From IMG/VR virus record IMGVR_UViG_3300028275_000007: DNA of 64,000 nucleotides. One strand, given 5' to 3'. Positions within the stretch are counted from its first letter, which is position 1. The number at the start of each line of letters is the position of its first letter. The translations under genes and the position numbers were made by a program. Below the pieces are notes generated by a model. It searched no databases. It was given only the letters and a program-made list of their open reading frames with translations, and had not been told where the DNA came from. Source of the DNA: a virus (Duplodnaviria > Caudoviricetes). Below, piece after piece: positions 1 to 64,000 of this stretch.

Positions 1-357
1 TTCTTCAGCAAAATAATCTATCATAGGATGCTGTTTGTCTGTAGTTGGGCTATAGTCTATGAAACAGCCTGTGATCTTGTTTTTTCCTGCTATTACATCA
101 AAACCAAATATAGGAGCAGAGTTATGAATATGGGGGAAAATGCAACAATGCATCATCCATAGTCCTTTGGTTTCTCGAGCATCTACGACGTCAATATGAG
201 CACGACGATAAGAATCGGACCTCCAAACGCGATTAACCCACCCAGGCTGATTAAAACGATCCATTCCGGCCTCAAATATTTCAGTACCGGTCTCATCAAA
301 CTTTTGTTCAAGGAGATTTTGGACTTCAATTAAAGTATTCCAAACTTTACTGTCCAC
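1..357 (-). CDS. pcyX: Ferredoxin-dependent bilin reductase (PcyA/PcyX-like), truncated by window start; not in ORF track
   Basis: GTG start at 357, open to base 1: ...RAHIDVVDARETKGLWMMHCCIFPHIHNSAPIFGFDVIAGKNKITGCFIDYSP... matches FDBR motifs; overlaps the heme oxygenase stop. Confidence 0.75.
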   Translation of the reverse strand, partial: MDSKVWNTLIEVQNLLEQKFDETGTEIFEAGMDRFNQPGWVNRVWRSDSYRRAHIDVVDARETKGLWMMHCCIFPHIHNSAPIFGFDVIAGKNKITGCFIDYSPTTDKQHPMIDYFAEE

Positions 358-891
358 GATAAAGATCTCGCATCATTTTAATAGCAAATTCAAATGCTAC
401 ACGAGCTTCATCTCCAAGGTCGTCAGTTAATGTTGCACGAATAGCACCCTTCATATCATCAGCATTATCAAAGTCGTAAAACTTGCCACTGCTGATATGT
501 GCTACTTGTTTTTTAATGATTTGACCGCCGAATAGGTCGCCCATATGGCGGCAGTATAGATGCGCTTTAACCAAATGTTTACGTTCTGGTCATTGCCTAG
601 TTTATGTAGATATGCCTGATACTCTAGAGTAGCAGGTGTTAGATAACAATATGTACCGTCATCTAATTCTTGAAAGTCTGCGTGAATAGCACGTAGACGA
701 GGTAAATCTGGCATTGTGTCAAGAAACCCTTGACGCTTACAATACCATTCGATAGGATCATAGACTGCTAACAAATTATATAGATAGTTTCTATAATCTT
801 CTTTTTCAATTTTTCCGCTAAGTAACATCTTAGCAAACGTTGTTGTTTCTGCTTCGTGATGCAGATCTTTTGTAATCTCTCTTAGACTCAT
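347..891 (-). pseudogene. hemO: Heme oxygenase split by a 1-nt frameshift near 588-590 (assembly error or real lesion)
   Basis: The N-part MSLREITKDLHHEAE... and C-part ...AHLYCRHMGDLFGGQIIKK... are in different frames; adding one base (GAC CAG AAC to GAC CCA GAA C) gives a continuous 181-aa reading ...DPERKHLVKAHLYCRHMGD. Confidence 0.8.
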
Positions 892-1187
892 TCTTGTTCC
901 ACTGTTATGCGTAAAGGTGATCCGTTTTGACGGGCAATGCCTGTTGCTTCAATACCCTTTTGTTCGGCAATTTCAAAAGGATAAATCCCCGCAATTCCGC
1001 TCCCTGATTCGTGGATTTCTAAAGTGATATCTTTGGCTTTTGATTCAGTGTGTTTAAAAATGCCAGTTAACAAATCTATCACTAATTCCATAGGAGTCTG
1101 ATCATCATTTAAAAACACAACCTTCCACAATTTTGGTGGTTGCAATGATACAACGACTTTTTCTTCTACTACGGTTTCTGTTGACAT
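888..1187 (-). CDS. clpS: ATP-dependent Clp protease adaptor ClpS
   Basis: PKLWKVVFLNDDQTPMELVIDLL...EIHESGSGIAGIYPFEIAEQK motif. Confidence 0.92.
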   Translation of the reverse strand: MSTETVVEEKVVVSLQPPKLWKVVFLNDDQTPMELVIDLLTGIFKHTESKAKDITLEIHESGSGIAGIYPFEIAEQKGIEATGIARQNGSPLRITVEQE

Positions 1188-1220
1188 TATAACTCCTACT
1201 TCTCTTATACGTTATTTAAC

Positions 1221-1245
1221 AAAGGGCGAGTTACCCCGCCCTTTT
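1221..1245 (-). terminator. Intrinsic terminator
   Basis: AAAGGGCG..CGCCCTTT inverted repeat after hsp20. Confidence 0.7.
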
Positions 1246-1251
1246 ATTATA

Positions 1252-1686
1252 TTACTTTACATCAACGATGTCAATGACTTTTGGCTTTGCAGATTCAGGA
1301 ACATTGCGAACTAACTTAATAGTCAGCATACCATTTTCTGTTTCTGCACCAACAACTTCAATATGTTCTGCAAGAGGGAACTCTTTAACAAAATCACGAG
1401 TTGCTAGTCCACGATGTAGATATTGCTCAGGAGCATAATCTGTAGTCATACTTTCGCCCTTGACCACTAGGACATTGTTTTCAACAGTAACAGAAATTTC
1501 TGCCTTGCTAAAACCAGTAACTGCTAATTGAATAGCATATTCATTTTCTTCCAACTTCAAAATGTTGTGTGGAGGATAGTTATTAGACACGCTGTTAGCA
1601 AAACGGCGTTCCATTTGATCGAACATAGTGTCGAAACCTACAAGTGCTCTGTTTAGAGCATCTAATCTAGCTAATTGATTGTTCAT
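1252..1686 (-). CDS. Small heat-shock protein Hsp20/IbpA family (start moved to ATG 1686)
   Basis: NYPPHNILK...LAVTGF...YLHRGLATRDF..F.LAEHIEV..A..ENGMLTI; AAGGAG RBS before 1686. Confidence 0.93.
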   Translation of the reverse strand: MNNQLARLDALNRALVGFDTMFDQMERRFANSVSNNYPPHNILKLEENEYAIQLAVTGFSKAEISVTVENNVLVVKGESMTTDYAPEQYLHRGLATRDFVKEFPLAEHIEVVGAETENGMLTIKLVRNVPESAKPKVIDIVDVK

Positions 1687-1744
1687 AATAGTCTCCTTAT
1701 AAAGTAAGAACAATTAGGGGCCTCGAAAGTACCCCTGGTTATGA

Positions 1745-3637
1745 TTAGTCGGCTTTCTTCTCTGTGAAGGTAGCATCAACTACATCATCTTCTGCAGACT
1801 GAGGTTGAGCTTGAGCTTGGTCCTTAGCCTGACGTTTCTGTAGCAATACTGACATCGACGGTACAATTTTTTCCAGTGCAGATTTAATATCTTCTACGCT
1901 GTCGCCTTTTGTAGCGGTTTCAATATCAGCAAGTGCTTTTTCAATATCTGAAATCTCTGTGTCTGTCAATTCACTGCGGAACTCTTCAAGATCTTTCTTA
2001 ACTTCGTGTACTTGTGCTTCGGCTGAGTTACGAGTATCGATGAGTTCACGTGCTTTCTTATCTGCTTCTGCATTAAGCTCTGCATCTTTGATCATTTGTT
2101 GAATCTCAGATTCACTTAAACCAGAATTAGATTTAATTGTAATTTTGTTTTCTTTACCAGTGTTCTTATCTTTGGCACTGATGTGCATAATGCCGTTGGC
2201 ATCGATGTCAAAGGTAACTTCAATTTGTGGTTGTCCTCTACGTGCAGGAGCAATGCCGTCAAGTTTGAATTCACCTAGCAATTTATTATATTGTACTAGT
2301 TCACGTTCACCTTGGAAAACTTTGATATCTACTGCAGGCTGATTATCTTCAGCTGTAGAAAATACTTGTTGTCCCTTAGTTGGAATTGTGGTGTTCTTTT
2401 GAATAATCTTGGTAAACACACCGCCCATTGTTTCAATACCAAGTGACAGAGGAGTAACGTCTAGCAATAGAACGTCTTTACGATCGCCACCAAGAACAGC
2501 GCCTTGAATAGCAGCACCGACAGCAACTGCTTCGTCTGGGTTAACATCTTTACGTGGTGCTTTGCCAAATAACTTTTCTACTTCTTCTTGAACCTTAGGC
2601 ATACGTGTCTGACCACCGACTAAGATAACTTCCTCAATATCTGAGGCACTTACACCTGCATCTTGCATAGCAGTACGGCACGGTGCTAATGAACGATTAA
2701 TCAAATCTTCTACAAGTGCTTCTAGTTTAGCACGAGTAATTTTAATGTTCATATGCTTAGGACCATTAGCATCTGCTGTAATGTAAGGCAAGTTAACATC
2801 TGTGCTAGCAGAGCTAGACAGTTCAATCTTTGCTTTTTCAGCAGATTCTTTTAGACGTTGTAGAGCAAGCATATCTTTCTTTAGATCAACACCTTGTTCT
2901 TTCTTAAATTCATCAACCAAGTAATCCATAATACGTTGGTCAAAGTCTTCACCACCCAAGAAGGTGTCGCCGTTGGTGGACAACACTTCAATTTGTTTGT
3001 CACCGTCAACATCTGCAATTTCGATAATACTTACGTCAAATGTACCACCACCTAGGTCGTAGACTGCGATCTTGCGATCTTTCTTGTCTTGTTTGTCTAC
3101 ACCATATGCTAGTGCAGCCGCTGTTGGTTCGTTAATGATACGCAGTACTTCTAAACCTGCAATAGCACCAGCATCTTTTGTTGCCTGACGCTGACTGTCA
3201 TTGAAATAAGCAGGAACTGTGATAACTGCTTGTGTAACAGGCTCGCCTAAATAATCTTCGGCAGTTTTCTTCATCTTACGAAGTACTTCTGCTGAAATTT
3301 GTGGAGGTGCTAATTCTTTGCCTTGTGCCTTAACCCACGCATCACCGTTTTTGGCTTCGTAGATTTCGTATGGCATTAGGTCAAGATCTTTTTGTACAGC
3401 CTGTTCTTTGAACTTACGTCCAATTAAACGCTTGGCTGCATAAACTGTATTTTTTGGGTTTGTAACTGCTTGACGCTTTGCTGAAGCGCCAACAATAATT
3501 TCGTCGGGTGTATAGGCAACAATACTAGGAGTAGTGCGAGCACCTTCTGAATTTTCAATAACTTTGGAAGTTCCGTTCTCGATAACAGCCACGCAAGAAT
3601 TGGTGGTGCCGAGGTCAATACCGATGATCTTAGACAT
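1745..3637 (-). CDS. dnaK: Chaperone DnaK (Hsp70)
   Basis: [40 protein letters not shown] motifs; 630 aa. Confidence 0.98.
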
Positions 3638-3715
3638 ACATATCTCCTTATAAAGTAAGATCTAATTGAGCACTATGCTCTGTAACAAGCCCTGTGGTAC
3701 TTGCTACAAATTTAT

Positions 3716-4297
3716 TTATCTTTGATTAGCCAAAGGGCTAAAAAGTTTTCCGTCTAAACTAGATGCTGTGCGTAGAGCTTTGTATACGTTTTGTACGCCT
3801 ACTGCTTGATTCCAAGCATCTTCTAAAGCGTGATGCTTTAATACAGGGGGACGGTTAGGGTTAATACCAATATCGAATAGGGTGCGAGTATCACGGACTT
3901 CCCAGAATTGCCAAGGAATAGCCTTGCCAATTTTACGGAAAATATGTTCCATAATAATAACATCAAAGCCAGCACCGTGACTCCAAATGCGTTTAGCACC
4001 CCAACAAAATTTATACAATTGATTCATTGCATCGTGAATATTAATTCTATTTTCGGGATCAAATGCTTCGTCTTGTGCGGCCTTAGATTGGCTTGCCCAC
4101 CAATCTAGAGTGGCCTGACTAACTGTGCAACCTATACGATCGCAACTATCAACATCTACGCGAACGTAGAATTTTTCCATTGTAGGCTCGCTAAGTTCGT
4201 CTCCGAACGGATCAAACTTAACAGCACCAATAGTTAAGATAGTTGCACTAGGGAGGACGTCAAGCGTCTCCAAATCAATCATAATATCTGTATTCAT
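3716..4297 (-). CDS. DEDDh 3'-5' exonuclease/exoribonuclease (Rv2179c-like)
   Basis: IMIDLETL..., FDVII, WEVRDTRT, HHALEDA motifs. Confidence 0.85.
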   Translation of the reverse strand: MNTDIMIDLETLDVLPSATILTIGAVKFDPFGDELSEPTMEKFYVRVDVDSCDRIGCTVSQATLDWWASQSKAAQDEAFDPENRINIHDAMNQLYKFCWGAKRIWSHGAGFDVIIMEHIFRKIGKAIPWQFWEVRDTRTLFDIGINPNRPPVLKHHALEDAWNQAVGVQNVYKALRTASSLDGKLFSPLANQR

Positions 4298-4335
4298 AAT
4301 ACTATTATACTTTCTTTCATTATATAAGTCAAGTA

Positions 4336-5355
4336 TTATTTTACAAATACATCATTAATTTGTCTATTAACCCTAATAAATGTTGTACATTTGGATAATT
4401 GTTTTAGACTAGGTGCGCCTACGTATGTACAGGTACTACGAATACCACCTAATAGATCTAAAACTGTATTTTCCACAGCACCTTTGTATGGAATTGTAAC
4501 AGTACGTCCTTCACTGCTACGATATTCCGCTACACCTCCGTGGTGCTTTTCCATAGCGGTATCTGAACTCATACCATAGAATGTGACTTTGCCATCTTTG
4601 ACTTCACCGCCACCCTCGTTGTGACCTGCCAGCATACCTCCTAGCATTACAAAGTCCGCACCAGCCCCGAAAGCCTTAGCAACATCGCCAGGGCAAACAC
4701 ATCCGCCGTCAGCAATAATATGTCCGCCAAGACCGTGAGCGGCATCGGCGCATTCAATGATAGCACTAAGTTGTGGGTAGCCCACACCAGTTTGAATACG
4801 AGTAGTACAAACGCTACCAGGGCCAATGCCCACTTTAACAATATCCGCACCACGTAAAATTAACTCCTGTGTCATATCTGCGGTAACAACGTTACCAGCA
4901 ATAATAGTTGATTGAGGGAATGTTTCACGAACTCTAGAAACATAATCTCCAAATCTTTCTTGATATCCATTAGCCACATCAATACAGATAAAATGTATTT
5001 CTGGGTACTCTCGGATAATATTACTAAGGCGTTGAAAATCTTGGTCGCTGGTTCCTGTGCTAACAGCGAAATAATTTCCGCCAATGTCTTCTAGTGTTGT
5101 TTGAAAATATAAAGTATCAATATTTTTTACAAGACAAGTAAACATCCTATGTTGACATAGAGCGTGGGCCATTTGTAATGTCCCAACACCGTCCATATTA
5201 CTGGCCATAATTGGAACACCAGTCCATTCAAATTTACTATGTTTGAATTTGTAACTACGAGATAAGTCGACAGATTTTCGACTTGATAATGTAGATCTTT
5301 TTGGGCGAATCAATACATCTTTGAAGTCGAGCTTAACTTCATCTTCGATACGCAT
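4336..5355 (-). CDS. guaC: GMP reductase
   Basis: [40 protein letters not shown] motifs. Confidence 0.95.
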
Positions 5356-5367
5356 ATAAGGCCTTTC

Positions 5368-5607
5368 TTAGAATAATTTAGGTGGGAGTTGTTGTTCGCG
5401 AAGTTTCTTGGCCCAGCGGGCTTTGGCAGCACCTTTTTTACGTTTGCGTTCTGTTGTTGGTTTTTCGTAGAATTCTTTTTTGCGAAGAACATCAAGTGTT
5501 CCTGCTTCTTCTACTTTCTTTTTAAAACGTCTAAGAGCAGAATTAATGTTTTCATTTTCTTTTAATACTACTCCGGTACCCGATGCAATTCTATTAAATT
5601 TATTCAT
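5368..5607 (-). CDS. rpsU: Ribosomal protein bS21 (start moved to MNKFNR)
   Basis: [37 protein letters not shown]. Confidence 0.92.
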
Positions 5608-5992
5608 AATTTTTTGAGATTCTCTCCAGTAAAGTTGAAATATCTTCAACACTATATATAGCACGATCGTTAGCTAAATGTAAATCTTTTAGATTACCAA
5701 AATAATAAGATTGAGGTTGGGCCGCAGTCCATCCTATAATAATATCTGTACCGTTAGGAGGAACTTCTGCATTAAACAATATAATGTCGCATTTTGGTAT
5801 TTTGTCTAATAACCAATCTACACGATTACCCATTTTCCAAACATAGTTAATAAGCGTGTGTGGAAGTTTAGATTCTAATAATGCTGTAGAAACTATTGAA
5901 CTTTGTTCATCTGATAGTTCTACGTGTAAGATACGGATACCTTGTAATAGTATATCGTCTGGAGGTGTAACAATTAAAATTCTATCACTCAT
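5600..5992 (-). CDS. Hypothetical protein
   Basis: 130-aa ORF coupled to both neighbours. Confidence 0.75.
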
Positions 5993-7431
5993 TTTTTAGC
6001 ATCTTGAATACGTTGCCAAATTGTTCCTGCGCCTTGTTCGGCATTTTGTTGATAGCCTTCGATTGTTTTAGTTACTTGATGTCCGTCGACATTTTCCATA
6101 TATGTTACAGGATTTATATAATCGCCTGGACGCTCATCTATTCCTGCGGTAAGGATCTTTTCTTTTGCCCATTCTTCAGCAGCAATAGCTTCAACAGTTT
6201 CTGGATTTTCTTCAGCCCATTTTTGTGCTTCTTGAGCATCTGCAATATAGTCTTCCCAAGGAAGTTTGCTGATAAGACCTCGTTCAAACAATCTACGTTG
6301 AATTTTTAGACTACTATCTGGATTATCTTTCTTCCAAGCTGTCATAGCTGCTTTTTCTATAGCTTGAACACTATTTAAAATTTCTTCTTCTTCTAGTTCA
6401 TCTTCTTTTTCGGCAGCGGCTTCAGCTTCAGCAATCATTTCATTCCACTGATCTAGTGGTTTAATTTCGTTGAATTTAGGTTCTTCATCTTCAACTCTAT
6501 AATCTTGTATGTTTGCGTGTTTTGGAAACGCCCATCCTACAGGGTGAGGATCTTTTCGAACTGGCTCTTGTTCTGCAATAGTATCTGTGCTAACTACATT
6601 AGATTCCTTTTCGGGGATGTCACTCTCCGTGGTTTCTAATTCTTTATCTTTTTCGTCACGAAACCATTGGAAACTATATTGACTTGATAATAAAAGAATA
6701 ACTGCTAGAGGATCAAATACACCGACAATAATAATGATAACCCAACGAACAGCACGTTCTAGTAAATTATTATCGGGATTATCACCGTAGATTAATGCGG
6801 CAATGTATTTTATCGGACCAACCTCTGCTTCCACCTTACGTACTTCAGCGGCGATGGGTGCCCGTTCTTCACTAAGTTTAGCAATTGTTTTCTGTTCGGC
6901 TGCAATCTCAGAAAGTAATCGAGTGCGTTCCTTGGCCTGTCCTCTACGTAGCGCAACTGCCTTGTCCGCACCTTTTTCATCTTGACTTCGACCCATAACT
7001 TGGTCCACAGCCTCATCCATTTGTTTGAGTGCTTTGCGATTTGCATCTATATTGTCCTTTGCTACTTTAATTTTTTCATCGTAGATAGAAATCTTACTTA
7101 GAACATCCCCACTTACTAGACTTTGGTCACTGTGTGCTTTTGATAGGAATCCAAAGATACCCATCGAGGTAATTACCATTAAAATTGTAATGGCAATCAT
7201 CAAGTATGTTTTAATAAAAAATGGTGCTCGTTTCCAATTTAATTTTAACCAAACTGTAGCAACAAGTTTGCTGATTTCAAGAGCAACACCCATAACAATA
7301 ATGGGGATAACTGCGGCAGCGAAGATAGCTACTAGGCCTGCAACAGAATAATAAATGGCAACAGCGGATAATGATAATCCGCTGAAAAGGGCCAAAAAGG
7401 CCATAACTTTATCGCTGGTGTGTATTCTCAT
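5989..7431 (-). CDS. Membrane protein with periplasmic coiled-coil and acidic C-terminal tail
   Basis: Several N-terminal hydrophobic helices, a heptad-rich middle, another TM (RWVIIIIVGVFDPLAVILLL), E-rich tail; TAAATA upstream. Confidence 0.75.
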   Translation of the reverse strand: MRIHTSDKVMAFLALFSGLSLSAVAIYYSVAGLVAIFAAAVIPIIVMGVALEISKLVATVWLKLNWKRAPFFIKTYLMIAITILMVITSMGIFGFLSKAHSDQSLVSGDVLSKISIYDEKIKVAKDNIDANRKALKQMDEAVDQVMGRSQDEKGADKAVALRRGQAKERTRLLSEIAAEQKTIAKLSEERAPIAAEVRKVEAEVGPIKYIAALIYGDNPDNNLLERAVRWVIIIIVGVFDPLAVILLLSSQYSFQWFRDEKDKELETTESDIPEKESNVVSTDTIAEQEPVRKDPHPVGWAFPKHANIQDYRVEDEEPKFNEIKPLDQWNEMIAEAEAAAEKEDELEEEEILNSVQAIEKAAMTAWKKDNPDSSLKIQRRLFERGLISKLPWEDYIADAQEAQKWAEENPETVEAIAAEEWAKEKILTAGIDERPGDYINPVTYMENVDGHQVTKTIEGYQQNAEQGAGTIWQRIQDAKK

Positions 7432-7441
7432 AGAAAAATAT

Positions 7442-7834
7442 TTAGTTGTGCCAAGTCCATCTATTATCTGCTTCGTTTAAACAGGCAGTAGCTTTCATAG
7501 TCTTTTCGACGTTGTATGCAATGGCTTGAATATAAACTCTTCTACAATAACCTGCACCACTAGGCCAAGTTGCTGAAGATACGGCCATACCGCTGGCATT
7601 TTTCTTATACCAGCGAACAATTTCTCCATCATTTGAAAATAAAACTGCGTGTGTGATAGCTTGATTATATGCTAGTTTTTGTTCATCGTCAAGAGTTTTA
7701 AACCAACCAAATGATAGATCCACTAACCTGTTGGTCCATTCGCCAGACCTATAATTAAAAAATCTAGGATTTTCAATTTCGTTGGCGTAGACAGGATTAC
7801 TGGCCGTGAGTATCAACAACTTCCCAACTACCAT
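7442..7834 (-). CDS. Exported protein, 17-kDa surface antigen (RT0821/Lpp0805)-like
   Basis: Signal-like N-terminus; ...GEIVRWY...PSGAGYCRRVY...ATAC...WT pattern. Confidence 0.6.
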   Translation of the reverse strand: MVVGKLLILTASNPVYANEIENPRFFNYRSGEWTNRLVDLSFGWFKTLDDEQKLAYNQAITHAVLFSNDGEIVRWYKKNASGMAVSSATWPSGAGYCRRVYIQAIAYNVEKTMKATACLNEADNRWTWHN

Positions 7835-8153
7835 CAGGCAACTGACAACTGAGCGCACGGTATTGAACATCCTGTCCTCCTTTTTTCATCCATCCATAAA
7901 AATAACCACAGTTACTACCAATTCCTGCTCGAGCGATAGTAACTCTTTTTATTTGATCGTCGGTACACTCTACGGTAGTACGACTATCAACCTTCTCTCC
8001 ATTCTTAGTCTGAATGGTCTGACTAGTATAGCAATACTGTGGTTTCTGTGCCTGAACTCTAGGTGCCGACGAACAACCTGATAACAATGTTATCAACACG
8101 AACAAAGCAATAATAATAGCCCACAAGTAATTTTTTACTGTGTAGGGATGCAT
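7797..8153 (-). CDS. Lipoprotein, Cys-rich
   Basis: Hydrophobic stretch plus lipobox LSGC; C-terminal CQLPDGSWEVV. Confidence 0.7.
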   Translation of the reverse strand: MHPYTVKNYLWAIIIALFVLITLLSGCSSAPRVQAQKPQYCYTSQTIQTKNGEKVDSRTTVECTDDQIKRVTIARAGIGSNCGYFYGWMKKGGQDVQYRALSCQLPDGSWEVVDTHGQ

Positions 8154-8644
8154 TATCGACTCGCTGTCTTTTGTTCTTTGGCTTCGGCAATCAGCTGATC
8201 AAATACAGCCTTAGGCATTTTCAATTTAACAAAAGTATAGTGACGACCTTGCATAGTGAAATGTCCAACTTCGCGATTTAGATGCTCGCGAATAGTTGTA
8301 TCTTTAACAACATAGGAAATCTTTGTGTAAGTAGATTTTTTGTCATTAACAAATTCAATCTTAGTTTCGCTGTTAACTTCGCTGTTAATACGTTTGGCAA
8401 AGTTATTCATAGCGATTGCATACATTTGTTCTTCTGCGGCTTGAGCGTGAAGCGATTCGCCTGCACCACAAGCATACGCATAATCCTTAGCGAACCAAAA
8501 CCAGCCTTCTGTGCCAGCTTGAGCGCAATCAATATACCAACTAGGTTGAGCGTAAGTCTTACGTTCCTCAACTTCTTTCATCGACGAGCAACCTGTTGCA
8601 AGAACGGACGCTGCCAAAATGCCTGCTAAAACTGCCTTTTTCAT
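8153..8644 (-). CDS. Lipoprotein (LPP20-like)
   Basis: MKKAVLAGILAASVLATGC lipobox. Confidence 0.75.
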   Translation of the reverse strand: MKKAVLAGILAASVLATGCSSMKEVEERKTYAQPSWYIDCAQAGTEGWFWFAKDYAYACGAGESLHAQAAEEQMYAIAMNNFAKRINSEVNSETKIEFVNDKKSTYTKISYVVKDTTIREHLNREVGHFTMQGRHYTFVKLKMPKAVFDQLIAEAKEQKTASR

Positions 8645-8679
8645 ATGTGCCTCTCTGTGAGTGATTTACGACAATACAA

Positions 8680-8708
8680 AGTATAACACCGCCCTTGGGC
8701 GGTGTCAA
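8680..8708 (-). promoter_or_regulatory. sigma70 promoter whose spacer is a perfect hairpin
   Basis: TTGACA-17-TATACT containing ACACCGCCC-AA-GGGCGGTGT. Confidence 0.75.
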
Positions 8709-8724
8709 TAGGTTGTTTACCAAT

Positions 8725-9039
8725 TTACTTAAAGAAAATCAATGCCATCATAACAGCCTGGGCAATGAATCCTACTCCAATAGTTACTAGATTGAGCATA
8801 TCTTTTTGGACAGCGGCCTTAATAAACAAAAGGCTAAGTCCGCTCCATACTAGCAATATTAAATCTACAGCTGGCATACGATCAGTAAGGCCAGCCATAA
8901 CTGCTAACAGGCTAGGTATTGTAGCAGAGTGTAGAAGGACAATAGCCAACCAACCAAAAGTCTCTGCTGATACGTTTGAGATTTTTTCATTAATAGAGGT
9001 TTTAAATTTTTCAAGGTTAAACTCCGGTAGCGTGATCAT
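8725..9039 (-). CDS. Small membrane protein (3 TM)
   Basis: Three hydrophobic segments. Confidence 0.75.
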   Translation of the reverse strand: MITLPEFNLEKFKTSINEKISNVSAETFGWLAIVLLHSATIPSLLAVMAGLTDRMPAVDLILLVWSGLSLLFIKAAVQKDMLNLVTIGVGFIAQAVMMALIFFK

Positions 9040-9614
9040 ATACTTTCACCTTTCTCTTTCTTTCCACGATAAAAAATGTGTTGTCCAATTTGCCCGATCT
9101 TTTCAAGCGGCCATTTTGGATTAACGTAGGCAGCGTGATAATAAAGAGCATCTTTCATTACATCTAATCTAAAATTTTCTAAAAGAACCTTTTTAGCTAC
9201 AGCATAACTTTCTGCATAGGCTTCTTTGTTCATCGGTTTTGTTTTTGCGGCTGAGTCGCAGGCCCATGAGAATTGGCATACAACTTTTTCCATAATTACA
9301 TTTTTTTGATAAACAACTCCGCAGACATCGTTACCGAATGTTCCCTTGGCTACTCTATTCATTGTAACCTGCGCAACCGCAACTTTACCTTCGAAGGGCT
9401 CATAACCTGCTTCACGATAAATGTTTTGGGCTAAACATTGTAATTGTTGTTCACGAACTTTGATAGACATTACGTCTTGTGACGAGTAAGCCTGAGCTTC
9501 TCTAAGCATAGTGAATTTCTTTTGTGTAATATTTTGAACCAAAAGAAATACTACTAAAAACCCTAGAAATAGGGATACTAATCTAAATGACTTTTCCATA
9601 AGTCCTCCTTTCAC
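9036..9614 (-). CDS. Cell wall hydrolase, SleB/Hydrolase_2 family, N-terminally anchored
   Basis: CLAQNIYREAGYEPFEGKVAVAQVTMNRV...CQFSW...ALYYHA..V.PKW...IGQHIFY. Confidence 0.92.
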   Translation of the reverse strand: MKGGLMEKSFRLVSLFLGFLVVFLLVQNITQKKFTMLREAQAYSSQDVMSIKVREQQLQCLAQNIYREAGYEPFEGKVAVAQVTMNRVAKGTFGNDVCGVVYQKNVIMEKVVCQFSWACDSAAKTKPMNKEAYAESYAVAKKVLLENFRLDVMKDALYYHAAYVNPKWPLEKIGQIGQHIFYRGKKEKGESI

Positions 9615-9619
9615 TTGGT

Positions 9620-9846
9620 GTTGTATTACTACAACATTACATTAAGGGAGTTAACTTCACGAGGCTCAATAAAAGAACCCTGACATACGTGTAGTTGTCT
9701 CCATTGGACGCATAGTCTCATAACCTATGTGCCTTTGGAGCCTTGACCGCCCGAATCTCACGGGTTTCTCATTTGGCCAAGACTCGCGGAACCTTTTCAG
9801 CTTGTGACATACTTCGGTTCTACTATCTTAGTTTCTTTGCGAAACG
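9620..9846 (-). ncRNA. Candidate structured 5' leader RNA (~230 nt) of the cell wall hydrolase gene
   Basis: Non-coding with nested stems CTTGGCC/GGTCAAG, CCCG/CGGG, CTCCA/TGGAG, CATAG/CTATG, GAACC/GGTTC; family not recognised. Confidence 0.55.
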
Positions 9847-9889
9847 TATAATATATAGTTCATTTTTTGGATATCGGTAACAAAACAGG

Positions 9890-10399
9890 TTATTTTTGAC
9901 AATTTTTAGCAACTTGTTTGCAAATTCCAACAAATTCCTCGTCTGAAAGATCTCTCTTAATGCAATTAACCTTCCACGTAACGAGTTGTATATTACCTTT
10001 AATATAACCTTTTGAACTATCAATCCTATCTATGGTACAGCTATTTGGATTACACCATTTGCCTCCCCAATTTGTCCCGCCTCTAACAAATTCTAGATCA
10101 ACTCCAGTGAAGGCACATTTCCAATTTTGAGATTCACCCACTTTATATACTTCATCTAAAGTAATCTTAATCTCTTGAGAATGTTCTCCTCTATTTGAAG
10201 CCCTAGACAAATTTTGCCTTAGGAATTTTAATCTACCACTTACAGTCAGCCAATTGTCCATTCTAGCCTGAGCTTCAAGCGGCCAGCGTTTTGTATTTTT
10301 TCGATCCCAACCCCAATCTGCATCCTGTCTTTCAGATGTAGATAGTGAGTCAAAAACTTCTCTGTAAATTTTTGATTCGTAAATTCTTTGTACGGTCAT
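9890..10399 (-). CDS. Free-standing HNH-like (His-Me finger) endonuclease
   Basis: CAFTGVDL...CTIDRIDSSKGYIKGNIQLVTWKVNCIK. Confidence 0.75.
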   Translation of the reverse strand: MTVQRIYESKIYREVFDSLSTSERQDADWGWDRKNTKRWPLEAQARMDNWLTVSGRLKFLRQNLSRASNRGEHSQEIKITLDEVYKVGESQNWKCAFTGVDLEFVRGGTNWGGKWCNPNSCTIDRIDSSKGYIKGNIQLVTWKVNCIKRDLSDEEFVGICKQVAKNCQK

Positions 10400-10791
10400 C
10401 GGCGCATCCTTGATATATCAACTGCTTCTTCGTCTGAAAAAATGGGGACAGCATTAGATTTATGCATAGTACCAATACCTTTGATAGCAGTACCTGTATA
10501 AACCTTATCTGGCGCTTTCAGACAAGGCGCCATATTAGTAGGATCTAAACTAGGAATTTTTGGACCTGTATCTCGAATGAATGGTTTATTCACTACTGGA
10601 TTCATTACAGGAGCGGATAGACCTCGATCACGTTTTTTATTATCAGCATCAATAGCCCATTTTTTCTGCAGGGCTTTCCAGGATTCGTCCAACTCTCTAG
10701 CCTTTCTTGCGTGTTCAGCCGAAGCAAATTTCTTTTTACCTTTTTTCTTGCCTGTGGTTGACAGCCACGGACCTTCCAAGTGCATACTCAA
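10396..10791 (-). CDS. Conserved T4-like phage hypothetical protein
   Basis: C-terminal YTGTAIKGIGTMHKSNAVPIFSDEEA motif; sigma70 promoter upstream. Confidence 0.75.
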   Translation of the reverse strand: MSMHLEGPWLSTTGKKKGKKKFASAEHARKARELDESWKALQKKWAIDADNKKRDRGLSAPVMNPVVNKPFIRDTGPKIPSLDPTNMAPCLKAPDKVYTGTAIKGIGTMHKSNAVPIFSDEEAVDISRMRR

Positions 10792-10847
10792 AATCGTTCT
10801 CCTACAAATTTACTATAAGAATAGTATAACTTCATTGTTAGTGATTG

Positions 10848-11807
10848 TCAAGATCCAAAATAAGGATCGTTTTTTAACCAATCGTAGTAGATTTGAAATC
10901 CTTCTTCTACAGATACTTTCGGATCAAATCCAAAATCTCTACGAGCAGCGTCAATGTTTAGTGCTCCACGACTAGGGAAATCTGCATCTTTTTCGCCTAC
11001 AATGATTTCTCCTTTGCCTGCTACTTTTACAGCTAGATTTGCGGCGTCGAGTAAACTATGACTGTGTGACTTTGTTATATTGTAGGTTTTGTTGTCGGTA
11101 TTGTCTGAGAGGGCAGCGGCAACAATTCCGTCGGCGGCATCGTCAACGAAGGTGAAGTCCAGGGTTTCTCCGGCTCCGTTAACTTTAAGAGGATGGCCAC
11201 GCATAGCGTTGAGGATAAATTTGCTGATGACGCGGTCTTCCACGTCGAGTGGACCATATACAGCAGAGGGGCGTATAATAGTATAAGCAATATTAGTACG
11301 ACGAGCATAATCTTTGATAAGCCACTCGCCGGCAAGTTTGAGGATTCCATATTGTCCTTGTGGTTTACAGTCATAATCTTCCTTTACATCATCTTTGAAG
11401 TCGCCGTATACCATAGACGAACTAGTATATACAAACTTTCTTGTTTCATATCTATTTGCCATTTCAAGCAAATTAATTAATCCTTCGCTCATTACACGAC
11501 TACCTTGAGAAGGATTAGCGTTTACTACCTTTTGTCTAGGAAAACTAGCAAGGTGAATAACAATCTCTGGTTGCTCAATATTAAAAACATAATCCATTTC
11601 GTTTAGATTGGAAATATCTTTAATGTATAGTCCGCTTAGATCTAAATCGTTAGATCGTTTGTCAATTAGATGATCTAATTGTTCTTGCGGAATGATGCCA
11701 TAGGTTGTTTTATTATCTACAATAGAAACAATATGCCCTTGTGATTGCAATCGTTTTACTACGTTATGCCCGATGAGGCCGAGGCCGCCTGTTACTAATA
11801 TATTCAT
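10848..11807 (-). CDS. NAD-dependent epimerase/dehydratase (nucleotide-sugar SDR)
   Basis: ILVTGGLGLIG, YTSSSMVYG, YGILK (YxxxK), VYGP. Confidence 0.92.
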   Translation of the reverse strand: MNILVTGGLGLIGHNVVKRLQSQGHIVSIVDNKTTYGIIPQEQLDHLIDKRSNDLDLSGLYIKDISNLNEMDYVFNIEQPEIVIHLASFPRQKVVNANPSQGSRVMSEGLINLLEMANRYETRKFVYTSSSMVYGDFKDDVKEDYDCKPQGQYGILKLAGEWLIKDYARRTNIAYTIIRPSAVYGPLDVEDRVISKFILNAMRGHPLKVNGAGETLDFTFVDDAADGIVAAALSDNTDNKTYNITKSHSHSLLDAANLAVKVAGKGEIIVGEKDADFPSRGALNIDAARRDFGFDPKVSVEEGFQIYYDWLKNDPYFGS

Positions 11808-11843
11808 AACAGTAATTATACAGGACTAGATAATTAAGTCAAG

Positions 11844-11869
11844 AAAAAGCCCACCGAAGTGGGCTGTTT
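11844..11869 (-). terminator. Intrinsic terminator
   Basis: AGCCCAC-CGAA-GTGGGCT plus A/T run. Confidence 0.75.
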
Positions 11870-11871
11870 AA

Positions 11872-13203
11872 TTATCTAACAAAGATAAAACCCTGTCTAG
11901 GATATCTACCAGTTGGGTTCCATCCAAAACCACCAGACTTGATGTTTCTATCTTGGGTAGTTGGGTTTGCGTAGTTATTTGTATACACACCAAAACCAAT
12001 TGCGGAATCGTTTGAGGCATCGTCTGCTTCATTATTCATTGTAATACCAAAACGCATACCAACACCGCTGAAAGTATCTCTAGAATTAATTCTTATTCTA
12101 TTTGAGTTTGGCTGATTGTCCCAAGTGGTTGAAGGCACACCTCCGGTATTAATTATCCAATTAAGCATAGTTGTTCTTGAAAGAACTGAATCTAAATTAA
12201 CTTCAGTGCCTGTGAATAATGTTTTTGCTGTTCTAGCTGTTAGTGCAACAGAAACATAATTAGTTGGAGTTCCCATTCCAAATAAGAAACCTTGAGTTGT
12301 TAAGTGGCTCCAGTATAATTGATTTACTGCATCAGTATCTGAAAGGTCTGTAGTACTGCCAACTTCTTTTGTTCCTGACCAATATGGTCCAAAATAATCC
12401 CAAGATGTTCCGTCAACGTTTGAACTAATCTTGCCTGCTAGCATATAACCACCAAGGCTCATCAAACAGTATGTTTGGAATGGGCCGTTTCCGATATCAA
12501 TCCAATAGTTTCCATTTGTTGATGTTCCTGTTAATGTTCTAATATGTTCTGCACTAACTGCCGCACGAGCTGCTGTCGAACCGTCGGCCCAGCGTTTCTT
12601 AATATAAATTGTTCTAGTTGAAGACCCAAAATTGCTGTCTGTTGCATTAATTGTTAATGTGTTATTAGCATCGGCAATACCAGGAGTGTATCCTGTACCA
12701 GCCATTGTTCCGGTTACCACACCAGTAGAACTTAAACTAAGACCAGTTGGCATAGATCCTGAGATGATAGAAACGTTTTTAGTTCCAGTTCCGCCAATTG
12801 GTAATGTATAATTGTAGGTTCTTCCTGTTGAAAAAGTATAGGTATCAGTTGGCCATAGGTTTAATGCAATAGGGCTGGTAGTTATTTGATCGCCTTGAGT
12901 AACTCCCCAGGCAACCGCAGAAACTGAGTTATTATCTGATACTACAACAAGGAATTTTCCAGGAGACACTTGATATCGTTTTTCGACAGAGCTAGTTGGG
13001 CTAATTGTGAAATTGTAAAGTACCCATTCTGCGTCTGTTGGGCTGTATTGATCTGCGCATACAGCAATTTTAACAGTTACATCAACATCGCCTCTGTTAC
13101 AGATGTTTACAGAAACAATAGTAGCAACGTTGTTGTCGCAGTAATATATGGCTTGTGGAACATTAGTCGTTAAATCCGACGATCCTAGAACACTTCCTGG
13201 CAT
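11872..13203 (-). CDS. Virion fibre/adhesin-like protein with Ig-like repeat and fibrinogen-like C-terminal domain
   Basis: SGSMPTGLSLSSTGVVTGT (putative Ig), NGNYWID...FQTYCLMS.GGYML (FReD-like start); T/S/G-rich; TAAATA upstream. Confidence 0.7.
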   Translation of the reverse strand: MPGSVLGSSDLTTNVPQAIYYCDNNVATIVSVNICNRGDVDVTVKIAVCADQYSPTDAEWVLYNFTISPTSSVEKRYQVSPGKFLVVVSDNNSVSAVAWGVTQGDQITTSPIALNLWPTDTYTFSTGRTYNYTLPIGGTGTKNVSIISGSMPTGLSLSSTGVVTGTMAGTGYTPGIADANNTLTINATDSNFGSSTRTIYIKKRWADGSTAARAAVSAEHIRTLTGTSTNGNYWIDIGNGPFQTYCLMSLGGYMLAGKISSNVDGTSWDYFGPYWSGTKEVGSTTDLSDTDAVNQLYWSHLTTQGFLFGMGTPTNYVSVALTARTAKTLFTGTEVNLDSVLSRTTMLNWIINTGGVPSTTWDNQPNSNRIRINSRDTFSGVGMRFGITMNNEADDASNDSAIGFGVYTNNYANPTTQDRNIKSGGFGWNPTGRYPRQGFIFVR

Positions 13204-13245
13204 TATAAACTCCCTTTATCTTTGTATTTATTCCAGGAAAACATT

Positions 13246-13270
13246 AAAAAGCCCACTAAAGAGTGGGCTT
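13246..13270 (-). terminator. Intrinsic terminator after pqqA
   Basis: AAGCCCACT-AAAG-AGTGGGCTT. Confidence 0.75.
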
Positions 13271-13278
13271 GTATTAAA

Positions 13279-13350
13279 TTAACGGTTCATTACATACATT
13301 GTAACTTCAAAACCGTAGCGCATTTCAACTGCTTCTGGTTTAGTCCACAT
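13279..13350 (-). CDS. pqqA: PQQ precursor peptide PqqA (23 aa); not in ORF track
   Basis: MWTKPEAVEMRYGFEVTMYVMNR with ExxxY and AAGGAG RBS. Confidence 0.9.
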   Translation of the reverse strand: MWTKPEAVEMRYGFEVTMYVMNR

Positions 13351-13451
13351 AATGTTTCTCCTTTATAAAAACATACTGCATTAGTATGTATCGTTAGTAT
13401 AAGACAAAAACACCACAAAAACCATACGTAAAATCATTAAAATGATATTGC

Positions 13452-13458
13452 ATAAATA
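13452..13458 (+). promoter_or_regulatory. T4-like late promoter (ATAAATA)
   Basis: The TAAATA motif recurs just upstream of many structural genes (e.g. 14723, 15418, 18091, 18778, 33830, 44393, 47998). Confidence 0.6.
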
Positions 13459-13461
13459 CGT

Positions 13462-13560
13462 GTGTGGGGAGTAGTCCGCTCTTTTTAAGAGTTCTATACA
13501 TCGTCATTTCGGTTTTACAACCCGGTGCATAGAGAGAATGGGTCTCGGACAAGACCATAA
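13462..13560 (+). ncRNA. yybP-ykoY (Mn2+-sensing) riboswitch
   Basis: GGGGAGTAG...ATCGTCATTTCGG...CCGG...CAAGACC landmarks in the right order, directly 5' of a TerC gene. Confidence 0.8.
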
Positions 13561-13634
13561 TATCGAGTATATTATGGATCTAAACATCTTCTCTTATTGT
13601 ATTTCCATAACATACTCTTTTAAGGAGTTGTAAA

Positions 13635-14324
13635 ATGGAATTATTTACATTACAAGCCCTATGGGCATTTCTCGCTATCATTTTGATAGACATTGTATTA
13701 GCCGGTGATAACGCTCTTGTTATTGGGATGGCGGCTAACAAATTACCAGACCACTTACGCAAGAAGGCAATCTTCTGGGGTACTTTTGGTGCTATTGCTA
13801 TACGTTTTGTATCAGTGGCGGCATTAACCTACTTGCTGATGATCCCAGGCTTACGTGCTATTGGTGCTGCCGCACTGATATGGATTGGTTGGAAGTTGGT
13901 GTTCAATCACGACGAACACAACATCGAAGCCAAGGACACCTTCTGGGGTGCAATTGGTACTATCGTAGTCGCTGATGCTGTTATGGGCATAGATAATGCC
14001 TTAGGCATTGCCGCAGCCGCTAATGGTAGTTTTGTTTTAGTCGCCGCTGGATTGTTGATCAGTGTGCCAATTATCCTGTTTGGTGCTACTATGGTCAGCA
14101 AGATACTACAACGTTGGCCCGACACAGTATTTGCAGGTTCGTTTGTATTGTTTGCTGTGGCAATGCTAATGCTAATGAAAGAACCATTGATGGCTAGCTG
14201 GTGGGCAGGGTTAGAACCTATTGTGGCTAAACCTTTACCTTGGTTGGCTGCATTTGTTATCACTGCTGTTCAGTATAACAAGGCTAGATTACATTTGCAC
14301 AAAAAGTATTTGTTCAAATCATAA
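13635..14324 (+). CDS. terC: TerC/Alx family membrane protein
   Basis: IDIVLAGDNALVIGMA, IVVADAVMGIDNALGIAAAA, GLLISVPII. Confidence 0.9.
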   Translation: MELFTLQALWAFLAIILIDIVLAGDNALVIGMAANKLPDHLRKKAIFWGTFGAIAIRFVSVAALTYLLMIPGLRAIGAAALIWIGWKLVFNHDEHNIEAKDTFWGAIGTIVVADAVMGIDNALGIAAAANGSFVLVAAGLLISVPIILFGATMVSKILQRWPDTVFAGSFVLFAVAMLMLMKEPLMASWWAGLEPIVAKPLPWLAAFVITAVQYNKARLHLHKKYLFKS

Positions 14325-14349
14325 AAAAGCCCCGGAAGGGGCTTTTTTA
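14323..14349. terminator. Bidirectional intrinsic terminator
   Basis: AAAAAAGCCCC-GGAA-GGGGCTTTTTT between convergent units. Confidence 0.85.
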
Positions 14350-14362
14350 TTACAGTAAAATT

Positions 14363-14479
14363 TTAACTGTTTAAAACTTTGGCAACCGAGTTCATTACTG
14401 CGGCAATACGTCCAATGTCACGAAGCTGTTCTACAGTGTAGCCTTCCTTCTTGAGTGTGTCGTAGTGTGCTTTTACGCA
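14363..14479 (-). pseudogene. Orphaned original 3' end of ahpD (38 codons plus TAA)
   Basis: Translates CVKAHYDTLKKEGYTVEQLRDIGRIAAVMNSVAKVLNS*, 35/38 identical to the C-terminus of the 15424-15930 ORF. Confidence 0.9.
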
Positions 14480-14481
14480 GG

Positions 14482-14715
14482 TTAATCTTTATCTTTCAAT
14501 CTTTCCCACGAGGCATTAGCAGTATCTTGATTTTTCTTAGCATACTTAGGATCAGTGTCTGCTTGCTTAGAAGTCACTCTATCTACTGCTCGTTTATGAA
14601 CCTTTGCCAACTGTTTTTGACCTTTGTTAGTATCGCCGTATTCTTCTAAAGAGCCTTCCGCCACACCTTGCTGGGCGGTTTCTATTAAGTTAATGTAATC
14701 TCTAAGTGTTTTCAT
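14482..14715 (-). CDS. Small late protein with capsid-targeting-like N-terminus
   Basis: MKTLRDYINLIE...QGVAEG; TAAATA 8 nt upstream. Confidence 0.7.
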   Translation of the reverse strand: MKTLRDYINLIETAQQGVAEGSLEEYGDTNKGQKQLAKVHKRAVDRVTSKQADTDPKYAKKNQDTANASWERLKDKD

Positions 14716-14725
14716 AATGTAGTAT

Positions 14726-15412
14726 TTATTCCTTGTTCTTACAGTTATCGCCGTGCCAACGATTAAACATTCCGGAACTAACCGTTTTGCTACAATGCGG
14801 GCAGACTTTTTTGATTTGGCTTGGATGTGTTCCGTTAGCCAGTTGATTCTTTACAGATTTGCCGCCCAAAAAGTTATGGGTTCCTTCCGCTACTCGTTTC
14901 TCATTAGTTTGGCGAGAAACTGCTCCGCCCAAAAACGGATGTGTTCCGTTCTTGACTTTTTCTAACTCTTTTTTACGGGCCCAATCTTTATCCAAAAATG
15001 TATGGTTGCCTTCGGCTATTCGCTTTAAGTTTCTTTTACTTGCCTTTTCACTATCTTGCCAGTGATGATTGCCTGCTTCGACTAATCTGTCTTGTGCTTG
15101 CTTTTGTATCTTGCCACCAAGAAAGTTATGGGTTCCATTCTCAACTGCTTTGAGTGCTCCTAATCTTGATAGATTAGACTTCTCTTCTGGTGTAATATCT
15201 AGTGCTCCGGAAATCAACAAACAAGCATACCAGTCTCCTTGACTGTAGTGTATGTCGTAGTGTTCCTGGATAGTGACTGCTTTAAGATTTAGAGGATTAT
15301 TATTAGAGTGATCCCCATCGATGTGATGGATTTCAAAAGATCGTCCATCAGCATCAACGGGGATTTCACCGTAGTGCTGTTTGTATATTTTTCTATAAGA
15401 TCGGTCTCTCAT
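14726..15412 (-). CDS. HNH homing endonuclease with NGTHxFLGG repeats and C-terminal Zn finger
   Basis: EIHHIDGDHSNNNPLNL; about six GTH/GNH repeats; CPHC...WHGDNCK; TAAATA then ATG at 15412. Confidence 0.88.
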   Translation of the reverse strand: MRDRSYRKIYKQHYGEIPVDADGRSFEIHHIDGDHSNNNPLNLKAVTIQEHYDIHYSQGDWYACLLISGALDITPEEKSNLSRLGALKAVENGTHNFLGGKIQKQAQDRLVEAGNHHWQDSEKASKRNLKRIAEGNHTFLDKDWARKKELEKVKNGTHPFLGGAVSRQTNEKRVAEGTHNFLGGKSVKNQLANGTHPSQIKKVCPHCSKTVSSGMFNRWHGDNCKNKE

Positions 15413-15423
15413 AGAAATATTTA

Positions 15424-15930
15424 TCAACTATTCAGCACCTTTGCTACACTATTCATTACTGCCGCTATTCTGCCGATGTCTCTCAACTGCTCAACAGTAT
15501 AACCCATAGTTTTCAAACCATCGTAATGGGCTTTTACGCAAAACTCGCATTTGCCCACAATACTAGCAGCCAAACTAAATGCTTCAAAGTTTGCCTTGGT
15601 AGTTCCACCGTGGCTAGCAATCGCATTCATACGTAACTGAGCTGGCAATCCCTTTAGCTGTTCATCATCTGCCATTTCAACATATGGATACCATACATTG
15701 TTCTGTGCCATAATGCTTGCGGCTGTCATTGCTGCTTCGCCGTGTACTGGAGCATCTGCTAATAGAATACTTAGAACCTTGCCGTTGCCTGTTGCGGCTA
15801 ATGCAGCTACAGCACAACCTATTGCAATGTCCGGATCTAATGTACTGCGAAGTAGAACAGCATCTAGGTTTAGTTTTGTATCTTTAGCGTACTCTGGAAG
15901 TGCGCCTTTAATTGTTTCGTTGAAGTTCAT
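15424..15930 (-). CDS. ahpD: Alkylhydroperoxidase AhpD
   Basis: LPEYAKDTKLNL...MAQNNVWY...SIVGKCEFCVKAH (CxxC); downstream of ahpC. Confidence 0.92.
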   Translation of the reverse strand: MNFNETIKGALPEYAKDTKLNLDAVLLRSTLDPDIAIGCAVAALAATGNGKVLSILLADAPVHGEAAMTAASIMAQNNVWYPYVEMADDEQLKGLPAQLRMNAIASHGGTTKANFEAFSLAASIVGKCEFCVKAHYDGLKTMGYTVEQLRDIGRIAAVMNSVAKVLNS

Positions 15931-16337
15931 TTTGTTTTCTCCGCTAGTTCTTTATAACCTGCCCAACTAGGATGTATTGCATCAGCTTGCAATCGTTCTG
16001 TTTTAATAATTGTATCTCCCCAATTACGAGCAATAATTTCTACAATCTCGTTTACATCAGGTTTACAGAATTTATTATTACAGGGAGGAAGTATCCAATA
16101 TACACGATCTGCTTGTACTCGTTCTCTCATTGATTCTAATTCTTTAAAGGTATGCACACCTTTATGATCATTAGTACCAAGACTGATAATAACAGATTTT
16201 GCTGCTAGATTCTTATCCGCAAATTTACGATTCCATTGCCAAGTGTTATATCCGCCAATGCTGTAACTAATACATTCTTTACGAACATTGGCGGTACCCA
16301 CCGCAATACTATCTCCTAGTATTAGGCAGTCTAACAT
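15927..16337 (-). CDS. SGNH/GDSL hydrolase family protein
   Basis: ILGDSIA, SLGTND, DAIHP motifs. Confidence 0.8.
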   Translation of the reverse strand: MLDCLILGDSIAVGTANVRKECISYSIGGYNTWQWNRKFADKNLAAKSVIISLGTNDHKGVHTFKELESMRERVQADRVYWILPPCNNKFCKPDVNEIVEIIARNWGDTIIKTERLQADAIHPSWAGYKELAEKTK

Positions 16338-16870
16338 TACAATGTCTCGCCGCCAACTGTACGGTTGCAAGCGCACAATTCACCTGTTTGCAATGCATCC
16401 AATACACGAAGTGTTTCTTCTGGGCTACGGCCGACGTTCAAGTTGTTGACAGTAACGTGTTGGATAACGTTGTCTGGATCAACGATGAATGTTGCACGAA
16501 GTGCGGCACCTGCTGGAGCATAGAATACACCTAGTTGTTCAATCAAGCTCAACTCGCCACGCTGTGTGTCTGCAAACTGAGTGTGTGTGATCTTAGCAAG
16601 ATCGGGGTGAGCTTTTTGCCAAGCAAGTTTACAGAACTCGTTGTCTGTTGAACCTGTTAGTAGAACAGCATCACGATCCTTGAAATCACCTGCCAACTTA
16701 TCATAGGCAACGATTTCAGTTGGACATACGAATGTAAAGTCCTTTGGATAGTAAACGATTACTTTCCACTTGCCAGCGAAGCTTTCGTCTGTAATAGTAA
16801 AGAAATCATCCTTACCTGGATTAACACCTGTTACGGCAAACTTTTCAATTTTATCACCAACTGTTTTCAT
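16337..16870 (-). CDS. ahpC: Peroxiredoxin AhpC
   Basis: YPKDFTFVCPTEI, GRSPEETLRVLDALQTGELCAC. Confidence 0.95.
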   Translation of the reverse strand: MKTVGDKIEKFAVTGVNPGKDDFFTITDESFAGKWKVIVYYPKDFTFVCPTEIVAYDKLAGDFKDRDAVLLTGSTDNEFCKLAWQKAHPDLAKITHTQFADTQRGELSLIEQLGVFYAPAGAALRATFIVDPDNVIQHVTVNNLNVGRSPEETLRVLDALQTGELCACNRTVGGETL

Positions 16871-16974
16871 TTCATTCTCCTTGTGTGTGTTGAAAACTAT
16901 ATAGGACCCTTTGTCCTGTACAACTATTATACATTTAATTATCCTATTAATCTAGCATTTTAATAGGTTTTTTT

Positions 16975-17011
16975 ACAATATTTTTTAATAACGTTAATAG
17001 GAAAAATCAAT
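16975..17011 (-). promoter_or_regulatory. Possible OxyR-type operator upstream of ahpC
   Basis: ATTG-N7-CTAT-N7-ATTA-N7-TTGT versus consensus ATAG-N7-CTAT-N7-ATAG-N7-CTAT; AT-rich context lowers specificity. Confidence 0.4.
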
Positions 17012-17027
17012 AACGTTTTGAAAAATA

Positions 17028-17049
17028 GAAAGGACCCTAAGGTCCTTTC
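17028..17049 (-). terminator. Intrinsic terminator
   Basis: GAAAGGACC-CTAA-GGTCCTTTC. Confidence 0.75.
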
Positions 17050-17068
17050 AATAAGGCTCTAATTGAAA

Positions 17069-17620
17069 TTAGAAACGATGGATCAAACCAACTTTGGTGA
17101 TGTTCTGATCACTGTCACCACGCTGACGATCATAGCCAATATAAATGGTGTCATTCTTAGTTACATCGTAACCAAGTTTGGCACGCCAAGTACGGGTTGT
17201 ATCGTTTTGACTGTTGCTAAACGCATCCTGGAAGCGATAGCCTAGGCTAACACCAACAGCACCTTGTTTAACAGCAACACCTGGTTCAACAGAATAGTAG
17301 CTGAATCCACTTGCGCCGCTAACTTGCTTTTCGCCGACTGCTACACGAGCATATGGTGATACAAGGCCAACACTAGTGGATGCTGTTAGACCAGCTTCAT
17401 AACGTGTTGCTAAAGCATCTGTACCATCTGTTCGATAGTTTTTAACAACAATATCACCTGCAAAGTTGTTGTTAATAGATTCTTTAATGCCTAACTCGTA
17501 GACACGTTGACTTGCTGTGCCGTTAGTACCATTTGCATCCTGACTTTCTAAACGAACTTCGGCTGCTGATACCATACCTGCTACTGTTGCCAAAACTGCG
17601 GCAATAACTAACTTCTTCAT
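17069..17620 (-). CDS. Outer-membrane beta-barrel protein
   Basis: Sec signal MKKLVIAAVLATVAGMVSA, alternating amphipathic strands, terminal ...GLIHRF. Confidence 0.8.
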   Translation of the reverse strand: MKKLVIAAVLATVAGMVSAAEVRLESQDANGTNGTASQRVYELGIKESINNNFAGDIVVKNYRTDGTDALATRYEAGLTASTSVGLVSPYARVAVGEKQVSGASGFSYYSVEPGVAVKQGAVGVSLGYRFQDAFSNSQNDTTRTWRAKLGYDVTKNDTIYIGYDRQRGDSDQNITKVGLIHRF

Positions 17621-17744
17621 AAAATCTCCTTATGTGTAATCGTGTGTCTAACTTTATGTAGATAATGTGAATAACACTACGATGAAGTTTAATCAGTGTT
17701 AACACTGATTGTTAACTATATATGCTTTTAGATCAGTTGTCAAG

Positions 17745-17769
17745 AAAAAAGGCTACCGAAGTAGCCTTT
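17745..17769 (-). terminator. Terminator of tmRNA gene
   Basis: AAAGGCTAC-CGAA-GTAGCCTTT. Confidence 0.8.
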
Positions 17770-18085
17770 ACTATTTTCTGTTTCGAGGTATAGCTACCCA
17801 AAGCCTTAAGCGGCTAATGCGAAACGTGTATCGTTTGCGTTTACTTTTTTTGCTTCTTCGGCCGAGTTCCCCCAACCCTACGGGTTTCACATTCCCGAGC
17901 TGTCCACTTCGTTACTCATCACCCTGTCGAAACCATGACTGGCCCATTAGGGAGAACACTAGTATGACGTCTGCTACGCCGCGGCCGAAGCCCTTAGTAA
18001 CGGTTCTCTAATGCTCTCTCTGGTGGACCAGGCGGGAGTCGAACCCGCGTCCAGAATACCTTTCTCTCTGCTTCATACAGCAATA
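17770..18085 (-). ncRNA. ssrA: Circularly permuted (two-piece) tmRNA; tag (A)NDTRFALAA*
   Basis: Acceptor piece ends GGTTCGACTCCCGCCTGGTCCACCA at 18021; 75-nt spacer; coding piece starts GGGCCAGTCATGGTTTCGACAGGG at 17945; tag ORF 17838-17806. Confidence 0.9.
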
Positions 18086-18100
18086 ACTTATATTTAACAC

Positions 18101-18658
18101 TCATTCTTCATAAATGTCAATATCTTCATCTTCCCAAATTGTACCTTTTTTATCATAGGCTTGATAATAAGCTTCGTTTGGTTTGAGTATGCGCCAACCC
18201 TGATACTTGAGTCCTGCTAAGGTAGCTTCTTCTTTCTTTAGTAGATCGCAGATAATAAACGATGAGCCGCAGGCTCCTTCTACATTCTTAAATGGACTGT
18301 GTTTAAACTCGTTATTACTCAGAGCCTTGTGCATAGCACCACCCCAGTTAAAAATGATGCGAGTGATACCCAACTTTTGGTTGCGTAAACGAATCTTATC
18401 TATAAGTGAAAGAGTTGATAATGTAGCTTCGTTCTGTTCATTGATTGTTAACAAACATTCTTTGAACTTAAGGCTACCTTTAGTATGGCTGTTGTCAGGA
18501 GTTTCTTTGGTACTCCAAGCCATTTGTGCGTCAACGTGATTGACATAAAATGTTTCACCGTGTGTTTTAAGGACCCACATCGGAACGGTCTCATCTTCTA
18601 AGTGTTTTTTATTAAAATGGAACACTACATCCTTACAAGCATATTCAATCTATTGCAT
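18101..18658 (-). CDS. Hypothetical late protein with in-frame TAG at codon 3 (alternative start GTG 18625)
   Basis: AAGGAAAATAAA ATG CAA TAG ATT GAA TAT GCT TGT AAG GAT GTA GTG TTC..., in frame with the 174-aa ORF. Confidence 0.7.
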
Positions 18659-18672
18659 TTTATTTTCCTTTA

Positions 18673-18773
18673 AAAATGATAGTTTTTTTGTGTCAGGAAA
18701 CTATCAAACCCCGTGAGCGCAGCCCATCCTGTTTTCGCGTCAGCGGAGCCGGAGTATGGTTACAGGTCCGGCA
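18673..18773 (-). ncRNA. Candidate structured leader or small RNA behind a late promoter
   Basis: GCCGGA/TCCGGC stem whose loop CCTGT can pair with downstream ACAGG; GATAGTTT/AAACTATC hairpin; GC-rich non-coding. Confidence 0.5.
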
Positions 18774-18796
18774 AACTTATTTACACTTTACAATTT

Positions 18797-19564
18797 TTAT
18801 GCAAATATTTCAAGAGCTGTACCGCATTCTTGGCAAAATTTGCTGGTAGCTTTGTTCTGCTTACCGCAGGTCACACATTTTGGTTTGTGTTTGACTGTTA
18901 CTGCCTGTTTAACAGCTTCTCCACCCAAAATCTTAAACACCATAGAATGTTTAGTACTTTCTAATGCACCTACATAAGTAGTGGTAAACTTTTGCTCACT
19001 CTTGCTACCCGGAACGGTAATACCAACATCGTTAACTTGATTAACAAATGCCTGAGCAGATGCTGTACTATAACTATCCATAGTTGCAGAACAGGTTACT
19101 GATCCTGCTGGTGCAGCCCAATCTGCTGTAGATCCACGCAGAATTCCGCCTTGTGGGTAGATTTTATTATCGCCGTAATAGGCAGTATTAGTTGTCCAGG
19201 TAATTGGACGAACAGGCTGTTCGTATTGGAATTCGATTCTTACCAATCCGTCTTCAAGTTTGGCACCTCGGTGTTGCTCCACTGAGCCTGTTCTTTCGAT
19301 GAACTTGAACTTGTTGCCTTCTGTGAGATTGCCGTTTTTGACTGATCGCTCGAGATCGACTTCTTGTCCAGCGTTAATAACAATCCCACCAGGAACCATA
19401 TCGTCACCGTCAATATATACGTTAACGACAGCACGGGTCGTATGTAGATTCTTAAGTAGTATTGAATATTCTGATCCGAACGGAACATAAACTGTGTCCT
19501 TGAATTCTCTTAGGACTTTGCCTTTTACTTTAATGGCGGCGGCCATTTTACTTTCGTACATCAT
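18797..19564 (-). CDS. Hypothetical protein with C-terminal zinc ribbon
   Basis: CVTCGKQNKATSKFCQECG; AAGGAG RBS before MMYESK. Confidence 0.75.
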   Translation of the reverse strand: MMYESKMAAAIKVKGKVLREFKDTVYVPFGSEYSILLKNLHTTRAVVNVYIDGDDMVPGGIVINAGQEVDLERSVKNGNLTEGNKFKFIERTGSVEQHRGAKLEDGLVRIEFQYEQPVRPITWTTNTAYYGDNKIYPQGGILRGSTADWAAPAGSVTCSATMDSYSTASAQAFVNQVNDVGITVPGSKSEQKFTTTYVGALESTKHSMVFKILGGEAVKQAVTVKHKPKCVTCGKQNKATSKFCQECGTALEIFA

Positions 19565-19643
19565 GATTTCTCCTTTTACGGTACACACTCTAAGTACCTA
19601 ACATTTAAAGAGTGTTGGTTGTGGGACCTTCCCACGCATCTAT

Positions 19644-19880
19644 TTATAGATACTGTTCTATAAATGGATCTTCTTCTGGGAAATAATGCACATCGTACAT
19701 TATTCCGCCAATGTTGTATTCTGCACACCAGCTATGTTGATTATTAGTCTCTCTAACTGGTTCTGTCATTTGCAGCATTAACCAAACTCGATCGTGTTCA
19801 GCACCTTCTAGTCTACGTTTTGGTGGACCCATAATCTTACGGATAAATGCTTCTGCTTCTTCTTTGGTTTTAAACTGCAT
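19644..19880 (-). CDS. Hypothetical protein (start MQFKTK; the longer ORF-track start overlaps the tRNA)
   Basis: AAGGA before ATG 19880. Confidence 0.65.
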   Translation of the reverse strand: MQFKTKEEAEAFIRKIMGPPKRRLEGAEHDRVWLMLQMTEPVRETNNQHSWCAEYNIGGIMYDVHYFPEEDPFIEQYL

Positions 19881-19890
19881 ATAAATCCTT

Positions 19891-19966
19891 TGGTGCGCTA
19901 GGTGGGAATCGAACCCACGACACAAGAGGTTTAGAAGCTCCGGCTCTGCCACTAAGCTACTAGCGC
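19891..19966 (-). tRNA. tRNA with CUA anticodon (amber suppressor-like)
   Basis: GCGCTAG/CTAGCGC acceptor plus ACCA; D-arm GCTT/GAGC; anticodon arm GGAGC-TT CTA AA-CCTCT (31-39 mismatch); T-arm GTGGG-TTCGATT-CCCAC; 76 nt. Confidence 0.8.
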
Positions 19967-19974
19967 ATACGTTT

Positions 19975-20003
19975 ATTATGCTGCCATTAAGCAGTTAGGT
20001 CAA
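19975..20003 (-). promoter_or_regulatory. sigma70 promoter of the CUA tRNA
   Basis: TTGACC-17-CATAAT ending 8 nt before the tRNA. Confidence 0.65.
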
Positions 20004-20289
20004 CAGTTTCTTCTTCTTTTTGGCTAAGTTTATTTGGACGTAATGGGTCAAGCCAAGTGTCCGGGATGTATGCTTTGGGCGTATCGCCTAGCATATTTTG
20101 GAGTCCGTGGTCGGTACTAATCCACCAATAATGATCCGTAATTTGTGCCTTACATACAATGCCGCGAAAATCAAATTCTTCACCTTGTTTAAAGTGTCCA
20201 ATATAATTTTCTACCAAAACAGTTTTGCCTATGTTCTGAGGACGTAGGCTCATAATGATTTTGGCAATGTCACCTTGTTCACACTTCAT
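19987..20289 (-). CDS. Hypothetical protein
   Basis: 100-aa coupled ORF. Confidence 0.7.
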   Translation of the reverse strand: MKCEQGDIAKIIMSLRPQNIGKTVLVENYIGHFKQGEEFDFRGIVCKAQITDHYWWISTDHGLQNMLGDTPKAYIPDTWLDPLRPNKLSQKEEETVDLTA

Positions 20290-20536
20290 TCTTTGTCATT
20301 CCTATAATCTTTGTATGTAAGATCATATTCTCTGTTACTAATTTAGTAATAGTTGCTAATAGGATTAATCGATCAGCGTCAGTGATATCTTCTTTATCAA
20401 ATTGTTCAAGGATACTTGCACCAATCATACGCATTGCTTCTGTTTTGCCTTGTTTGAATGCACCCCAATCAAATGGGTCGCCTTCTTCGTGAGCAAAGGC
20501 AATATCAATTAATTCGTCTAAGGTTATTTTAGCCAT
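20279..20536 (-). CDS. Hypothetical protein
   Basis: 85-aa coupled ORF. Confidence 0.7.
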   Translation of the reverse strand: MAKITLDELIDIAFAHEEGDPFDWGAFKQGKTEAMRMIGASILEQFDKEDITDADRLILLATITKLVTENMILHTKIIGMTKNEV

Positions 20537-20934
20537 CCTATCCTTTCATTGTTATCAACTCTTCTTTGGTGTTCTTCAACACTCCCAGGAAAACGCCAAG
20601 CCCAAACGGCAACAAGGGCCATAAATATTGCAGTACTAATAATACCAATTGGTTTTACTCCGCCTGTAAACATTAAAATTAAACTTAGACTCATCATACC
20701 TAACATAAAGAATTTCATCTTTGTAGGGAACACACGTTTCTGTCCCCAGTTAGTTAAGAATGGTCCAAAGATCTTGTGATTATATATCCATCGATGCATA
20801 CGTTCACTGCCTTTACTGAAACAGTAAGCAGCAAACACCACAAACGGTGAATACGGAATGCCAGGAGTTATTACTCCAATGTAGGCCATGCCAAGAGACA
20901 AGAAGCCTAGAGTTGTCCAAAGAAATTTTTTCAT
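20524..20934 (-). CDS. YbaN/DUF454 family membrane protein
   Basis: LGMAYIGVITPGIPYSPFVVFAAYCFSKGSERMHRWIYNHKIFGPFL. Confidence 0.88.
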   Translation of the reverse strand: MKKFLWTTLGFLSLGMAYIGVITPGIPYSPFVVFAAYCFSKGSERMHRWIYNHKIFGPFLTNWGQKRVFPTKMKFFMLGMMSLSLILMFTGGVKPIGIISTAIFMALVAVWAWRFPGSVEEHQRRVDNNERIGWLK

Positions 20935-20935
20935 A

Positions 20936-21919
20936 TTAAGCAGCTACTACTTTGTTAGGTAATGCAGAGACAAGAATGTCCTGATGTAAGTTTGGAGTAA
21001 ATTTTCCTCCAGCCGCTCCGTTTAATGTTGCAAGAGCGTTAATTGGTTTAGTTCCTCGAACAGTTTGTCCACCATAAGGTAAACCTGGTATGGCATAACT
21101 GATGTGTATCCACACAGTCTTTCCTGGTAGGTATTCTAATAATAACTGATCGTAAGGAATGTTTTTACTAATCCACACAGCAATATCAAAATAATCATGA
21201 GCAGGCACACCTCTAAACTGTATATCGCAGGCCTGGCCAGTACCGTGTTGTGCTTGATTCGAACCGTGTCTATAGCTGTTGGTTAAGAACGCATTTTTAT
21301 AATGTGCTTTGATTGGTTCTACAACATTCAACGCAAGAGCAGCAAGATTGTTAACTATACTCTGAGGAGGTAATCCTTTAACGTTGTCCGCTAGTTGTTG
21401 AATAGTTCTTGGAAAAGTAACATTTTTAATCATTGCTCCAAGAGTAGTTCCTCCCGGAGTTAATACTGTTGAATAACTAATATCACCTGTTACTTCCGCA
21501 GATGGTTTTCCAGCCTTTGGTGCACCAGGTTTAACTCCTTCTCCCTTTGGTGTTGGAGTTGTTGTTATTTTAGCGTAGTCGTCTTTGGTAATACGACCTT
21601 CTGCTAGGAACCTATCAGCTTCCTTTTTACCAGATGTGTTATCTTCGTCGCCTTCTACGTTTTGCACAGCGGCAACTACAGTTACCTTAGGAACCGCTGG
21701 AGCGGAAAAGCTGCCGTCAGTTGCGTTTGCATTATACAATGCAATTGGTACACCGTTAGCAAACACATTGCTAGAATCGTATGTAGGTTCAACACGACCA
21801 TTACCGTCAAACCGTAGCCCTGTAATTGCGGTATACGGATGGGTATGAGCAGTAGGACTATAAGGACCGCTAGGACTATTGCCTGCTGCTGGACTCGGAT
21901 TAACTGTAGAATTCGCCAT
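20936..21919 (-). CDS. Peptidase M15-family (Zn D,D-peptidase fold) late protein, possible virion lysin
   Basis: SYRH..NQAQHGTGQACDIQ and WIHISY metal-binding motifs; TAAATA upstream. Confidence 0.75.
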   Translation of the reverse strand: MANSTVNPSPAAGNSPSGPYSPTAHTHPYTAITGLRFDGNGRVEPTYDSSNVFANGVPIALYNANATDGSFSAPAVPKVTVVAAVQNVEGDEDNTSGKKEADRFLAEGRITKDDYAKITTTPTPKGEGVKPGAPKAGKPSAEVTGDISYSTVLTPGGTTLGAMIKNVTFPRTIQQLADNVKGLPPQSIVNNLAALALNVVEPIKAHYKNAFLTNSYRHGSNQAQHGTGQACDIQFRGVPAHDYFDIAVWISKNIPYDQLLLEYLPGKTVWIHISYAIPGLPYGGQTVRGTKPINALATLNGAAGGKFTPNLHQDILVSALPNKVVAA

Positions 21920-21927
21920 ACTACTAT

Positions 21928-22218
21928 TTAAGCCAATTTAATACCTGTAGTTCCTTGAATATAACTGTCAGAAAACTCTTTAAGAGTTGGCTCAAATACA
22001 ACAACTGTATTTTTAAAAATGCGTACATCTCTATCTGGATTGGCAGTAAACAAATATGGAGCCATTCCAAGACCTTGTTGCCCTGCTGTAAGGACCATAG
22101 GTCTATTTAATTTAATATAAAGAGCACCGTCCTCAACTAACTTTCCAAGTATTTCCTCACCACTTGTAAGTTTAAGTGTTACAACATCACCTTCTGCTAC
22201 ACCTTTTTCAATTAACAT
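21928..22218 (-). CDS. Conserved hypothetical protein (Sm-like fold likely)
   Basis: VVTLKLTSGEEILGKL motif. Confidence 0.7.
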   Translation of the reverse strand: MLIEKGVAEGDVVTLKLTSGEEILGKLVEDGALYIKLNRPMVLTAGQQGLGMAPYLFTANPDRDVRIFKNTVVVFEPTLKEFSDSYIQGTTGIKLA

Positions 22219-22438
22219 TTGCTAACCTCGCTTTTAATTCAGTAAATCCGCCTACTAATTCTTCGTCTAAAAAGATCTGTGGAACTGTACGTGCGGTAGG
22301 CACAGCTTCTAATAAATCCTCTTTTGAATACCCGTCTCCAATTTTGCGTTCTTCAAATGCAATTCCCTTTTGTGTGAGCAATGCTTTGGCCTGATCGCAA
22401 TAGGGGCAATGATACTTACTCCATACAATCGCTTTCAT
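22208..22438 (-). CDS. Glutaredoxin
   Basis: CPYC, TVPQIF, GGF. Confidence 0.93.
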   Translation of the reverse strand: MKAIVWSKYHCPYCDQAKALLTQKGIAFEERKIGDGYSKEDLLEAVPTARTVPQIFLDEELVGGFTELKARLANVN

Positions 22439-22450
22439 TTCTTGTTTCCT

Positions 22451-22618
22451 TTAATTTGAGTATATTACAGCACCCGTCTTGTCTGTGACTCTAACTAGGA
22501 GCATACCTTTATTTTTATATTGAAGGGCAGCACTTATAGCAGCTTGTTCGCTGCCATAGGTTCCTATAGTTGTCCAAGACTCGTAAGGTGATTTTCTTTT
22601 GAATTGAGCTTTATACAT
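22451..22618 (-). CDS. Small hypothetical protein (55 aa); not in ORF track
   Basis: MYKAQFKRKSPYESWTTIGTYGSEQAAISAAL...; fills the nrdB-grx gap. Confidence 0.7.
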   Translation of the reverse strand: MYKAQFKRKSPYESWTTIGTYGSEQAAISAALQYKNKGMLLVRVTDKTGAVIYSN

Positions 22619-22624
22619 AGTTTA

Positions 22625-23734
22625 TTATATAGCTGGTAGAGCGTCGTAGTCGAGATTATCTGACATAACACCAATAACATAACTTGTAGATTCTGTTTCT
22701 TGTAATGCACTCTGTTTCTTACTAGTATCAGTGTGCTTGTTAAACCAAGGAATAGGAGTAGTCTTTGGATGTGGATTCCAATACTTAATACCAATATCCT
22801 TTAGAGAACCGTGAGCTGTGAAGTCAACAAACTCTTTTAGAATATTAGCATTAAGACCAATCACTGGGCCTAGTTTAAACAGATAGTCGGCCCAGGCTTT
22901 TTCTTCTGCAATAACATCTTTGTAAATTTGAATTACTTCATCTTGACACTCTTGTGCTGCCTTGGCAAATCGTGGATCTTCTTTGACTACCTGATTAATA
23001 ATATAAGCAGTCCATCCTTTGTGTAGCAATTCGTCTTGTAGAATTAGGCTAATAATGTTGCCATTACCGATAAAGATCTTGTTCTCAACCATTGCTAGAC
23101 TTGTAGCAAATGATGTCATAAAGCGGAAAGCTTCTAATGCGTAACTTGCGTGTAAGGCTAGATAGATTGCTTTGATATGTCCTTCTTCGGGAGAGTTGTT
23201 AGGATCACTATCAATCTCTTTAATGCAGTTAAACTTATGCAAGTCATCATAATACTTGCCAATACTACTGGCCATATCTACAATTTCTTTGGTGTCATGG
23301 ATAGTGTTGAATACTTCCTTAGGCACGTTATAGATGTTACGGATAATGTGACTGTAACTGCGTGAATGAATATTAGTTTCAAAGAAACTCCAGTTATAGA
23401 CCAATGCTTCTAATTCTGGAAGGCTTACGACCGGAGTAAAGATTTGACTTGGGCCGCGACCTTGCAGACTGTCAAGAGCAGTTTGCCTAAGCAGGTTACT
23501 AGTGAAGATATGTTTAACCGCATCTGATGCTTCCTTAAAATCATTTGCATCTTTGGTTAGACTAACTTCTTCTGGGACCCAAAAGAATCCACGGGCTGTC
23601 TTTTCAAAGTCTACAATTTTATTATATTTTACTTCTTCAAATCGTTGAATAGTAACAGGACCTGCCGGATCCAAGAACATCTTACGATTAAGATAGTCTG
23701 TCTTTGTTGTTAAATTATATTGTTGTTTACTCAT
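22625..23734 (-). CDS. nrdB: Ribonucleotide reductase class Ia beta subunit
   Basis: FWVPEEVSL, ETNIHSRSY, EAFRF, DELLH. Confidence 0.95.
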   Translation of the reverse strand: MSKQQYNLTTKTDYLNRKMFLDPAGPVTIQRFEEVKYNKIVDFEKTARGFFWVPEEVSLTKDANDFKEASDAVKHIFTSNLLRQTALDSLQGRGPSQIFTPVVSLPELEALVYNWSFFETNIHSRSYSHIIRNIYNVPKEVFNTIHDTKEIVDMASSIGKYYDDLHKFNCIKEIDSDPNNSPEEGHIKAIYLALHASYALEAFRFMTSFATSLAMVENKIFIGNGNIISLILQDELLHKGWTAYIINQVVKEDPRFAKAAQECQDEVIQIYKDVIAEEKAWADYLFKLGPVIGLNANILKEFVDFTAHGSLKDIGIKYWNPHPKTTPIPWFNKHTDTSKKQSALQETESTSYVIGVMSDNLDYDALPAI

Positions 23735-23736
23735 TT

Positions 23737-24063
23737 TTATACTCTAAAACTTTCTCCGCAACCACAACGGTCACGTTCATTTGGGTTAACAAAATCAAAC
23801 CCTTCATTTAATCCATTTTTTACCCAGTCTATAGTTAATCCGTCTAGATATACTAAAGACTTTGCATCTACTAATATTACAAAATCATCTGTAGCAAAAT
23901 TTGTAACTCCAACTTCTGCTTCATACTCGTCTACATATTCTAACACATATGCCAAACCACTGCAACCAGTAGTTTTAACTGCTAGTCGAATTCCTACACC
24001 CTTGCCTCTATTCTTAAGCAAGTGCTTGATCTTTGTTTTGGCTTTGTCTGTTACGGTAATCAT
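23737..24063 (-). CDS. iscA: Fe-S cluster assembly protein IscA
   Basis: [23 protein letters not shown]. Confidence 0.95.
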
Positions 24064-24421
24064 TTACGGCCGCTTTGATCGCATCTTCTGCAAGTATCGA
24101 ACAATGAATCTTAACAGGGGGGAGGGCAAGCTCAGTAGCAATTTCGCTATTCTTAATCTGTTGCGCTTCGTCAAGCGTTCTTCCTTTGAGCCATTCAGTA
24201 ACGAGCGAACTCGACGCAATCGCGCTTCCACAACCATACGTTTTAAATTTGGCATCTTGAATAATTCCTGTGGTTTCGTCTACTTTAATTTGTAGCTTCA
24301 TTACGTCACCACAAGCAGGTGCACCGACCATACCTGTGCCTACTCCTTGTTCATCTTTAGAAAAGCTACCTACATTTCGAGGATTCTCATAATGGTCGAT
24401 TACTTTGTCTGAGTAACTCAT
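24014..24421 (-). CDS. iscU: Fe-S cluster scaffold IscU
   Basis: [46 protein letters not shown]. Confidence 0.96.
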
Positions 24422-26751
24422 AGTTTACAGGCCTCACAATCTTCTTCAATACTTGTTTCAGCTTCTCTTTCATAGAAACCGTTATAGTGTACTTCGGGAG
24501 TCTTGTCCTCGTGTTTGGCGCCTTGCTTATTGATTAGACTATAGTAGAAAGTCTTAATACCCCACAACTGTGCCTGCATCAAGTTCTTAGCAATTAGTGT
24601 AGTTGGAACTTTGCGTTCTGGGAAATGTGCTGGATTGTAGAATGTGTTTGTTGAAATACTTTGATCAACATACGCTGCTAAAACAGCCGCAGTCTTTAGA
24701 TAACCTTGGCAGTCTGTTTGATCCCACATCAACTGATACTTATTCTTAAGTCTATTATATTCTGGAACCACTTGTGTAAACGAGCCAGCTTTGGATTCTT
24801 TAGTTGAAATTAAACTCATCGGCATTTCAATACCGTTGGTTGAATTAATAACAACTGAACTAGACTCTACAGGTGCTACAGCCATTAAGGTAGCGTTTCG
24901 AACACCGTGTGTTTTCATTTCTTTTCTAAGAGTTTCCCAATCGAGTTCTGGAGTAAAGTCAGTAAGTTCGTTAACACCTTGGGCTCTTCTTTCCCAAGGG
25001 AAGATCCCTTGACCGTATCTTGTTCGGTCGCTGTCTTTACACTTGCCTCTTTCCTTGGCAAGTTCAACTGTTGCTTCTGTAAGGTAAAAGGCCTGATGCT
25101 CCATCCAAACTTTAACTTCCGCCAGTGCGTCTTTGTCGCCATATTTCATTCCTCTTTTAGCGTGCCAATAGGCAAGGTTAGTAATACCAATACCTAGTGG
25201 TTGAATTTCGTCGTTGCTTAGTTTAGATTGAATACTTAGGAAATCTTGATAATCTAAAATGTTGCAAAGACTACGTTGTAAGATTCGACACGCTCTACGC
25301 ATATCTTCTGGGTTTCGGAACGCACCCCAGTTAATGGATCCCAGTGTACATAACGCTATGCGTCCCTCCTCGTCGTCTAATCTCTTAAATGGACGGGTTG
25401 GTAATAAGATCTCACAGCACAGGTTACTTTGATAGATGGTATGATATTCAGGATCAAAAGGTCCTTGATTCATAACATTATCAATAAACACCAAATAGAT
25501 GCGACCTGTATCTGTACGCTCCTTAAGAATGCCGGACTTGAATACTTCTTCAGCTGACATTGTTTTTTTACGTAAACCTTTTTGCTTTTCGTATTTTACA
25601 TATAGTTCTTCAAATCGTTCTGTGTTGCTGTAAAATGCTTCATATAGATCTGGCACTTCATTTGGATCAAAGAAAGTTATATTTTCTTTGTTCTTAAATC
25701 TTCTCCAGAAGAATGACGACAACACGACCCCGTAGTCCATGTGTCTAACTCGTGTCTCTTCTGTACCTTGGTTGTTCTTGAGAACAATGAGATCATCAAA
25801 CTGATGATGCCAAATGGGATAAAAGACAGTAGCAGATGCATTACGAATTCCACCTTGTGAACAACTCCTTAAATCACCGAACCATTTTTTCAGGAATGGT
25901 ATCATACCTGTGTGCATAATTTCGCCACCTCGAATAGGCGAACCTAATGGACGTAGTCGTCCAATCTCTAAACCGATGCCAGCACGTTTGCTGGCATACT
26001 TGGCCATCATCTCCCCAGAAGCAAATATGCTATCCAGATCGTCGTCACTGCGGATAAGCACACAACTAGAAAACTGCTTAGTTGGAGTGCCAAGGCCAGC
26101 CAACACAGGTGTAGCAAGAGTAAACAAACCATCTGAAGCCGCGTTGTAATACTCTTTGATGTAACGCATACGGGCTGCATTAGGTTCTTCTTTATGGAAG
26201 ACAGTCGCGGCAGCAACCATATAACGAACTTGTGGTGTTTCATAGATCTCCTTAGTAGCTCGGTTACGCACGAGATACTTTTCGATCAATTGCTCAATAG
26301 CTGCGTAACTGTATTCTTCATCTTTAGAATGATCTAGCATATCATTCATTTTATTCCAGTCATCTTCTGAATACCATTCAAGAAGTTCTGGAGTATATAA
26401 TCCAACAGAAACATTTTTCTTAACAATGTCGTAAAGGTGGGGAGGCTCGTAGTCTCCGTAAACATCCTTTCTCAACATCGAAAGACGTTGTTTGCCTGCT
26501 ACGTACTGATAGTTAGTGTGACCTACATCTGGATTATGTTCAATATCAATTAGATCAACTATTGCTCTAAGTGTAATTCCATCAATCTCTTCTGTAGTAA
26601 TACCGTCATAGAAATGTGGTTGGGCTTTAATTTCTATCATTGACTGGCTAACGTCTGCAATGCCTTTACAAACTTTAGCTACTTGGGCTTGCCATTTTTC
26701 AACTGCTAATGGTTCTTTGTTTCCGCTGCGTTTAATAACTGTGATGCTCAT
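24418..26751 (-). CDS. nrdA: Ribonucleotide reductase class Ia alpha subunit with ATP cone
   Basis: VIKRSG ATP cone, QFSSCVL, QSNLCCEI, APVESSS, TFYY, C-terminal CEAC. Confidence 0.96.
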   Translation of the reverse strand: MSITVIKRSGNKEPLAVEKWQAQVAKVCKGIADVSQSMIEIKAQPHFYDGITTEEIDGITLRAIVDLIDIEHNPDVGHTNYQYVAGKQRLSMLRKDVYGDYEPPHLYDIVKKNVSVGLYTPELLEWYSEDDWNKMNDMLDHSKDEEYSYAAIEQLIEKYLVRNRATKEIYETPQVRYMVAAATVFHKEEPNAARMRYIKEYYNAASDGLFTLATPVLAGLGTPTKQFSSCVLIRSDDDLDSIFASGEMMAKYASKRAGIGLEIGRLRPLGSPIRGGEIMHTGMIPFLKKWFGDLRSCSQGGIRNASATVFYPIWHHQFDDLIVLKNNQGTEETRVRHMDYGVVLSSFFWRRFKNKENITFFDPNEVPDLYEAFYSNTERFEELYVKYEKQKGLRKKTMSAEEVFKSGILKERTDTGRIYLVFIDNVMNQGPFDPEYHTIYQSNLCCEILLPTRPFKRLDDEEGRIALCTLGSINWGAFRNPEDMRRACRILQRSLCNILDYQDFLSIQSKLSNDEIQPLGIGITNLAYWHAKRGMKYGDKDALAEVKVWMEHQAFYLTEATVELAKERGKCKDSDRTRYGQGIFPWERRAQGVNELTDFTPELDWETLRKEMKTHGVRNATLMAVAPVESSSVVINSTNGIEMPMSLISTKESKAGSFTQVVPEYNRLKNKYQLMWDQTDCQGYLKTAAVLAAYVDQSISTNTFYNPAHFPERKVPTTLIAKNLMQAQLWGIKTFYYSLINKQGAKHEDKTPEVHYNGFYEREAETSIEEDCEACKL

Positions 26752-26793
26752 TGTGTTTATCTCTGTTCTTATAATGTTGTAGATTGATATTTA

Positions 26794-27219
26794 TTACAAT
26801 CTAGATTTTGACCAAAGCAACTTGGTCTCGATGTTCTTTAATTCGTCTACACCAACTACACTTTTATATTCCAAATTAAGTACATATTTTTTGTCTACTA
26901 CCAAAATATATGAAGCGTCATCTTTATCTGGGATTATGGATTTATGTATCTCACATTCGGTATCAATAAAGCGACTTGTTAATTTAATAGTGTACAGCAT
27001 TCCAAGAACAATAGCAAGATCGTCAAGTCGTAGATCCAGAATTAAATGCCACGGATCGGGCCATTCTGTTGGATTTTGAGGGTCTAAATACGGACTGACA
27101 AATGGAGCTTGGCCCCAAAGTCTAGCAACATCCTCTAATGGGTTATCGCTAGTCTCTAGGTTGTCTCTAAATTCTTTCCAGGCTGCAAGTCTTTCCGTTC
27201 CATATTGATCAAACACCAT
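26794..27219 (-). CDS. Hypothetical late protein
   Basis: 141-aa ORF coupled to the upstream structural gene. Confidence 0.7.
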   Translation of the reverse strand: MVFDQYGTERLAAWKEFRDNLETSDNPLEDVARLWGQAPFVSPYLDPQNPTEWPDPWHLILDLRLDDLAIVLGMLYTIKLTSRFIDTECEIHKSIIPDKDDASYILVVDKKYVLNLEYKSVVGVDELKNIETKLLWSKSRL

Positions 27220-28810
27220 AGGTTACATCAAAAGAGATGGAACCTGTTTTGCCTGAGGCTAGAGGGTTCTTATATGATAATACGATAGTATCTACAACTG
27301 CTGCTGTAGAGTCATCACCGGTAGTGTTACTAGTTTTAGTAACGTTGAATTCAAAATTAGTCATAAGATTTCCTCCTTCGGATAGAACAAAATTCGGAGA
27401 GTAGGTAAAATTATCTGTAATAGAAATATCTGAACCGTTAGTTCCTGGAGATAGGTCGTCACCAATTACAAACGTAATATTTCCATAACGTGTATGTTCG
27501 CCTAACTTCAACGAATAGTTGATTGATGTAAATTTATTCAATGCAGAAAATACTGCCAACGGTCTAAAACTATCTGAAAGATATATTTGAGAATAATTTC
27601 TATCAACAAATGTAGTTAAAGAACCATTGTAAACTTCAGTATATGCTGCCGAAGTTCCAACAGACACAATTCCTGCGTCTTGTTGTCGGTCACTAGTTGA
27701 ATCTATAACAATGTTGTTTGCCGATTCACCAAAGTAGACCATTGGTCCAATTGGATCGGAAGAATTGTTAATTCCGTTACCGACATTTTTAAAAAAACAA
27801 CGATTTATAATAGTACCATGACCGTATGTAGATCTAAATGCGTTATTGTAAATTTCTTCAAAGTTGCTGTCATATATTTTCCACTTGGTGCCTTGTGTCG
27901 ATATACCGTCAACGTATATGGCTGTATCATTAACAAAGAAATTACAGTTATCAAAATCAATTTCTGTATCAAACACATCTGTTTGAATACATTTTATACT
28001 AATGCTATTGCTGTTAAAAGAACAATCTATAAATTTTACATTAGTTGTTCTAACACCAATAAGATCATTTTCCCAGAATAACGCAGACGGTTCTGCAATT
28101 AATGATTCTAGAGAATCGCCTAATACGTACTCTCCTAGGAATGTGATATTTTGAAAGACTGAATCGGCAATGCCCGATAATGTAAATTGCCCTGTTGTTC
28201 GTTTAATTGTAAGTTGAGAAATATTAATATTCTTAGGTCTATTAGTACTATTAAAATCTACAAGTTCCAGTCCAGTTGAGGTAACAAATCGAATGTTGTG
28301 AGCGTCGATATTTAGAACTGTGCCTAATTGTGTTTCACCTTTAAGAATTGCTTCGCTTGGAATTGTTAGATCACTTGCGAAATAATATTCTCCATTTGGT
28401 ATTAAAAGATATTTCTTAAGGGTTGGATCTACATTTTGGAATAGCTGCTGAAATGCAGTTTCAAATGCTTCAACACAATCGGTTACTCCGTCACCTACTG
28501 CACCAAAATCTGTTACAGAAACGTATTCGTCTAGTTTAGATTGTAAACTTCTCGGAACGCTTAATGTTATTGCAGCATTATTAGATGCAAAATGATAGCT
28601 CGATGCTAGCTCTAATATGTTATCGTGTTCTGTAAGGATCTTAGTGTTGCCTACGTAAGGAGCACCTTCTGCAACACTACCGTTACCAATGAATAACTCT
28701 TGCGAGTCAACAGCCCAGGCAAACTCCGCAGAACTTAGTTGCGGAATGCCGCTGTTTGAATTTTTTTGTCCTCTGCGGACTTGTATTTTAGAGATCTGTA
28801 CGACAGCCAT
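27209..28810 (-). CDS. Tail/baseplate-associated protein with pectate-lyase-like beta-helix
   Basis: MAVVQISKIQVRRG..., SVTDFGAVGDGVTDC; N/S/T-rich repeats; TAAATA upstream. Confidence 0.75.
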   Translation of the reverse strand: MAVVQISKIQVRRGQKNSNSGIPQLSSAEFAWAVDSQELFIGNGSVAEGAPYVGNTKILTEHDNILELASSYHFASNNAAITLSVPRSLQSKLDEYVSVTDFGAVGDGVTDCVEAFETAFQQLFQNVDPTLKKYLLIPNGEYYFASDLTIPSEAILKGETQLGTVLNIDAHNIRFVTSTGLELVDFNSTNRPKNINISQLTIKRTTGQFTLSGIADSVFQNITFLGEYVLGDSLESLIAEPSALFWENDLIGVRTTNVKFIDCSFNSNSISIKCIQTDVFDTEIDFDNCNFFVNDTAIYVDGISTQGTKWKIYDSNFEEIYNNAFRSTYGHGTIINRCFFKNVGNGINNSSDPIGPMVYFGESANNIVIDSTSDRQQDAGIVSVGTSAAYTEVYNGSLTTFVDRNYSQIYLSDSFRPLAVFSALNKFTSINYSLKLGEHTRYGNITFVIGDDLSPGTNGSDISITDNFTYSPNFVLSEGGNLMTNFEFNVTKTSNTTGDDSTAAVVDTIVLSYKNPLASGKTGSISFDVTYGV

Positions 28811-28837
28811 AATGATAAAATTCCCGTTATTGAATAT

Positions 28838-29536
28838 TTATCTTAAGCTCGTATAGTACTCCTCTACCTTGTTGAGCCACATATCCTGGTACTTGTTAAA
28901 GTCCTTGGGCCATAGATCAAACTGCTGATATTCACAGTTTCTAGAACACATAAAAATATGCCCTTCGCGCATATCGGTGCCATATACTTCATTATGTGCT
29001 AATATATAAGCAACTAACTGCAGGAAGTAATCTTCAACCCACTCTGATTTTTTAGGCTTGTTAGTTTGTTTATAATCACATACACTTGGATTGTCTTTAT
29101 AAACTGCTACTAAATCTGTTGTTCCTGAATACAACCCTGGGAAATACAAACTTTGTTCCATTGCCCAGACTTCATTAACATCGCTGAGACCGTTAATAAT
29201 AATTTGGTCAGCCATTGAATTAGCCTGTACGTGTACAGGATTTTTGCCTGGCATACGCTCTAGGCCTGCAATGAAACGTTCTAAATTACTATGCATAGCA
29301 GTACCAACTCCTGCAGCTTCTGTAGTAATGCGTTTAGCATTTTCTTCACCTACACGTTTCTTCCATTCATTTAAGTGCGTCATATCTTTGGTAGCACTAA
29401 GGATGGTTGTAACACTAGGAAGACTTTCGCCATCGGGTGTTAGATATACACGTTTGCGTGTAACCGGATCGTTAATTTGTTGACAGTTCTTGTATTGGAA
29501 CTTCTCCACAAAGGGAGGTGGTGTAAAAGTATTCAT
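28838..29536 (-). CDS. PD-(D/E)xK exonuclease
   Basis: LPSVTTILS, GTAMHS, YSGTTDLV...DYKQTNK, QLVAY. Confidence 0.88.
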   Translation of the reverse strand: MNTFTPPPFVEKFQYKNCQQINDPVTRKRVYLTPDGESLPSVTTILSATKDMTHLNEWKKRVGEENAKRITTEAAGVGTAMHSNLERFIAGLERMPGKNPVHVQANSMADQIIINGLSDVNEVWAMEQSLYFPGLYSGTTDLVAVYKDNPSVCDYKQTNKPKKSEWVEDYFLQLVAYILAHNEVYGTDMREGHIFMCSRNCEYQQFDLWPKDFNKYQDMWLNKVEEYYTSLR

Positions 29537-29570
29537 ATACTTTATATATTATACTTTTATTTTAGGATTG

Positions 29571-29939
29571 TCAAGCCTGAGCGGCTAATTGTTTTGGAGC
29601 GGCAGATGCAGCCATTTTATCTACAGCATCTTGGCTTGTTTCTCCACCTTTTACAGGTGTTTCGGTATCTTGGTCTGTGCCAGGAACATTTAGATTAACG
29701 CCATCGGCATTAAAATCTCTTACTAATGCTTGGATAGCAGGAGTACTATCATACATTGATTTAAATGTTTCGTAATCAGAACCCATTTCAAATCCTGCAT
29801 CAGATGCTATTTTTTGAAGTGCTGCCCAGTTTAATTTAGCAGGTTGTCCTTTTGATGAAGCACGACCTATAAAGTTCTTTAAAATCATAACAAACTTGTC
29901 TACGCCTACATCATCACCGGCAAATTCAAAAAATCTCAT
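29571..29939 (-). CDS. Hypothetical late/head-associated protein
   Basis: MRFFEF N-terminus; in late operon. Confidence 0.7.
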   Translation of the reverse strand: MRFFEFAGDDVGVDKFVMILKNFIGRASSKGQPAKLNWAALQKIASDAGFEMGSDYETFKSMYDSTPAIQALVRDFNADGVNLNVPGTDQDTETPVKGGETSQDAVDKMAASAAPKQLAAQA

Positions 29940-30214
29940 TATACACCACCCGATGGAGAATTTAAACTAGATAACTGTTTTTGTAGATCTACTAATTCTT
30001 GTTGCTTTTGTTTGATAGCATCTTGAATTTGTTTTCTTTGATCAGCTAGTTGTTTTACTTGTTGTGCTTGAAGTTTAGCCTGTGCCTGAGGATCCTGTGC
30101 AGGAGTCATTGGCTGTGCGCCAGGCTGTCCAGCAGGCTGTTGTCCAAGCATAGGAGCATCGAGTTCAGCTAACCTGGACATTTCACGTTCACTAATGATG
30201 TTAAAAAGTTTCAT
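29939..30214 (-). CDS. Q-rich coiled-coil late protein
   Basis: MKLFNIISE; low-complexity QP/QA. Confidence 0.7.
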   Translation of the reverse strand: MKLFNIISEREMSRLAELDAPMLGQQPAGQPGAQPMTPAQDPQAQAKLQAQQVKQLADQRKQIQDAIKQKQQELVDLQKQLSSLNSPSGGV

Positions 30215-31713
30215 TAACCTGCTAATACTCTTAATAGACTGTTGCTACGATCAATGCTTTCACGCTGTTCACGTCCAGCTGCTTCTAATCCGCCAGCTGC
30301 TGCATCGCTTGCGCCAAACTCGTCGCCACCTGCTAGAGCATCTAGTCCACTTTCGTCTCCGCCTGTATTCATCATATCTGGCTCAGCAGGACCCATTTCG
30401 TCTCCAGCTCCCATATCTGCACCTGGCTCACCGCCTAGCATATCTGTTGGCTGCTCTCCACTGGCCAATGAACGAACACTGGTACTTAATGTATCGCGTG
30501 TGGATTTTAAGTTTTCCAATGCCTGCTGAATAGCCGGAGCACACTGGCTAATAAATGCCTTAGCCTGTTCTTGTCCCATTTCATCGCGGATAGAATCGCC
30601 TAGCTGTAGAAGTGTGTCGTTCTCCATGCCAGATAGTTCTTCGATCCAACGGCTAACTCTGTCGACCATAGTTTTTGCTGTAACGATAGCACTGGCCTGT
30701 TGTACTTCGCCTTCGTTTAGTTTAGTCATATCTTCTCCTGATTCTGTTGACTCGTTCTTTTCTTTGTTGTGTTGCTTCCAAGCGGTAGCATACGCAATGC
30801 TTTTTTCTTTATCGGTTAGTTTGCCATCTTTGGCATAACCTTTTTTAATATGTTTTACCATACGTTCTGCTTTGGCTCCTGGAGGTGCTTTTTCTGATAC
30901 AGTACCTTCACCAAAGTGTCTTTTATATGAATCCTGTCCGTCATCGTAGTGTTTTGCCGACGGTGATCCGGGATTGTATGGATTCTTTTTCTTTCCTTGA
31001 GAAGCATCTTTATATCCAGCATTGTGAGCTGCTTTAGTTTCCTCGTCAGCATCTTCTGCTTGATACTCTTCGTCGTAGCCAAAACTACCGTAGTCTTCAT
31101 CTGAACCGTGTCCTGCTGATGCTAGAGCATAAGCATCGTCTGTATCTCCACCCTCGTCTTCGTCACCGCCTTGAGCAAGTGCTTCAAATTCTGCTTGTAG
31201 GTCTTCAACATACGGTTCAATTCGTGGAACTTCGCCACCGTCTTGGTCACTGTATGCGTACCATACTTCTTCTGCTGCGCCTTCAAAGTCACCTTGTCTT
31301 AATAGTTCGACAATTTTTTTAGCGTCTAGATCTCCGTAAGCGCCAATTTCGTTGGCATTTTCGTCAAACCTTTTTAGAAGTTGCATAACTTCATCTTCTA
31401 AAGACCCAAATCCTTCATCTGTGCTAACTTCAGCAACGCTTGGATCAACAATAAACTCTGCACGTTCTGCAATTTCAGCATTGATAGCGTCTAACATCCA
31501 CTGAGCTTGTGCTACTGCTTCATTTTCAATATTTTCATTAAATCCGCTGCCTGAACGAACTTGACTTAATTGTGTACGTAGCTTATTACGAGCATCTTCC
31601 AACTTTGGTACATCAAAACTAGCAAAATCTAGCTTTGTACCGAATAATTTTTCCATCGATTCATTGATCTTTTTAGATGATCTATTTGATTTAAAAAGGT
31701 CTGTAGTTTTCAT
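30214..31713 (-). CDS. Acidic modular late protein, probable prohead core/scaffold-like
   Basis: D/E-rich, many hydrophobic-x-E sites, basic inserted modules; TAAATA upstream. Confidence 0.6.
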   Translation of the reverse strand: MKTTDLFKSNRSSKKINESMEKLFGTKLDFASFDVPKLEDARNKLRTQLSQVRSGSGFNENIENEAVAQAQWMLDAINAEIAERAEFIVDPSVAEVSTDEGFGSLEDEVMQLLKRFDENANEIGAYGDLDAKKIVELLRQGDFEGAAEEVWYAYSDQDGGEVPRIEPYVEDLQAEFEALAQGGDEDEGGDTDDAYALASAGHGSDEDYGSFGYDEEYQAEDADEETKAAHNAGYKDASQGKKKNPYNPGSPSAKHYDDGQDSYKRHFGEGTVSEKAPPGAKAERMVKHIKKGYAKDGKLTDKEKSIAYATAWKQHNKEKNESTESGEDMTKLNEGEVQQASAIVTAKTMVDRVSRWIEELSGMENDTLLQLGDSIRDEMGQEQAKAFISQCAPAIQQALENLKSTRDTLSTSVRSLASGEQPTDMLGGEPGADMGAGDEMGPAEPDMMNTGGDESGLDALAGGDEFGASDAAAGGLEAAGREQRESIDRSNSLLRVLAG

Positions 31714-31741
31714 AAATTAAGGGTCCAGATTGATACTATAT

Positions 31742-32170
31742 TTATTCATTTCTTATTAAACTCTCTGCTTGGGTTTTGCAGACCATTGTACGATCTCTGC
31801 TTTCAACATATCTTGCCCATAGCATATCAGCCCTATCAAAGTCCTTATTACTTACTGCTCTTTGATATTGAGCCCTGAGTATTTGGCTATCAGTGAACCA
31901 ACGTCCATATTCTTGATCCGCTCTATATAATGCATCGGCAAGTATATTACTCTGACGAAGTGCTAATAGGTTAGCAATTTTAATAGCAATAGAATTTAAA
32001 TGTATTTCATTATATAATAATTCGTTGTTCTTGTAAAGAGATTTAATTGGTCCATCACTGACTATCAAAATTTCGCCTACAAGAATACCACGCTCTGTGC
32101 GAACAGGAATGATATTTTTGGATAGTTCTTTCTTAACTATCTGCTCTAGGCGTCGAGAAAGTTGAGTCAT
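31742..32170 (-). CDS. Hypothetical protein
   Basis: 142-aa ORF. Confidence 0.7.
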   Translation of the reverse strand: MTQLSRRLEQIVKKELSKNIIPVRTERGILVGEILIVSDGPIKSLYKNNELLYNEIHLNSIAIKIANLLALRQSNILADALYRADQEYGRWFTDSQILRAQYQRAVSNKDFDRADMLWARYVESRDRTMVCKTQAESLIRNE

Positions 32171-32222
32171 AAAAAAAGGACCTATGGTCCTTTATTTAAC
32201 TGCGTATATAATGTGCTAAAAA

Positions 32223-32465
32223 TTATCCACCACGCATAAGCATGGTAATGATAATACTTAGAACACCTGCAATTACTGTACCAGCGGTACCAATAATGAC
32301 TTTGGTCATTGACTTCTGGCCCTGAACAATATCAGTATGAATGTTTGAAACTTTGTCTTCCAAATTAGTTAGACGTTGATCTAACTGTTGATAACGAAGT
32401 GCGCACAAATCAACGTGTGCTTCTAGGCTTTGTTTTTCTAAACTTGTGGTAGGCATATCAGCCAT
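32223..32465 (-). CDS. Small coiled-coil protein with C-terminal TM (holin/XhlA-like candidate)
   Basis: LDQRLTNLEDKV heptads then VIIGTAGTVIAGVLSIIITML. Confidence 0.6.
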   Translation of the reverse strand: MADMPTTSLEKQSLEAHVDLCALRYQQLDQRLTNLEDKVSNIHTDIVQGQKSMTKVIIGTAGTVIAGVLSIIITMLMRGG

Positions 32466-32543
32466 AATAAAATATCTCCAATAAGGTATACTTGGATGCC
32501 TAAATATTATGCCTGCGAAAAAAGCCTATAAATTTCTTATATT

Positions 32544-32864
32544 TTATTTATCTTCGTCTGGTTTAATTACATCAATCACTAGACTCTTAATATCCTTAAT
32601 ATCAGTAAGAACATTGTCTACTTTTGATTTAGTTTCATCCCAGTGTTTGACTAGATTTCGAAATACATACATTGCCCACCACCACCAAACTACAGCAACC
32701 GCAAACATCAAAGTTTCGCCGGTGATCATCACATAGCCTAAAAATGTGCCATCAAAGAAACGCCATACAAAGAAAATGCCTGCAAGAGCCGTAACGGGAA
32801 GGACAGCCGCTGCCCACGCCCAGAGCCTAATTTGTTTAATTGTTTTTTTTCTAAAGTTTTCCAT
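32544..32864 (-). CDS. Two-TM membrane protein (holin-like candidate)
   Basis: Basic N-terminus, two TM helices, charged C-tail; TAAATA upstream. Confidence 0.6.
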   Translation of the reverse strand: MENFRKKTIKQIRLWAWAAAVLPVTALAGIFFVWRFFDGTFLGYVMITGETLMFAVAVVWWWWAMYVFRNLVKHWDETKSKVDNVLTDIKDIKSLVIDVIKPDEDK

Positions 32865-32917
32865 ATTATAATTGCCTCAGTATAATATTTACTAGGGTAA
32901 TTGTAATATGAATAATA

Positions 32918-33310
32918 CTAGATTATGGTAATCCAGGTATTTTGATTTCCGTTGCGTGTTTGGAACGCTGCGGGAGTTATGTCAACAGAATTTTCTAATT
33001 GGTCAACAATAGGAACACCGTGAACATCGTCTTTTAAAAGTCCGCAGGGATCATTATCTTTTAAGAAAACATCTTCTCTTTCACAGTCAACTTCCCATAT
33101 CCAATAGGTTGCCTTACCTTTGATGTCGTCTGGTAATGAGCCTGTATACTTTTTTGGATCTCTTACCCATTCTACATTTGATCTCAATCCTATTGCCTGT
33201 AGCAGAGAATTAAAATTTGCCTGCTGTCCAATTTTAATAGGATCAGATTCCGATCTTGTCGAATTGGTACGAGTTATGTCTACTAGGGTTACTATCTTAT
33301 ATCGTGCCAT
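32918..33310 (-). CDS. Hypothetical late protein (ends in TAG)
   Basis: 130 aa; TAAATA upstream. Confidence 0.75.
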   Translation of the reverse strand: MARYKIVTLVDITRTNSTRSESDPIKIGQQANFNSLLQAIGLRSNVEWVRDPKKYTGSLPDDIKGKATYWIWEVDCEREDVFLKDNDPCGLLKDDVHGVPIVDQLENSVDITPAAFQTRNGNQNTWITII

Positions 33311-33388
33311 AATGTGCTACTATTTATAGCCAAAGAAAAAGGCCGGAATAAATCCGGCCCATCCTTCCCATCCCTAGGAATTAACTAA

Positions 33389-33781
33389 TTATAGTGCTGG
33401 TTTGAAAACTGCAACAATAGCAGTAGCAGCGCCAGTAACACCGTGTGCATCGGATGCATCAACTGTGTAATCGCCTGTACCTTGTAAACGTAGGTATACA
33501 ACGTCAGTTGTACCGCTTACAAAAGCTGAACCATCTGCTGTACCAACTGCTGCAACTGTAAATGCAGAGTCACCTGAACCTGCTGAACCGTGGCTGGTTG
33601 TTAGATAGTTAATAATTGTTTGCAATTCTGCATTAGTGATGTTTGTCTTAGTAATGCTAAGAACAACTTCACGACCAACGTCGGATTGGCTGATAGCAAA
33701 TTTTCCGTAGTTGTCGTCTGCTTGTGCAACTCCTGAACCAGAGTTGTTATATGTTTGATATACTGATGTAATGTCTGCCAT
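33389..33781 (-). CDS. Small virion structural protein (decoration-like)
   Basis: T/S/G/A-rich, AAGGAG RBS, own late promoter and terminator. Confidence 0.65.
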   Translation of the reverse strand: MADITSVYQTYNNSGSGVAQADDNYGKFAISQSDVGREVVLSITKTNITNAELQTIINYLTTSHGSAGSGDSAFTVAAVGTADGSAFVSGTTDVVYLRLQGTGDYTVDASDAHGVTGAATAIVAVFKPAL

Positions 33782-33867
33782 GATAGTTTCTCCTTAAATC
33801 ATTATGACCTCGCTCAGAGGCCGGCATAGTATTTAGTCAGATTGGAAAAAACTAGGGTTTATAGGCT

Positions 33868-35235
33868 TTAATCGGCTCTAAATGGGGTCCAACGATCACG
33901 TGGAACTAGCTTAACACCGTGTCCTGTGTGCATATAACCCTCACCGCCTGGTTTTCCGCCAGTGTGTGCAGTAATATCGCCTTCGGCAGCATCTAGTTCA
34001 CGAATAATTTCGTCTTTGGCTTTCATTAATTCGCGCACTAAATGAAACATATTATCCATTACACCTGCGTTGGCCTTGTTTAATTCAGCAATCTTAGCCT
34101 GTTTTGGAGCACTGACTTTGCTGCCCTGTAGCCACTGAAAGAAACTGTTTGTGTCTATTTTATCTAAGGCTTTGGCCTTTGACTGATTGTTTACAAAGGT
34201 ATAGATGATTGTCTGTAGATCGCTTAGGCCTGCAACAGGTGCTAATAGTTGATCAATTTTAGGGCCAACTTGGTTGGCTAATTTTTCAATTACACCTAGA
34301 TTGTCTGCATTTACCGCAGGTTGATGTGCTACATAGGTTTGTCCAAACACTACAAGTTCTGGACTGACATTAAGAGCCTTAACATCTGTTAGATCATCTC
34401 CAGTCTTGTCACCAAAATAATCTAAATGTTTGTGAGCAGCAATAGCTACCTTAGCCTTACCCAATCTTACGCCAACTGGACTTGTTGCTCTAACTGAATA
34501 TGTAGTTTGATTAGGGGTAAAATTAATTTTACCATTACCACTGTCATAAGGTTTTCCAGGATGGAACAAGATATCACCATAGATATAACCTCTAAAATCT
34601 TTGGGAGTTCCCTTTTCAAAGATAGGCCATAGGCTAGCCATATCACCAGCAAATTTCTCACGCCAGTCTTCTCCTTTGCCGCGACTTAGGATAAACTGCT
34701 TGAGCTCTTCTGGGTTAGAACTCTTACCTTCTTCACGACCCCAGTTATTTTTACCTACCATACGGAAGGTACCATCTTCGTCTCTGCCCCAATAGACAGT
34801 TGGATTACCGTCCCACTTGATAGAAACATCTTTAGCATCAGATGCTAGACTTTTTAAAACTTCAACAGCACGTTTGGCACCACCGTGTTCTGTAAACACT
34901 AGATCTTCTAGGTGATTAAACTCACGACCTACTTTCTTAGGTACAGGTGCTTCGGCTTCTGTTACAGTTTCTTTATAAGGTTCCCACTTGGCACACCAAT
35001 AAGCAGGTTTGACCACAGGCTCACCTTTGAACTTGTCACACTTCTTAGTTTTACTATCATAGTAGCCGCAATTGCTACATTTTTGTTGCGCAGGCACTCC
35101 CGGATTTGACGCTGGCTGATACCTATCGGGTAAGCTGTCAGGAATATCACTGCCGTCAGGATATCTATTACTACGCTTGTAGCTCATAGCCTGTTTACCA
35201 GGTTTTGATTCTATCAAAAACTCAAAAGCTCTCAT
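33868..35235 (-). CDS. ATP-dependent ligase/capping-like nucleotidyltransferase (DUF6267-like) with N-terminal HiPIP-like 4-Cys domain
   Basis: SIKWDGNP (motif I KxDG), YIYGDILF, EGYM..GVKLV; N-terminal CSNC...C...YWC. Confidence 0.65.
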   Translation of the reverse strand: MRAFEFLIESKPGKQAMSYKRSNRYPDGSDIPDSLPDRYQPASNPGVPAQQKCSNCGYYDSKTKKCDKFKGEPVVKPAYWCAKWEPYKETVTEAEAPVPKKVGREFNHLEDLVFTEHGGAKRAVEVLKSLASDAKDVSIKWDGNPTVYWGRDEDGTFRMVGKNNWGREEGKSSNPEELKQFILSRGKGEDWREKFAGDMASLWPIFEKGTPKDFRGYIYGDILFHPGKPYDSGNGKINFTPNQTTYSVRATSPVGVRLGKAKVAIAAHKHLDYFGDKTGDDLTDVKALNVSPELVVFGQTYVAHQPAVNADNLGVIEKLANQVGPKIDQLLAPVAGLSDLQTIIYTFVNNQSKAKALDKIDTNSFFQWLQGSKVSAPKQAKIAELNKANAGVMDNMFHLVRELMKAKDEIIRELDAAEGDITAHTGGKPGGEGYMHTGHGVKLVPRDRWTPFRAD

Positions 35236-35432
35236 TTACTTTTTCCTGACTTCATATTAGCACACCAATGATACATTTTAGCCTTTTCACCACTTGCATT
35301 TTTTGCACGTTTGCGTAGATCTGTCACTGATCCAGAACAGCTAGCACCAGAACGTTTGACACGACCGGGGCGGCTCTTTCCCTTTACCTTTCCATCGGCA
35401 AAATTTTCAATGACAAACTCACTGGCTCTCAT
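35232..35432 (-). CDS. Small basic Cys-containing late protein
   Basis: MRASEFVIE then K/R-rich ...ASCSGS...HWCANMKSGK. Confidence 0.7.
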   Translation of the reverse strand: MRASEFVIENFADGKVKGKSRPGRVKRSGASCSGSVTDLRKRAKNASGEKAKMYHWCANMKSGKSK

Positions 35433-36265
35433 TAGCAGTTCCAACGACGGCGTGCCTTACAGATTGCCTTGTCTGGTGTCTTGGCACAGCTGATGCTGTG
35501 CATTTTCATTTGTCCACGTGAACGAGAACAGTAGCTCTTACGGCGCTTGCTGGCCTTGCTACCTTTTTTAAGTTTGCTTGGCTTTGTGGTTACCGCAGTC
35601 TTTAACTTACTACCTGGATTTTCTCTACGATAGGCCTTTACAGCCTTACGGCTCATACCGTCTGTTTTGTCTTTCTTATTAACCTTTTGCCAATCTTCGT
35701 TTAGTTGAGAAGTAACAGCAAATACATATAGCTCGTCATCTGTTAAGGATTCTAGATCTTCCCAAACTACTTCTGGGTCTACACCGTTGCTTTCTGCAAT
35801 GTCTTCAATGATTGATTCAATAAGATCAAAGTCTTGTTCTAGTTCTAGACTTTCAGGAGTGTGGCTCATTTCGTGCTCGCTCTCTAGATAATCCCAAACT
35901 GTCTGCATATAATCTTCAGCAATGGATAATTTTTCCTGTACCCATTCTGGGAGGTTCTCTCCGTCTTTGATTAACTTAGATAAACCTACTGCGGCTCTAT
36001 GAATAGTGTGTAGGCTGTTTTGAGCCATTCCGGATTCATCATTATATTCTGCATCATCAAATGCTTCATTCTTAGGTTTCTTACCTTGCTTTTTCATATT
36101 AACTGCGATTGCAGCCTGTTGAGCAGGATTAGCAGCCTCTGGCACACAGTTAGGCACAGTCTTGCCGCCCTTCTTCTTTGTACCTACTGGATGATATCCT
36201 TTCCAGCAAGGGTTACTGTTCTTAAGAGTTTTTTTAGATTCTATTAGAATGTCGGTTATTCTCAT
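35432..36265 (-). CDS. Modular late protein (basic Cys modules separated by acidic linkers)
   Basis: MRITDILIE; CWKGY..KTVPNCVP, ANPAQQAAIA, C-terminal RRKSYCSRS..KARRRWNC. Confidence 0.7.
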   Translation of the reverse strand: MRITDILIESKKTLKNSNPCWKGYHPVGTKKKGGKTVPNCVPEAANPAQQAAIAVNMKKQGKKPKNEAFDDAEYNDESGMAQNSLHTIHRAAVGLSKLIKDGENLPEWVQEKLSIAEDYMQTVWDYLESEHEMSHTPESLELEQDFDLIESIIEDIAESNGVDPEVVWEDLESLTDDELYVFAVTSQLNEDWQKVNKKDKTDGMSRKAVKAYRRENPGSKLKTAVTTKPSKLKKGSKASKRRKSYCSRSRGQMKMHSISCAKTPDKAICKARRRWNC

Positions 36266-37074
36266 TTTACCATATCCATAATTTTGCGCATCCAACTTGG
36301 ACTGTTAGGTGTGTAGTGCTCTAATGATTCTTTCTGTGGAAGTTCAATTCCTGAACGCCCTAGTGTTTCACGAGCAGCACTGACTAATTCGTCATAGTTA
36401 GGTAATTTTTTAATGTAATTAATGATAGCATCAACGGAACGAATATCTTTAACTGTTGCGGTTTGACCTAACAACTGTTTAGCAATAGTATTCCAATCAT
36501 CTCCACCTTTAACAGGTTCATTTGTTTCTGGATCAACTAGACCAAACTTAGGACTATATTTCATTCCTCTTGCACGAGCAATAGAACTTAGAACAATATG
36601 GCGATGCTCTCCTCGATACTGTCCCTGCCCACCAATCATACTTCCTTGCTGGAACTTAGGATTGTTAGAGAACATAAAGTCTGCTTGTACAAATCCGTTG
36701 GCTTCGTCACCTTTAATTGGTGTCTTTAAGTGTACAGAATCGCCACTTAATTTTACGCTGTCTTTGCCAAATTGTTGTGCTAGTTTTGTAGCAAATTCTT
36801 TCTTGTCTACTTCGTTAGCGTCAACTGATAAATCTAAATCTCCAGAACTGTTTAATTCAAAAGTTCCGTCTGGATGCTCTTTACGTCCAGTTGTACCTAG
36901 CCATTTTACAGGTTTTTTATCGTGAGGATCTAATTCTTTGGTGAAGTCTAGTCCTGTTACTTTTTCGATAAAAGCAATAGTGGCTGGAACATCTCCCGTA
37001 GCAATACGCTGCGTTAAAGGTTGTTTGTCTGGGCCTTTGAATACGTTTCCGCCCTCAAATAATTTATTCGTCAT
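36262..37074 (-). CDS. Pol-beta-superfamily nucleotidyltransferase-like protein
   Basis: LGTTG...SGDLDLSVD (hG[ST]..DxD) and later VQADFM. Confidence 0.65.
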   Translation of the reverse strand: MTNKLFEGGNVFKGPDKQPLTQRIATGDVPATIAFIEKVTGLDFTKELDPHDKKPVKWLGTTGRKEHPDGTFELNSSGDLDLSVDANEVDKKEFATKLAQQFGKDSVKLSGDSVHLKTPIKGDEANGFVQADFMFSNNPKFQQGSMIGGQGQYRGEHRHIVLSSIARARGMKYSPKFGLVDPETNEPVKGGDDWNTIAKQLLGQTATVKDIRSVDAIINYIKKLPNYDELVSAARETLGRSGIELPQKESLEHYTPNSPSWMRKIMDMVK

Positions 37075-37345
37075 TTGAATCTAATGGTTTATTAACTTTG
37101 CGTGATTCTGCTATTTTACGAATACCGCGTGTAAACTTTGCTGCATCTTGTCCACGGATAGCATTAATTAAGCGGCGCTCTAGCTCATCAGCTTGTTCTG
37201 GCGTATAGTTCTTATGAATACTTTCCAAAAGATTAATAGCTGAATTAATAATGTTAACGGCGCGACTTTCAAACAGCGAGTCCTTGTTACGGACTTCTGC
37301 TATTTCGTTCAATTCTTGCAGGATTGACCTAGTTCTTAATTTCAT
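37064..37345 (-). CDS. Conserved hypothetical late protein
   Basis: MKLRTRSILQEL...; TAAATA upstream. Confidence 0.7.
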   Translation of the reverse strand: MKLRTRSILQELNEIAEVRNKDSLFESRAVNIINSAINLLESIHKNYTPEQADELERRLINAIRGQDAAKFTRGIRKIAESRKVNKPLDSNDE

Positions 37346-37504
37346 AATCAACTCGTTTATAATATATTTAACTCAAATTAAATCATATTGTAAATTAAAA
37401 AAACAATAAAGTCAAAGCCGTAAATGTGCAGATGCAGCATATCCCAACTAAATACTCAGTAGAAACCATTAGTTTTTACAGACACTTACAGAGGATATCA
37501 CACA

Positions 37505-37681
37505 ATGAAAACCGTATCAAACTTTATGCTAGGGCTTATGGAACGCCTAGCAGAAATGTTTCCAGAAAGTTCCTATCAAAGTCGCTTAGACAGCTATCTA
37601 AGTACCAAAGGCATTACCGATGCCGCACAGTTAGAAAACTATATCCGACAATTTAATTCTCAAAAGGAATCTTACCTATGA
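37505..37681 (+). CDS. Small protein (58 aa, DUF3563-like); not in ORF track
   Basis: MKTVSNFMLGLMERLAEMFPESSYQSRLDSYLS...; GAGG RBS. Confidence 0.65.
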   Translation: MKTVSNFMLGLMERLAEMFPESSYQSRLDSYLSTKGITDAAQLENYIRQFNSQKESYL

Positions 37682-37794
37682 AAACATTCTTAAACAGTAT
37701 CTACGTTTTTTTTGAAGCAATGGGCAAAGCTCGTGCTGCCGCAGTACTGGCAAGATCAGGAAAAGTAGAAGAAGCACAAGCTCTATACAAATGA
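37678..37794 (+). CDS. Small protein (38 aa); not in ORF track
   Basis: MKTFLNSIYVFFEAMGKARAAAVLARSGKVEEAQALYK; ATGA overlap. Confidence 0.65.
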   Translation: MKTFLNSIYVFFEAMGKARAAAVLARSGKVEEAQALYK

Positions 37795-37870
37795 GCAAAA
37801 AAGTTTAGAAAAAAGTTGATTTTTATCAACAAAAGATATATAATTTACACATTAACACAGAGGAGAAAAA

Positions 37871-38083
37871 ATGTTCACACCAGATTCATTTATTGAAGCA
37901 TATCAAAACACCAAGCGTGTTTTTGTCAATACAGTTGTAACTGACAAGGTTATCAAACAATCTGTACTAGACTTAATCGATGCACAAACAGCTTTTGCTA
38001 AGACCGTTAGCCAAAACGCTATTGATCTTGCTAAATATTCTACGGACGCATACGCTAGTGTATTGTTTCCAAAGAAGGCCTAA
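37871..38083 (+). CDS. Phasin-like amphipathic helical protein
   Basis: 70 aa, A/T/Q-rich amphipathic helices; strong GAGGAG RBS. Confidence 0.45.
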   Translation: MFTPDSFIEAYQNTKRVFVNTVVTDKVIKQSVLDLIDAQTAFAKTVSQNAIDLAKYSTDAYASVLFPKKA

Positions 38084-38129
38084 TCCACCTAACGGATATA
38101 GACACAAACACACACACAAGGAGAAAATT

Positions 38130-38411
38130 ATGTCTAATGAATTTTTTAAAACACCAGAAATGAAAACACCAGAAGTTAAATTCAACAAAAACGGTTATGA
38201 AATCCGTACAGAAATCTTAGAAATGGCTAAAGAGCTTGTTTCTCAAGACTTCCACGTTAAGTTCCAAGGTTGGGAATTAACAGCAGAACGTGATGAAAAG
38301 ACTGGTCAAATTGTAACTAAGGTAGGTATGCCTGAATTCCCAGGCCTAGATAAAGTATTAGAAACCGCCGAAAAAATGTACGCATTTGTTAACAACGGCG
38401 TGAAGAAATAA
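38130..38411 (+). CDS. Conserved phage hypothetical protein
   Basis: KNGYEIRTEILEMAK...A..MY.FV; AAGGAG RBS. Confidence 0.75.
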   Translation: MSNEFFKTPEMKTPEVKFNKNGYEIRTEILEMAKELVSQDFHVKFQGWELTAERDEKTGQIVTKVGMPEFPGLDKVLETAEKMYAFVNNGVKK

Positions 38412-38446
38412 TATTAGGCTCATAGAGCAAATATAATAGAAAAAAG

Positions 38447-38474
38447 AAAAGCACTCTTCGGAGTGCTTTTTCTT
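38447..38474. terminator. Bidirectional terminator
   Basis: AAAAGCACTC-TTCG-GAGTGCTTTT. Confidence 0.85.
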
Positions 38475-39059
38475 TTATAGTGCTTTGGATATTTTTTCTA
38501 AAATGATTTTAACAGTCTTATCGCTGATCACAACTTCGTAATGATTTAATGGAAGCTCTATTTGTTCAAAGTCTTTGCGACTGCGCATACTCTTTAATGT
38601 AACTACTCCGTCATTATCACCTTGTATCCAAGGACTTTGCCCAACAGTAGAAACTATCTGAGTCCAATTTGGAGGAGCAGGTAAATCCCTCGATTCACGC
38701 ATCGGTGTACTCATTGTTCCAATATCTTTCATTAATTGATTGAATGGTACAAAGTACCTAGCAAAGTCTGCTTGTTCGCTGCCACCATAGGGTGTCGACA
38801 GGCTAACTCCTCCGTGTGTAGTTTCTTTATAATAATTGGCCAGATGCAGAGCGTAGATACCTCCTAGACTATGACTGATAAAGAAAAGTCTATCAGCATC
38901 ATCTAATTTGCCCTTCATTTGTTTTAGATTATGTTCAAACCCATCTTCGCTTTTGTACTCAAGCATAATATCGGGTTCGTCAAAATAATCTCTTACATAT
39001 TGTCTAATGTGAGTGAAACTTTCAGAAGTTGCACTAGCACCGTGTATGTAAACAATCAT
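38475..39059 (-). CDS. Alpha/beta hydrolase (esterase/lipase-like)
   Basis: YIHGA, SHSLGG nucleophile elbow, STPYGG, NDGVV, NHYE. Confidence 0.85.
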   Translation of the reverse strand: MIVYIHGASATSESFTHIRQYVRDYFDEPDIMLEYKSEDGFEHNLKQMKGKLDDADRLFFISHSLGGIYALHLANYYKETTHGGVSLSTPYGGSEQADFARYFVPFNQLMKDIGTMSTPMRESRDLPAPPNWTQIVSTVGQSPWIQGDNDGVVTLKSMRSRKDFEQIELPLNHYEVVISDKTVKIILEKISKAL

Positions 39060-39060
39060 C

Positions 39061-39765
39061 TTACTTCCTTAATTCAGCTATCCTTAAAACTCTAAACAAA
39101 CTTAACCACATCCAACCAATGTCAAACTCAAACCATCGACGGCTTAGTTTAGGACTTGCTGGGCTAAGGTGATGATTGTTATGAAGCTCTTCCCCACCAA
39201 TGATAATACCCCAAGGACTAATATTGCGACTACGATCATTGCTAATTCCGTTTTTATATCCATACCAATGTCCTACTCCGTTGATAACTCCTGCTGCCCA
39301 GAAAGGAATCCAAAGCATTTGTATACCCCAAACTACTAGTCCTACAGGTCCAAAAAGAACAAGGTCTATGACCAACATTAAGAGAATCCCCCAGCGACTG
39401 TGTGGGGTATACAAATTACGTTCGATCCAATCATCCGGAGTACCAACTCCGTATTGTTGAATCATTTCAGAATCTTTACTTGCAGTATGATATAATACAG
39501 CACCTTTAAACAACACACGCCAAATACCGTATACGTGCGGACTATGCGGGTCGCCTTGTTCATCACTAAATCTGTGATGCTTACGATGTATCGCCACCCA
39601 TTGTTTTGTGACCATACCAGTAGTAAGCCATAACCAAAAACGTATTAGATGTTCAAATATAAAATTAAAGGTTATGCCTCTATGAGCCTGTCCACGATGC
39701 AGGTATAGTGTGACGCACACTATTGTGATGTGCGTCATCACTAACGTTGCTAAAATAATTTCCAT
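39061..39765 (-). CDS. Acyl-CoA/fatty acid (delta-9 type) desaturase
   Basis: His boxes LHRGQAH, IHRKHH, LHNNHH. Confidence 0.92.
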   Translation of the reverse strand: MEIILATLVMTHITIVCVTLYLHRGQAHRGITFNFIFEHLIRFWLWLTTGMVTKQWVAIHRKHHRFSDEQGDPHSPHVYGIWRVLFKGAVLYHTASKDSEMIQQYGVGTPDDWIERNLYTPHSRWGILLMLVIDLVLFGPVGLVVWGIQMLWIPFWAAGVINGVGHWYGYKNGISNDRSRNISPWGIIIGGEELHNNHHLSPASPKLSRRWFEFDIGWMWLSLFRVLRIAELRK

Positions 39766-39772
39766 CTAATAT

Positions 39773-40981
39773 TTAGTGGAACTGATCTGCCTCTGTGCTG
39801 GACTTATTAGCAACTGTTGATGTAGCACCAACTGCTTCACTAATCAAATCAAAGTAACCAACGCCAACTTCACGTTGATGTTTAACTGTTGTAAAGCCAC
39901 GAGCCTGTGCTTCAAACTCACGCTGTTGCATTTCTGAATACCCAGCCATACCACGTTGTTTATAGGCTTCTGCTAATTCAAATGTAGCAAGGTTAACTGA
40001 ATGGAATCCTGCTAGTGTAATGAACTGAAACTTATAGCCTAACGCACCTAATTCACGTTGGAATGTTTCACATTCTTCAATGCTTAAAAACTTTTGCCAA
40101 TTAAAACTAGGACTGCAATTATAAGCAAGCATTTGATCAGGATACTGGGCACGGATCGCTTCAGCAAACTTTCTAGCCTGTGCGATATCAGGTGTGCTAG
40201 TTTCGAACCAAAGGAGATCAGCGTAAGGGGCATAAGCAAGACCTCTGCTAATACAAGCATCAAGCCCGTTTTTAAATTTGTAAAAGCCTTCGTCAGTGCG
40301 TTCATCAATAATAAAGTCCTTGTCCAATGGATCGTGATTGCTGGTAATAAGTGTAGCAGACTCTGCGTCGGTACGTGCCATAATAACTGTTTCTACTCCT
40401 GCTACATCGCTAGCAAGACGTGCGGCCTGTAGGTTACGAATAGCTTGGCTAGTGGGAATTAAAACCTTACCGCCTAAGTGTCCACATTTCTTTTCGCTAG
40501 ATAGTTGATCTTCAAAGTGTACGCCTGCGGCGCCTGCTTCGATCATAGCCATCATAAGTTCATATGCGTTTAATGCGCCACCAAAACCTGCTTCTGCGTC
40601 AGCTACAATTGGCAAGAAATAATCTGTTGTTAAATTGCCTTCACTGTGTTCGATTTGATCGGCACGACGGAACGCATTATTGATTTGCTTAACGATTGTG
40701 GGCACTGAATTTACTGGATATAAACTTTGATCAGGATATGTTTGTCCTGCTGTATTTGCGGCTGCGGCCACTTGCCAGCCTGATAGATAAATTGCTTTGA
40801 GTCCTGCTTTGGCGTGTTGTACGGCTTGTTGGCCGCTGTACGCTCCTAGCGTGTTAACGTATGGTTCTGTTGCTAGTAACTCACGTAGTTTGGTTGCACC
40901 ACGTTTGGCTAAAGTATGCTCAATTTGTAATGAGCCTTGTAACTTGCGGACTGTGTCTTGTGTGTAGTTGCGCTTCTTCAT
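39773..40981 (-). CDS. aceA: Isocitrate lyase
   Basis: [35 protein letters not shown]. Confidence 0.96.
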
Positions 40982-41085
40982 TTGGTTCTCCTTAAAAGCC
41001 TAGTATTTATGGCTCTTCTAGAGGACTTGACAAAATCATTATCTGAGTATATAATATTAGAGTAAAATAATAGATTGGACATACA

Positions 41086-41673
41086 ATGAAAGACAAAGTA
41101 ATACTCACTGACGCCGATGGCGTTCTACTAGATTGGGAATGGGCATTTGATGTTTGGATGCAGGAACACGGATTCAAACGTCAAGAAGGTAGCCAATTTG
41201 TTTATAGCATTGGTAAACGCTACGGTATTGATATGGAGCAGGGCAAGAAGCTGATTAAGATTTTTAATGAATCTGCTCATATGGGATTTTTACCTGCCCT
41301 ACGTGATGCTCAACATTATGTAAAACGCTTACACGAAGAACACGGTTATGTATTCCATTGTATCACTAGCCTAAGCAAAGATCGTAACGCTCAAAAACTA
41401 CGTAAGATGAATATGCGTAAGTTGTTTGGTGAAACTGCATTTGATAAGTTTATTATCCTAGACACAGGTGCAGACAAAGACGAAGTGTTAGAACAATATC
41501 GTGGGACAGGCTGCTGGTGGATTGAAGATAAAATCACCAATGCCGTCGCTGGTCATAACGTAGGACTAAAACCTCTGCTTATGGAACACGGTCACAATAT
41601 GGATTTTGAACACGCAGAAATTCCAAGAGTTCAATCCTGGAAAGACATTTACGAAATTATCGTAAACGGTTAA
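41086..41673 (+). CDS. HAD-family 5'(3')-deoxyribonucleotidase
   Basis: LTDADGVLLDW, IEDK. Confidence 0.85.
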   Translation: MKDKVILTDADGVLLDWEWAFDVWMQEHGFKRQEGSQFVYSIGKRYGIDMEQGKKLIKIFNESAHMGFLPALRDAQHYVKRLHEEHGYVFHCITSLSKDRNAQKLRKMNMRKLFGETAFDKFIILDTGADKDEVLEQYRGTGCWWIEDKITNAVAGHNVGLKPLLMEHGHNMDFEHAEIPRVQSWKDIYEIIVNG

Positions 41674-42280
41674 CAAAATCTAACAGTAACTGATAATGAG
41701 TACCTTGATGCCAATGCGGCTCAAGGTATTTTTTATCATACCACCACTGTTCGCTTTCTGGATGGCAACCTATTAGTCCGATATTCTTTTGCACAATCGC
41801 CATAGGATCACTATTGCTATAGCTAGCCACAACGTCCATATTATTCCCAACAAATGCACAACCGTCATAGAAATACATCCTTTCAAAATTGTCTAGCCAC
41901 TTCACTGGCATTGCTTTAGGGTGGGGTCTTCTAGTGCAGGTATTGGGACGTTTGATATATTGTGTAACCTCAACGTTATCTAATAAATCAAAATAGTCTG
42001 GGCCGGCCCAATACGCTCCCATACATATTCCTAAATACTTTCCGCCATTGCTAACGAAGTGTTTTACAGCATCATAATTCCATTTTACTAATGTATCAAA
42101 TCTGTCTGCATCTCCAAAGCCTCCTGGAAAGCATACACAGTCCACATCATCAAAGAAAGTGGTTTCTACTTCGTCTTTGGAGAATAATTTAAAAGAATGT
42201 TGGGGGGATAATGCTTTTATAATTCCATTAGCTGAATCAACTGCGCAAACAGGTTGATGTATGAATAAAGCAATTTTCAT
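41657..42280 (-). CDS. Class I glutamine amidotransferase-like (BPL_N) protein
   Basis: FPGGFG, YLGICMGAY, GCHPE. Confidence 0.8.
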   Translation of the reverse strand: MKIALFIHQPVCAVDSANGIIKALSPQHSFKLFSKDEVETTFFDDVDCVCFPGGFGDADRFDTLVKWNYDAVKHFVSNGGKYLGICMGAYWAGPDYFDLLDNVEVTQYIKRPNTCTRRPHPKAMPVKWLDNFERMYFYDGCAFVGNNMDVVASYSNSDPMAIVQKNIGLIGCHPESEQWWYDKKYLEPHWHQGTHYQLLLDFVNRLR

Positions 42281-42296
42281 TGGACAAAATGTAAAT

Positions 42297-42392
42297 GCTC
42301 ACTTAGGGGACCATTCCGGGGCACGACTCCCATAATCCCCTGCCCAGCAGCCGGGCCACCCAAAGTAACGATAACGTCCTAAGGTAGGGTGT
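42297..42392 (-). ncRNA. Candidate pseudoknotted structured RNA
   Basis: GC-rich intergenic; crossing CACCC/GGGTG and CTTAGG/CCTAAG helices; GCCCG-GCTGC-TGGGC and GGGG/CCCC stems. Confidence 0.55.
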
Positions 42393-42394
42393 TT

Positions 42395-43516
42395 TTAATT
42401 GCCTTCGCGATCTCTTTCGACTCTAAGTTGTTCTCTATGAATACTTGGATGTCTTTCAATAACTCTACGAATAGCATCTTCTTCGCTTTCTGCTTCAATA
42501 CGAGCTGTTCGTCCATTTTGAAGAAGTGTAACTATAAACATTCCGGGACCTTCTTCAGCTGGCTCATCTTCTTTCTTCTCTGGTTCAGATGCATATGAAT
42601 ATGGCAATCTAGATTTAATGTCTGCAATTGCTTTATCAATGTCGTAACCGTCTGGAGTTATATCTTTAGAATTCTGCTTGATTTCTTCTGCTTTAGATTT
42701 CATAGCAGCGATAATTTCTTTAAGCAATCCGGGGAATAGTTCAGCAAACTTTTCATCTCCACGGCTATAACTCAACGATTGATTACCGTTGTTCATCTGT
42801 CCTGTTGGGGCGTGCATCTGCCACTTACCGTTTACATCGTCTTGATTTTGTTTATCAACAATACTAACGATAGGACCTTCTGGAGCATAGCGTTCAAACC
42901 AACGTAGACCTGAACTAGATCCTGTACAGAAACTTGCCTGATAACCTTCGGAGTTATTGAATGTATAACAAGCACCGTAGTTGTAAGGTAATGTTACTAG
43001 GAAACGATCATTGTTGATCAATATAGATTCTTTCTTTTCACGCTTATGTTTCTCAATAACTTCAGCATCTTTAATCTTACGTAATTCGTCTCGGTATTCT
43101 CTAGTCTGTACAATTGCTTGAATCTGGCGTAGATTTTTAAAACGATTAAAATCCTGATGCGGCTCTTTGAGCTTACCGCGTATACTTAGAGCTTTCCAAG
43201 CACCTAGGGCATCCCCACCTTCACCGTTGATATCCTCATAGTCTACTACACCGTTCATATAAAGACGTGTCAACCAATCGTCAAACTTACCGTCTTGTGA
43301 AAGGTCGCCGTAGTCTGTTGAACGAAGTGATGTATCTAATAGTTCACTCCATAGTTGTAAAATTGCTTGATCGTCTGGTTTAGGACCTAACTTAGCAACC
43401 TTATCTTTTGGTAATGTGCTGTCGTGACGCATTGCAATTCCAAGCATCTTAACAGTCTTTGGATCTTTTAATTTTGCCGCAATGTTGGCTTCTAATACGA
43501 TTTGATCTAGTTTCAT
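42395..43516 (-). CDS. Late protein of unknown function with capsid-targeting-like N-terminus
   Basis: MKLDQIVLEA; 373 aa. Confidence 0.7.
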   Translation of the reverse strand: MKLDQIVLEANIAAKLKDPKTVKMLGIAMRHDSTLPKDKVAKLGPKPDDQAILQLWSELLDTSLRSTDYGDLSQDGKFDDWLTRLYMNGVVDYEDINGEGGDALGAWKALSIRGKLKEPHQDFNRFKNLRQIQAIVQTREYRDELRKIKDAEVIEKHKREKKESILINNDRFLVTLPYNYGACYTFNNSEGYQASFCTGSSSGLRWFERYAPEGPIVSIVDKQNQDDVNGKWQMHAPTGQMNNGNQSLSYSRGDEKFAELFPGLLKEIIAAMKSKAEEIKQNSKDITPDGYDIDKAIADIKSRLPYSYASEPEKKEDEPAEEGPGMFIVTLLQNGRTARIEAESEEDAIRRVIERHPSIHREQLRVERDREGN

Positions 43517-44388
43517 CCTGTTATCAAAGCCCTTTTAAAGAATGAAAGAACTGCTCCAAGCTTCTTTTGATCTCCACCGGCAATGTCTTTTAATAATTGT
43601 TGTGTGCCTTCTGAACGTTGGGCACTAAATCTACTACCATAACTTTTTGTTATACTACCAGTCTGTTCTGGATAATAATGACTTGCGGCCATTAACACCG
43701 AAACGTTAATAGCATTAGTAACAAACTCTGGCGTAACATCTTCGCCTGCTTCTAATGCTTCTAATCCGCTTTGCAGTTTACTTACGTGATTAAGTTTCTT
43801 TTGTGCTTTTTCAAACGCATCGTTCTTGATCATATTGGCCACGTGACCTTTAACGTCTGCTATGGCCGCTGTGGTAGCACGAATCCACATTGGGCGAAAT
43901 TTTTTAACTAGAGTTTCTTGTGTAACTTCTTGTGTGCCGCCGGCGCCTTGTTGTGCATCTGCACGTTTGCGCTGTTTATCAGTGACTGCTCTAGTGTTCT
44001 TGCCCACATAAAACTTTTGTAGCTTACCAATTTTTGATTTTAAGAAATCTAGAATATTTCCGCCACGACCGTCTGATGTAGTGTCAATCGGGCCACCGCT
44101 ACTGGCAACTGCATCATAGGTACCGTTACGTCCGGATTTAATAGCTCCGGTACCCTTGGCTCCTTGTATAATAACCCAGGCACCTTCATAGGCATTTTTT
44201 AAATCGCTCCAAGATATTTTATCTACTGGACGATATCCAATATCGTGTGCAAGTTTTAGGTCTTTGTGTAGAGCCTGAACTACTTCTTTACCGCCAGGCT
44301 GTCCGGCAATAAGATTCATAGAAGTACTAGCTTCGTCTAAGTGTCCTTCTAAAAGTTGGGCAAATATTTGGTAAGATTCTGGTCGCAT
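43513..44388 (-). CDS. Late protein of unknown function
   Basis: TAAATA 5 nt before ATG 44388; ...LLEGHLDEAS. Confidence 0.7.
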   Translation of the reverse strand: MRPESYQIFAQLLEGHLDEASTSMNLIAGQPGGKEVVQALHKDLKLAHDIGYRPVDKISWSDLKNAYEGAWVIIQGAKGTGAIKSGRNGTYDAVASSGGPIDTTSDGRGGNILDFLKSKIGKLQKFYVGKNTRAVTDKQRKRADAQQGAGGTQEVTQETLVKKFRPMWIRATTAAIADVKGHVANMIKNDAFEKAQKKLNHVSKLQSGLEALEAGEDVTPEFVTNAINVSVLMAASHYYPEQTGSITKSYGSRFSAQRSEGTQQLLKDIAGGDQKKLGAVLSFFKRALITG

Positions 44389-44395
44389 AATATAT

Positions 44396-45196
44396 TTATT
44401 TGCATTTAGCTCGTTTTGCATTAGTCAAAGCACCAAAATCTACGGGCCATTCTTGCCCTGGTGCCAGCTCTTTGGCAGTACCTGGAAAACCAAATACAAC
44501 ATTTGCTTCTGCTTGAATATCGCGTATAGCAGTTCTAAATTTAGTTAGGTCGTTGCCTAGGTTGCCGTAGGGAGCACCGTGTGGAAATCTCCAACCTGCC
44601 ACAGCGCCTGTTTGTTGATCAACAACGATCTTATAGTAAGCGTGTGGAACTATAACTCCGTTACCGATGTATTTGTCACCAGCGCCATATATAGCCCCAA
44701 CGTATACGGTAAACGGGCGGTTCTGTTGAAAGGCCCACCCACGCACGGAAGTTTCCAGTAACTTCCAAATCCCACGATTTAGGCTCCCGTGTTGGGGATA
44801 CATATTCGTCATCAAAAAACTTTCGTACTCTACTTGTTGACTCCAGCTCATATCCCCGTCCGGTGCTGCATGGCCCTTGTCGTAGCCAGTCCCAGCATAG
44901 TCCGACGGGGTCGCTCCGTTTGGGACTGATTTGTCCGCAACAAAAGCATCTGTTCTAGGAAAACAACCTAGAGCATTTTGTGGCAATAATGTGTAGCTTA
45001 CATAAGCAGGAATCTTAACAGGAGCATCATAGCCTACTAGATATGCTTCTCTGCAAATAGGCTGTATCTGACGTACAGTCTGTGCCCATCCATAGGGGCT
45101 GTGTACTTTGCAGGCATCAACTGGTAGTGGAGCACGTTGTTCCCAAGCAAATGCCTGAGAAGTAAAAAGTGCTAATATAATTAAAAATTTATTCAT
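44396..45196 (-). CDS. Secreted DNA/RNA non-specific endonuclease (NucA/EndoG family)
   Basis: Signal MNKFLIILALFTSQAFA; YDKGHAAP, SFLMTNMYPQ...LNRGIW..LE. Confidence 0.9.
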   Translation of the reverse strand: MNKFLIILALFTSQAFAWEQRAPLPVDACKVHSPYGWAQTVRQIQPICREAYLVGYDAPVKIPAYVSYTLLPQNALGCFPRTDAFVADKSVPNGATPSDYAGTGYDKGHAAPDGDMSWSQQVEYESFLMTNMYPQHGSLNRGIWKLLETSVRGWAFQQNRPFTVYVGAIYGAGDKYIGNGVIVPHAYYKIVVDQQTGAVAGWRFPHGAPYGNLGNDLTKFRTAIRDIQAEANVVFGFPGTAKELAPGQEWPVDFGALTNAKRAKCK

Positions 45197-45224
45197 TACG
45201 GTTATCCTAAAATTAACTGTGTAT

Positions 45225-45869
45225 TTATTTCCAGGATACCATCTTAAATCTTTCTTCAGGAATACCAAAATAATCGCATTTCCAACGGCTTTGAGCAAAA
45301 AAATCTAAATGATGCCATTGTTCCTTGAGATTTAATATTTGTTTTCCTGCATCAAGCCAGTCAATGGACAACAATATAGGTTCTACGGTTTTGCGAATGC
45401 TTTCTATTTCTTCGTAGTTAAAACTATCCCATTCCCAGTGTAATATTTCAAAAACATTACCTTTAGTATCAACCCAGTCCATACTAAAATCTAATCCCCA
45501 CTTAGGGCGAAGAGATATAATTTTATAAATTAATGGCAATGATTTGGCCCAATTTTGTAGCTCTTCAAGGGCCTCTCCTGTATAGCCTTTACGTTCAAAC
45601 AACAAACTATGATTAAGTACAGGGCCCACAATAGTAGGCTCTTGTACAAACCAATCTTGTTTCAAAGCACGTATATGTTCTCTGTGCTTCTTTGGTTTAG
45701 CGTAATTACCGTAGGCAAAATGTTGTTCTAGTACAGTAAGATCGTAGCCGTTTTGATCAAACAATGCTACATCTTCTGCTGTGGGTAAAAACAATATCTT
45801 AGCAATAGGTTGATCCCAATAACCGTTTGGATCAAACTTGTTATCAGTTATAACCACGTTTGTGTTCAT
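45225..45869 (-). CDS. Conserved hypothetical protein
   Basis: W-rich 214-aa ORF. Confidence 0.7.
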   Translation of the reverse strand: MNTNVVITDNKFDPNGYWDQPIAKILFLPTAEDVALFDQNGYDLTVLEQHFAYGNYAKPKKHREHIRALKQDWFVQEPTIVGPVLNHSLLFERKGYTGEALEELQNWAKSLPLIYKIISLRPKWGLDFSMDWVDTKGNVFEILHWEWDSFNYEEIESIRKTVEPILLSIDWLDAGKQILNLKEQWHHLDFFAQSRWKCDYFGIPEERFKMVSWK

Positions 45870-45993
45870 CTTCTGCTTGACAACGATCGCAGGCACATTC
45901 TGAACAGTGATCGCAGGTTTCTTCTAAACAGCTATGTCCGCAATGTGCGGGATGTTTACAATGATTACACGTAAGTCTTTGGTATTCGCTCAT
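45844..45993 (-). CDS. Metallothionein-like Cys/His-rich peptide (49 aa); not in ORF track
   Basis: MSEYQRLTCNHCKHPAHCGHSCLEETCDHCSECACDRCQAEDEHKRGYN; AAGGA RBS. Confidence 0.7.
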   Translation of the reverse strand: MSEYQRLTCNHCKHPAHCGHSCLEETCDHCSECACDRCQAEDEHKRGYN

Positions 45994-46002
45994 AGTACTT
46001 CC

Positions 46003-47334
46003 TTAATAAATCTCTCGCCATTGAAAGCCAACTCCAACATTTGTACTTTGTGCTCCGAGATTAGTTGCCACTACTACATATATCTCGCTGTCGGAACTAT
46101 CATAGTTTTGTATAATATAATTCTTTTTGGCTGAACTAGGGATGTTTGCTGCCGGTGCTCCGCCAGCCTTTTGACTTCCTTGTGTGCTGGCTCCAACAAA
46201 TCCGTTATCAAGTTCATCGCCGTCTGTAAATGCTGTACAGGTAGCGTTGTATTGTACACCACTGTCATCATCAACATCGACCCAAGTTGAACCTGTTAAC
46301 TGTGATTGAGCTGGTAATTTAATTAAACGCCATTTAATATTCTCGCCGTCGCTGAATACATTTATATTACCTGCGCGAACTATCATACGGTTAGCATAGG
46401 TTTTAAAGGTTGTCTTTAGTCTAATGGCTAAGACTGGCAATGTAGCCCCTGAAGCTAATGCTCTTAGGCTAGGACTACTCACAGCCCAATCGGTACCTGC
46501 TTCTACATAGCCGCCTTCTGATGCCACAGTAGAGCAAATCTGATCAAAGTACGCACCTGTGGTAGTGCCTGTGTTTACAATCTCACAGCGTACAGGCAAG
46601 TTTGGTGTACTCATATAAACTGTGGTTAAACTATTTGAATGATGAAATTGATGACAGGGAATAAAGGCACCTTCGTGTACAAATCCTACAGTAACTGATC
46701 CTACACCTAGCCATTGGAATTCTATAAATGATAGTTGTGTCTTAGTAATATCTATATCAAATGTACTTCCGCCTGTTCCGTCACATTTATCAATATTCCA
46801 CTCTGATTGTGTCTTACGATTTTCTACAGGTGCGCCAGATGTGTATGTTCTTATTACCCAACTTAGTGTACCGTCTCCTGCTTGTTCAAAGTATATACCA
46901 TTGTTGTCATCAAAGTAACCTGTGCGTTTTGTAACATTAGTAGTAGCCGCATAGAAGTTAAAACTTGAAAGTATCTGCTGACTTTTGCCTGGCATATAGT
47001 GATGATAGAACTTAGTCTGATGAACAACACGACTAGCAGAGTTGCTGGTAGTTGTTAGTCTAGCACAGGCTTTGTTTGATTGAAATTCTACAGTTCCACC
47101 GTTCACTGTGTAGTCAATGAAGTTAGGATCTAGTCCGTATAAGTGTTTGTAGTCTCCTAGAGTAAATGGCTCGCTCATACGTATGCGGCCGAACGCATCT
47201 GTCTGTCCTACTTTGTTAGTGGTTCTTAGTGTAGGCTGTCCTAACTGATTGTACTCCATAACCAAGTGAAGATCAGCAAGGTTAGGTTCCCAAGGATGTT
47301 CGTAGTTAGTGCTATTAGGATTTAAGATCGGCAT
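46003..47334 (-). CDS. Virion structural protein (beta-rich)
   Basis: 443 aa, T/G/S/N-rich, in late cluster. Confidence 0.6.
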   Translation of the reverse strand: MPILNPNSTNYEHPWEPNLADLHLVMEYNQLGQPTLRTTNKVGQTDAFGRIRMSEPFTLGDYKHLYGLDPNFIDYTVNGGTVEFQSNKACARLTTTSNSASRVVHQTKFYHHYMPGKSQQILSSFNFYAATTNVTKRTGYFDDNNGIYFEQAGDGTLSWVIRTYTSGAPVENRKTQSEWNIDKCDGTGGSTFDIDITKTQLSFIEFQWLGVGSVTVGFVHEGAFIPCHQFHHSNSLTTVYMSTPNLPVRCEIVNTGTTTGAYFDQICSTVASEGGYVEAGTDWAVSSPSLRALASGATLPVLAIRLKTTFKTYANRMIVRAGNINVFSDGENIKWRLIKLPAQSQLTGSTWVDVDDDSGVQYNATCTAFTDGDELDNGFVGASTQGSQKAGGAPAANIPSSAKKNYIIQNYDSSDSEIYVVVATNLGAQSTNVGVGFQWREIY

Positions 47335-47337
47335 ATG

Positions 47338-47562
47338 TTACGCCCAAGGTCTGCCAGCAATGAGCCCGCCTACGTTGGCATTATCTTCAATAGTATTATC
47401 TGCTTTATATTTTGTAGGCAATTGAGTAATGTCTGCTGTTGTATCAGAATAACGTCCCGGTTCAACTGCATTACGATCTGCTCGATCCTGTCCAGCTAAT
47501 GCTAATTTAGCTTCTTGTCTTAATTTCTTATTGGCTAGAGTTGAGATTCCGTTAGCTGACAT
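47338..47562 (-). CDS. Hypothetical protein
   Basis: MSANGISTL...LIAGRPW. Confidence 0.7.
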   Translation of the reverse strand: MSANGISTLANKKLRQEAKLALAGQDRADRNAVEPGRYSDTTADITQLPTKYKADNTIEDNANVGGLIAGRPWA

Positions 47563-47969
47563 TATGGTCTATCCTTGCTTGGGTAAATTCTAAATGAGTT
47601 ACCTCTAATATCTTCTGGCTCTTTCGTACCCTGCCATTGGTCGGCACCTGCATCCTTAGTAACTGCATCAATGCCAGCATATTGTTCTTGTGGCTCTGTG
47701 CTAATAGTCTGCTGATTGGCCATATCAACAATCTGCCTAAATCTTTTAATATCGTTATCAGCATACCCAGTTTCTTCTTTAGCTGGTTTGCCCTGTTTCT
47801 GCATAAATGAAACAATGCTGTCATATGCGTCCATTGTTACAGGGCCCTCTTGCGATAATTTAGTTACAATTTCTGCTACATCGTGTAGATCAGCATCCTG
47901 TTTGACATCTTCGCGAGCTAATTCTAATAATCTAATAAAAAGAGGAACGTCTAACTGTACAATATCCAT
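47562..47969 (-). CDS. Hypothetical late protein
   Basis: [16 protein letters not shown] motif; TAAATA upstream. Confidence 0.7.
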
Positions 47970-48011
47970 TTGATAATCTCCGATCTAATATTTAGCGTAA
48001 ATACAGTTACT

Positions 48012-49220
48012 ATGATAAACAAAGAACCCTTCAAACATTTAATAAAAGATCTAAAATCTAACGGAAAATATCGTGTGTTTAACGACATTCTTCGTGAAAA
48101 CGGCAAGTTTCCACAGGCTATTTGGTACGGACCGTATGCCATTAAAAATATAGTTAATTGGTGTTCTAATGATTATTTAGGTATGGGTCAATCTAAAGTT
48201 GTTTTAGATGCTATGCACACAGCTCTAGATATGACTGGTGCTGGTTCGGGAGGTACTCGTAATATTGGCGGCACTAGCCACTATCACGTTGCTCTAGAAC
48301 ACGAACTAGCAAAATTACATAATAAAGCCAGTGCTCTTTTGTTTAGCTCTGCGTATGTTGCCAACGAATGGACATTGATTGCTCTAAGTAAGATCATTCC
48401 TAATATACATTTTGTCAGCGACGAAAATAATCATAACAGTTTAATCATAGGTATGAGTCATAGTCGTGCTTCTAAGACTGTGTTCAAACACAACGATCTA
48501 CAACATTTAGAAGATATACTGTGTTCAGTAAAGTTAGCTGGTCAGACTCCGTGTATTGTGTTTGAAAGTGTTTACTCAATGGACGGAGATGTAGGGGAGA
48601 TAAAAGGAATCTGTGATCTAGCAGACAAGTATGAAGCAATCACTTATATTGATGAAGTACACGCGGTAGGGCTATACGGAACGCACGGTGGCGGCAAAGT
48701 TGAAGAGCTAGGCCTTGAACACCGAATTGATATAATCAATGGAACTCTAGGCAAGGCGTATGGTGTCCAAGGTGGCTATATAGCTGCCGATGCTGATGTA
48801 ATTGATGCTATTCGTTCAGTGGCAGCTGGATTTATCTTTACTACAAGTCTAAGTCCTGTTACCTGTGCAGGTGCTCTTGCTGCTGTCAAATACCTAAAAG
48901 AGCACAACGAGATTCGTGAGAAACATCAAGAACGTGCTCGCAAACTAAAACATAGATTGAACAATAACGGTATTCCAGTTATGGAATGTTCTACTACTCA
49001 CATAGTGCCGGTACTGATAGGGGAAGCTAAGAAGTGTAAGGCCATTAGCGATGACCTACTCAACGAACATAATATCTATGTGCAGCCTATTAATTATCCA
49101 ACTGTCGATGTAGGCACAGAACGACTACGGTTTGCACCTACACCGTTTCACGATGACGGAATGATTGAAGACTTAATCGCTGCTCTCAAAGAAAGTTTTA
49201 GTAAATTTGATTTGAAGTAA
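48012..49220 (+). CDS. hemA: 5-aminolevulinate synthase (Shemin/C4 pathway)
   Basis: [63 protein letters not shown]. Confidence 0.93.
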
Positions 49221-50064
49221 GGAATGTAAAATACTTTTTAATTCCTTCCCAAGGTTCTAAAAACAAATCTGTCTTTACACCTGCTTGTTCCAATGCTCGA
49301 GTATCGGCCTTTGTATCTGTTTGATACTGTGCTTTTAGATCGTCGGGCATAGGAATATAAACTTTACTACCTTTAGAAGATTCGTGAATAACTATGTTTG
49401 CGATACTTTCAAAGTCAACACTTTCGCCTGTGCCTAGGTCATAGACACCCGGTTGATAATTCTGTATAAAGTGATAGATTGTACTGGCAACATCTTCTAC
49501 CCAGATAAAGTCTCTTTTAAATTGTTTGCTGTTTTCAAATATCTTTATAACTTCTTCTTTTTGAAGTTGATTGTACCAATGGTATATTGTACTGGCCATA
49601 CGGCCCTTATGATATTCGTTTGGTCCATAGACATTAAACAATCTTAGAACAACTCCGTTGATTTCATTTTCGCTTACCTGCTTGCTAAATGCATAATGAT
49701 TTAGTGGGCCGTTACCGTTACCGTAGACTGCTGCTGAACTTGTAAAGATAAACGGGATATTGTTTTCAGAACAAAAATGATTCCAACGGCGTGTGCTCAA
49801 CACGTTGGTATTATAAAGACTTTTCCAATCACGCTGTAGTGTACTAGAGTCTGCACCTATGTGTATGACTGCTTCAATCGTATCTGAGTCACTGGGCATT
49901 TCATCTGTAGAGTGTAGAGATATGTATTTTTTATTTGTTAAATTTTTATATTGATCAGCTGTTGGCAAATCGTCAAACAATACAATATCATCCCTTCCTT
50001 GTTTGTTTAGGTAACCTAATACCACACTACCGATAAATCCGCCTGCACCAGTTAATATAATCAT
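49198..50064 (-). CDS. hldD: ADP-L-glycero-D-manno-heptose 6-epimerase-like
   Basis: [47 protein letters not shown]. Confidence 0.88.
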
Positions 50065-50819
50065 AATATTTCTTCCATAGTAGGAGCATAGCAGCCAACG
50101 TGCTGAACTGTAACGGCAGCAGCCTGATTAGCAAAGTCCATTGCTTGTTTGATGTCTTTGGTATGTAGAAAGTTATAGACTAGTGCAGCAAGGAATGTAT
50201 CTCCTGCTCCCGTAACATCAACAACTTCAACCTTTGGTGCTTTAGAGGTATACTCGTGATGCACAGCTTCTGCACCTTTGCTGCCGCGTGTGACAATTAA
50301 CCCACTACATTCACTTTTAATTTTGCTGTGTTCTAATTCATTGATCTTAACCCACGCTCCTTGCATACGCTCTAGGTCAGTCTTCTTGGTATCGATGAAC
50401 ACAGGAATTCTAGTAGCGATAGCTTCTTCTATAACATCGTAAGTTATTGTGCCTTTATTGTAATCACTGATAACAATAGCATCGTAGACCTTAGGAATAG
50501 CTGTTTCAAACGTCAACGGGTCAGATACGATGTCATTGTCAATGCGTACAATCTGTTGTTTGCTACGAGCATCGATTAGTCTAGTCTTGGTGCTGGTTTC
50601 ACCGAACAGATAGTTTACTTCGCAGCCTAGCGACTCTAGATTGTTAAACACATTGCCTGCCATACCATCACGTTCTTCTACATAAGTAGGAACGAACACA
50701 GGTACTGGAGCTTCAGGACTTAATCGATCAATTGTACCGTACTGATAGATGTCTTTGCAATTATCGCCTATCAATAATATCTTGAATTGTTTTTGTTGTT
50801 GAGTGTTCTGTTCTGTCAT
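50061..50819 (-). CDS. Heptose-7-phosphate kinase (RfaE/HldE domain I, PfkB family)
   Basis: DRLSPEAPVPV, SDYNKG, DVTGAGDTF. Confidence 0.9.
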   Translation of the reverse strand: MTEQNTQQQKQFKILLIGDNCKDIYQYGTIDRLSPEAPVPVFVPTYVEERDGMAGNVFNNLESLGCEVNYLFGETSTKTRLIDARSKQQIVRIDNDIVSDPLTFETAIPKVYDAIVISDYNKGTITYDVIEEAIATRIPVFIDTKKTDLERMQGAWVKINELEHSKIKSECSGLIVTRGSKGAEAVHHEYTSKAPKVEVVDVTGAGDTFLAALVYNFLHTKDIKQAMDFANQAAAVTVQHVGCYAPTMEEIL

Positions 50820-51162
50820 AAAACATTATATCTTTACAGTATTCTGATCCAATGATTGGTTTGTCTTTATAGTCACTGCCTTTGACCATAATATCCGGGC
50901 TATAGTTTTTAATAAGTTCTGCCAGTTCGTTGTCGGTGTCAAATATCCTAACACGGTCCACTGACTTCAAAGCAAACAACATACTAGCTCTATCGTATTC
51001 ATTATTGATTGGCCGACTTGGACCTTTGAGCCGTCGAACTCTTTGATCGCTGTCAATTAAAACATAAACATAAGCATCAGGGAAGCCCTTTGCAAATTCT
51101 AATAGTTTAATGTGTCCGATGTGTAATATATCAAAAGTTCCATTTACAATAATTTTTTTCAT
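50761..51162 (-). CDS. Heptose-1-phosphate nucleotidyltransferase (RfaE/HldE domain II)
   Basis: NGTFDILHIGH, LKGPSRPIN, VKGSDY, STT. Confidence 0.9.
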   Translation of the reverse strand: MKKIIVNGTFDILHIGHIKLLEFAKGFPDAYVYVLIDSDQRVRRLKGPSRPINNEYDRASMLFALKSVDRVRIFDTDNELAELIKNYSPDIMVKGSDYKDKPIIGSEYCKDIMFYDRTEHSTTKTIQDIIDRR

Positions 51163-51767
51163 GGTAAACTTTCTACGAATTGTTCAAGATTATCAAAAAT
51201 TAAAACTTTTGGTTTAATCTTTCTATATGTAAACTTGTTTAGTTCTTTTTCTGTTTCTTCACCGTAACCAGTTCTAACCAACACAGGTCTAGCTCCAATG
51301 TTTATTGCAGCCTTAAGGTCTTTCATTTTATCGCCAACGTAATAACCGCCTTTGAATTTCATATCTGGTACTTCTTTCTCACATCGTTTGAACATACCAG
51401 TGTTGGGTTTTGCAAACGGATCGTCTTTGCGACTAGAAGCAGAATAATACAATGCGTCAATACTGAAACAGCCTGCGGCACCTAACAGTTCAAACATATG
51501 AGTGTGTACTGTTTCAACATCTTCTTGAGTGTAGATGCCTTTTTCAATACCACCTTGGTCTGAGATGATTGCAATTTTATAACCTTTGCGTCTAAGAGTA
51601 GCAATAGCATCAATGCTTCCTGGGATAGGATCAAAGTCTTCTACCTTGTAGCAATAGGTACCTAGATCACGATTGATAACTCCGTCACGATCTAAGCCCA
51701 CTACACATTTTGTTCTAAACTCTCCGCCTGACCAAGAAATCTTAGGCTGGTTTGTCTGTTGTTCCAT
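51159..51767 (-). CDS. gmhB: D,D-heptose 1,7-bisphosphate phosphatase
   Basis: LDRDGVIN, KPNTGMF, VGDKMKDLKAA..GARPVLVRTGYG. Confidence 0.9.
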   Translation of the reverse strand: MEQQTNQPKISWSGGEFRTKCVVGLDRDGVINRDLGTYCYKVEDFDPIPGSIDAIATLRRKGYKIAIISDQGGIEKGIYTQEDVETVHTHMFELLGAAGCFSIDALYYSASSRKDDPFAKPNTGMFKRCEKEVPDMKFKGGYYVGDKMKDLKAAINIGARPVLVRTGYGEETEKELNKFTYRKIKPKVLIFDNLEQFVESLP

Positions 51768-52128
51768 TCTGGCTGTCTCCGGGGATAATTCTATAGTTAT
51801 CCTCTACGCTGTCTGCTGTACTCACTTCAAAGATCATAGAGTTAGGTTGAAGAGCAATTAGTTGATGCGGCATCATTGGAGGATTATGCCAGGTTTCGCC
51901 TTCGTTAAGAATCTTTTCAACGTAGGTTGCCGTTTTTGTATCGCAGTAAACTAACCTAAACTTGCCTGCGTTAACAAACCAAGTTTCTTCTTTTTCTTTG
52001 TGAAAGTGCATACTAAACTTTGCACCTTCACGTTCGAATACCATAATCTTTCCGCAGTATTTGTCGTTGGTGGCCCAAATAATTTCGTAGCCCCAACCCT
52101 TGTCTACTTTACCTGTTAATCTTGTCAT
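51742..52128 (-). CDS. Cupin (sugar-phosphate isomerase-like)
   Basis: [28 protein letters not shown]. Confidence 0.85.
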
Positions 52129-52715
52129 GGTCGCTTCTCAATAACTTTATCGATAAGTCCGTACTCTAGAGCTTCTTCTGCACTCATAAACTTATCACGA
52201 TCCATATCGCGTTCGAAGTCTTGGTAGGTCTTACCTTTGGTGTTGTGCTTAACATATAGTTCTGTTAAACGTTTCTTAATATGCATAATTTCTTTGTATG
52301 AAATCTCAATGTCAGATGCCATACCTCTCGCACCACCCGATGGTTGATGGATCATATGACGAGCATTTGGCAGCATAAAACGTTTGCCTGCTGCTCCTGC
52401 ATTGGCAAGGAACGAGCCCATTGAACAGGCCTGTCCCATTACATAGGTTGCTACATCGCATTTAATAAATTGCATAGTATCATAAATGCTTAGGCCTGCT
52501 GTGACTACACCGCCTGGACTATTAATAAACAAATTGATATCTTTATTTGGATCTTCTGATTCTAAAAACAATAACTGAGATACAATCAAATTAGCCATAT
52601 GGTCTTCTACAGGACCGTTTAGCATAATAATACGCTCGCGAAGCAAACGACTGTAAATGTCATAGGCTCGTTCGCCTTTGGATGTAGACTCAATAACTAC
52701 TGGTACCAAACTCAT
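52125..52715 (-). CDS. clpP: ATP-dependent Clp protease proteolytic subunit
   Basis: [19 protein letters not shown]-like, QACSMGS, MIHQP, DRD. Confidence 0.96.
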
Positions 52716-52856
52716 TTTGTTCCTTTAAGGTTGTAAAATTAAAGTGTAACTGTTCTATTAATTATTGTCAAGACTCTTGTTCTGACCATAATCTGAGTAT
52801 ATAATAGCTCTATCGTTCAACTACAGTTAAATACTGTTTTGTAAGAAAATTCCGAA

Positions 52857-53375
52857 ATGAGTACCCTATTATTAAATGCAGATATGCAACCAATCAGCTT
52901 GCTTCCTCTATCCGTTGTGGATTGGCAGGAGGCTATTCGCTATATGGTTTTGGACAAGGCTGAAGTCCTTGAGTGGCACGACGAATGGATTGTTCATTCC
53001 GCTCGTTGGGAAACTCGTGTGCCTGCTGTATTATTGTTAAAAGAATATCAGAAGCCAAAGAACACAATGCGCCTATCAAAGCGTAATGTATTCTTACGTG
53101 ACCAATATACCTGCCAATACTGTGGCACAGAAGTAACAGATCAAACTGCTACTTTGGATCACGTGCATCCTGTTTCCAAAGGCGGTAAGACAACTTGGGA
53201 AAACTCTACCACAGCCTGCAAACCTTGTAACTACAAGAAAGCTGCTCACGTGGGCAAAATGAAGCCAAAGAACGCACCTTACAAACCTCACTTTTGGGAT
53301 TTGGTTGAAAAGCGTAAACTAAAAGGCTACCATTTGCATCACCCAAGTTGGGCAACCTATTTGGGTGTAGAGTGA
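52857..53375 (+). CDS. HNH endonuclease (McrA-like)
   Basis: RDQYTCQYCG...TLDHVHPVSKGG...WEN..TACKPCNYKK. Confidence 0.92.
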   Translation: MSTLLLNADMQPISLLPLSVVDWQEAIRYMVLDKAEVLEWHDEWIVHSARWETRVPAVLLLKEYQKPKNTMRLSKRNVFLRDQYTCQYCGTEVTDQTATLDHVHPVSKGGKTTWENSTTACKPCNYKKAAHVGKMKPKNAPYKPHFWDLVEKRKLKGYHLHHPSWATYLGVE

Positions 53376-53432
53376 TTGACATCCTTGCTTCTTGGTGCTA
53401 TAATATTAGCAACTTAGAAATTAGGAGCAAGG

Positions 53433-53786
53433 ATGCGCTACATTTTGGCATCGTGGGATCAAGAAGGTTTTGAATGTCTAGAAGATATCACTTCTAAGCA
53501 TCCAGATCACTTTGAAAAAGGGCAAATAATAGAAGCCCTTAAAGGTAACAAGCCGCAACGCAATCCTCTTGCACAACAAATTGAGCATATGAAACTTCGT
53601 GCTCGATTTAATTCGCAACGCTGTTATGAAATCTATGTGTTTACCACAAATGATGACATAGAGTTTAAAGATGTAGAGGATTGGATGATTGCCGATCCTC
53701 AAAGTCTAGTAGATTGGATTCGTGTTAATCACTATTCCAAAATCTATTCAGACTATCGCCCTAAACATAAACCCGCAATTGTATAA
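53433..53786 (+). CDS. Hypothetical protein
   Basis: TTGACA-17-TATAAT promoter (53376-53404) and AGGAG RBS. Confidence 0.75.
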   Translation: MRYILASWDQEGFECLEDITSKHPDHFEKGQIIEALKGNKPQRNPLAQQIEHMKLRARFNSQRCYEIYVFTTNDDIEFKDVEDWMIADPQSLVDWIRVNHYSKIYSDYRPKHKPAIV

Positions 53787-53794
53787 GGACTAAA

Positions 53795-55117
53795 ATGCGT
53801 ACACAACCACAAGCAATTATTCAACGACTTGAAGCAGACAATAGTCGTCTTGCCAAAGAAGCTATCCTTGCAGAAGCAATGACGGAAGGCCTAGACGAGT
53901 TCTTCGAAGGCGTTCGTATGGCATTGGACAATCTTTATACTTTTGGTGTAAAGCAAGTTCCTACATCCGACAAGGACGGACAAGGACTAAGCTGGGATAA
54001 CTTCAAACAACTGGCAGAAAGCCTTTACCGTCGTGAGCTTACTGGTCACGCTGCTCGTGATGCTATTCAATTGGCTATGGATGTGGCTACTAAAGAACAA
54101 TGGAACGACTTTTATCGTCGTATCCTTATCAAAGACCTACGCTGTGGTGTAAGTGAAAAGACAGTGAACTCCGTGGCCAAAAAGTCTAAGAAAGATCAAT
54201 ATCGAGTTCCTGTGTTTGAATGCCAATTGAGTCACGATTCGGCCAATCACGAAGGCAAGCTCACAGGTACTAAAATTGTAGAACGTAAGTTGGATGGTGT
54301 TCGCTGTCTAACTGTCGTAGACTATGAAAACAAAACTGTGGTGCAGTATACTCGCAACGGCAAAGAGTTGGCTAACTTTAGTCACATCACAGACTATTTG
54401 AGCAACTTCATTGAAGAATTTGGACGCTCCTATGTCATTGACGGTGAAATTATGAGCAACAGCTTCCAAGACCTTATGAAGCAGGTACATCGCAAAGACA
54501 ATGTCTCAGCATCAGATGCTGTTCTCAATGTGTTTGATATTGTGCCCTTGTTTGAGTTTAAACAGGGTAAGAGCACAATGAAACAAAAGAGTCGTTCACA
54601 GTTCCTCAAGGGCTTTGAAAACATCTTTACAGATTCGGGCTTTATCCAAATTGTGCCACAGAAGACTTTTAATCTTGATTCAATGGTTGAAGAAATTGAA
54701 TTCAAAGACTATATGAAAGAAATGGTTGCAGCAGGCTACGAAGGTGTAATGATCAAAGATCCAAATGCTGTCTACGAATGTAAGCGTTCCACTGCCTGGC
54801 TCAAAATGAAACCCTTTATTGAAGTAAGTTTGAGTGTTACCAGCGTCGAAGAAGGTACAGGACGTAATGTGGGTAAGTTGGGTGCTATTGTATGTGAAGG
54901 AACTGATGATGGTAAAAGGATTGTGGTCAACTGCGGTTCAGGTTTTACAGATGAACAAAGAGCAGAATTTTGGGAAGCTAAGGATTCGCTCATTGGGCAG
55001 GTCGTGGAAGTCCGTGCAGATGCAGCGACTCGGAGCCAGGATAGTGAGGACATTTGGTCGCTACGGTTTCCGCGCTTCCTACGATTCCGAGGCTTTACAA
55101 AAGGTGAGAAAATCTAA
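53795..55117 (+). CDS. ATP-dependent DNA ligase
   Basis: ERKLDGVR, IDGEI, YEGVMIK, WLKMK, LRFPRF. Confidence 0.95.
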   Translation: MRTQPQAIIQRLEADNSRLAKEAILAEAMTEGLDEFFEGVRMALDNLYTFGVKQVPTSDKDGQGLSWDNFKQLAESLYRRELTGHAARDAIQLAMDVATKEQWNDFYRRILIKDLRCGVSEKTVNSVAKKSKKDQYRVPVFECQLSHDSANHEGKLTGTKIVERKLDGVRCLTVVDYENKTVVQYTRNGKELANFSHITDYLSNFIEEFGRSYVIDGEIMSNSFQDLMKQVHRKDNVSASDAVLNVFDIVPLFEFKQGKSTMKQKSRSQFLKGFENIFTDSGFIQIVPQKTFNLDSMVEEIEFKDYMKEMVAAGYEGVMIKDPNAVYECKRSTAWLKMKPFIEVSLSVTSVEEGTGRNVGKLGAIVCEGTDDGKRIVVNCGSGFTDEQRAEFWEAKDSLIGQVVEVRADAATRSQDSEDIWSLRFPRFLRFRGFTKGEKI

Positions 55118-55118
55118 T

Positions 55119-55358
55119 ATGAAAAAAGGTGCTATCAAAGATCTATGCTATGGCGGTATGCTAGAACTACTGAACAACCGCAACTACTACTATAAGAGTT
55201 CTGTGGGCAAAGACTATAGTCACCTTACTGATGATGGTAAACAGGCTGTGGTAGAGTTTATGGATATGATTGCCTGGAAGATGATCGAAGCAGAAGACAC
55301 TGATCTAGATCGTAGAGCCAAAGAACAGGTCCTAGAACAACTTAAAAAGAAAGACTGA
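55119..55358 (+). CDS. Hypothetical protein (start MKKGAIK)
   Basis: The upstream part of the ORF-track entry lies inside the ligase. Confidence 0.7.
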   Translation: MKKGAIKDLCYGGMLELLNNRNYYYKSSVGKDYSHLTDDGKQAVVEFMDMIAWKMIEAEDTDLDRRAKEQVLEQLKKKD

Positions 55359-55359
55359 T

Positions 55360-55626
55360 ATGAAAGAATTCTTTGGATGGATACGTTGGGTTTGGAACAA
55401 GCAGGAGACCTGGCAAAAGACCTTTCTTGTGGCCTTTTTCTTCCTGGGGGCTGGTATCAATGCCAGCGCCGAAGCTCAGAAGTATCTTTGGAGCATCAGC
55501 TCGATTATAATTGCATTTTGGCTGACCAAATGGTGCCTATGGGACGCATTTTGGGCATCGTGGGCTAAGTATAGAGAACATCGCAACGAACTATTAACAA
55601 CTATCAAGACATCGGACAAGGAGTGA
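55360..55626 (+). CDS. Small membrane protein
   Basis: Two hydrophobic W-rich segments. Confidence 0.7.
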   Translation: MKEFFGWIRWVWNKQETWQKTFLVAFFFLGAGINASAEAQKYLWSISSIIIAFWLTKWCLWDAFWASWAKYREHRNELLTTIKTSDKE

Positions 55627-55628
55627 TT

Positions 55629-55898
55629 ATGATTGAAAACGAATTTGAATATAACAACGAAGAAGAAGCAGAAGTTGCACAGATCAACTCTCTGATTATG
55701 AATATGAACGCTGTGGGTGCTCTACAGCGAGAACTGGCCAAACAGCGCAGCCAACCTTCAGCTGAGTTCTGCGAAGAATGTGGGGAAGATATTCCTGAAG
55801 CACGTAGGCAAGCGATTCCGGGTGTGCAGTTCTGTATTCACTGCCAGACTAAAATGGAACGCTTCAAAGCCAACTATCGACAGCCTGGTGCGAACTAA
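55629..55898 (+). CDS. DksA/TraR C4 zinc-finger protein
   Basis: CEECGEDIPEARRQAIPGVQFCIHCQ. Confidence 0.9.
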   Translation: MIENEFEYNNEEEAEVAQINSLIMNMNAVGALQRELAKQRSQPSAEFCEECGEDIPEARRQAIPGVQFCIHCQTKMERFKANYRQPGAN

Positions 55899-56427
55899 GG
55901 GTAATCACGTTACCCCATAGGTCCTCACAGCTTTGATCAAACAGCCATTCTGGGCCTAGATTCTGAGCCACTAGCCAGCTGTGTTTCTGACTCCAAGGCC
56001 CCTGCCCATTCATTTCTAATTCCAGCTGACCCGGGGCCCAGCTGGCAAAACCCATAATCATTCTAAAGTGTCTAGGGAAGTCACCGTCGGCCAAGTGATG
56101 AAACATTGCTTCATTGCTGGTCATAGCCCAGGCCGAAGTTATCATAACAGATCCCGAAATCACCCACTCTGCTGAATGCAGCATCCATAGGCTCTGAGGG
56201 CTCATAGGGCCACCCCAGTGTAGGGGTAAATTGGGTAGGCCCCCAACGTCTAGGTCTATGCCGTCTGCTATGTCGTTGAGAGTTTGGTCTAGGGGTCTAT
56301 TAACACAGAGCGCAAATGAGCCCTGGGGGTTAGTATGTGTGACCATTAATACTGAGTTCCGGAATCTGGTGTCCGGCATTGTTGGGGGTGCTATGAGTAG
56401 GTCAGTTGGACGTACCCTGGTAGACAT
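55864..56427 (-). CDS. YqgE/AlgH family protein
   Basis: LLIAPP.MPD.RF..SV, WGGP, GFASWAPGQLE.E. Confidence 0.88.
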   Translation of the reverse strand: MSTRVRPTDLLIAPPTMPDTRFRNSVLMVTHTNPQGSFALCVNRPLDQTLNDIADGIDLDVGGLPNLPLHWGGPMSPQSLWMLHSAEWVISGSVMITSAWAMTSNEAMFHHLADGDFPRHFRMIMGFASWAPGQLELEMNGQGPWSQKHSWLVAQNLGPEWLFDQSCEDLWGNVITLSSHQAVDSWL

Positions 56428-56428
56428 A

Positions 56429-56917
56429 TCAACTCCAGTCTGGGAGCGGACCCCCGTACTTTTTACCCAAGATCTTCTTGCCGCGGACCTTGACACGCTC
56501 TGAGCCAATCTTGTGGCTCTTGCCCCCTTCGCGACTGCGATAGCCCTGTGACTTACAGCTGGCTAGGTTTGATGCACCCAGGGCTGAGTCTGGCTTACCT
56601 GATGTGCAGAGTGCTCTGGACGCGGGTTCTTCCGCGACGGCTTCATCATCACTCTGGACGCCATACATGATCTCATCGTTTAGAGGAAAGTCCAATTCCA
56701 TAAAACGCTCGGGTAGTTCTGAAGTATCGATGATGTAGTCTAGCTCATCATCTGTAGGGTGTTCTTTCATTAGGACCTTGGCAGCTTCATCGTGACCCTT
56801 GGCATTGTTCCAAATGTTGATGCCATAGTGGTTGTCATAGAGTGCGGCCACAGCGTCCATGACCTTGTGATAGTCACAGGTAAAGATATTTTCTTTAAGT
56901 ATTTCGTTGATTCTCAT
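56429..56917 (-). CDS. Late protein with capsid-targeting-like N-terminus and basic Cys-containing tail
   Basis: MRINEILKE; acidic middle; CTSGK..SCKSQGYRSR. Confidence 0.7.
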   Translation of the reverse strand: MRINEILKENIFTCDYHKVMDAVAALYDNHYGINIWNNAKGHDEAAKVLMKEHPTDDELDYIIDTSELPERFMELDFPLNDEIMYGVQSDDEAVAEEPASRALCTSGKPDSALGASNLASCKSQGYRSREGGKSHKIGSERVKVRGKKILGKKYGGPLPDWS

Positions 56918-57147
56918 GCTAATTTAGCCCCTAACATCACAGCAGCCACTAGGTAGTTTTTTACTTCTAGATTGTCTGCTTCCTTGTGGAACTCATCTGC
57001 TGTGATTAGGTCACGCAGAAGTTCCTGATATTCTGATTCTTTGAGCTCGCCCGACTCGTACATTTGGGTAATCTCTAGAGCGTATTTTGCACGTTCACTA
57101 GCCCAACTAGGTGCGTTTTCTATCACGTACTGTAACTGTTCTTTCAT
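56914..57147 (-). CDS. Hypothetical protein
   Basis: Coupled ORF. Confidence 0.7.
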   Translation of the reverse strand: MKEQLQYVIENAPSWASERAKYALEITQMYESGELKESEYQELLRDLITADEFHKEADNLEVKNYLVAAVMLGAKLA

Positions 57148-57524
57148 TACCATCTCCCTAGTACGACTTCAGCAGCTCGTTGTGCTTCCTGAGTCAATAG
57201 CTTCTTTTTAACTGTGCAGTAGCCCCGAGTGCCCTCGCCACGTTCTACCCACTCATCTACCTGTGTTTTAATGGGCCGGACCACACGTAGAACATCTGCT
57301 TGTAGACGACCCTTAGACTGTGAATATAGTTCAAATCTGCGTAGATCCTCTTGTACTCGTAGGACCTGTGCTCGCTGTGGTTCTTCACAGTTGATCTGCT
57401 CGATCTTCAATCTAGCCTCAACTATATAGTGACTTTGATTTGCATCCCAAAATGAAGGAATCCACTGAGTGACAGTGGCACAACCAGATAACCAAAACAC
57501 CGCAGAGAGAATAATTAGGCGCAT
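57147..57524 (-). CDS. Lipoprotein
   Basis: MRLIILSAVFWLSGC lipobox. Confidence 0.75.
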   Translation of the reverse strand: MRLIILSAVFWLSGCATVTQWIPSFWDANQSHYIVEARLKIEQINCEEPQRAQVLRVQEDLRRFELYSQSKGRLQADVLRVVRPIKTQVDEWVERGEGTRGYCTVKKKLLTQEAQRAAEVVLGRW

Positions 57525-57531
57525 ATGATAT

Positions 57532-57759
57532 TTACCTAGGAAACTCAGATCGCAAGACCGCAGAGCCAAATCTACGTTCAAACTCTAGACTGCGATCTCG
57601 CTCCGAAGGTATCGTCCTCCAGGGCTCAATGTCAATGACCACACTGGCACCGTCCGAAGCTCGTATCAGTGTAGATCTATTAGCGAGATCTGCGACCCAA
57701 AGTTCTATGTCAGGAATCACTGATTCATCGATGATTTTAAAATAACGTAGTTCATTCAT
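57532..57759 (-). CDS. Hypothetical protein
   Basis: 75 aa; TAAATA upstream. Confidence 0.6.
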   Translation of the reverse strand: MNELRYFKIIDESVIPDIELWVADLANRSTLIRASDGASVVIDIEPWRTIPSERDRSLEFERRFGSAVLRSEFPR

Positions 57760-57840
57760 AGTCTAATATTTACCCAAACGAGCTTGGGATAATTCACTGG
57801 CTGCGAAGCAGCAGCGCAGCAAAAATCCGGCAGCGATTTT

Positions 57841-58047
57841 TTATACATAGTCTTCGTTTCTCCTACGCTCTAATAAAGGCCACGCACAGATCAAGAATAG
57901 TTCCGCAGAGGGCGAGACCCAAAAGTCTATGGAGTCTGCTCTAATACTAATATGGCCGCCCGAACGCTGTACATATGCCCAAACAATCTCCGAATCATAG
58001 TCAACGTCAGAGCGTAATCTATAACAAAATAATCTAGTATCTCGCAT
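57841..58047 (-). CDS. Hypothetical protein
   Basis: 68 aa, divergent from the next gene. Confidence 0.55.
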   Translation of the reverse strand: MRDTRLFCYRLRSDVDYDSEIVWAYVQRSGGHISIRADSIDFWVSPSAELFLICAWPLLERRRNEDYV

Positions 58048-58066
58048 ACCTTGGTTAAATATCCCT

Positions 58067-58324
58067 ATGCAGACAACGGTCTATTACTTAGTGCATAAAG
58101 ATACTCTGAGACGCCTAAAATGGTACAGAACTCTTGCTGGTGCTCGTATAGCACAGAGATCGCGTAATCATAGACTGGGTTTCATAACTCGTATTGAACG
58201 TGTATATATGTTTGATAACTGGGAAGTAGAGTTGTGTCGTAACATAGACGGAGACATACTAGAAGCAACTTACTGCATAGTAGAAGATACTATAGAGAGT
58301 GAGGAGTTATTTACAAATGGATAA
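58067..58324 (+). CDS. Hypothetical protein
   Basis: 85 aa; TAAATA upstream. Confidence 0.6.
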   Translation: MQTTVYYLVHKDTLRRLKWYRTLAGARIAQRSRNHRLGFITRIERVYMFDNWEVELCRNIDGDILEATYCIVEDTIESEELFTNG

Positions 58325-58397
58325 TCGAACACAAGCACTGGTAGTGAGCATAGCGGTAGTATGTGTATACTATGTTTACTATATACTAAGTCATTAA
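58317..58397 (+). CDS. Small TM peptide (26 aa)
   Basis: MDNRTQALVVSIAVVCVYYVYYILSH; coupled to the previous ORF. Confidence 0.4.
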   Translation: MDNRTQALVVSIAVVCVYYVYYILSH

Positions 58398-58398
58398 A

Positions 58399-59197
58399 GG
58401 CCCCGCTGCGCTATAGTGACATATACGTATACGCATAATAAGTCTAGCGTGAGCACGCTCAATGTGCGTATATACGCTGGAAAAAGCTCAGTAAGTGTGA
58501 TTTACTGACCCCCAAGATGCGTATAGAGGTCTAGCGACCTGGTGGGGATTGGAAAAGGGTGCAGAAAAGTAGTAGAAAGTGTGATAAAGTGTGAAATTGT
58601 GTGACCATTTGAGCATAGCCTCTCATACCACCGTTCTAGACTTTTAGTCTACTATAAAATTTACAGTAGATCTCCCTAGTTCGAACCGTTTGACCGTTTT
58701 CTAGACACGAATTCACTCTAGAACTAGCGTTCTAGACTGTTCTAACGACCTATATACAGTGGCCCCGCTGCGAGTGATTCTAGATATATACTGTATACTC
58801 AGGAGCGATCTGATGTTAACCTATATATGCTGTGCAACTCTGCCCTTGGTCCTCATACTCATATACGAATCTATATACAGTAAGAGTTGGCTAGAGCGCC
58901 GTCATGCTCGTATAGTGCTTGCCTGTGGTCTAGCCATTATCCTGAGTCTCTGCTTATAGTGGCCCCGCTGCGTAGGTAACATAATGAAAGACTCAAAAGA
59001 CATAGCTGAATGGGTTCTGCGTGAGATCGCGGGAGTTAATCCCTATACTAGTCAAGACAAGACTCTGGCATTCATTTGGGCCACGGGCTTTCTGGCACGC
59101 TGCGTAGCTGAGATGATCTGGCGGGACAATCACAACTATAAGATCTTTGCAGCAATTCGTGAACGTGCAGCACGGAAACTGGGGAAGGCCCCGCTGC
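58399..59197 (+). repeat. Repeat-rich switch region: 4x GGCCCCGCTGC, clustered TCTAGA, tandem AAAGTGTGA, hairpins
   Basis: Motif copies at 58399, 58761, 58961, 59187; five TCTAGA within ~58630-58785. Confidence 0.8.
58813..58959 (+). CDS. Small membrane protein ending in TAG, in frame with next ORF
   Basis: AGGAGCGA RBS; two hydrophobic stretches. Confidence 0.55.
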   Translation: MLTYICCATLPLVLILIYESIYSKSWLERRHARIVLACGLAIILSLCL

Positions 59198-59211
59198 AGA
59201 ATACTGACTAA
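58984..59211 (+). CDS. Hypothetical protein
   Basis: 75 aa. Confidence 0.65.
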   Translation: MKDSKDIAEWVLREIAGVNPYTSQDKTLAFIWATGFLARCVAEMIWRDNHNYKIFAAIRERAARKLGKAPLQNTD

Positions 59212-59299
59212 TTTGCCAAAAAGAGTTGACAAGTTGGGGTTCTGCTCGTATAATATACATATGCTTAAGAAACGAGCACTAACTAGGAGCAGAGAATCA

Positions 59300-59563
59300 A
59301 TGACACTTCCAGATGAGCGGTATCGTAGTGTTAAGACCGCAGCAGAGTTTCTTCAACGTCTAGCGGGTGGGCATTATGCCCGTGTGCCCAAGGCAGTTCG
59401 TGAGGAAGCTCGCAGCATCTTACGACACTATCCTTCATCGTGGGATCTAGATCAAATTGAACGAGCAGCGCCTCACGTTATGCAGCAGCGTATGGAACCC
59501 CTGCACAGGATGGTTGCTGCGTACAATCCAGAAGTAACACAACCTTTAGAGAATCGAGATTAA
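59300..59563 (+). CDS. Conserved phage hypothetical protein
   Basis: MTLPDERYRSV...RVPKAVREEARSILRHYPS. Confidence 0.8.
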   Translation: MTLPDERYRSVKTAAEFLQRLAGGHYARVPKAVREEARSILRHYPSSWDLDQIERAAPHVMQQRMEPLHRMVAAYNPEVTQPLENRD

Positions 59564-59579
59564 CTACTAGTAAGACGTC

Positions 59580-59664
59580 GCGACTGTGGTGAAATAGGTA
59601 GACACAAGGGACTTAAAATCCCTCGCAGCAATGCATACCAGTTCGATTCTGGTCAGTCGCACCA
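59580..59664 (+). tRNA. tRNA-Leu(UAA)
   Basis: Cloverleaf with long variable arm, loop CT TAA AA, CCA end. Confidence 0.92.
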
Positions 59665-59671
59665 TTTAAAT

Positions 59672-59748
59672 CACGCATTAGCTCAGTTGGATAGAGCAAC
59701 AGCCTTCTAAGCTGTGGGTCAGGGGTTCGAATCCCTTATGCGTGGCCA
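59672..59748 (+). tRNA. tRNA-Arg(UCU)
   Basis: CACGCAT/ATGCGTG acceptor, ACAGC-CT TCT AA-GCTGT, CCA. Confidence 0.93.
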
Positions 59749-59752
59749 GTTA

Positions 59753-59830
<78 letters not shown>

Positions 59831-59963
59831 AGCTGCGAGCCATCTAGTCACTGGCGCAGAGTGCAGCAGCACGGGAGAAACCCTATAGCCTAGTAAACTA
59901 TAGGGTTTTTTCTTGTCCAAAATGCTGTTTGCTTGTATAATATGCATTTAAACAAGGACAGCA

Positions 59964-60092
59964 ATGACAGAACTACAGCACGTCTTCTACGCTGCTTTAG
60001 CACGTATACAGCACTACACGGATCTCGACGACGAAGCTCAGCAAGACGCAATTGCTGCACTCGCGCAGCTAATCGAGGATCACGTCAAATAA
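59964..60092 (+). CDS. Small hypothetical protein (42 aa)
   Basis: AAGGA RBS; MTELQHVFYAAL... Confidence 0.55.
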   Translation: MTELQHVFYAALARIQHYTDLDDEAQQDAIAALAQLIEDHVK

Positions 60093-60177
60093 CCCTAGGC
60101 CCTCTAGGGTCTTTAACAAATTGGTTGACATTTTGGCAGTTCGATCGTACAATATACATATGTTGAAGGAGCGAGCA

Positions 60178-60510
60178 ATGACCACTGTACAACGAAAGAA
60201 GCGTGTAGATCGCAATCACATCATCTACGAACTGCGTGTTAATGGTCAAAACTACATTGGCGTCACTGCCAAGACAGAGTCAACTATTAATAAGTCAGTG
60301 TTGGCACGTGCCGCGAAACACTTCTATCGTGCCAAAACAGAGTCGAAGAACTGGCTCTTGTGTCAAGAACTGCGCAAGCTCGCGAACAAGAACGAGATTG
60401 AAGTACTTGTACATGAGGTCATCCGCGGCAAAGCGGCTGCACACCGTAGGGAAGTAGAAATCCGTAGAGCTGTTAACCCTACACTGAACACGGACATTCG
60501 AGGTGATTGA
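60178..60510 (+). CDS. GIY-YIG-like protein
   Basis: IIYELRVNGQNYIGVT...E...PTLN. Confidence 0.6.
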   Translation: MTTVQRKKRVDRNHIIYELRVNGQNYIGVTAKTESTINKSVLARAAKHFYRAKTESKNWLLCQELRKLANKNEIEVLVHEVIRGKAAAHRREVEIRRAVNPTLNTDIRGD

Positions 60511-60561
60511 CACCTTGGGTGTTCGGCAGTATAATACAGGTATTGTAACGTTAAGGAGCGA

Positions 60562-60741
60562 ATGATGACTAACCCGATTCCACATAGCAATATTTGGCAC
60601 ACTCCCGCAGATCTCAACGAGCTGCACGATATAATCAATCAGTTCACAGGCCAGGATGCTGCGCTGGCTGCACACGTGATGATGCTGACCCTGAACACCT
60701 GCCACAAATTGGTTGCTGATTCTATCAAGGAGACTGCATGA
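60562..60741 (+). CDS. Small early protein (59 aa)
   Basis: Own promoter and AAGGAG RBS; MMTNPIPHSNIWHTP... Confidence 0.7.
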   Translation: MMTNPIPHSNIWHTPADLNELHDIINQFTGQDAALAAHVMMLTLNTCHKLVADSIKETA

Positions 60742-61106
60742 TGCGTTACTGGGACGAACTGCTGCGCGAACAGCACAATGGGGTCACTGTGATCGTGGAC
60801 AAGACCTGGGAAGATTGCACTATCCGCGATCTCTTTGATGATACCTGCTGTGATGTAGAGGACTTAGAGCGCAAGGTTAACCGGGGCGATTTGGATTGGT
60901 TTATGCTCAGGGCTCGTGTCATGTTCAATGACATGGAACTGGGATCGTCGATCTGCGGTGGCTACCTCTACGAAGATGCTCGCGAGGTTCTCAGGGACGG
61001 TTGTGCTGCTGATCTGATCTGGCAAGCAGAGGAAGAAGCTAAGAAACGATTACCCGAGCTAATTGAAGGGTTATTGCGTGTAGAGGTTGACAAATTGGCT
61101 GCGTGA
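60738..61106 (+). CDS. Early hypothetical protein
   Basis: Coupled; acidic. Confidence 0.75.
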   Translation: MMRYWDELLREQHNGVTVIVDKTWEDCTIRDLFDDTCCDVEDLERKVNRGDLDWFMLRARVMFNDMELGSSICGGYLYEDAREVLRDGCAADLIWQAEEEAKKRLPELIEGLLRVEVDKLAA

Positions 61107-61144
61107 GCATACAATAGAGACTTAGTAACACAAAGGAGCGCGAA

Positions 61145-61489
61145 ATGAAACAGACAATTTTTAGCACTAGCGGCGACGGCTACTGGTCTAACGTTGCAAA
61201 GCCTGTACACGTTACAGATATGCGACTTGCATATGTAAACGACGAAAAAGACTTCGGCGAGCTGCGTGTATACTTTAACACTAAGTTTTGGGATGTAGAC
61301 ACAGACGGTCTCATTTACACAGACGAGGGATTTATGACAGACTTGCGCAACTTCCTCGCGCTGCAGGGTCTTAACAACTTAGACATAGACTATAGCGAGC
61401 AAGGGATGCAAGGCGACAATTACGTTAGCTTAGACGTAGGCGCTGCGTTTATTAGTGCGTGGGATGCAAAGTTTAATTTGTTTGCATAA
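61145..61489 (+). CDS. Early hypothetical protein
   Basis: Own promoter and RBS. Confidence 0.8.
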   Translation: MKQTIFSTSGDGYWSNVAKPVHVTDMRLAYVNDEKDFGELRVYFNTKFWDVDTDGLIYTDEGFMTDLRNFLALQGLNNLDIDYSEQGMQGDNYVSLDVGAAFISAWDAKFNLFA

Positions 61490-61564
61490 AAACAACAGGG
61501 GTTGACAGCCCCTGCTTTTGACAGTATAATAAACACTTCAACAACGCAACTAAGGAGCGAAACT

Positions 61565-61918
61565 ATGGAAGCGCAAGCACGTGAGTATTTTGTCCGTCGT
61601 CTTAACGAAGTAGCACAAGAGAAGGTGCAGGCTAAGGCTGTAGAACTTTACGGCGCAAGTGGCCGTCCAGAACAGCCTACGTGGGGTATGGTCTTTGAGG
61701 GCATCCGCTCAGGCGAGATTACCCTTAAAGCAGACAAGGTAGACTACACGGGTCCTTACCTCAACCCTACGGACGTGGAGTGGCCTGCTATGGAAGCAAA
61801 GAAAGCAGAGCTGGAAGCATATCGCAAGTTGGTAGCCGCTGAGAAGCAACGGGCTATGGACGCTGTCTATTTGGACGAGAGCGCACAAGAAGCCCTTAAG
61901 GCATTTGAAGCAATTTAA
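61565..61918 (+). CDS. Early hypothetical protein
   Basis: Start MEAQAR after AAGGAGCGA. Confidence 0.8.
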   Translation: MEAQAREYFVRRLNEVAQEKVQAKAVELYGASGRPEQPTWGMVFEGIRSGEITLKADKVDYTGPYLNPTDVEWPAMEAKKAELEAYRKLVAAEKQRAMDAVYLDESAQEALKAFEAI

Positions 61919-61980
61919 GGGGTTGACAGGGCCTACGGGCCCTGTTATAATATAGGCTTAGCAACACACAGGAGCGAACA

Positions 61981-62421
61981 ATGGCTACACGAAGCACTAT
62001 TGCAATGGAGCAACCCGACGGCCGCGTAATGCAGATCTACTGCCACTGGGACGGCTACATTGATCACAACGGTCAAATTCTCAGCGAACATTATACAGAT
62101 CGTGCCAAGGTCCTGGCACTCATGCTCTTGGGATCGATCAGCTCGCTGCGTCCTGAGATCGGTGAGCCTCACGACTTCGATGCTCGCTATACCAACGAAG
62201 ATCACCGCAACAACTGGACCTGTGCCTACGGTCGAGATCGTGGTGAGAGCGATACTGAAGCTGCTGTTTTCGCTAACTACGAAGCCTACGTCAAGGATCA
62301 CCAGTACGAGGAATACGAGTATATCTTCCGTTCGGACGATCAGTGGTATGTTTCCGAATACGGACGCCCCTACCGCTTGCTCGCTGCTGTGTTGATGGAA
62401 GCAGAAACCCTAGAAGACTAA
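61981..62421 (+). CDS. Conserved early phage protein
   Basis: MATRSTIA...IYCHWDGY....G..L...Y; EYEYIF. Confidence 0.8.
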   Translation: MATRSTIAMEQPDGRVMQIYCHWDGYIDHNGQILSEHYTDRAKVLALMLLGSISSLRPEIGEPHDFDARYTNEDHRNNWTCAYGRDRGESDTEAAVFANYEAYVKDHQYEEYEYIFRSDDQWYVSEYGRPYRLLAAVLMEAETLED

Positions 62422-62496
62422 GGGTTATTTTTAGGGGTTGACAGGTTGGCTGTTTGATGGTACAATAGAGTCATAGTTAAACAAAACGGAGCGAAG

Positions 62497-63603
62497 ATGC
62501 AGATTACATTCACTGAAGGCTGGTACAACATCAAGGGTCAACCTGTTAACGTTGCAGGACTTACTTTTAATCTTGTAGAAGATTACAAAGTGTCTAAGAA
62601 CGGCGACGGCTATGTTACTGTTGATGGTACTAGTGTAGAGGGCTTCCCTGAGCGCAATATCCGAATCAAGTGCCGTCAGGGCGACTATGCTGTCGCAGGT
62701 ACTGTTCAAGCAACACAAATTCCACAAGGGGTATCAATGCTGACTGCTTTAAAGTCAAAGAGTGCCAAAGGCGCAGAGGTCACCGATTTCACTCAGATCA
62801 AGGTGCCCGATACTGCTGTAGCACACGAGTCCGACGAGGACATCATCGAACGCACTCGTCTGCGCTTTGACATCCTCAAAGATATGACTAAAGCTGTCAA
62901 GAATGGTGATGTACGTGCTATGATCGTCACAGGCCCTCCAGGTGTGGGCAAATCCTTTGGCGTTGAAGAAGTACTTGCCAAAGACGATCTGTTTGATATG
63001 ATGGGTCAGCGTAAGCCCAAATATGAGATCGTCAAGGGCGCAATGTCAGCCATTGGTCTGTACACTAAGCTCTACAAATACTCAGACGCTAAGAACATTC
63101 TTGTGTTCGACGACTGTGACTCAATTCTTTTGGACGACATTGCACTTAACATTCTTAAGGCCGCTTTGGACTCTAGCAAGAAGCGTACCATTTCGTGGAA
63201 CACTGACAGCCGTCTGCTTCGTTCAGAAGGAGTGCCAGATCGTTTCGAGTTCAAGGGTGGTGCTATCTTTATCACTAACTTGAAGTTTGAGAACGTTCGC
63301 TCTAAGAAACTGCAGGAGCACTTGGCGGCCCTAGAGTCACGCTGTCACTATATTGATCTGCGTATGGACACAGATCGCGAGAAGGTACTGCGTATCAAGC
63401 AGATTGTCAAGGATGGTATGTTGGATAGCTACGAGCTGGAGGACATTGCCAAAGATGAGGTTGTCAGCTTCATCGACGACAATCGCGCTACTATGCGTGA
63501 ACTGAGCCTGCGTACTGTGCTCAAAGTCGCAGACCTGCGCAAGAGCTTCCCATCTAACTGGCAGAATATGGCCAAGGTCACTGTTATGAAAGGAATTGCA
63601 TAA
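62497..63603 (+). CDS. AAA+ ATPase
   Basis: GPPGVGKS Walker A, LVFDDCD Walker B, FITN sensor, ALESR Arg finger. Confidence 0.85.
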   Translation: MQITFTEGWYNIKGQPVNVAGLTFNLVEDYKVSKNGDGYVTVDGTSVEGFPERNIRIKCRQGDYAVAGTVQATQIPQGVSMLTALKSKSAKGAEVTDFTQIKVPDTAVAHESDEDIIERTRLRFDILKDMTKAVKNGDVRAMIVTGPPGVGKSFGVEEVLAKDDLFDMMGQRKPKYEIVKGAMSAIGLYTKLYKYSDAKNILVFDDCDSILLDDIALNILKAALDSSKKRTISWNTDSRLLRSEGVPDRFEFKGGAIFITNLKFENVRSKKLQEHLAALESRCHYIDLRMDTDREKVLRIKQIVKDGMLDSYELEDIAKDEVVSFIDDNRATMRELSLRTVLKVADLRKSFPSNWQNMAKVTVMKGIA

Positions 63604-63833
63604 TGGATTACCGTCCGCTGACCTGTCAGTGGATTGGGCCCGAACAGGACCCCCGCAAGGGTTCTGTTCACTACTGCGGTAAGCCCAATCTAACTGGAAA
63701 GAGCTACTGTGCTGACCACTTCTACAAAGTATATCAGGGTGGCACTTCAGTAAATGGAAAACGAGCAGAAAAGCTCTTGCAAAAGGAAATCGAGTCTGTT
63801 AAACTAGCAGAAGAGATAGGAGAATTACTATGA
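63603..63833 (+). CDS. Small Cys/His zinc-finger protein (GcrA C-terminus-like)
   Basis: TCQWIG....HYCGKP...SYCADH. Confidence 0.6.
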   Translation: MDYRPLTCQWIGPEQDPRKGSVHYCGKPNLTGKSYCADHFYKVYQGGTSVNGKRAEKLLQKEIESVKLAEEIGELL

Positions 63834-64000
63834 GTACCGTAATTAAGATCGCATTGGCATTCTTGCTGATCGTTGTATTGTTGGCGATTGGACCGTGGCT
63901 TGTGATCTGGTCACTGAACACGCTGTTCCCTAGCCTGGCTATTGAATTTGGTTTGGCTACTTGGGCTGCTGTTGTGATCCTAGGAACTTTCTTTCGAGCG
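63830..64000 (+). CDS. Membrane protein, truncated by window end
   Basis: MSTVIKIALAFLLIVVLLAIGPWLVIWSLNTLFP... Confidence 0.7.
   Translation, partial: MSTVIKIALAFLLIVVLLAIGPWLVIWSLNTLFPSLAIEFGLATWAAVVILGTFFRA

Follow-up and report, generated by a model that had tools for sequence, protein, structure and literature searches.

An in-frame amber codon at the start of a phage gene and a linked tRNA(CUA) suggest dedicated suppressor-dependent translation in the standard code

Release factor RF2, encoded by prfB, is autoregulated through an in-frame UGA at codon 26 and a +1 frameshift, and the product of the gene is the very release factor that is sensed. Classical amber suppressors (supE, supF, and psu1 of T4) are mutant alleles that were selected in the laboratory, and they have no dedicated client. 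In phages that use genetic code 15 (crAss-like phages, Lak phages, and others), TAG is read as glutamine and the suppressor tRNAs are encoded by the phage (bioRxiv 10.1101/2021.08.26.457843; PMC9523058). Many standard-code phages also carry suppressor tRNAs without a known target, and in one genome announcement no target genes could be identified (PMC9022506). In the literature, we found no paper on a single-gene gate beside a suppressor tRNA.

Here we describe such a gate, a stop codon within the first few codons of a gene, in a 64,000-nucleotide stretch of DNA (the window) from a large, T4-like river phage, which uses the standard code apart from one gene with UAG as its third codon. We consider it probable that this UAG is read as sense by a phage tRNA(CUA), and that translation of the gene is a dedicated, suppressor-dependent process.

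The gated gene and its surroundings

The features of the locus are all on the minus strand and are listed from upstream to downstream:

19975–20003, minus strand: candidate sigma-70-like promoter, TTGACC-17-CATAAT, ending 8 nt before the 5' end of the tRNA
19891–19966, minus strand: tRNA with anticodon CUA, predicted amber suppressor (ARAGORN; Rfam tRNA, 56 bits)
19644–19880, minus strand: ORF of 78 aa between the tRNA and the zinc-ribbon gene, with a weak match to phrog_16617
18797–19564, minus strand: protein of 255 aa with a C-terminal zinc ribbon (Pfam Zn_Ribbon_1, E 3.9e-6)
18778–18783, minus strand: TAAATA, a motif like the T4-type late promoter, 125 nt before the ATG (sequence reading)
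18666–18670, minus strand: Shine-Dalgarno sequence AAGGA with a 7-nt spacer to the ATG (sequence reading)
18650–18658, minus strand: ATG CAA TAG, that is, start (18658–18656), one sense codon, and in-frame amber codon (18650–18652)
18101–18658, minus strand: gated gene from ATG to stop
18101–18649, minus strand: body of the gated gene, 182 codons and TGA (alignment, AlphaFold)
17746–18134, minus strand: two-piece (circularly permuted) tmRNA gene (ARAGORN; Rfam)

The first-pass annotation of this DNA had described a Shine-Dalgarno sequence and ATG CAA TAG in frame with a long ORF, and its coordinates all hold. The codons 3' of the TAG are ATT GAA TAT GCT TGT AAG GAT GTA GTG, the last at 18625, and the frame stays open until the TGA at 18103–18101. 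Thus, the ORF has 174 codons when counted from the GTG and 182 when counted from the codon after the TAG.

A distance of 1.2 kb separates the gated gene from the tRNA(CUA), which is upstream on the same strand, and the tmRNA gene abuts the stop codon of the gated gene. The tmRNA encodes the tag peptide ANDTRFALAA and scored 111.7 bits with the Rfam model tmRNA_permuted (17806–18082) and 118.7 bits with beta_tmRNA. Among the first 32 related loci, 12 have a permuted tmRNA in their flanks, but several of these are duplicates; over both scans, about eight distinct loci have one. In Rhizobium phage RHph_I1_18, a permuted tmRNA is within 5 kb of the cassette of tRNA and gated gene. Of 75 distinct loci, 30 have the zinc-ribbon gene close to the gated gene, and in most of these it is located between the latter and the tRNA; its protein is a frequent, non-obligatory member of the cassette. 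The Atlas neighbours of this protein were all viral and none had a named function. The 78-aa ORF is not kept at most related loci. No DNA nearly identical to the window was found in the phage collection.

Conservation of the amber codon and of the protein behind it

The TAG was at the identical place in all 71 distinct gated relatives, and neither TAA nor TGA occurred there. Each relative has a Shine-Dalgarno sequence, an ATG, one to three codons, and the TAG, with a Shine-Dalgarno-like 4-mer located 6–10 nt 5' of the ATG (71/71). Since 71 of 71 distinct relatives have the TAG at one place, chance is excluded. The neighbouring two-fold codons were used near 50:50 in these loci (TTC/TTT 35/36, AAA/AAG 33/38, GAC/GAT 40/31). 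The alignment indicates that these neighbouring codons are saturated, yet the TAG is invariant, and that the TAG itself is under selection. The base after it was always a purine (A in 64 loci, G in 7). No homologues terminating in TAG were found.

The gated protein is under strong purifying selection, with a mean column identity of 76% and synonymous variation. It consists of an N-terminal beta domain (residues 1–80), which carries the motif FHFNKKH...PMW...TKETPDN.HTKGS, and a C-terminal alpha/beta domain. AlphaFold modelled the N domain with a pLDDT of 93.1, compared with 78.5 over the full length of the protein. In the predicted model, the N domain begins with a beta strand made of residues 2–12, which are encoded between the TAG and the GTG, and the codons between the TAG and FHFNK varied synonymously among relatives. 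Judging from the alignment and the model, the sequence that follows the TAG is coding and structural. Distant homologues without the gate begin with M-(0-4 aa)-[IV]E[LI]xCK; at the position equivalent to the TAG, their residue is T, R, N, or the start Met, which leaves the alignment uninformative about the inserted residue.

Searches of Pfam, PHROGs, a PDB sequence profile, and Foldseek PDB gave no match to the family or fold of the gated protein. Among the AFDB clusters there were only unnamed 80-aa viral and bacterial barrels and weak RRM-like matches, and the ESM Atlas searches yielded nothing usable. In the wide VIA search, Z did not exceed 5.4 for the C domain (ACT/RRM-like ferredoxin folds) or 3.5 for the N domain. 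Similarity to the peptidyl-tRNA hydrolase PTH2 (PF01981) was also considered, but 17 members gave no Pfam match at E up to 1, the hhalign probability against a PTH2-like alignment was 0.1%, and PTH2 was absent from the fold matches. The gated protein was therefore rejected as a PTH2.

Public gene callers place the start of the protein at GTG 18625, in line with an explanation in which no suppression is involved. In that case, ATG-CAA-TAG would be a two-codon leader mini-ORF, ribosomes would terminate at the UAG and start again either on the AUU next to it or on the GTG, eight codons further, and the tRNA(CUA) would be unrelated. The codon after the TAG is ATT, ATC, or ATA in 56 of 71 loci, and the window has AAGGA 4 nt upstream of the GTG, in keeping with this explanation. 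However, this AAGGA is merely a pair of Lys-Asp codons. The homologues do not all start at the GTG: it occupies that codon in only 40 of 71 relatives and is GTC, GTT, or GTA in the other 31, and the residues upstream of it are conserved and structural. The GTG was therefore rejected as the true start. In 15 loci, the codon after the TAG is GTA, GTT, AAA, ACT, AAC, or AAT. No ATG, GTG, or TTG occurs between the TAG and the conserved FHFNK block in 28 of 71 loci, and three of the loci (L046, L057, and L105) have no start-like codon of any kind there, which rules out reinitiation after a mini-ORF as the general mechanism. Moreover, any stop codon would do for a mini-ORF and TAA is the usual one in this phage (61 of 91 ORFs), yet TAG was found in 71 of 71. 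Reinitiation also leaves unexplained the linkage to the tRNA(CUA) and the pairing of stop codons with anticodons in cultured phages (see below). We therefore regard it as an unlikely explanation. Since AUU and AUC are weak start codons and follow the TAG at most loci, some reinitiation may occur there.

The tRNA(CUA) and its linkage to the gate

The 76-nt tRNA(CUA) reported by the first-pass annotation was recovered both by ARAGORN and by the Rfam tRNA model. The CCA end is encoded, the variable loop is 5 nt, and the molecule resembles lysine tRNAs. Over 54 distinct homologues, 92.9% of the cells in the cloverleaf alignment pair, and compensatory changes were found in 19 of 21 pairs, a level that none of 500 shuffles reached. 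G1-C72, G18, the T loop, and the CCA end were invariant. So were U33-C34-U35-A36-A37 (54/54), so that the CUA anticodon lies between U33 and a purine (position 37) in a loop of 7 nt. The 31-39 pair was non-standard in 34 of the 54, and thus the anticodon stem is often just 4 bp. This pattern of substitution indicates that the tRNA(CUA) is under selection as a tRNA.

ARAGORN labelled the molecule as tRNA-Pyl, a label that comes from the anticodon alone. Pyl-type tRNAs have a 3-nt variable loop and a 6-bp anticodon stem, and lack G18G19 and the T-psi-C consensus. Here the variable loop is 4–6 nt, the GG of the D-loop is conserved, the T loop is GGTTCGA, and the anticodon stem is 4–5 bp; the label was therefore rejected. 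The closest isoacceptors were phage tRNA-Lys (CUU/UUU). A tRNA-Lys was the best match of 35 of 57 tRNA(CUA) sequences, and the top non-CUA match of the covariance model was Lys(CUU) with 77.8 bits. Judged solely by the similarity of the tRNA to tRNA-Lys, the residue inserted at UAG would probably be lysine.

A tRNA(CUA) was found on the same strand within 4 kb upstream in about 63 of 71 gated loci: ARAGORN called it in 52 of 71, and the covariance model added 11 with odd D arms. At two further loci, a tRNA(CUA) was 3.3 kb and 52 kb away. In 11 loci, the 5' end of the tRNA is at most 152 nt before the first Phe codon of FHFNK, so that the tRNA abuts the gene. No tRNA(CUA) was found on two contigs that carry the gated gene, G001 (330 kb and an estimated 93% complete) and G003 (27% complete). 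Three ungated copies of the gene (at loci L056, L073, and L118) are also located behind a tRNA(CUA), and thus the gate alone does not explain the linkage.

The same association was found in cultured jumbo phages, in which a PTH2 hydrolase heads an operon that is closed by the N domain of the gated protein. In Phosso, a Shine-Dalgarno sequence and ATG AAG TAT TAG head the PTH2 gene, followed by gp268 and then by the protein with the N domain, and a tRNA(CUA) is 4.6 kb upstream of this TAG-gated gene. Atu_ph07 has the same operon with the start ATG...TTT TGA, and the sole suppressor tRNA of this phage is UCA (PMC6102473). In these two phages, the suppressor has the anticodon that pairs with the stop codon of the gate, and by sequence comparison the two covary (TAG/CUA in Phosso, TGA/UCA in Atu_ph07). 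The TAG/CUA match was likewise found in the window, in about 63 of the 71 relatives, and in RHph_I1_18, in which the N domain has an in-frame TAG and a tRNA(CUA) is located 12 nt downstream. The viral contig L073 also encodes a gated PTH2 with a Shine-Dalgarno sequence, an ATG, an early stop, and a suppressor tRNA on the same strand. In L073, Phosso, and Atu_ph07, a member of the gated-protein family follows the gated PTH2 within one string of genes; thus, the two families appear to be partners rather than variants. The middle gene of the operon (the position of gp268 in Phosso) had no homologue in the clade of the window.

The two contigs on which no tRNA(CUA) was found would fit an explanation in which the UAG is simply leaky. 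Host near-cognate tRNAs would then read through it at a low level in the UAG-A context, and the tRNA(CUA) would serve elsewhere. Read-through is known to be favoured by a purine after TAG, and here the TAG always has one. On the other hand, the same-strand tRNA(CUA) is within 4 kb in most of the gated loci and abuts the gene in many of them. Moreover, TGA leaks at least as well as TAG, yet it was never used in the gated relatives and was found only in Atu_ph07, whose suppressor reads TGA. We therefore think that leaky read-through is quite improbable.

The phage might also be recoding, or have fully recoded, TAG as a sense codon in the manner of code 15, with the gated gene as one of many. As the first-pass annotation had stated, the rest of the window follows the standard code: the stop codons of 91 non-overlapping ORFs are TAA in 61, TGA in 27, and TAG in 3. 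This strong depletion of TAG as a terminator, together with the presence of a suppressor tRNA, fits the proposed path to recoding (bioRxiv 10.1101/2021.08.26.457843), and some gene callers translate relatives with TAG=Q. However, no credible gene of the window has a further in-frame TAG, the capsid-related and other structural genes included, and two real genes still terminate in TAG. No other credible gene in the 64-kb window has a start with a Shine-Dalgarno sequence and ATG-x-TAG. The 693 kb of related loci were equally without widespread in-frame TAG, and the only other gated genes there were one PTH2-like gene and a homing endonuclease that had copied the gated start. A TAG that keeps a single position in a single gene over deep divergence is also unlike drift after 'detoxification'. 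Whole-genome recoding is thus rejected for the DNA examined (the window and the 693 kb), and we consider recoding of either degree very improbable. The claim that selected late genes are licensed by the suppressor did not survive, because there is a single gated gene and no structural gene of the window has an in-frame TAG.

Finally, the presence of the stop codon is all that speaks for a sequencing or assembly error or a decaying pseudogene, a negligible prospect given the purifying selection on the protein and the same codon in more than 100 independently assembled contigs, and error is refuted by these contigs and by those of independent river metagenome and metatranscriptome libraries, in which the TAG is unaltered (the RNA-library contigs span the locus, and such contigs prove neither transcription nor RNA ends).

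Proposed mechanism and comparison with known systems

Taken as a whole, these comparisons strongly support targeted read-through in a standard-code phage, with a single gene as the target of the suppressor tRNA that the phage encodes. We propose that translation would start at the ATG preceded by the Shine-Dalgarno sequence, and that the tRNA(CUA) would decode the UAG, probably as lysine. The full-length two-domain protein would be made only when the tRNA out-competes release factor 1, and in proportion; when release factor 1 wins, a dipeptide would be released and nothing more. Such a mechanism presupposes that the tRNA is expressed, charged, and suppressing. The tRNA and the gated gene form a conserved cassette, often together with the zinc-ribbon protein and the two-piece tmRNA, and in other phages a PTH2 peptidyl-tRNA hydrolase bearing the same kind of gate goes with it.

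The gate had been interpreted as a timing switch or a lock, in which an early suppressor allows translation of late genes. The read-through part of this idea stands for one gene, while the pairing of an early tRNA with a late gene is drawn from motifs. The TAAATA that had been noted upstream of the gated gene is present, and the motif is enriched upstream in related loci (38 of 70, compared with 8.7% of background windows) as a candidate TATAAATA-like late promoter. In the relatives it is mostly 23–37 nt before the ATG, and in the window it is farther away. The tRNA had also been credited with a promoter of its own; the TTGACC-17-CATAAT is there, with 10 of 12 positions matching, but the region is not enriched in such matches (9 against 7.3 expected in shuffles). 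The leader, described as structured, folds no more stably than shuffled sequences (z = −1.27), and no Rfam family was found for it at E up to 1 (18600–20100). Since a late promoter would already set the timing, a pure timing switch would add little, and the gate may equally act as a lock, as a sensor, or in feedback. By analogy with the in-frame UGA of prfB, the gate may be a sensor of suppression activity or a lock on it.

The gated protein may act in translation termination or ribosome rescue, to which its genomic company (tRNA, PTH2, and tmRNA) is the pointer. More tentatively, large phages might have a 'stop-codon regulon', composed of a suppressor tRNA, one or two clients (the beta-domain protein, PTH2, or both) gated by the matching stop, and often a tmRNA. 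The gate would measure the activity of the suppressor against that of the release factor, and the clients would act on termination, peptidyl-tRNA turnover, or ribosome rescue. If so, phages would take over the end of translation through a self-referential circuit, and the puzzling suppressor tRNAs of standard-code phages would have a first concrete client. The presence of the gate on two unrelated families, which travel with a tmRNA and a peptidyl-tRNA hydrolase, suggests a dedicated module that manipulates termination.

The finding gives a specific, conserved target adjoining a suppressor tRNA in a standard-code phage. It also has a consequence for annotation, because gene callers truncate or miss gated genes: the copy in RHph_I1_18 is unannotated, the PTH2 starts of Phosso and Atu_ph07 are annotated too far downstream, and ARAGORN misses about one-sixth of such tRNAs. 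The idea can be tested directly in three cultured phages, RHph_I1_18 (of Rhizobium), Phosso (of Sinorhizobium), and Atu_ph07 (of Agrobacterium), and the natural, compact pair of tRNA and leader is a possible translational switch.

Like the code-15 phages, this phage has a tRNA(CUA) of its own, a host that presumably uses the standard code, and few TAG terminators. In both, an in-frame TAG must be suppressed for the protein to be made, and the idea that suppression regulates expression is common to them. However, one gene is gated here, whereas tens of structural and lysis genes contain TAG in the code-15 phages. The TAG here is at codon 3–5 and next to the tRNA gene, the standard code applies to the structural genes, and the tRNA is more like tRNA-Lys than tRNA-Gln. 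In addition, more than 70 diverged lineages share this fixed arrangement, and thus it does not look like a stage of drift. As in prfB, an early in-frame stop makes the competition between a release factor and alternative decoding control the output of the gene, but the event here would be suppression by a dedicated tRNA instead of a +1 frameshift. Like supE, supF, and psu1, the tRNA is a cloverleaf with a CUA anticodon and is predicted to insert an amino acid at UAG; unlike them, it is conserved as a wild-type gene, and its neighbour is a fixed client. The gated PTH2 genes of Phosso, Atu_ph07, and L073 share with this locus the same-strand suppressor tRNA, the Shine-Dalgarno sequence and ATG, and a stop in the first 3–7 codons, but the gated protein here belongs to an unrelated family.

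The gated gene and the conservation of its TAG

The window comes from a large T4-like phage of river water. Its genes include those for ribonucleotide reductase, virion proteins and DnaK, and Gp23 is encoded on related contigs. The phage collection searched held no near-identical cultured phage. The gene at 18101-18658 on the minus strand starts as the first-pass annotation had read it, with AAGGA, 7 nt, and ATG CAA TAG ATT GAA TAT GCT TGT AAG GAT GTA GTG, and after this TAG (the gate) the frame is open through to TGA at 18103-18101 (minus strand). The proposed tRNA(CUA) was also recovered by both ARAGORN and Rfam, as a 76-nt tRNA at 19891-19966 on the same strand. The other features of the locus are:

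18650-18652, minus strand: in-frame TAG of the gated gene, from sequence reading
Between the tRNA(CUA) and the gated gene, minus strand: 78-aa ORF
Between the tRNA(CUA) and the gated gene, minus strand: 255-aa protein with a C-terminal zinc ribbon
17746-18134, minus strand: two-piece (permuted) tmRNA (Rfam 111.7 and 118.7 bits), directly 3' of the gated-gene stop codon

The tag peptide of this tmRNA is ANDTRFALAA; the tmRNAs of related loci bear much longer tags of 26-30 residues. A TTGACC-17-CATAAT site is present upstream of the tRNA, where a promoter had been suggested, but such sites are no commoner here than in shuffles. The reported TAAATA is present in the gated gene's leader, whose ascribed structure is not unusual (z = -1.27). 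Contigs from two RNA libraries fuse 18776 to 19870, omitting 1093 bases with the zinc-ribbon and 78-aa ORFs. This joint, with 27 nt on one side, is short and probably reflects a related strain whose tRNA is nearer the gated gene.

The view that the rest of the window uses the standard code held up. We scanned the window for TAG-joined ORFs and for starts consisting of a Shine-Dalgarno (SD) sequence, ATG, 1-4 codons and TAG, and the gated gene was the only credible return. The 91 non-overlapping window ORFs of at least 70 codons end in TAA (61), TGA (27) or TAG (3). The only credible genes terminating in TAG are at 502-891 and 32918-33310 (both minus strand), which would gain 16 and 59 codons, respectively, on read-through. 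The 54000-64000 stretch shows a climb in G+C content from about 0.39 to 0.44-0.48 and a change of coding strand, and it contains a tRNA cluster (Leu-UAA, Arg-UCU, Met-CAU) at 59580-59830.

A protein search of viral contigs gave 32 loci at 66-78% identity, and 80 of the 409 relatives from a family-alignment search were retained (48-62% identity to the reference). Without duplicates, the two sets comprise 75 distinct loci, 71 of them gated. The gate codon is TAG in all 71 and never TAA or TGA. An ATG precedes it by 2-4 codons (1-3 intervening), an SD-like 4-mer lies 6-10 nt before the ATG in 71/71, and a purine invariably follows the TAG (A 64, G 7). Since two-fold codons near the gate are almost saturated (TTC/TTT 35/36, CAT/CAC 28/42, AAA/AAG 33/38, GAC/GAT 40/31), TAG-to-TAA transitions should be common if the site were neutral. 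None was seen, which argues for selection for TAG itself; on this comparative evidence, the TAG of the gated gene is under selection. It is unchanged in contigs from river metagenome and metatranscriptome libraries.

The alignments also place the TAG inside coding sequence, often without a start that bypasses it. Codons between the TAG and the FHFNK block, a conserved motif in the N-terminal domain, vary synonymously. ATG, GTG and TTG are all absent from this interval in 28 of the 71 gated loci, and three loci (L046, L057 and L105) have no start-like codon of any kind there. The GTG at 18625 was rejected as the true start, as the same codon is GTG in just 40 of the 71, so the homologues do not all start there. 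When homologues were aligned to the start, as had been proposed, distant ungated ones began M-(0-4 residues)-[IV]E[LI]xCK, exactly where gated ones resume after the TAG. One database protein has Q at the gate site, which is TAG rendered under a TAG=Q code. TAG serves as the terminator in no member of the gene family.

The accompanying tRNA(CUA)

From its sequence, the tRNA(CUA) with which the gated gene travels looks functional. Among 54 distinct tRNA(CUA) sequences from related loci, 92.9% of cells hold standard pairs, and compensatory changes occur at 19 of the 21 pairs, a level that neither shuffles nor slid registers approach. All share G1-C72, U33-C34-U35-A36-A37, the T loop and an encoded CCA. 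The D arm is so variable that ARAGORN misses at least 11 tRNAs recovered by the family covariance model; those missed, with unusual or shortened D arms, are at L014, L039, L042, L053, L057, L058, L067, L092, L097, L110 and L116. The 31-39 pair is non-standard in 34/54, and thus most of these tRNAs have a 4-bp anticodon stem. One study links such stems to stop-codon reading in other systems (PMC13092985), and by analogy the short stem is a lead toward stop-codon reading here.

With ARAGORN and the covariance model combined, about 63 of the 71 gated loci have a same-strand tRNA(CUA) within 4 kb upstream. In 11 loci at most 152 nt separate its 5' end from the first Phe codon of the downstream FHFNK block, and thus the tRNA abuts the gene. 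Two further gated loci have it 3.3 kb and 52 kb off. Two contigs, G001 (330 kb, estimated 93% complete; contig of L037) and G003 (27% complete; contig of L061), yielded no tRNA(CUA) in the sequence available. In both, the gated gene lies within arrays of 26-31 tRNA genes, and G001 carries an ungated gene resembling peptidyl-tRNA hydrolase (PTH2).

The suppressor is nearest to phage tRNA-Lys. Lys was the best isoacceptor match for 35 of 57 tRNA(CUA), with few Lys tRNAs in the comparison set, and the top non-CUA covariance-model matches were Lys(CUU) at 77.8 and 66.4 bits. A single base change converts CUU to CUA. LysRS identity elements include U35 and A73, and under established identity rules lysine would be the likeliest residue to be inserted at the gate UAG. 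The ARAGORN label tRNA-Pyl was rejected; Pyl-type architecture is absent and the label reflects the anticodon alone.

The gated protein, its neighbors and PTH2-linked relatives

AlphaFold predicts an N-terminal beta domain (N domain; residues 1-80, pLDDT 93) and a C-terminal alpha/beta domain. The post-TAG residues up to FHFNK form the first beta strand of the N domain, with pLDDT 87 when the whole protein is modelled and 96 when the domain is modelled by itself. Pfam, PHROGs and PDB sequence searches gave no match. The C-terminal domain matched only generic ACT/RRM-like ferredoxin folds (Z at most 5.4), and the N domain had no convincing fold match (Z at most 3.5; Foldseek E >1). Unnamed 80-residue proteins in AFDB and Atlas were among the fold-search matches. 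No relationship of the gated protein to PTH2 was detected, and this assignment was rejected.

Only three neighbors recur near the gated gene: the tRNA, the zinc-ribbon protein (30/75 loci) and the tmRNA. The remaining ones are ordinary T4-like and auxiliary genes. L041 (3329-3997), L091 (same) and L110 (3311-3997) carry an inserted homing-endonuclease ORF (GIY-YIG/NUMOD3), which lies directly behind a copied gated start (M-x-TAG-IEY...) and terminates at the TAG gating the downstream gene. Therefore, the endonuclease is itself amber-gated and would fuse to that gene on read-through.

Relatives at three loci tie the gated family to translation. At L073, an ungated copy directly follows a PTH2-like gene (L073:3631-4005; its PF01981 match spans almost the full profile, at an E of 1e-3 that falls short of the curated cut-off) that starts ATG AAA TAG, with a tRNA(CUA) 1.6 kb upstream. 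Database homologs of this gene show Q at the third position, which is probably TAG under a TAG=Q code. In the cultured Sinorhizobium jumbo phage Phosso (PV764938.1), a PTH2 gene (E 2e-16) leads a string of three with overlapping stops and starts, the third bearing the N domain at its C terminus. The conserved PTH2 N terminus extends upstream of the annotated start to an SD-preceded ATG AAG TAT TAG, and a same-strand tRNA(CUA) lies 4.6 kb upstream. In Agrobacterium phage Atu_ph07, the same string opens ATG ATT GGC GAA CAC TTT TGA, and this phage is reported to have one suppressor tRNA, with the anticodon UCA (PMC6102473). The stop thus covaries with the suppressor anticodon (TAG/CUA in Phosso, TGA/UCA in Atu_ph07), which is difficult to account for if the tRNA does not decode the gate.

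In public annotations, the in-frame stop has caused PTH2 to start too far downstream in Phosso (L146:5082-5153) and Atu_ph07 (L148, minus strand, upstream of AUZ95035.1). In the Phosso stretch L146 171983-173142, the tRNA(CUA) is annotated 'tRNA-Undet', and within two genes after it comes the 250-aa core of a class II aminoacyl-tRNA synthetase (Pfam tRNA-synt_2b, E 1.9e-12) that lacks an anticodon-binding domain. This core is a candidate for an enzyme dedicated to charging the suppressor.

The T4-like Rhizobium phage RHph_I1_18 encodes the N domain alone (L002:562-810), with an in-frame TAG after ATG AGT GAG TTC ATG. A tRNA(CUA) lies 12 nt downstream, and a tRNA-Lys(CUU) and a two-piece tmRNA are within 5 kb. 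Public annotation omits this N-domain gene entirely. The near-complete genome G006 has the gated protein and no PTH2.

Possible roles of the gate and comparison with known systems

Ribosomes probably initiate at the SD-preceded ATG, and at codon 3 the phage tRNA would compete with RF1. A win for the tRNA would give the full protein, and a win for RF1 would cost only a dipeptide. With the stop at codon 3-5, failure would be cheap and output would directly read out suppression activity. The late-promoter-like TAAATA is enriched upstream of the gated gene in relatives, and expression may therefore depend on late transcription as well as on an active suppressor. The gate could be a lock against protein made without the phage tRNA, or a means of binding the fate of the gene to that of the tRNA. 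The company of PTH2 and tmRNA suggests, speculatively, that the gated protein handles consequences of read-through, for example peptidyl-tRNA or ribosomes past TAG stops. A phage tmRNA beside an amber suppressor would make functional sense, because read-through of TAG-terminated messages would yield non-stop complexes.

The gate could also be a sensor holding suppression at a set level, in the manner of prfB for RF2. The bolder reading, in which the gate senses suppression and its client proteins act back on termination, peptidyl-tRNA turnover or ribosome rescue, has modest odds. Recoded (code 15, code 4) phages are already known to carry suppressor tRNAs and in-frame stops (bioRxiv 10.1101/2021.08.26.457843). 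In those phages many late genes are affected, whereas the window has a single fixed start-proximal gate adjoining the tRNA under the standard code, an arrangement of which our literature search found no description in a standard-code phage. The present analysis further adds the lysine-like origin of the suppressor tRNA, the tmRNA as a recurrent neighbor, a second client family, unrelated to PTH2, its physical link to the PTH2 clients, and the contrast of TAG/CUA with TGA/UCA between two cultured phages.

Follow-up and report, generated by a model that had tools for sequence, protein, structure and literature searches.

Organization of the valaS locus

The sequence analyzed here, referred to as the window, is a 64,000-nucleotide stretch of the IMG/VR record IMGVR_UViG_3300028275_000007, which derives from an uncultured T4-like river phage and carries a gene for 5-aminolevulinate synthase (ALAS), designated valaS. 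The coordinates of this gene and of the associated features are collected in Table 1. The gene lies within an enclosing open frame at 47970-49220(+), and the alignment of its N-terminus with bacterial and published viral ALAS proteins supports the ATG at 48012 as the start codon. Both flanking genes are located on the minus strand, in agreement with the opposite orientation of valaS described in the initial annotation. The divergent upstream gene (47562-47969) is separated from the ATG by a gap of 42 nt in which no Shine-Dalgarno (SD) site for valaS was found, and the convergent downstream gene overlaps the end of valaS by 23 nt, with no terminator-like hairpin found between the two.

The virion structural protein encoded in the divergent operon matched phrog_1645 with 387 bits and is 50% identical to its annotated counterpart in cyanophage S-RIM32. 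On the other side, an operon of sugar-nucleotide genes at 49198-52128(-) converges on valaS and encodes an epimerase, a PfkB-type kinase, a cytidylyltransferase-like protein, a HAD phosphatase and a cupin. Elsewhere, the window encodes a full-length DnaK homologue (1745-3637, minus strand) with 66-70% identity to proteobacterial DnaK, the family of which, phrog_22485, is of unknown function in PHROGs.

Table 1. Features of the window discussed in the text (positions counted from the first nucleotide of the window).
Feature	Position	Strand	Evidence or remark
clpS-hemO-bilin reductase operon	1..1218	-	Pfam ClpS, Heme_oxygenase and Fe_bilin_red; TAAATA box at 1213-1218
Permuted (two-piece) tmRNA, Rfam betaproteobacterial type, tag ANDTRFALAA	17746..18134	-	RF01850, ARAGORN
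Isocitrate lyase	39773..40981	-	Pfam ICL, 339 bits; TAAATA box at 41004-41009 plus SD
Divergent operon: proteins of 135 aa and 74 aa of unknown function, then 443-aa virion structural protein	46003..47969	-	phrog_1645
Mirrored TAAATA box, for the divergent late operon	47989..47994	-	19-nt leader with GGAG
TAAATA late-type promoter box of valaS	47998..48003	+	Followed by 8 nt, CAGTTACT, then ATG; no SD site
valaS, 5-aminolevulinate synthase, 402 aa	48012..49220	+	TIGR01821, PDB 7x98/2bwn, catalytic residues
NAD-dependent sugar epimerase, convergent with valaS	49198..50064	-	

Identity of the encoded enzyme

The valaS product scored 577.1 bits against TIGR01821, the NCBIfam model for ALAS (cut-off 338.55), compared with at most 307 bits for the models of related enzymes, each of which remained below its own cut-off: 306.8 bits for Kbl (glycine C-acetyltransferase; cut-off 460), 304.5 bits for BioF (cut-off 426) and no more than 222 bits for the serine palmitoyltransferase (SPT) models. 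The top matches in the PDB were the bacterial ALAS structures 7x98 (E 5e-129) and 2bwn from R. capsulatus (E 1.4e-126), with the human and yeast enzymes next. In the alignment with 2bwn, which spans residues 11-392, the residues R21, N54, T83, N85, H142, D214, H217, K248 (the lysine that binds PLP) and R374 are identical in the valaS product (ALAS residue numbers follow R. capsulatus), and the catalytic residues are invariant across 79 phage copies of valaS. By family membership, the valaS product is a true ALAS, and all of its catalytic residues are present; both the initial call of an intact enzyme and its distinction from another class II aminotransferase were upheld.

The fold and the PLP motifs are common to the whole family, and Pfam recognized only the general Aminotran_1_2 domain, which would also suit another alpha-oxoamine synthase (Kbl, BioF or SPT). 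Such an enzyme, or host DNA joined to a phage contig by misassembly, is an extremely improbable source of the gene and was ruled out by the model scores, the viral contigs, the identity to cellular proteins and the conserved promoter. The residues that contact succinyl-CoA and glycine are retained, and valaS has virion genes on one side and sugar-pathway genes on the other, a placement that recurs, together with the phage promoter, on hundreds of viral contigs, while the best 80 matches in cellular genomes all have at most 59% identity.

The haem-regulatory His342 is replaced by Lys341 in the valaS product, and every one of the 79 phage copies has Lys or Arg at the equivalent position. No Cys was found in the last 15 residues of the valaS product, nor in those of 56 of the 79 phage copies. 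From its residues, this copy is predicted to have ALAS activity and to escape haem feedback.

A late-type promoter box next to the start codon

Late promoters of phage T4 consist of the sequence TATAAATA at -13 to -6, which is read by gp55 together with gp33 and the gp45 clamp, and they have no -35 element. At valaS, the late-type box comprises only the 6-nt core TAAATA (CGTAAATA) and covers no more than six of the eight positions of the T4 consensus. The initial annotation had placed valaS behind a late promoter with TAAATA 9 nt before the ATG, and the position of the box stands: the last base of the box is 9 nt from the A of the ATG, with 8 nt in between, and the box recurs at 77 of 79 related phage loci (51 distinct upstream sequences) with a spacing to the ATG of 5, 7 or 8 nt. 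None of the 79 loci has an SD-like site before valaS. Wherever the box is present (77 loci), it is preceded by a mirrored TATTTA at a distance of 1-6 nt. This arrangement holds while the divergent neighbour of valaS varies, with at least six different genes in this position among the relatives.

Across the window, TAAATA is depleted (43 sites versus 74.6 +/- 8.4 in shuffled sequences), and 25 of the 43 sites precede, by 2-26 nt, the start of a same-strand open reading frame of 50 aa or more. Given this depletion, the position of 25 sites before gene starts and the recurrence at 77 of 79 loci, the presence of the box at valaS is no coincidence. Two classes of spacing can be told apart, one of 19-26 nt, in most cases with a GGAG-type site, and one of 2-10 nt without such a site (13 genes), to which valaS belongs. 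Since the boxes of the short class are not accompanied by a ribosome-binding site, leaderless late mRNAs are predicted for these genes, and the valaS mRNA is likewise predicted to be late and nearly leaderless. Provided that the T4 rule (box at -13 to -6) holds, transcription of valaS would start at about position 48009, with a leader of 3 nt. Homologues of gp55, the late sigma factor of S-RIM32, were identified in the two most complete relatives (G001, E 7e-13; G002, E 2e-12), and none was found in the window itself.

A sigma-70-type match (TTGACA-18-AATAAT, 11 of 12 positions) was also observed at 47902-47931(+), inside the divergent gene and about 80 nt before valaS, and is the only strong match of this kind upstream of the gene. 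As a conserved promoter it was rejected, as only 7-9 of 12 positions match there in relatives that share this upstream gene, and the match in the window is probably due to chance.

Distribution among phages and origin of valaS

Relatives of valaS were found on 264 contigs in IMG/VR. A search of a protein database returned at least 8000 scored candidates, all with E values of 0.001 or lower, and the best 120 of these have at least 83% identity to the valaS product and come from contigs of up to 360 kb. In a collection of cultured phages, no nucleotide match to valaS was obtained, and the protein search gave only Kbl- or BioF-like matches with at most 35% identity that were mostly host contamination; ALAS is absent from the cultured phages in the collection searched. 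Additionally, in a library clustered at 50% identity, one cluster representative (84% identical) stands for the full-length members of the clade, four fragments with 61-72% identity are separate, and the next full-length matches have about 50-54% identity.

Among cellular genomes, the best 80 matches in GTDB (one genome per prokaryotic species) have 52-59% identity and, except for one acidobacterial MAG, are labeled as alphaproteobacterial or unresolved proteobacterial. The phylogeny of ALAS, which the initial annotation had proposed as a check, was computed by maximum likelihood from 86 rows, without Pelagibacterales and without the published viral AlaS (vAlaS) sequences of Wegner et al., and placed the 18 phage rows together in a single clade (SH-aLRT 100), which has a long stem (0.55) and is nested among alphaproteobacterial ALAS; the tree was obtained by a quick search under a simple model (LG+G4), and its deep branches are weak. 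That valaS is encoded on phage DNA follows from the virion structural operon at its flank, the 264 contigs in IMG/VR, the presence of gp55 in relatives and the phage late box. The gene is best explained as a phage auxiliary metabolic gene which, judging from the tree and the cellular matches, would be of alphaproteobacterial origin.

Haem-to-bilin genes in the window and in long relatives

The initial annotation had connected ALAS to a haem oxygenase and a bilin reductase in the same genome, and genes for both were confirmed by Pfam matches in the operon at the edge of the window, about 47 kb from valaS. The bilin reductase gene runs off this edge, clpS occupies positions 888-1187, and hemO (347-891, minus strand) is split into two frames (502-891 and 347-589) by a 1-nt deletion in a run of C near 589-590, as compared with the relative L164, in which hemO is intact. 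The frameshift reflects either a mistake in the assembly or a genuine loss of hemO function, and the haem-to-bilin step may thus be broken in this genome. Both hemO and the bilin reductase gene are intact in four of five long relatives, at a distance of 42-70 kb from valaS, and the hemO operon is preceded by TAAATA in the window and in three relatives. Searches of the five long relatives detected neither ALAD nor ferrochelatase. Since haem that is made and then opened yields no iron, the presence of ALAS, HemO and the reductase in the same genomes is most simply understood as a route to bilin, which we infer for this group.

Four of the five long relatives have open frames of about 750-3200 aa that contain repeats of a phycobiliprotein-like domain. 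The domains were recognized by their similarity to each other, and the Pfam Phycobilisome model matched these fibre domains of the relatives below its threshold, with 18.7-20.3 bits. In the relative G004, the gene at 43-2301 of contig L161 encodes a 752-aa protein with an N-terminal Mtd_N (tropism determinant) domain and a phycobiliprotein-like domain, and three other valaS phages have repeats of similar domains in frames of about 1800-3200 aa.

The suggestion that isocitrate lyase could support the succinate supply did not generalize. Its gene is present in the window and in two of five long relatives and is absent from the one that is 98% complete, and isocitrate lyase was rejected as a fixed partner of valaS. 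The record of cyanophage S-RIM32 (positions 49887-50477), which is the nearest cultured phage as judged from one virion protein, has annotations for a ferrochelatase and for a cobS-type 'porphyrin biosynthesis' gene; these tetrapyrrole genes differ from those in the window phage.

Clues to the host

The tmRNA is the only clue to the host in the window. Its best-fitting family in Rfam is beta_tmRNA (RF01850; 118.7 bits, gathering score 84), and the same tmRNA family was identified in four of five long valaS relatives, with differing tags. The window also encodes ClpS and, at 52125-52715, ClpP, so that, with the tmRNA, the phage carries a number of components for protein tagging and proteolysis.

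No psbA was found in the valaS relatives, from which it follows that the window phage is not a typical cyanophage. A cyanophage identity, as suggested by the match to S-RIM32, is unlikely, given the lack of psbA in the relatives and a tmRNA that is not of the cyanobacterial type. The initial annotation had assumed a betaproteobacterial host that uses the C5 route. The beta-type tmRNA in the window and in four of the five relatives speaks for this assumption, but the cultured phage Melnitz, which infects OM43, has an alpha-type ssrA (PMC9004378), which means that the tmRNA of a phage need not match its present host and can reflect a former one. The available evidence gives a faint indication of a host outside the Alphaproteobacteria, possibly a betaproteobacterium. 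Host predictions were not found in the supplementary material of Wegner et al. (2024) as far as it was accessible.

Proposed role of vAlaS and alternative explanations

The formation of ALA is the step that commits to tetrapyrrole synthesis, and it is normally repressed by haem. With a probability of about 0.8, we consider the best overall explanation to be that the locus encodes a vAlaS that is transcribed late, is free of feedback and feeds the haem pathway of the host toward bilin. The enzyme would condense glycine and succinyl-CoA into ALA, and its gene would be read late by a phage gp55-type sigma factor from a start that leaves a leader of about 0-3 nt. By escaping haem feedback, vAlaS would push ALA into the host's own ALA-to-haem enzymes, as the phage relatives have neither ALAD nor ferrochelatase. 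Much of the extra haem would then undergo ring opening by HemO and reduction by the bilin reductase, both encoded by the phage, and the net product in the valaS clade would be bilin rather than haem or iron.

Viral alaS genes are already known from contigs of phages from marine and fresh waters (Wegner et al. 2024, Nat Commun 15:8783; PMC11480375), where, according to the available text of that paper, they form a cassette with hemO and pcyA/X (hemO-pcyA/X-alaS), lie close to a pair of these two genes, or stand alone. A 2026 estuary study described viral alaS transcripts (PMC13390420). As an alternative to a bilin route, the extra ALA could mainly supply host haem proteins, such as respiratory cytochromes and catalase, and tetrapyrrole cofactors during host shut-off, with HemO and the reductase being unrelated to it or serving to recycle iron. 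This is the main proposal in the available text of Wegner et al. (PMC11480375), and the occurrence of valaS alone on some of the published contigs, as well as the broken hemO in the assembly of the window, would fit such a role. However, a late-type promoter back to back with virion genes fits a late need better than the early upkeep of energy metabolism, the genes valaS, hemO and reductase occur together in four of five long relatives, and no iron is gained from haem that is made and then reopened. We regard supply of haem proteins as a serious possibility, but one with the odds against it.

The initial annotation had favoured a different purpose, in which the host is a betaproteobacterium with the C5 route and valaS provides a bypass that does not depend on tRNA and would leave more tRNA-Glu for translation or withstand damage to tRNA. 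A hypothesis of this kind, that viral AlaS frees glutamyl-tRNA for translation in non-alphaproteobacterial hosts, has been published (PMC11480375, as given in its available text). The permuted beta-type tmRNA and the absence of psbA from the relatives, described above, are consistent with the bypass, and ALAS of the valaS type is otherwise alphaproteobacterial and would consequently be foreign to a betaproteobacterial host. Against this, a tmRNA may record a former host, as in Melnitz, and the published valaS phages have been linked to alpha- and gammaproteobacterial hosts (PMC11480375, same portion of text). The bypass is also compatible with vAlaS feeding a bilin route, and as the purpose of the gene we find it rather unlikely. 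Both the valaS gene and the idea that it spares tRNA-Glu are already known, and the call and the main inference of the initial annotation are, in light of Wegner et al. (2024), re-discoveries.

A more far-reaching extension of the bilin route, which we put forward as speculative and improbable in its full form, is a late phage pigment line: a feedback-free ALAS made from a leaderless late mRNA would load the haem pathway of the host with ALA, phage HemO and the reductase would convert the haem to bilin, and the bilin would be attached to the phycobiliprotein-like domains of the giant tail-fibre proteins, such that virions carry a chromophore. The host in such a scheme would be non-photosynthetic and probably betaproteobacterial.

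The takeover of the committed step of tetrapyrrole synthesis by phages is the general point that viral ALAS makes, and it was made and tested in 2024 (PMC11480375, as presented in the text available). What the valaS locus adds is modest, namely an apparently late and leaderless class of transcription and a position back to back with virion genes. The combination of valaS, hemO, bilin reductase and fibre domains that resemble bilin proteins bears on the question of why non-cyanobacterial phages make bilins, and it points to the virion itself.

Comparison with known systems

The published viral AlaS proteins are the closest known counterparts. They belong to the same enzyme family and cluster apart from bacterial ALAS, as does the phage clade described here, and the residues of haem feedback, His342 and Cys400, are lost in both (PMC11480375, available text). 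The alignment in that paper includes UViGs from lakes that have the N-terminal block of the window protein, and the shared setting is a freshwater T4-like phage with hemO and a bilin reductase elsewhere in its genome. The differences lie in the tested enzyme of phage CB_2, which rescues an E. coli ALA auxotroph but is more distant and has its PLP lysine at K250 instead of the K248 of the window copy, and in the three-gene cassette, whereas valaS in the window is about 47 kb away from hemO. A late-type box fused to the start codon, a beta-type tmRNA and phycobiliprotein-like fibre domains were not found in the available text of Wegner et al. (2024).

Compared with the ALAS of R. capsulatus (HemA; 2bwn), the PLP lysine K248 and the contacts to glycine and succinyl-CoA are identical. 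The phage copy differs in having Lys341 in place of His342 and no C-terminal Cys, and valaS is distinguished further by its phage promoter and by a long stem branch. The T4 late promoters resemble the boxes of the window in being A/T-rich, in having no -35 element and in preceding virion genes, with gp55 homologues in the relatives and a depletion of the box elsewhere in the window. In contrast to T4, the core in the window is shorter (TAAATA), and valaS and a dozen other genes of the window have the box 2-10 nt before the ATG and no ribosome-binding site.

The hemO-pcyA-alaS island of Bradyrhizobium sp. ORS278 likewise unites the three activities in one genome and makes bilin for a bilin-binding protein (PMC11480375, in the text available). 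This island is cellular and clustered and serves a phytochrome, while the genes in the window are viral and dispersed, and the sole candidate bilin acceptors observed in the valaS phages are the phycobiliprotein-like domains of giant fibre proteins.
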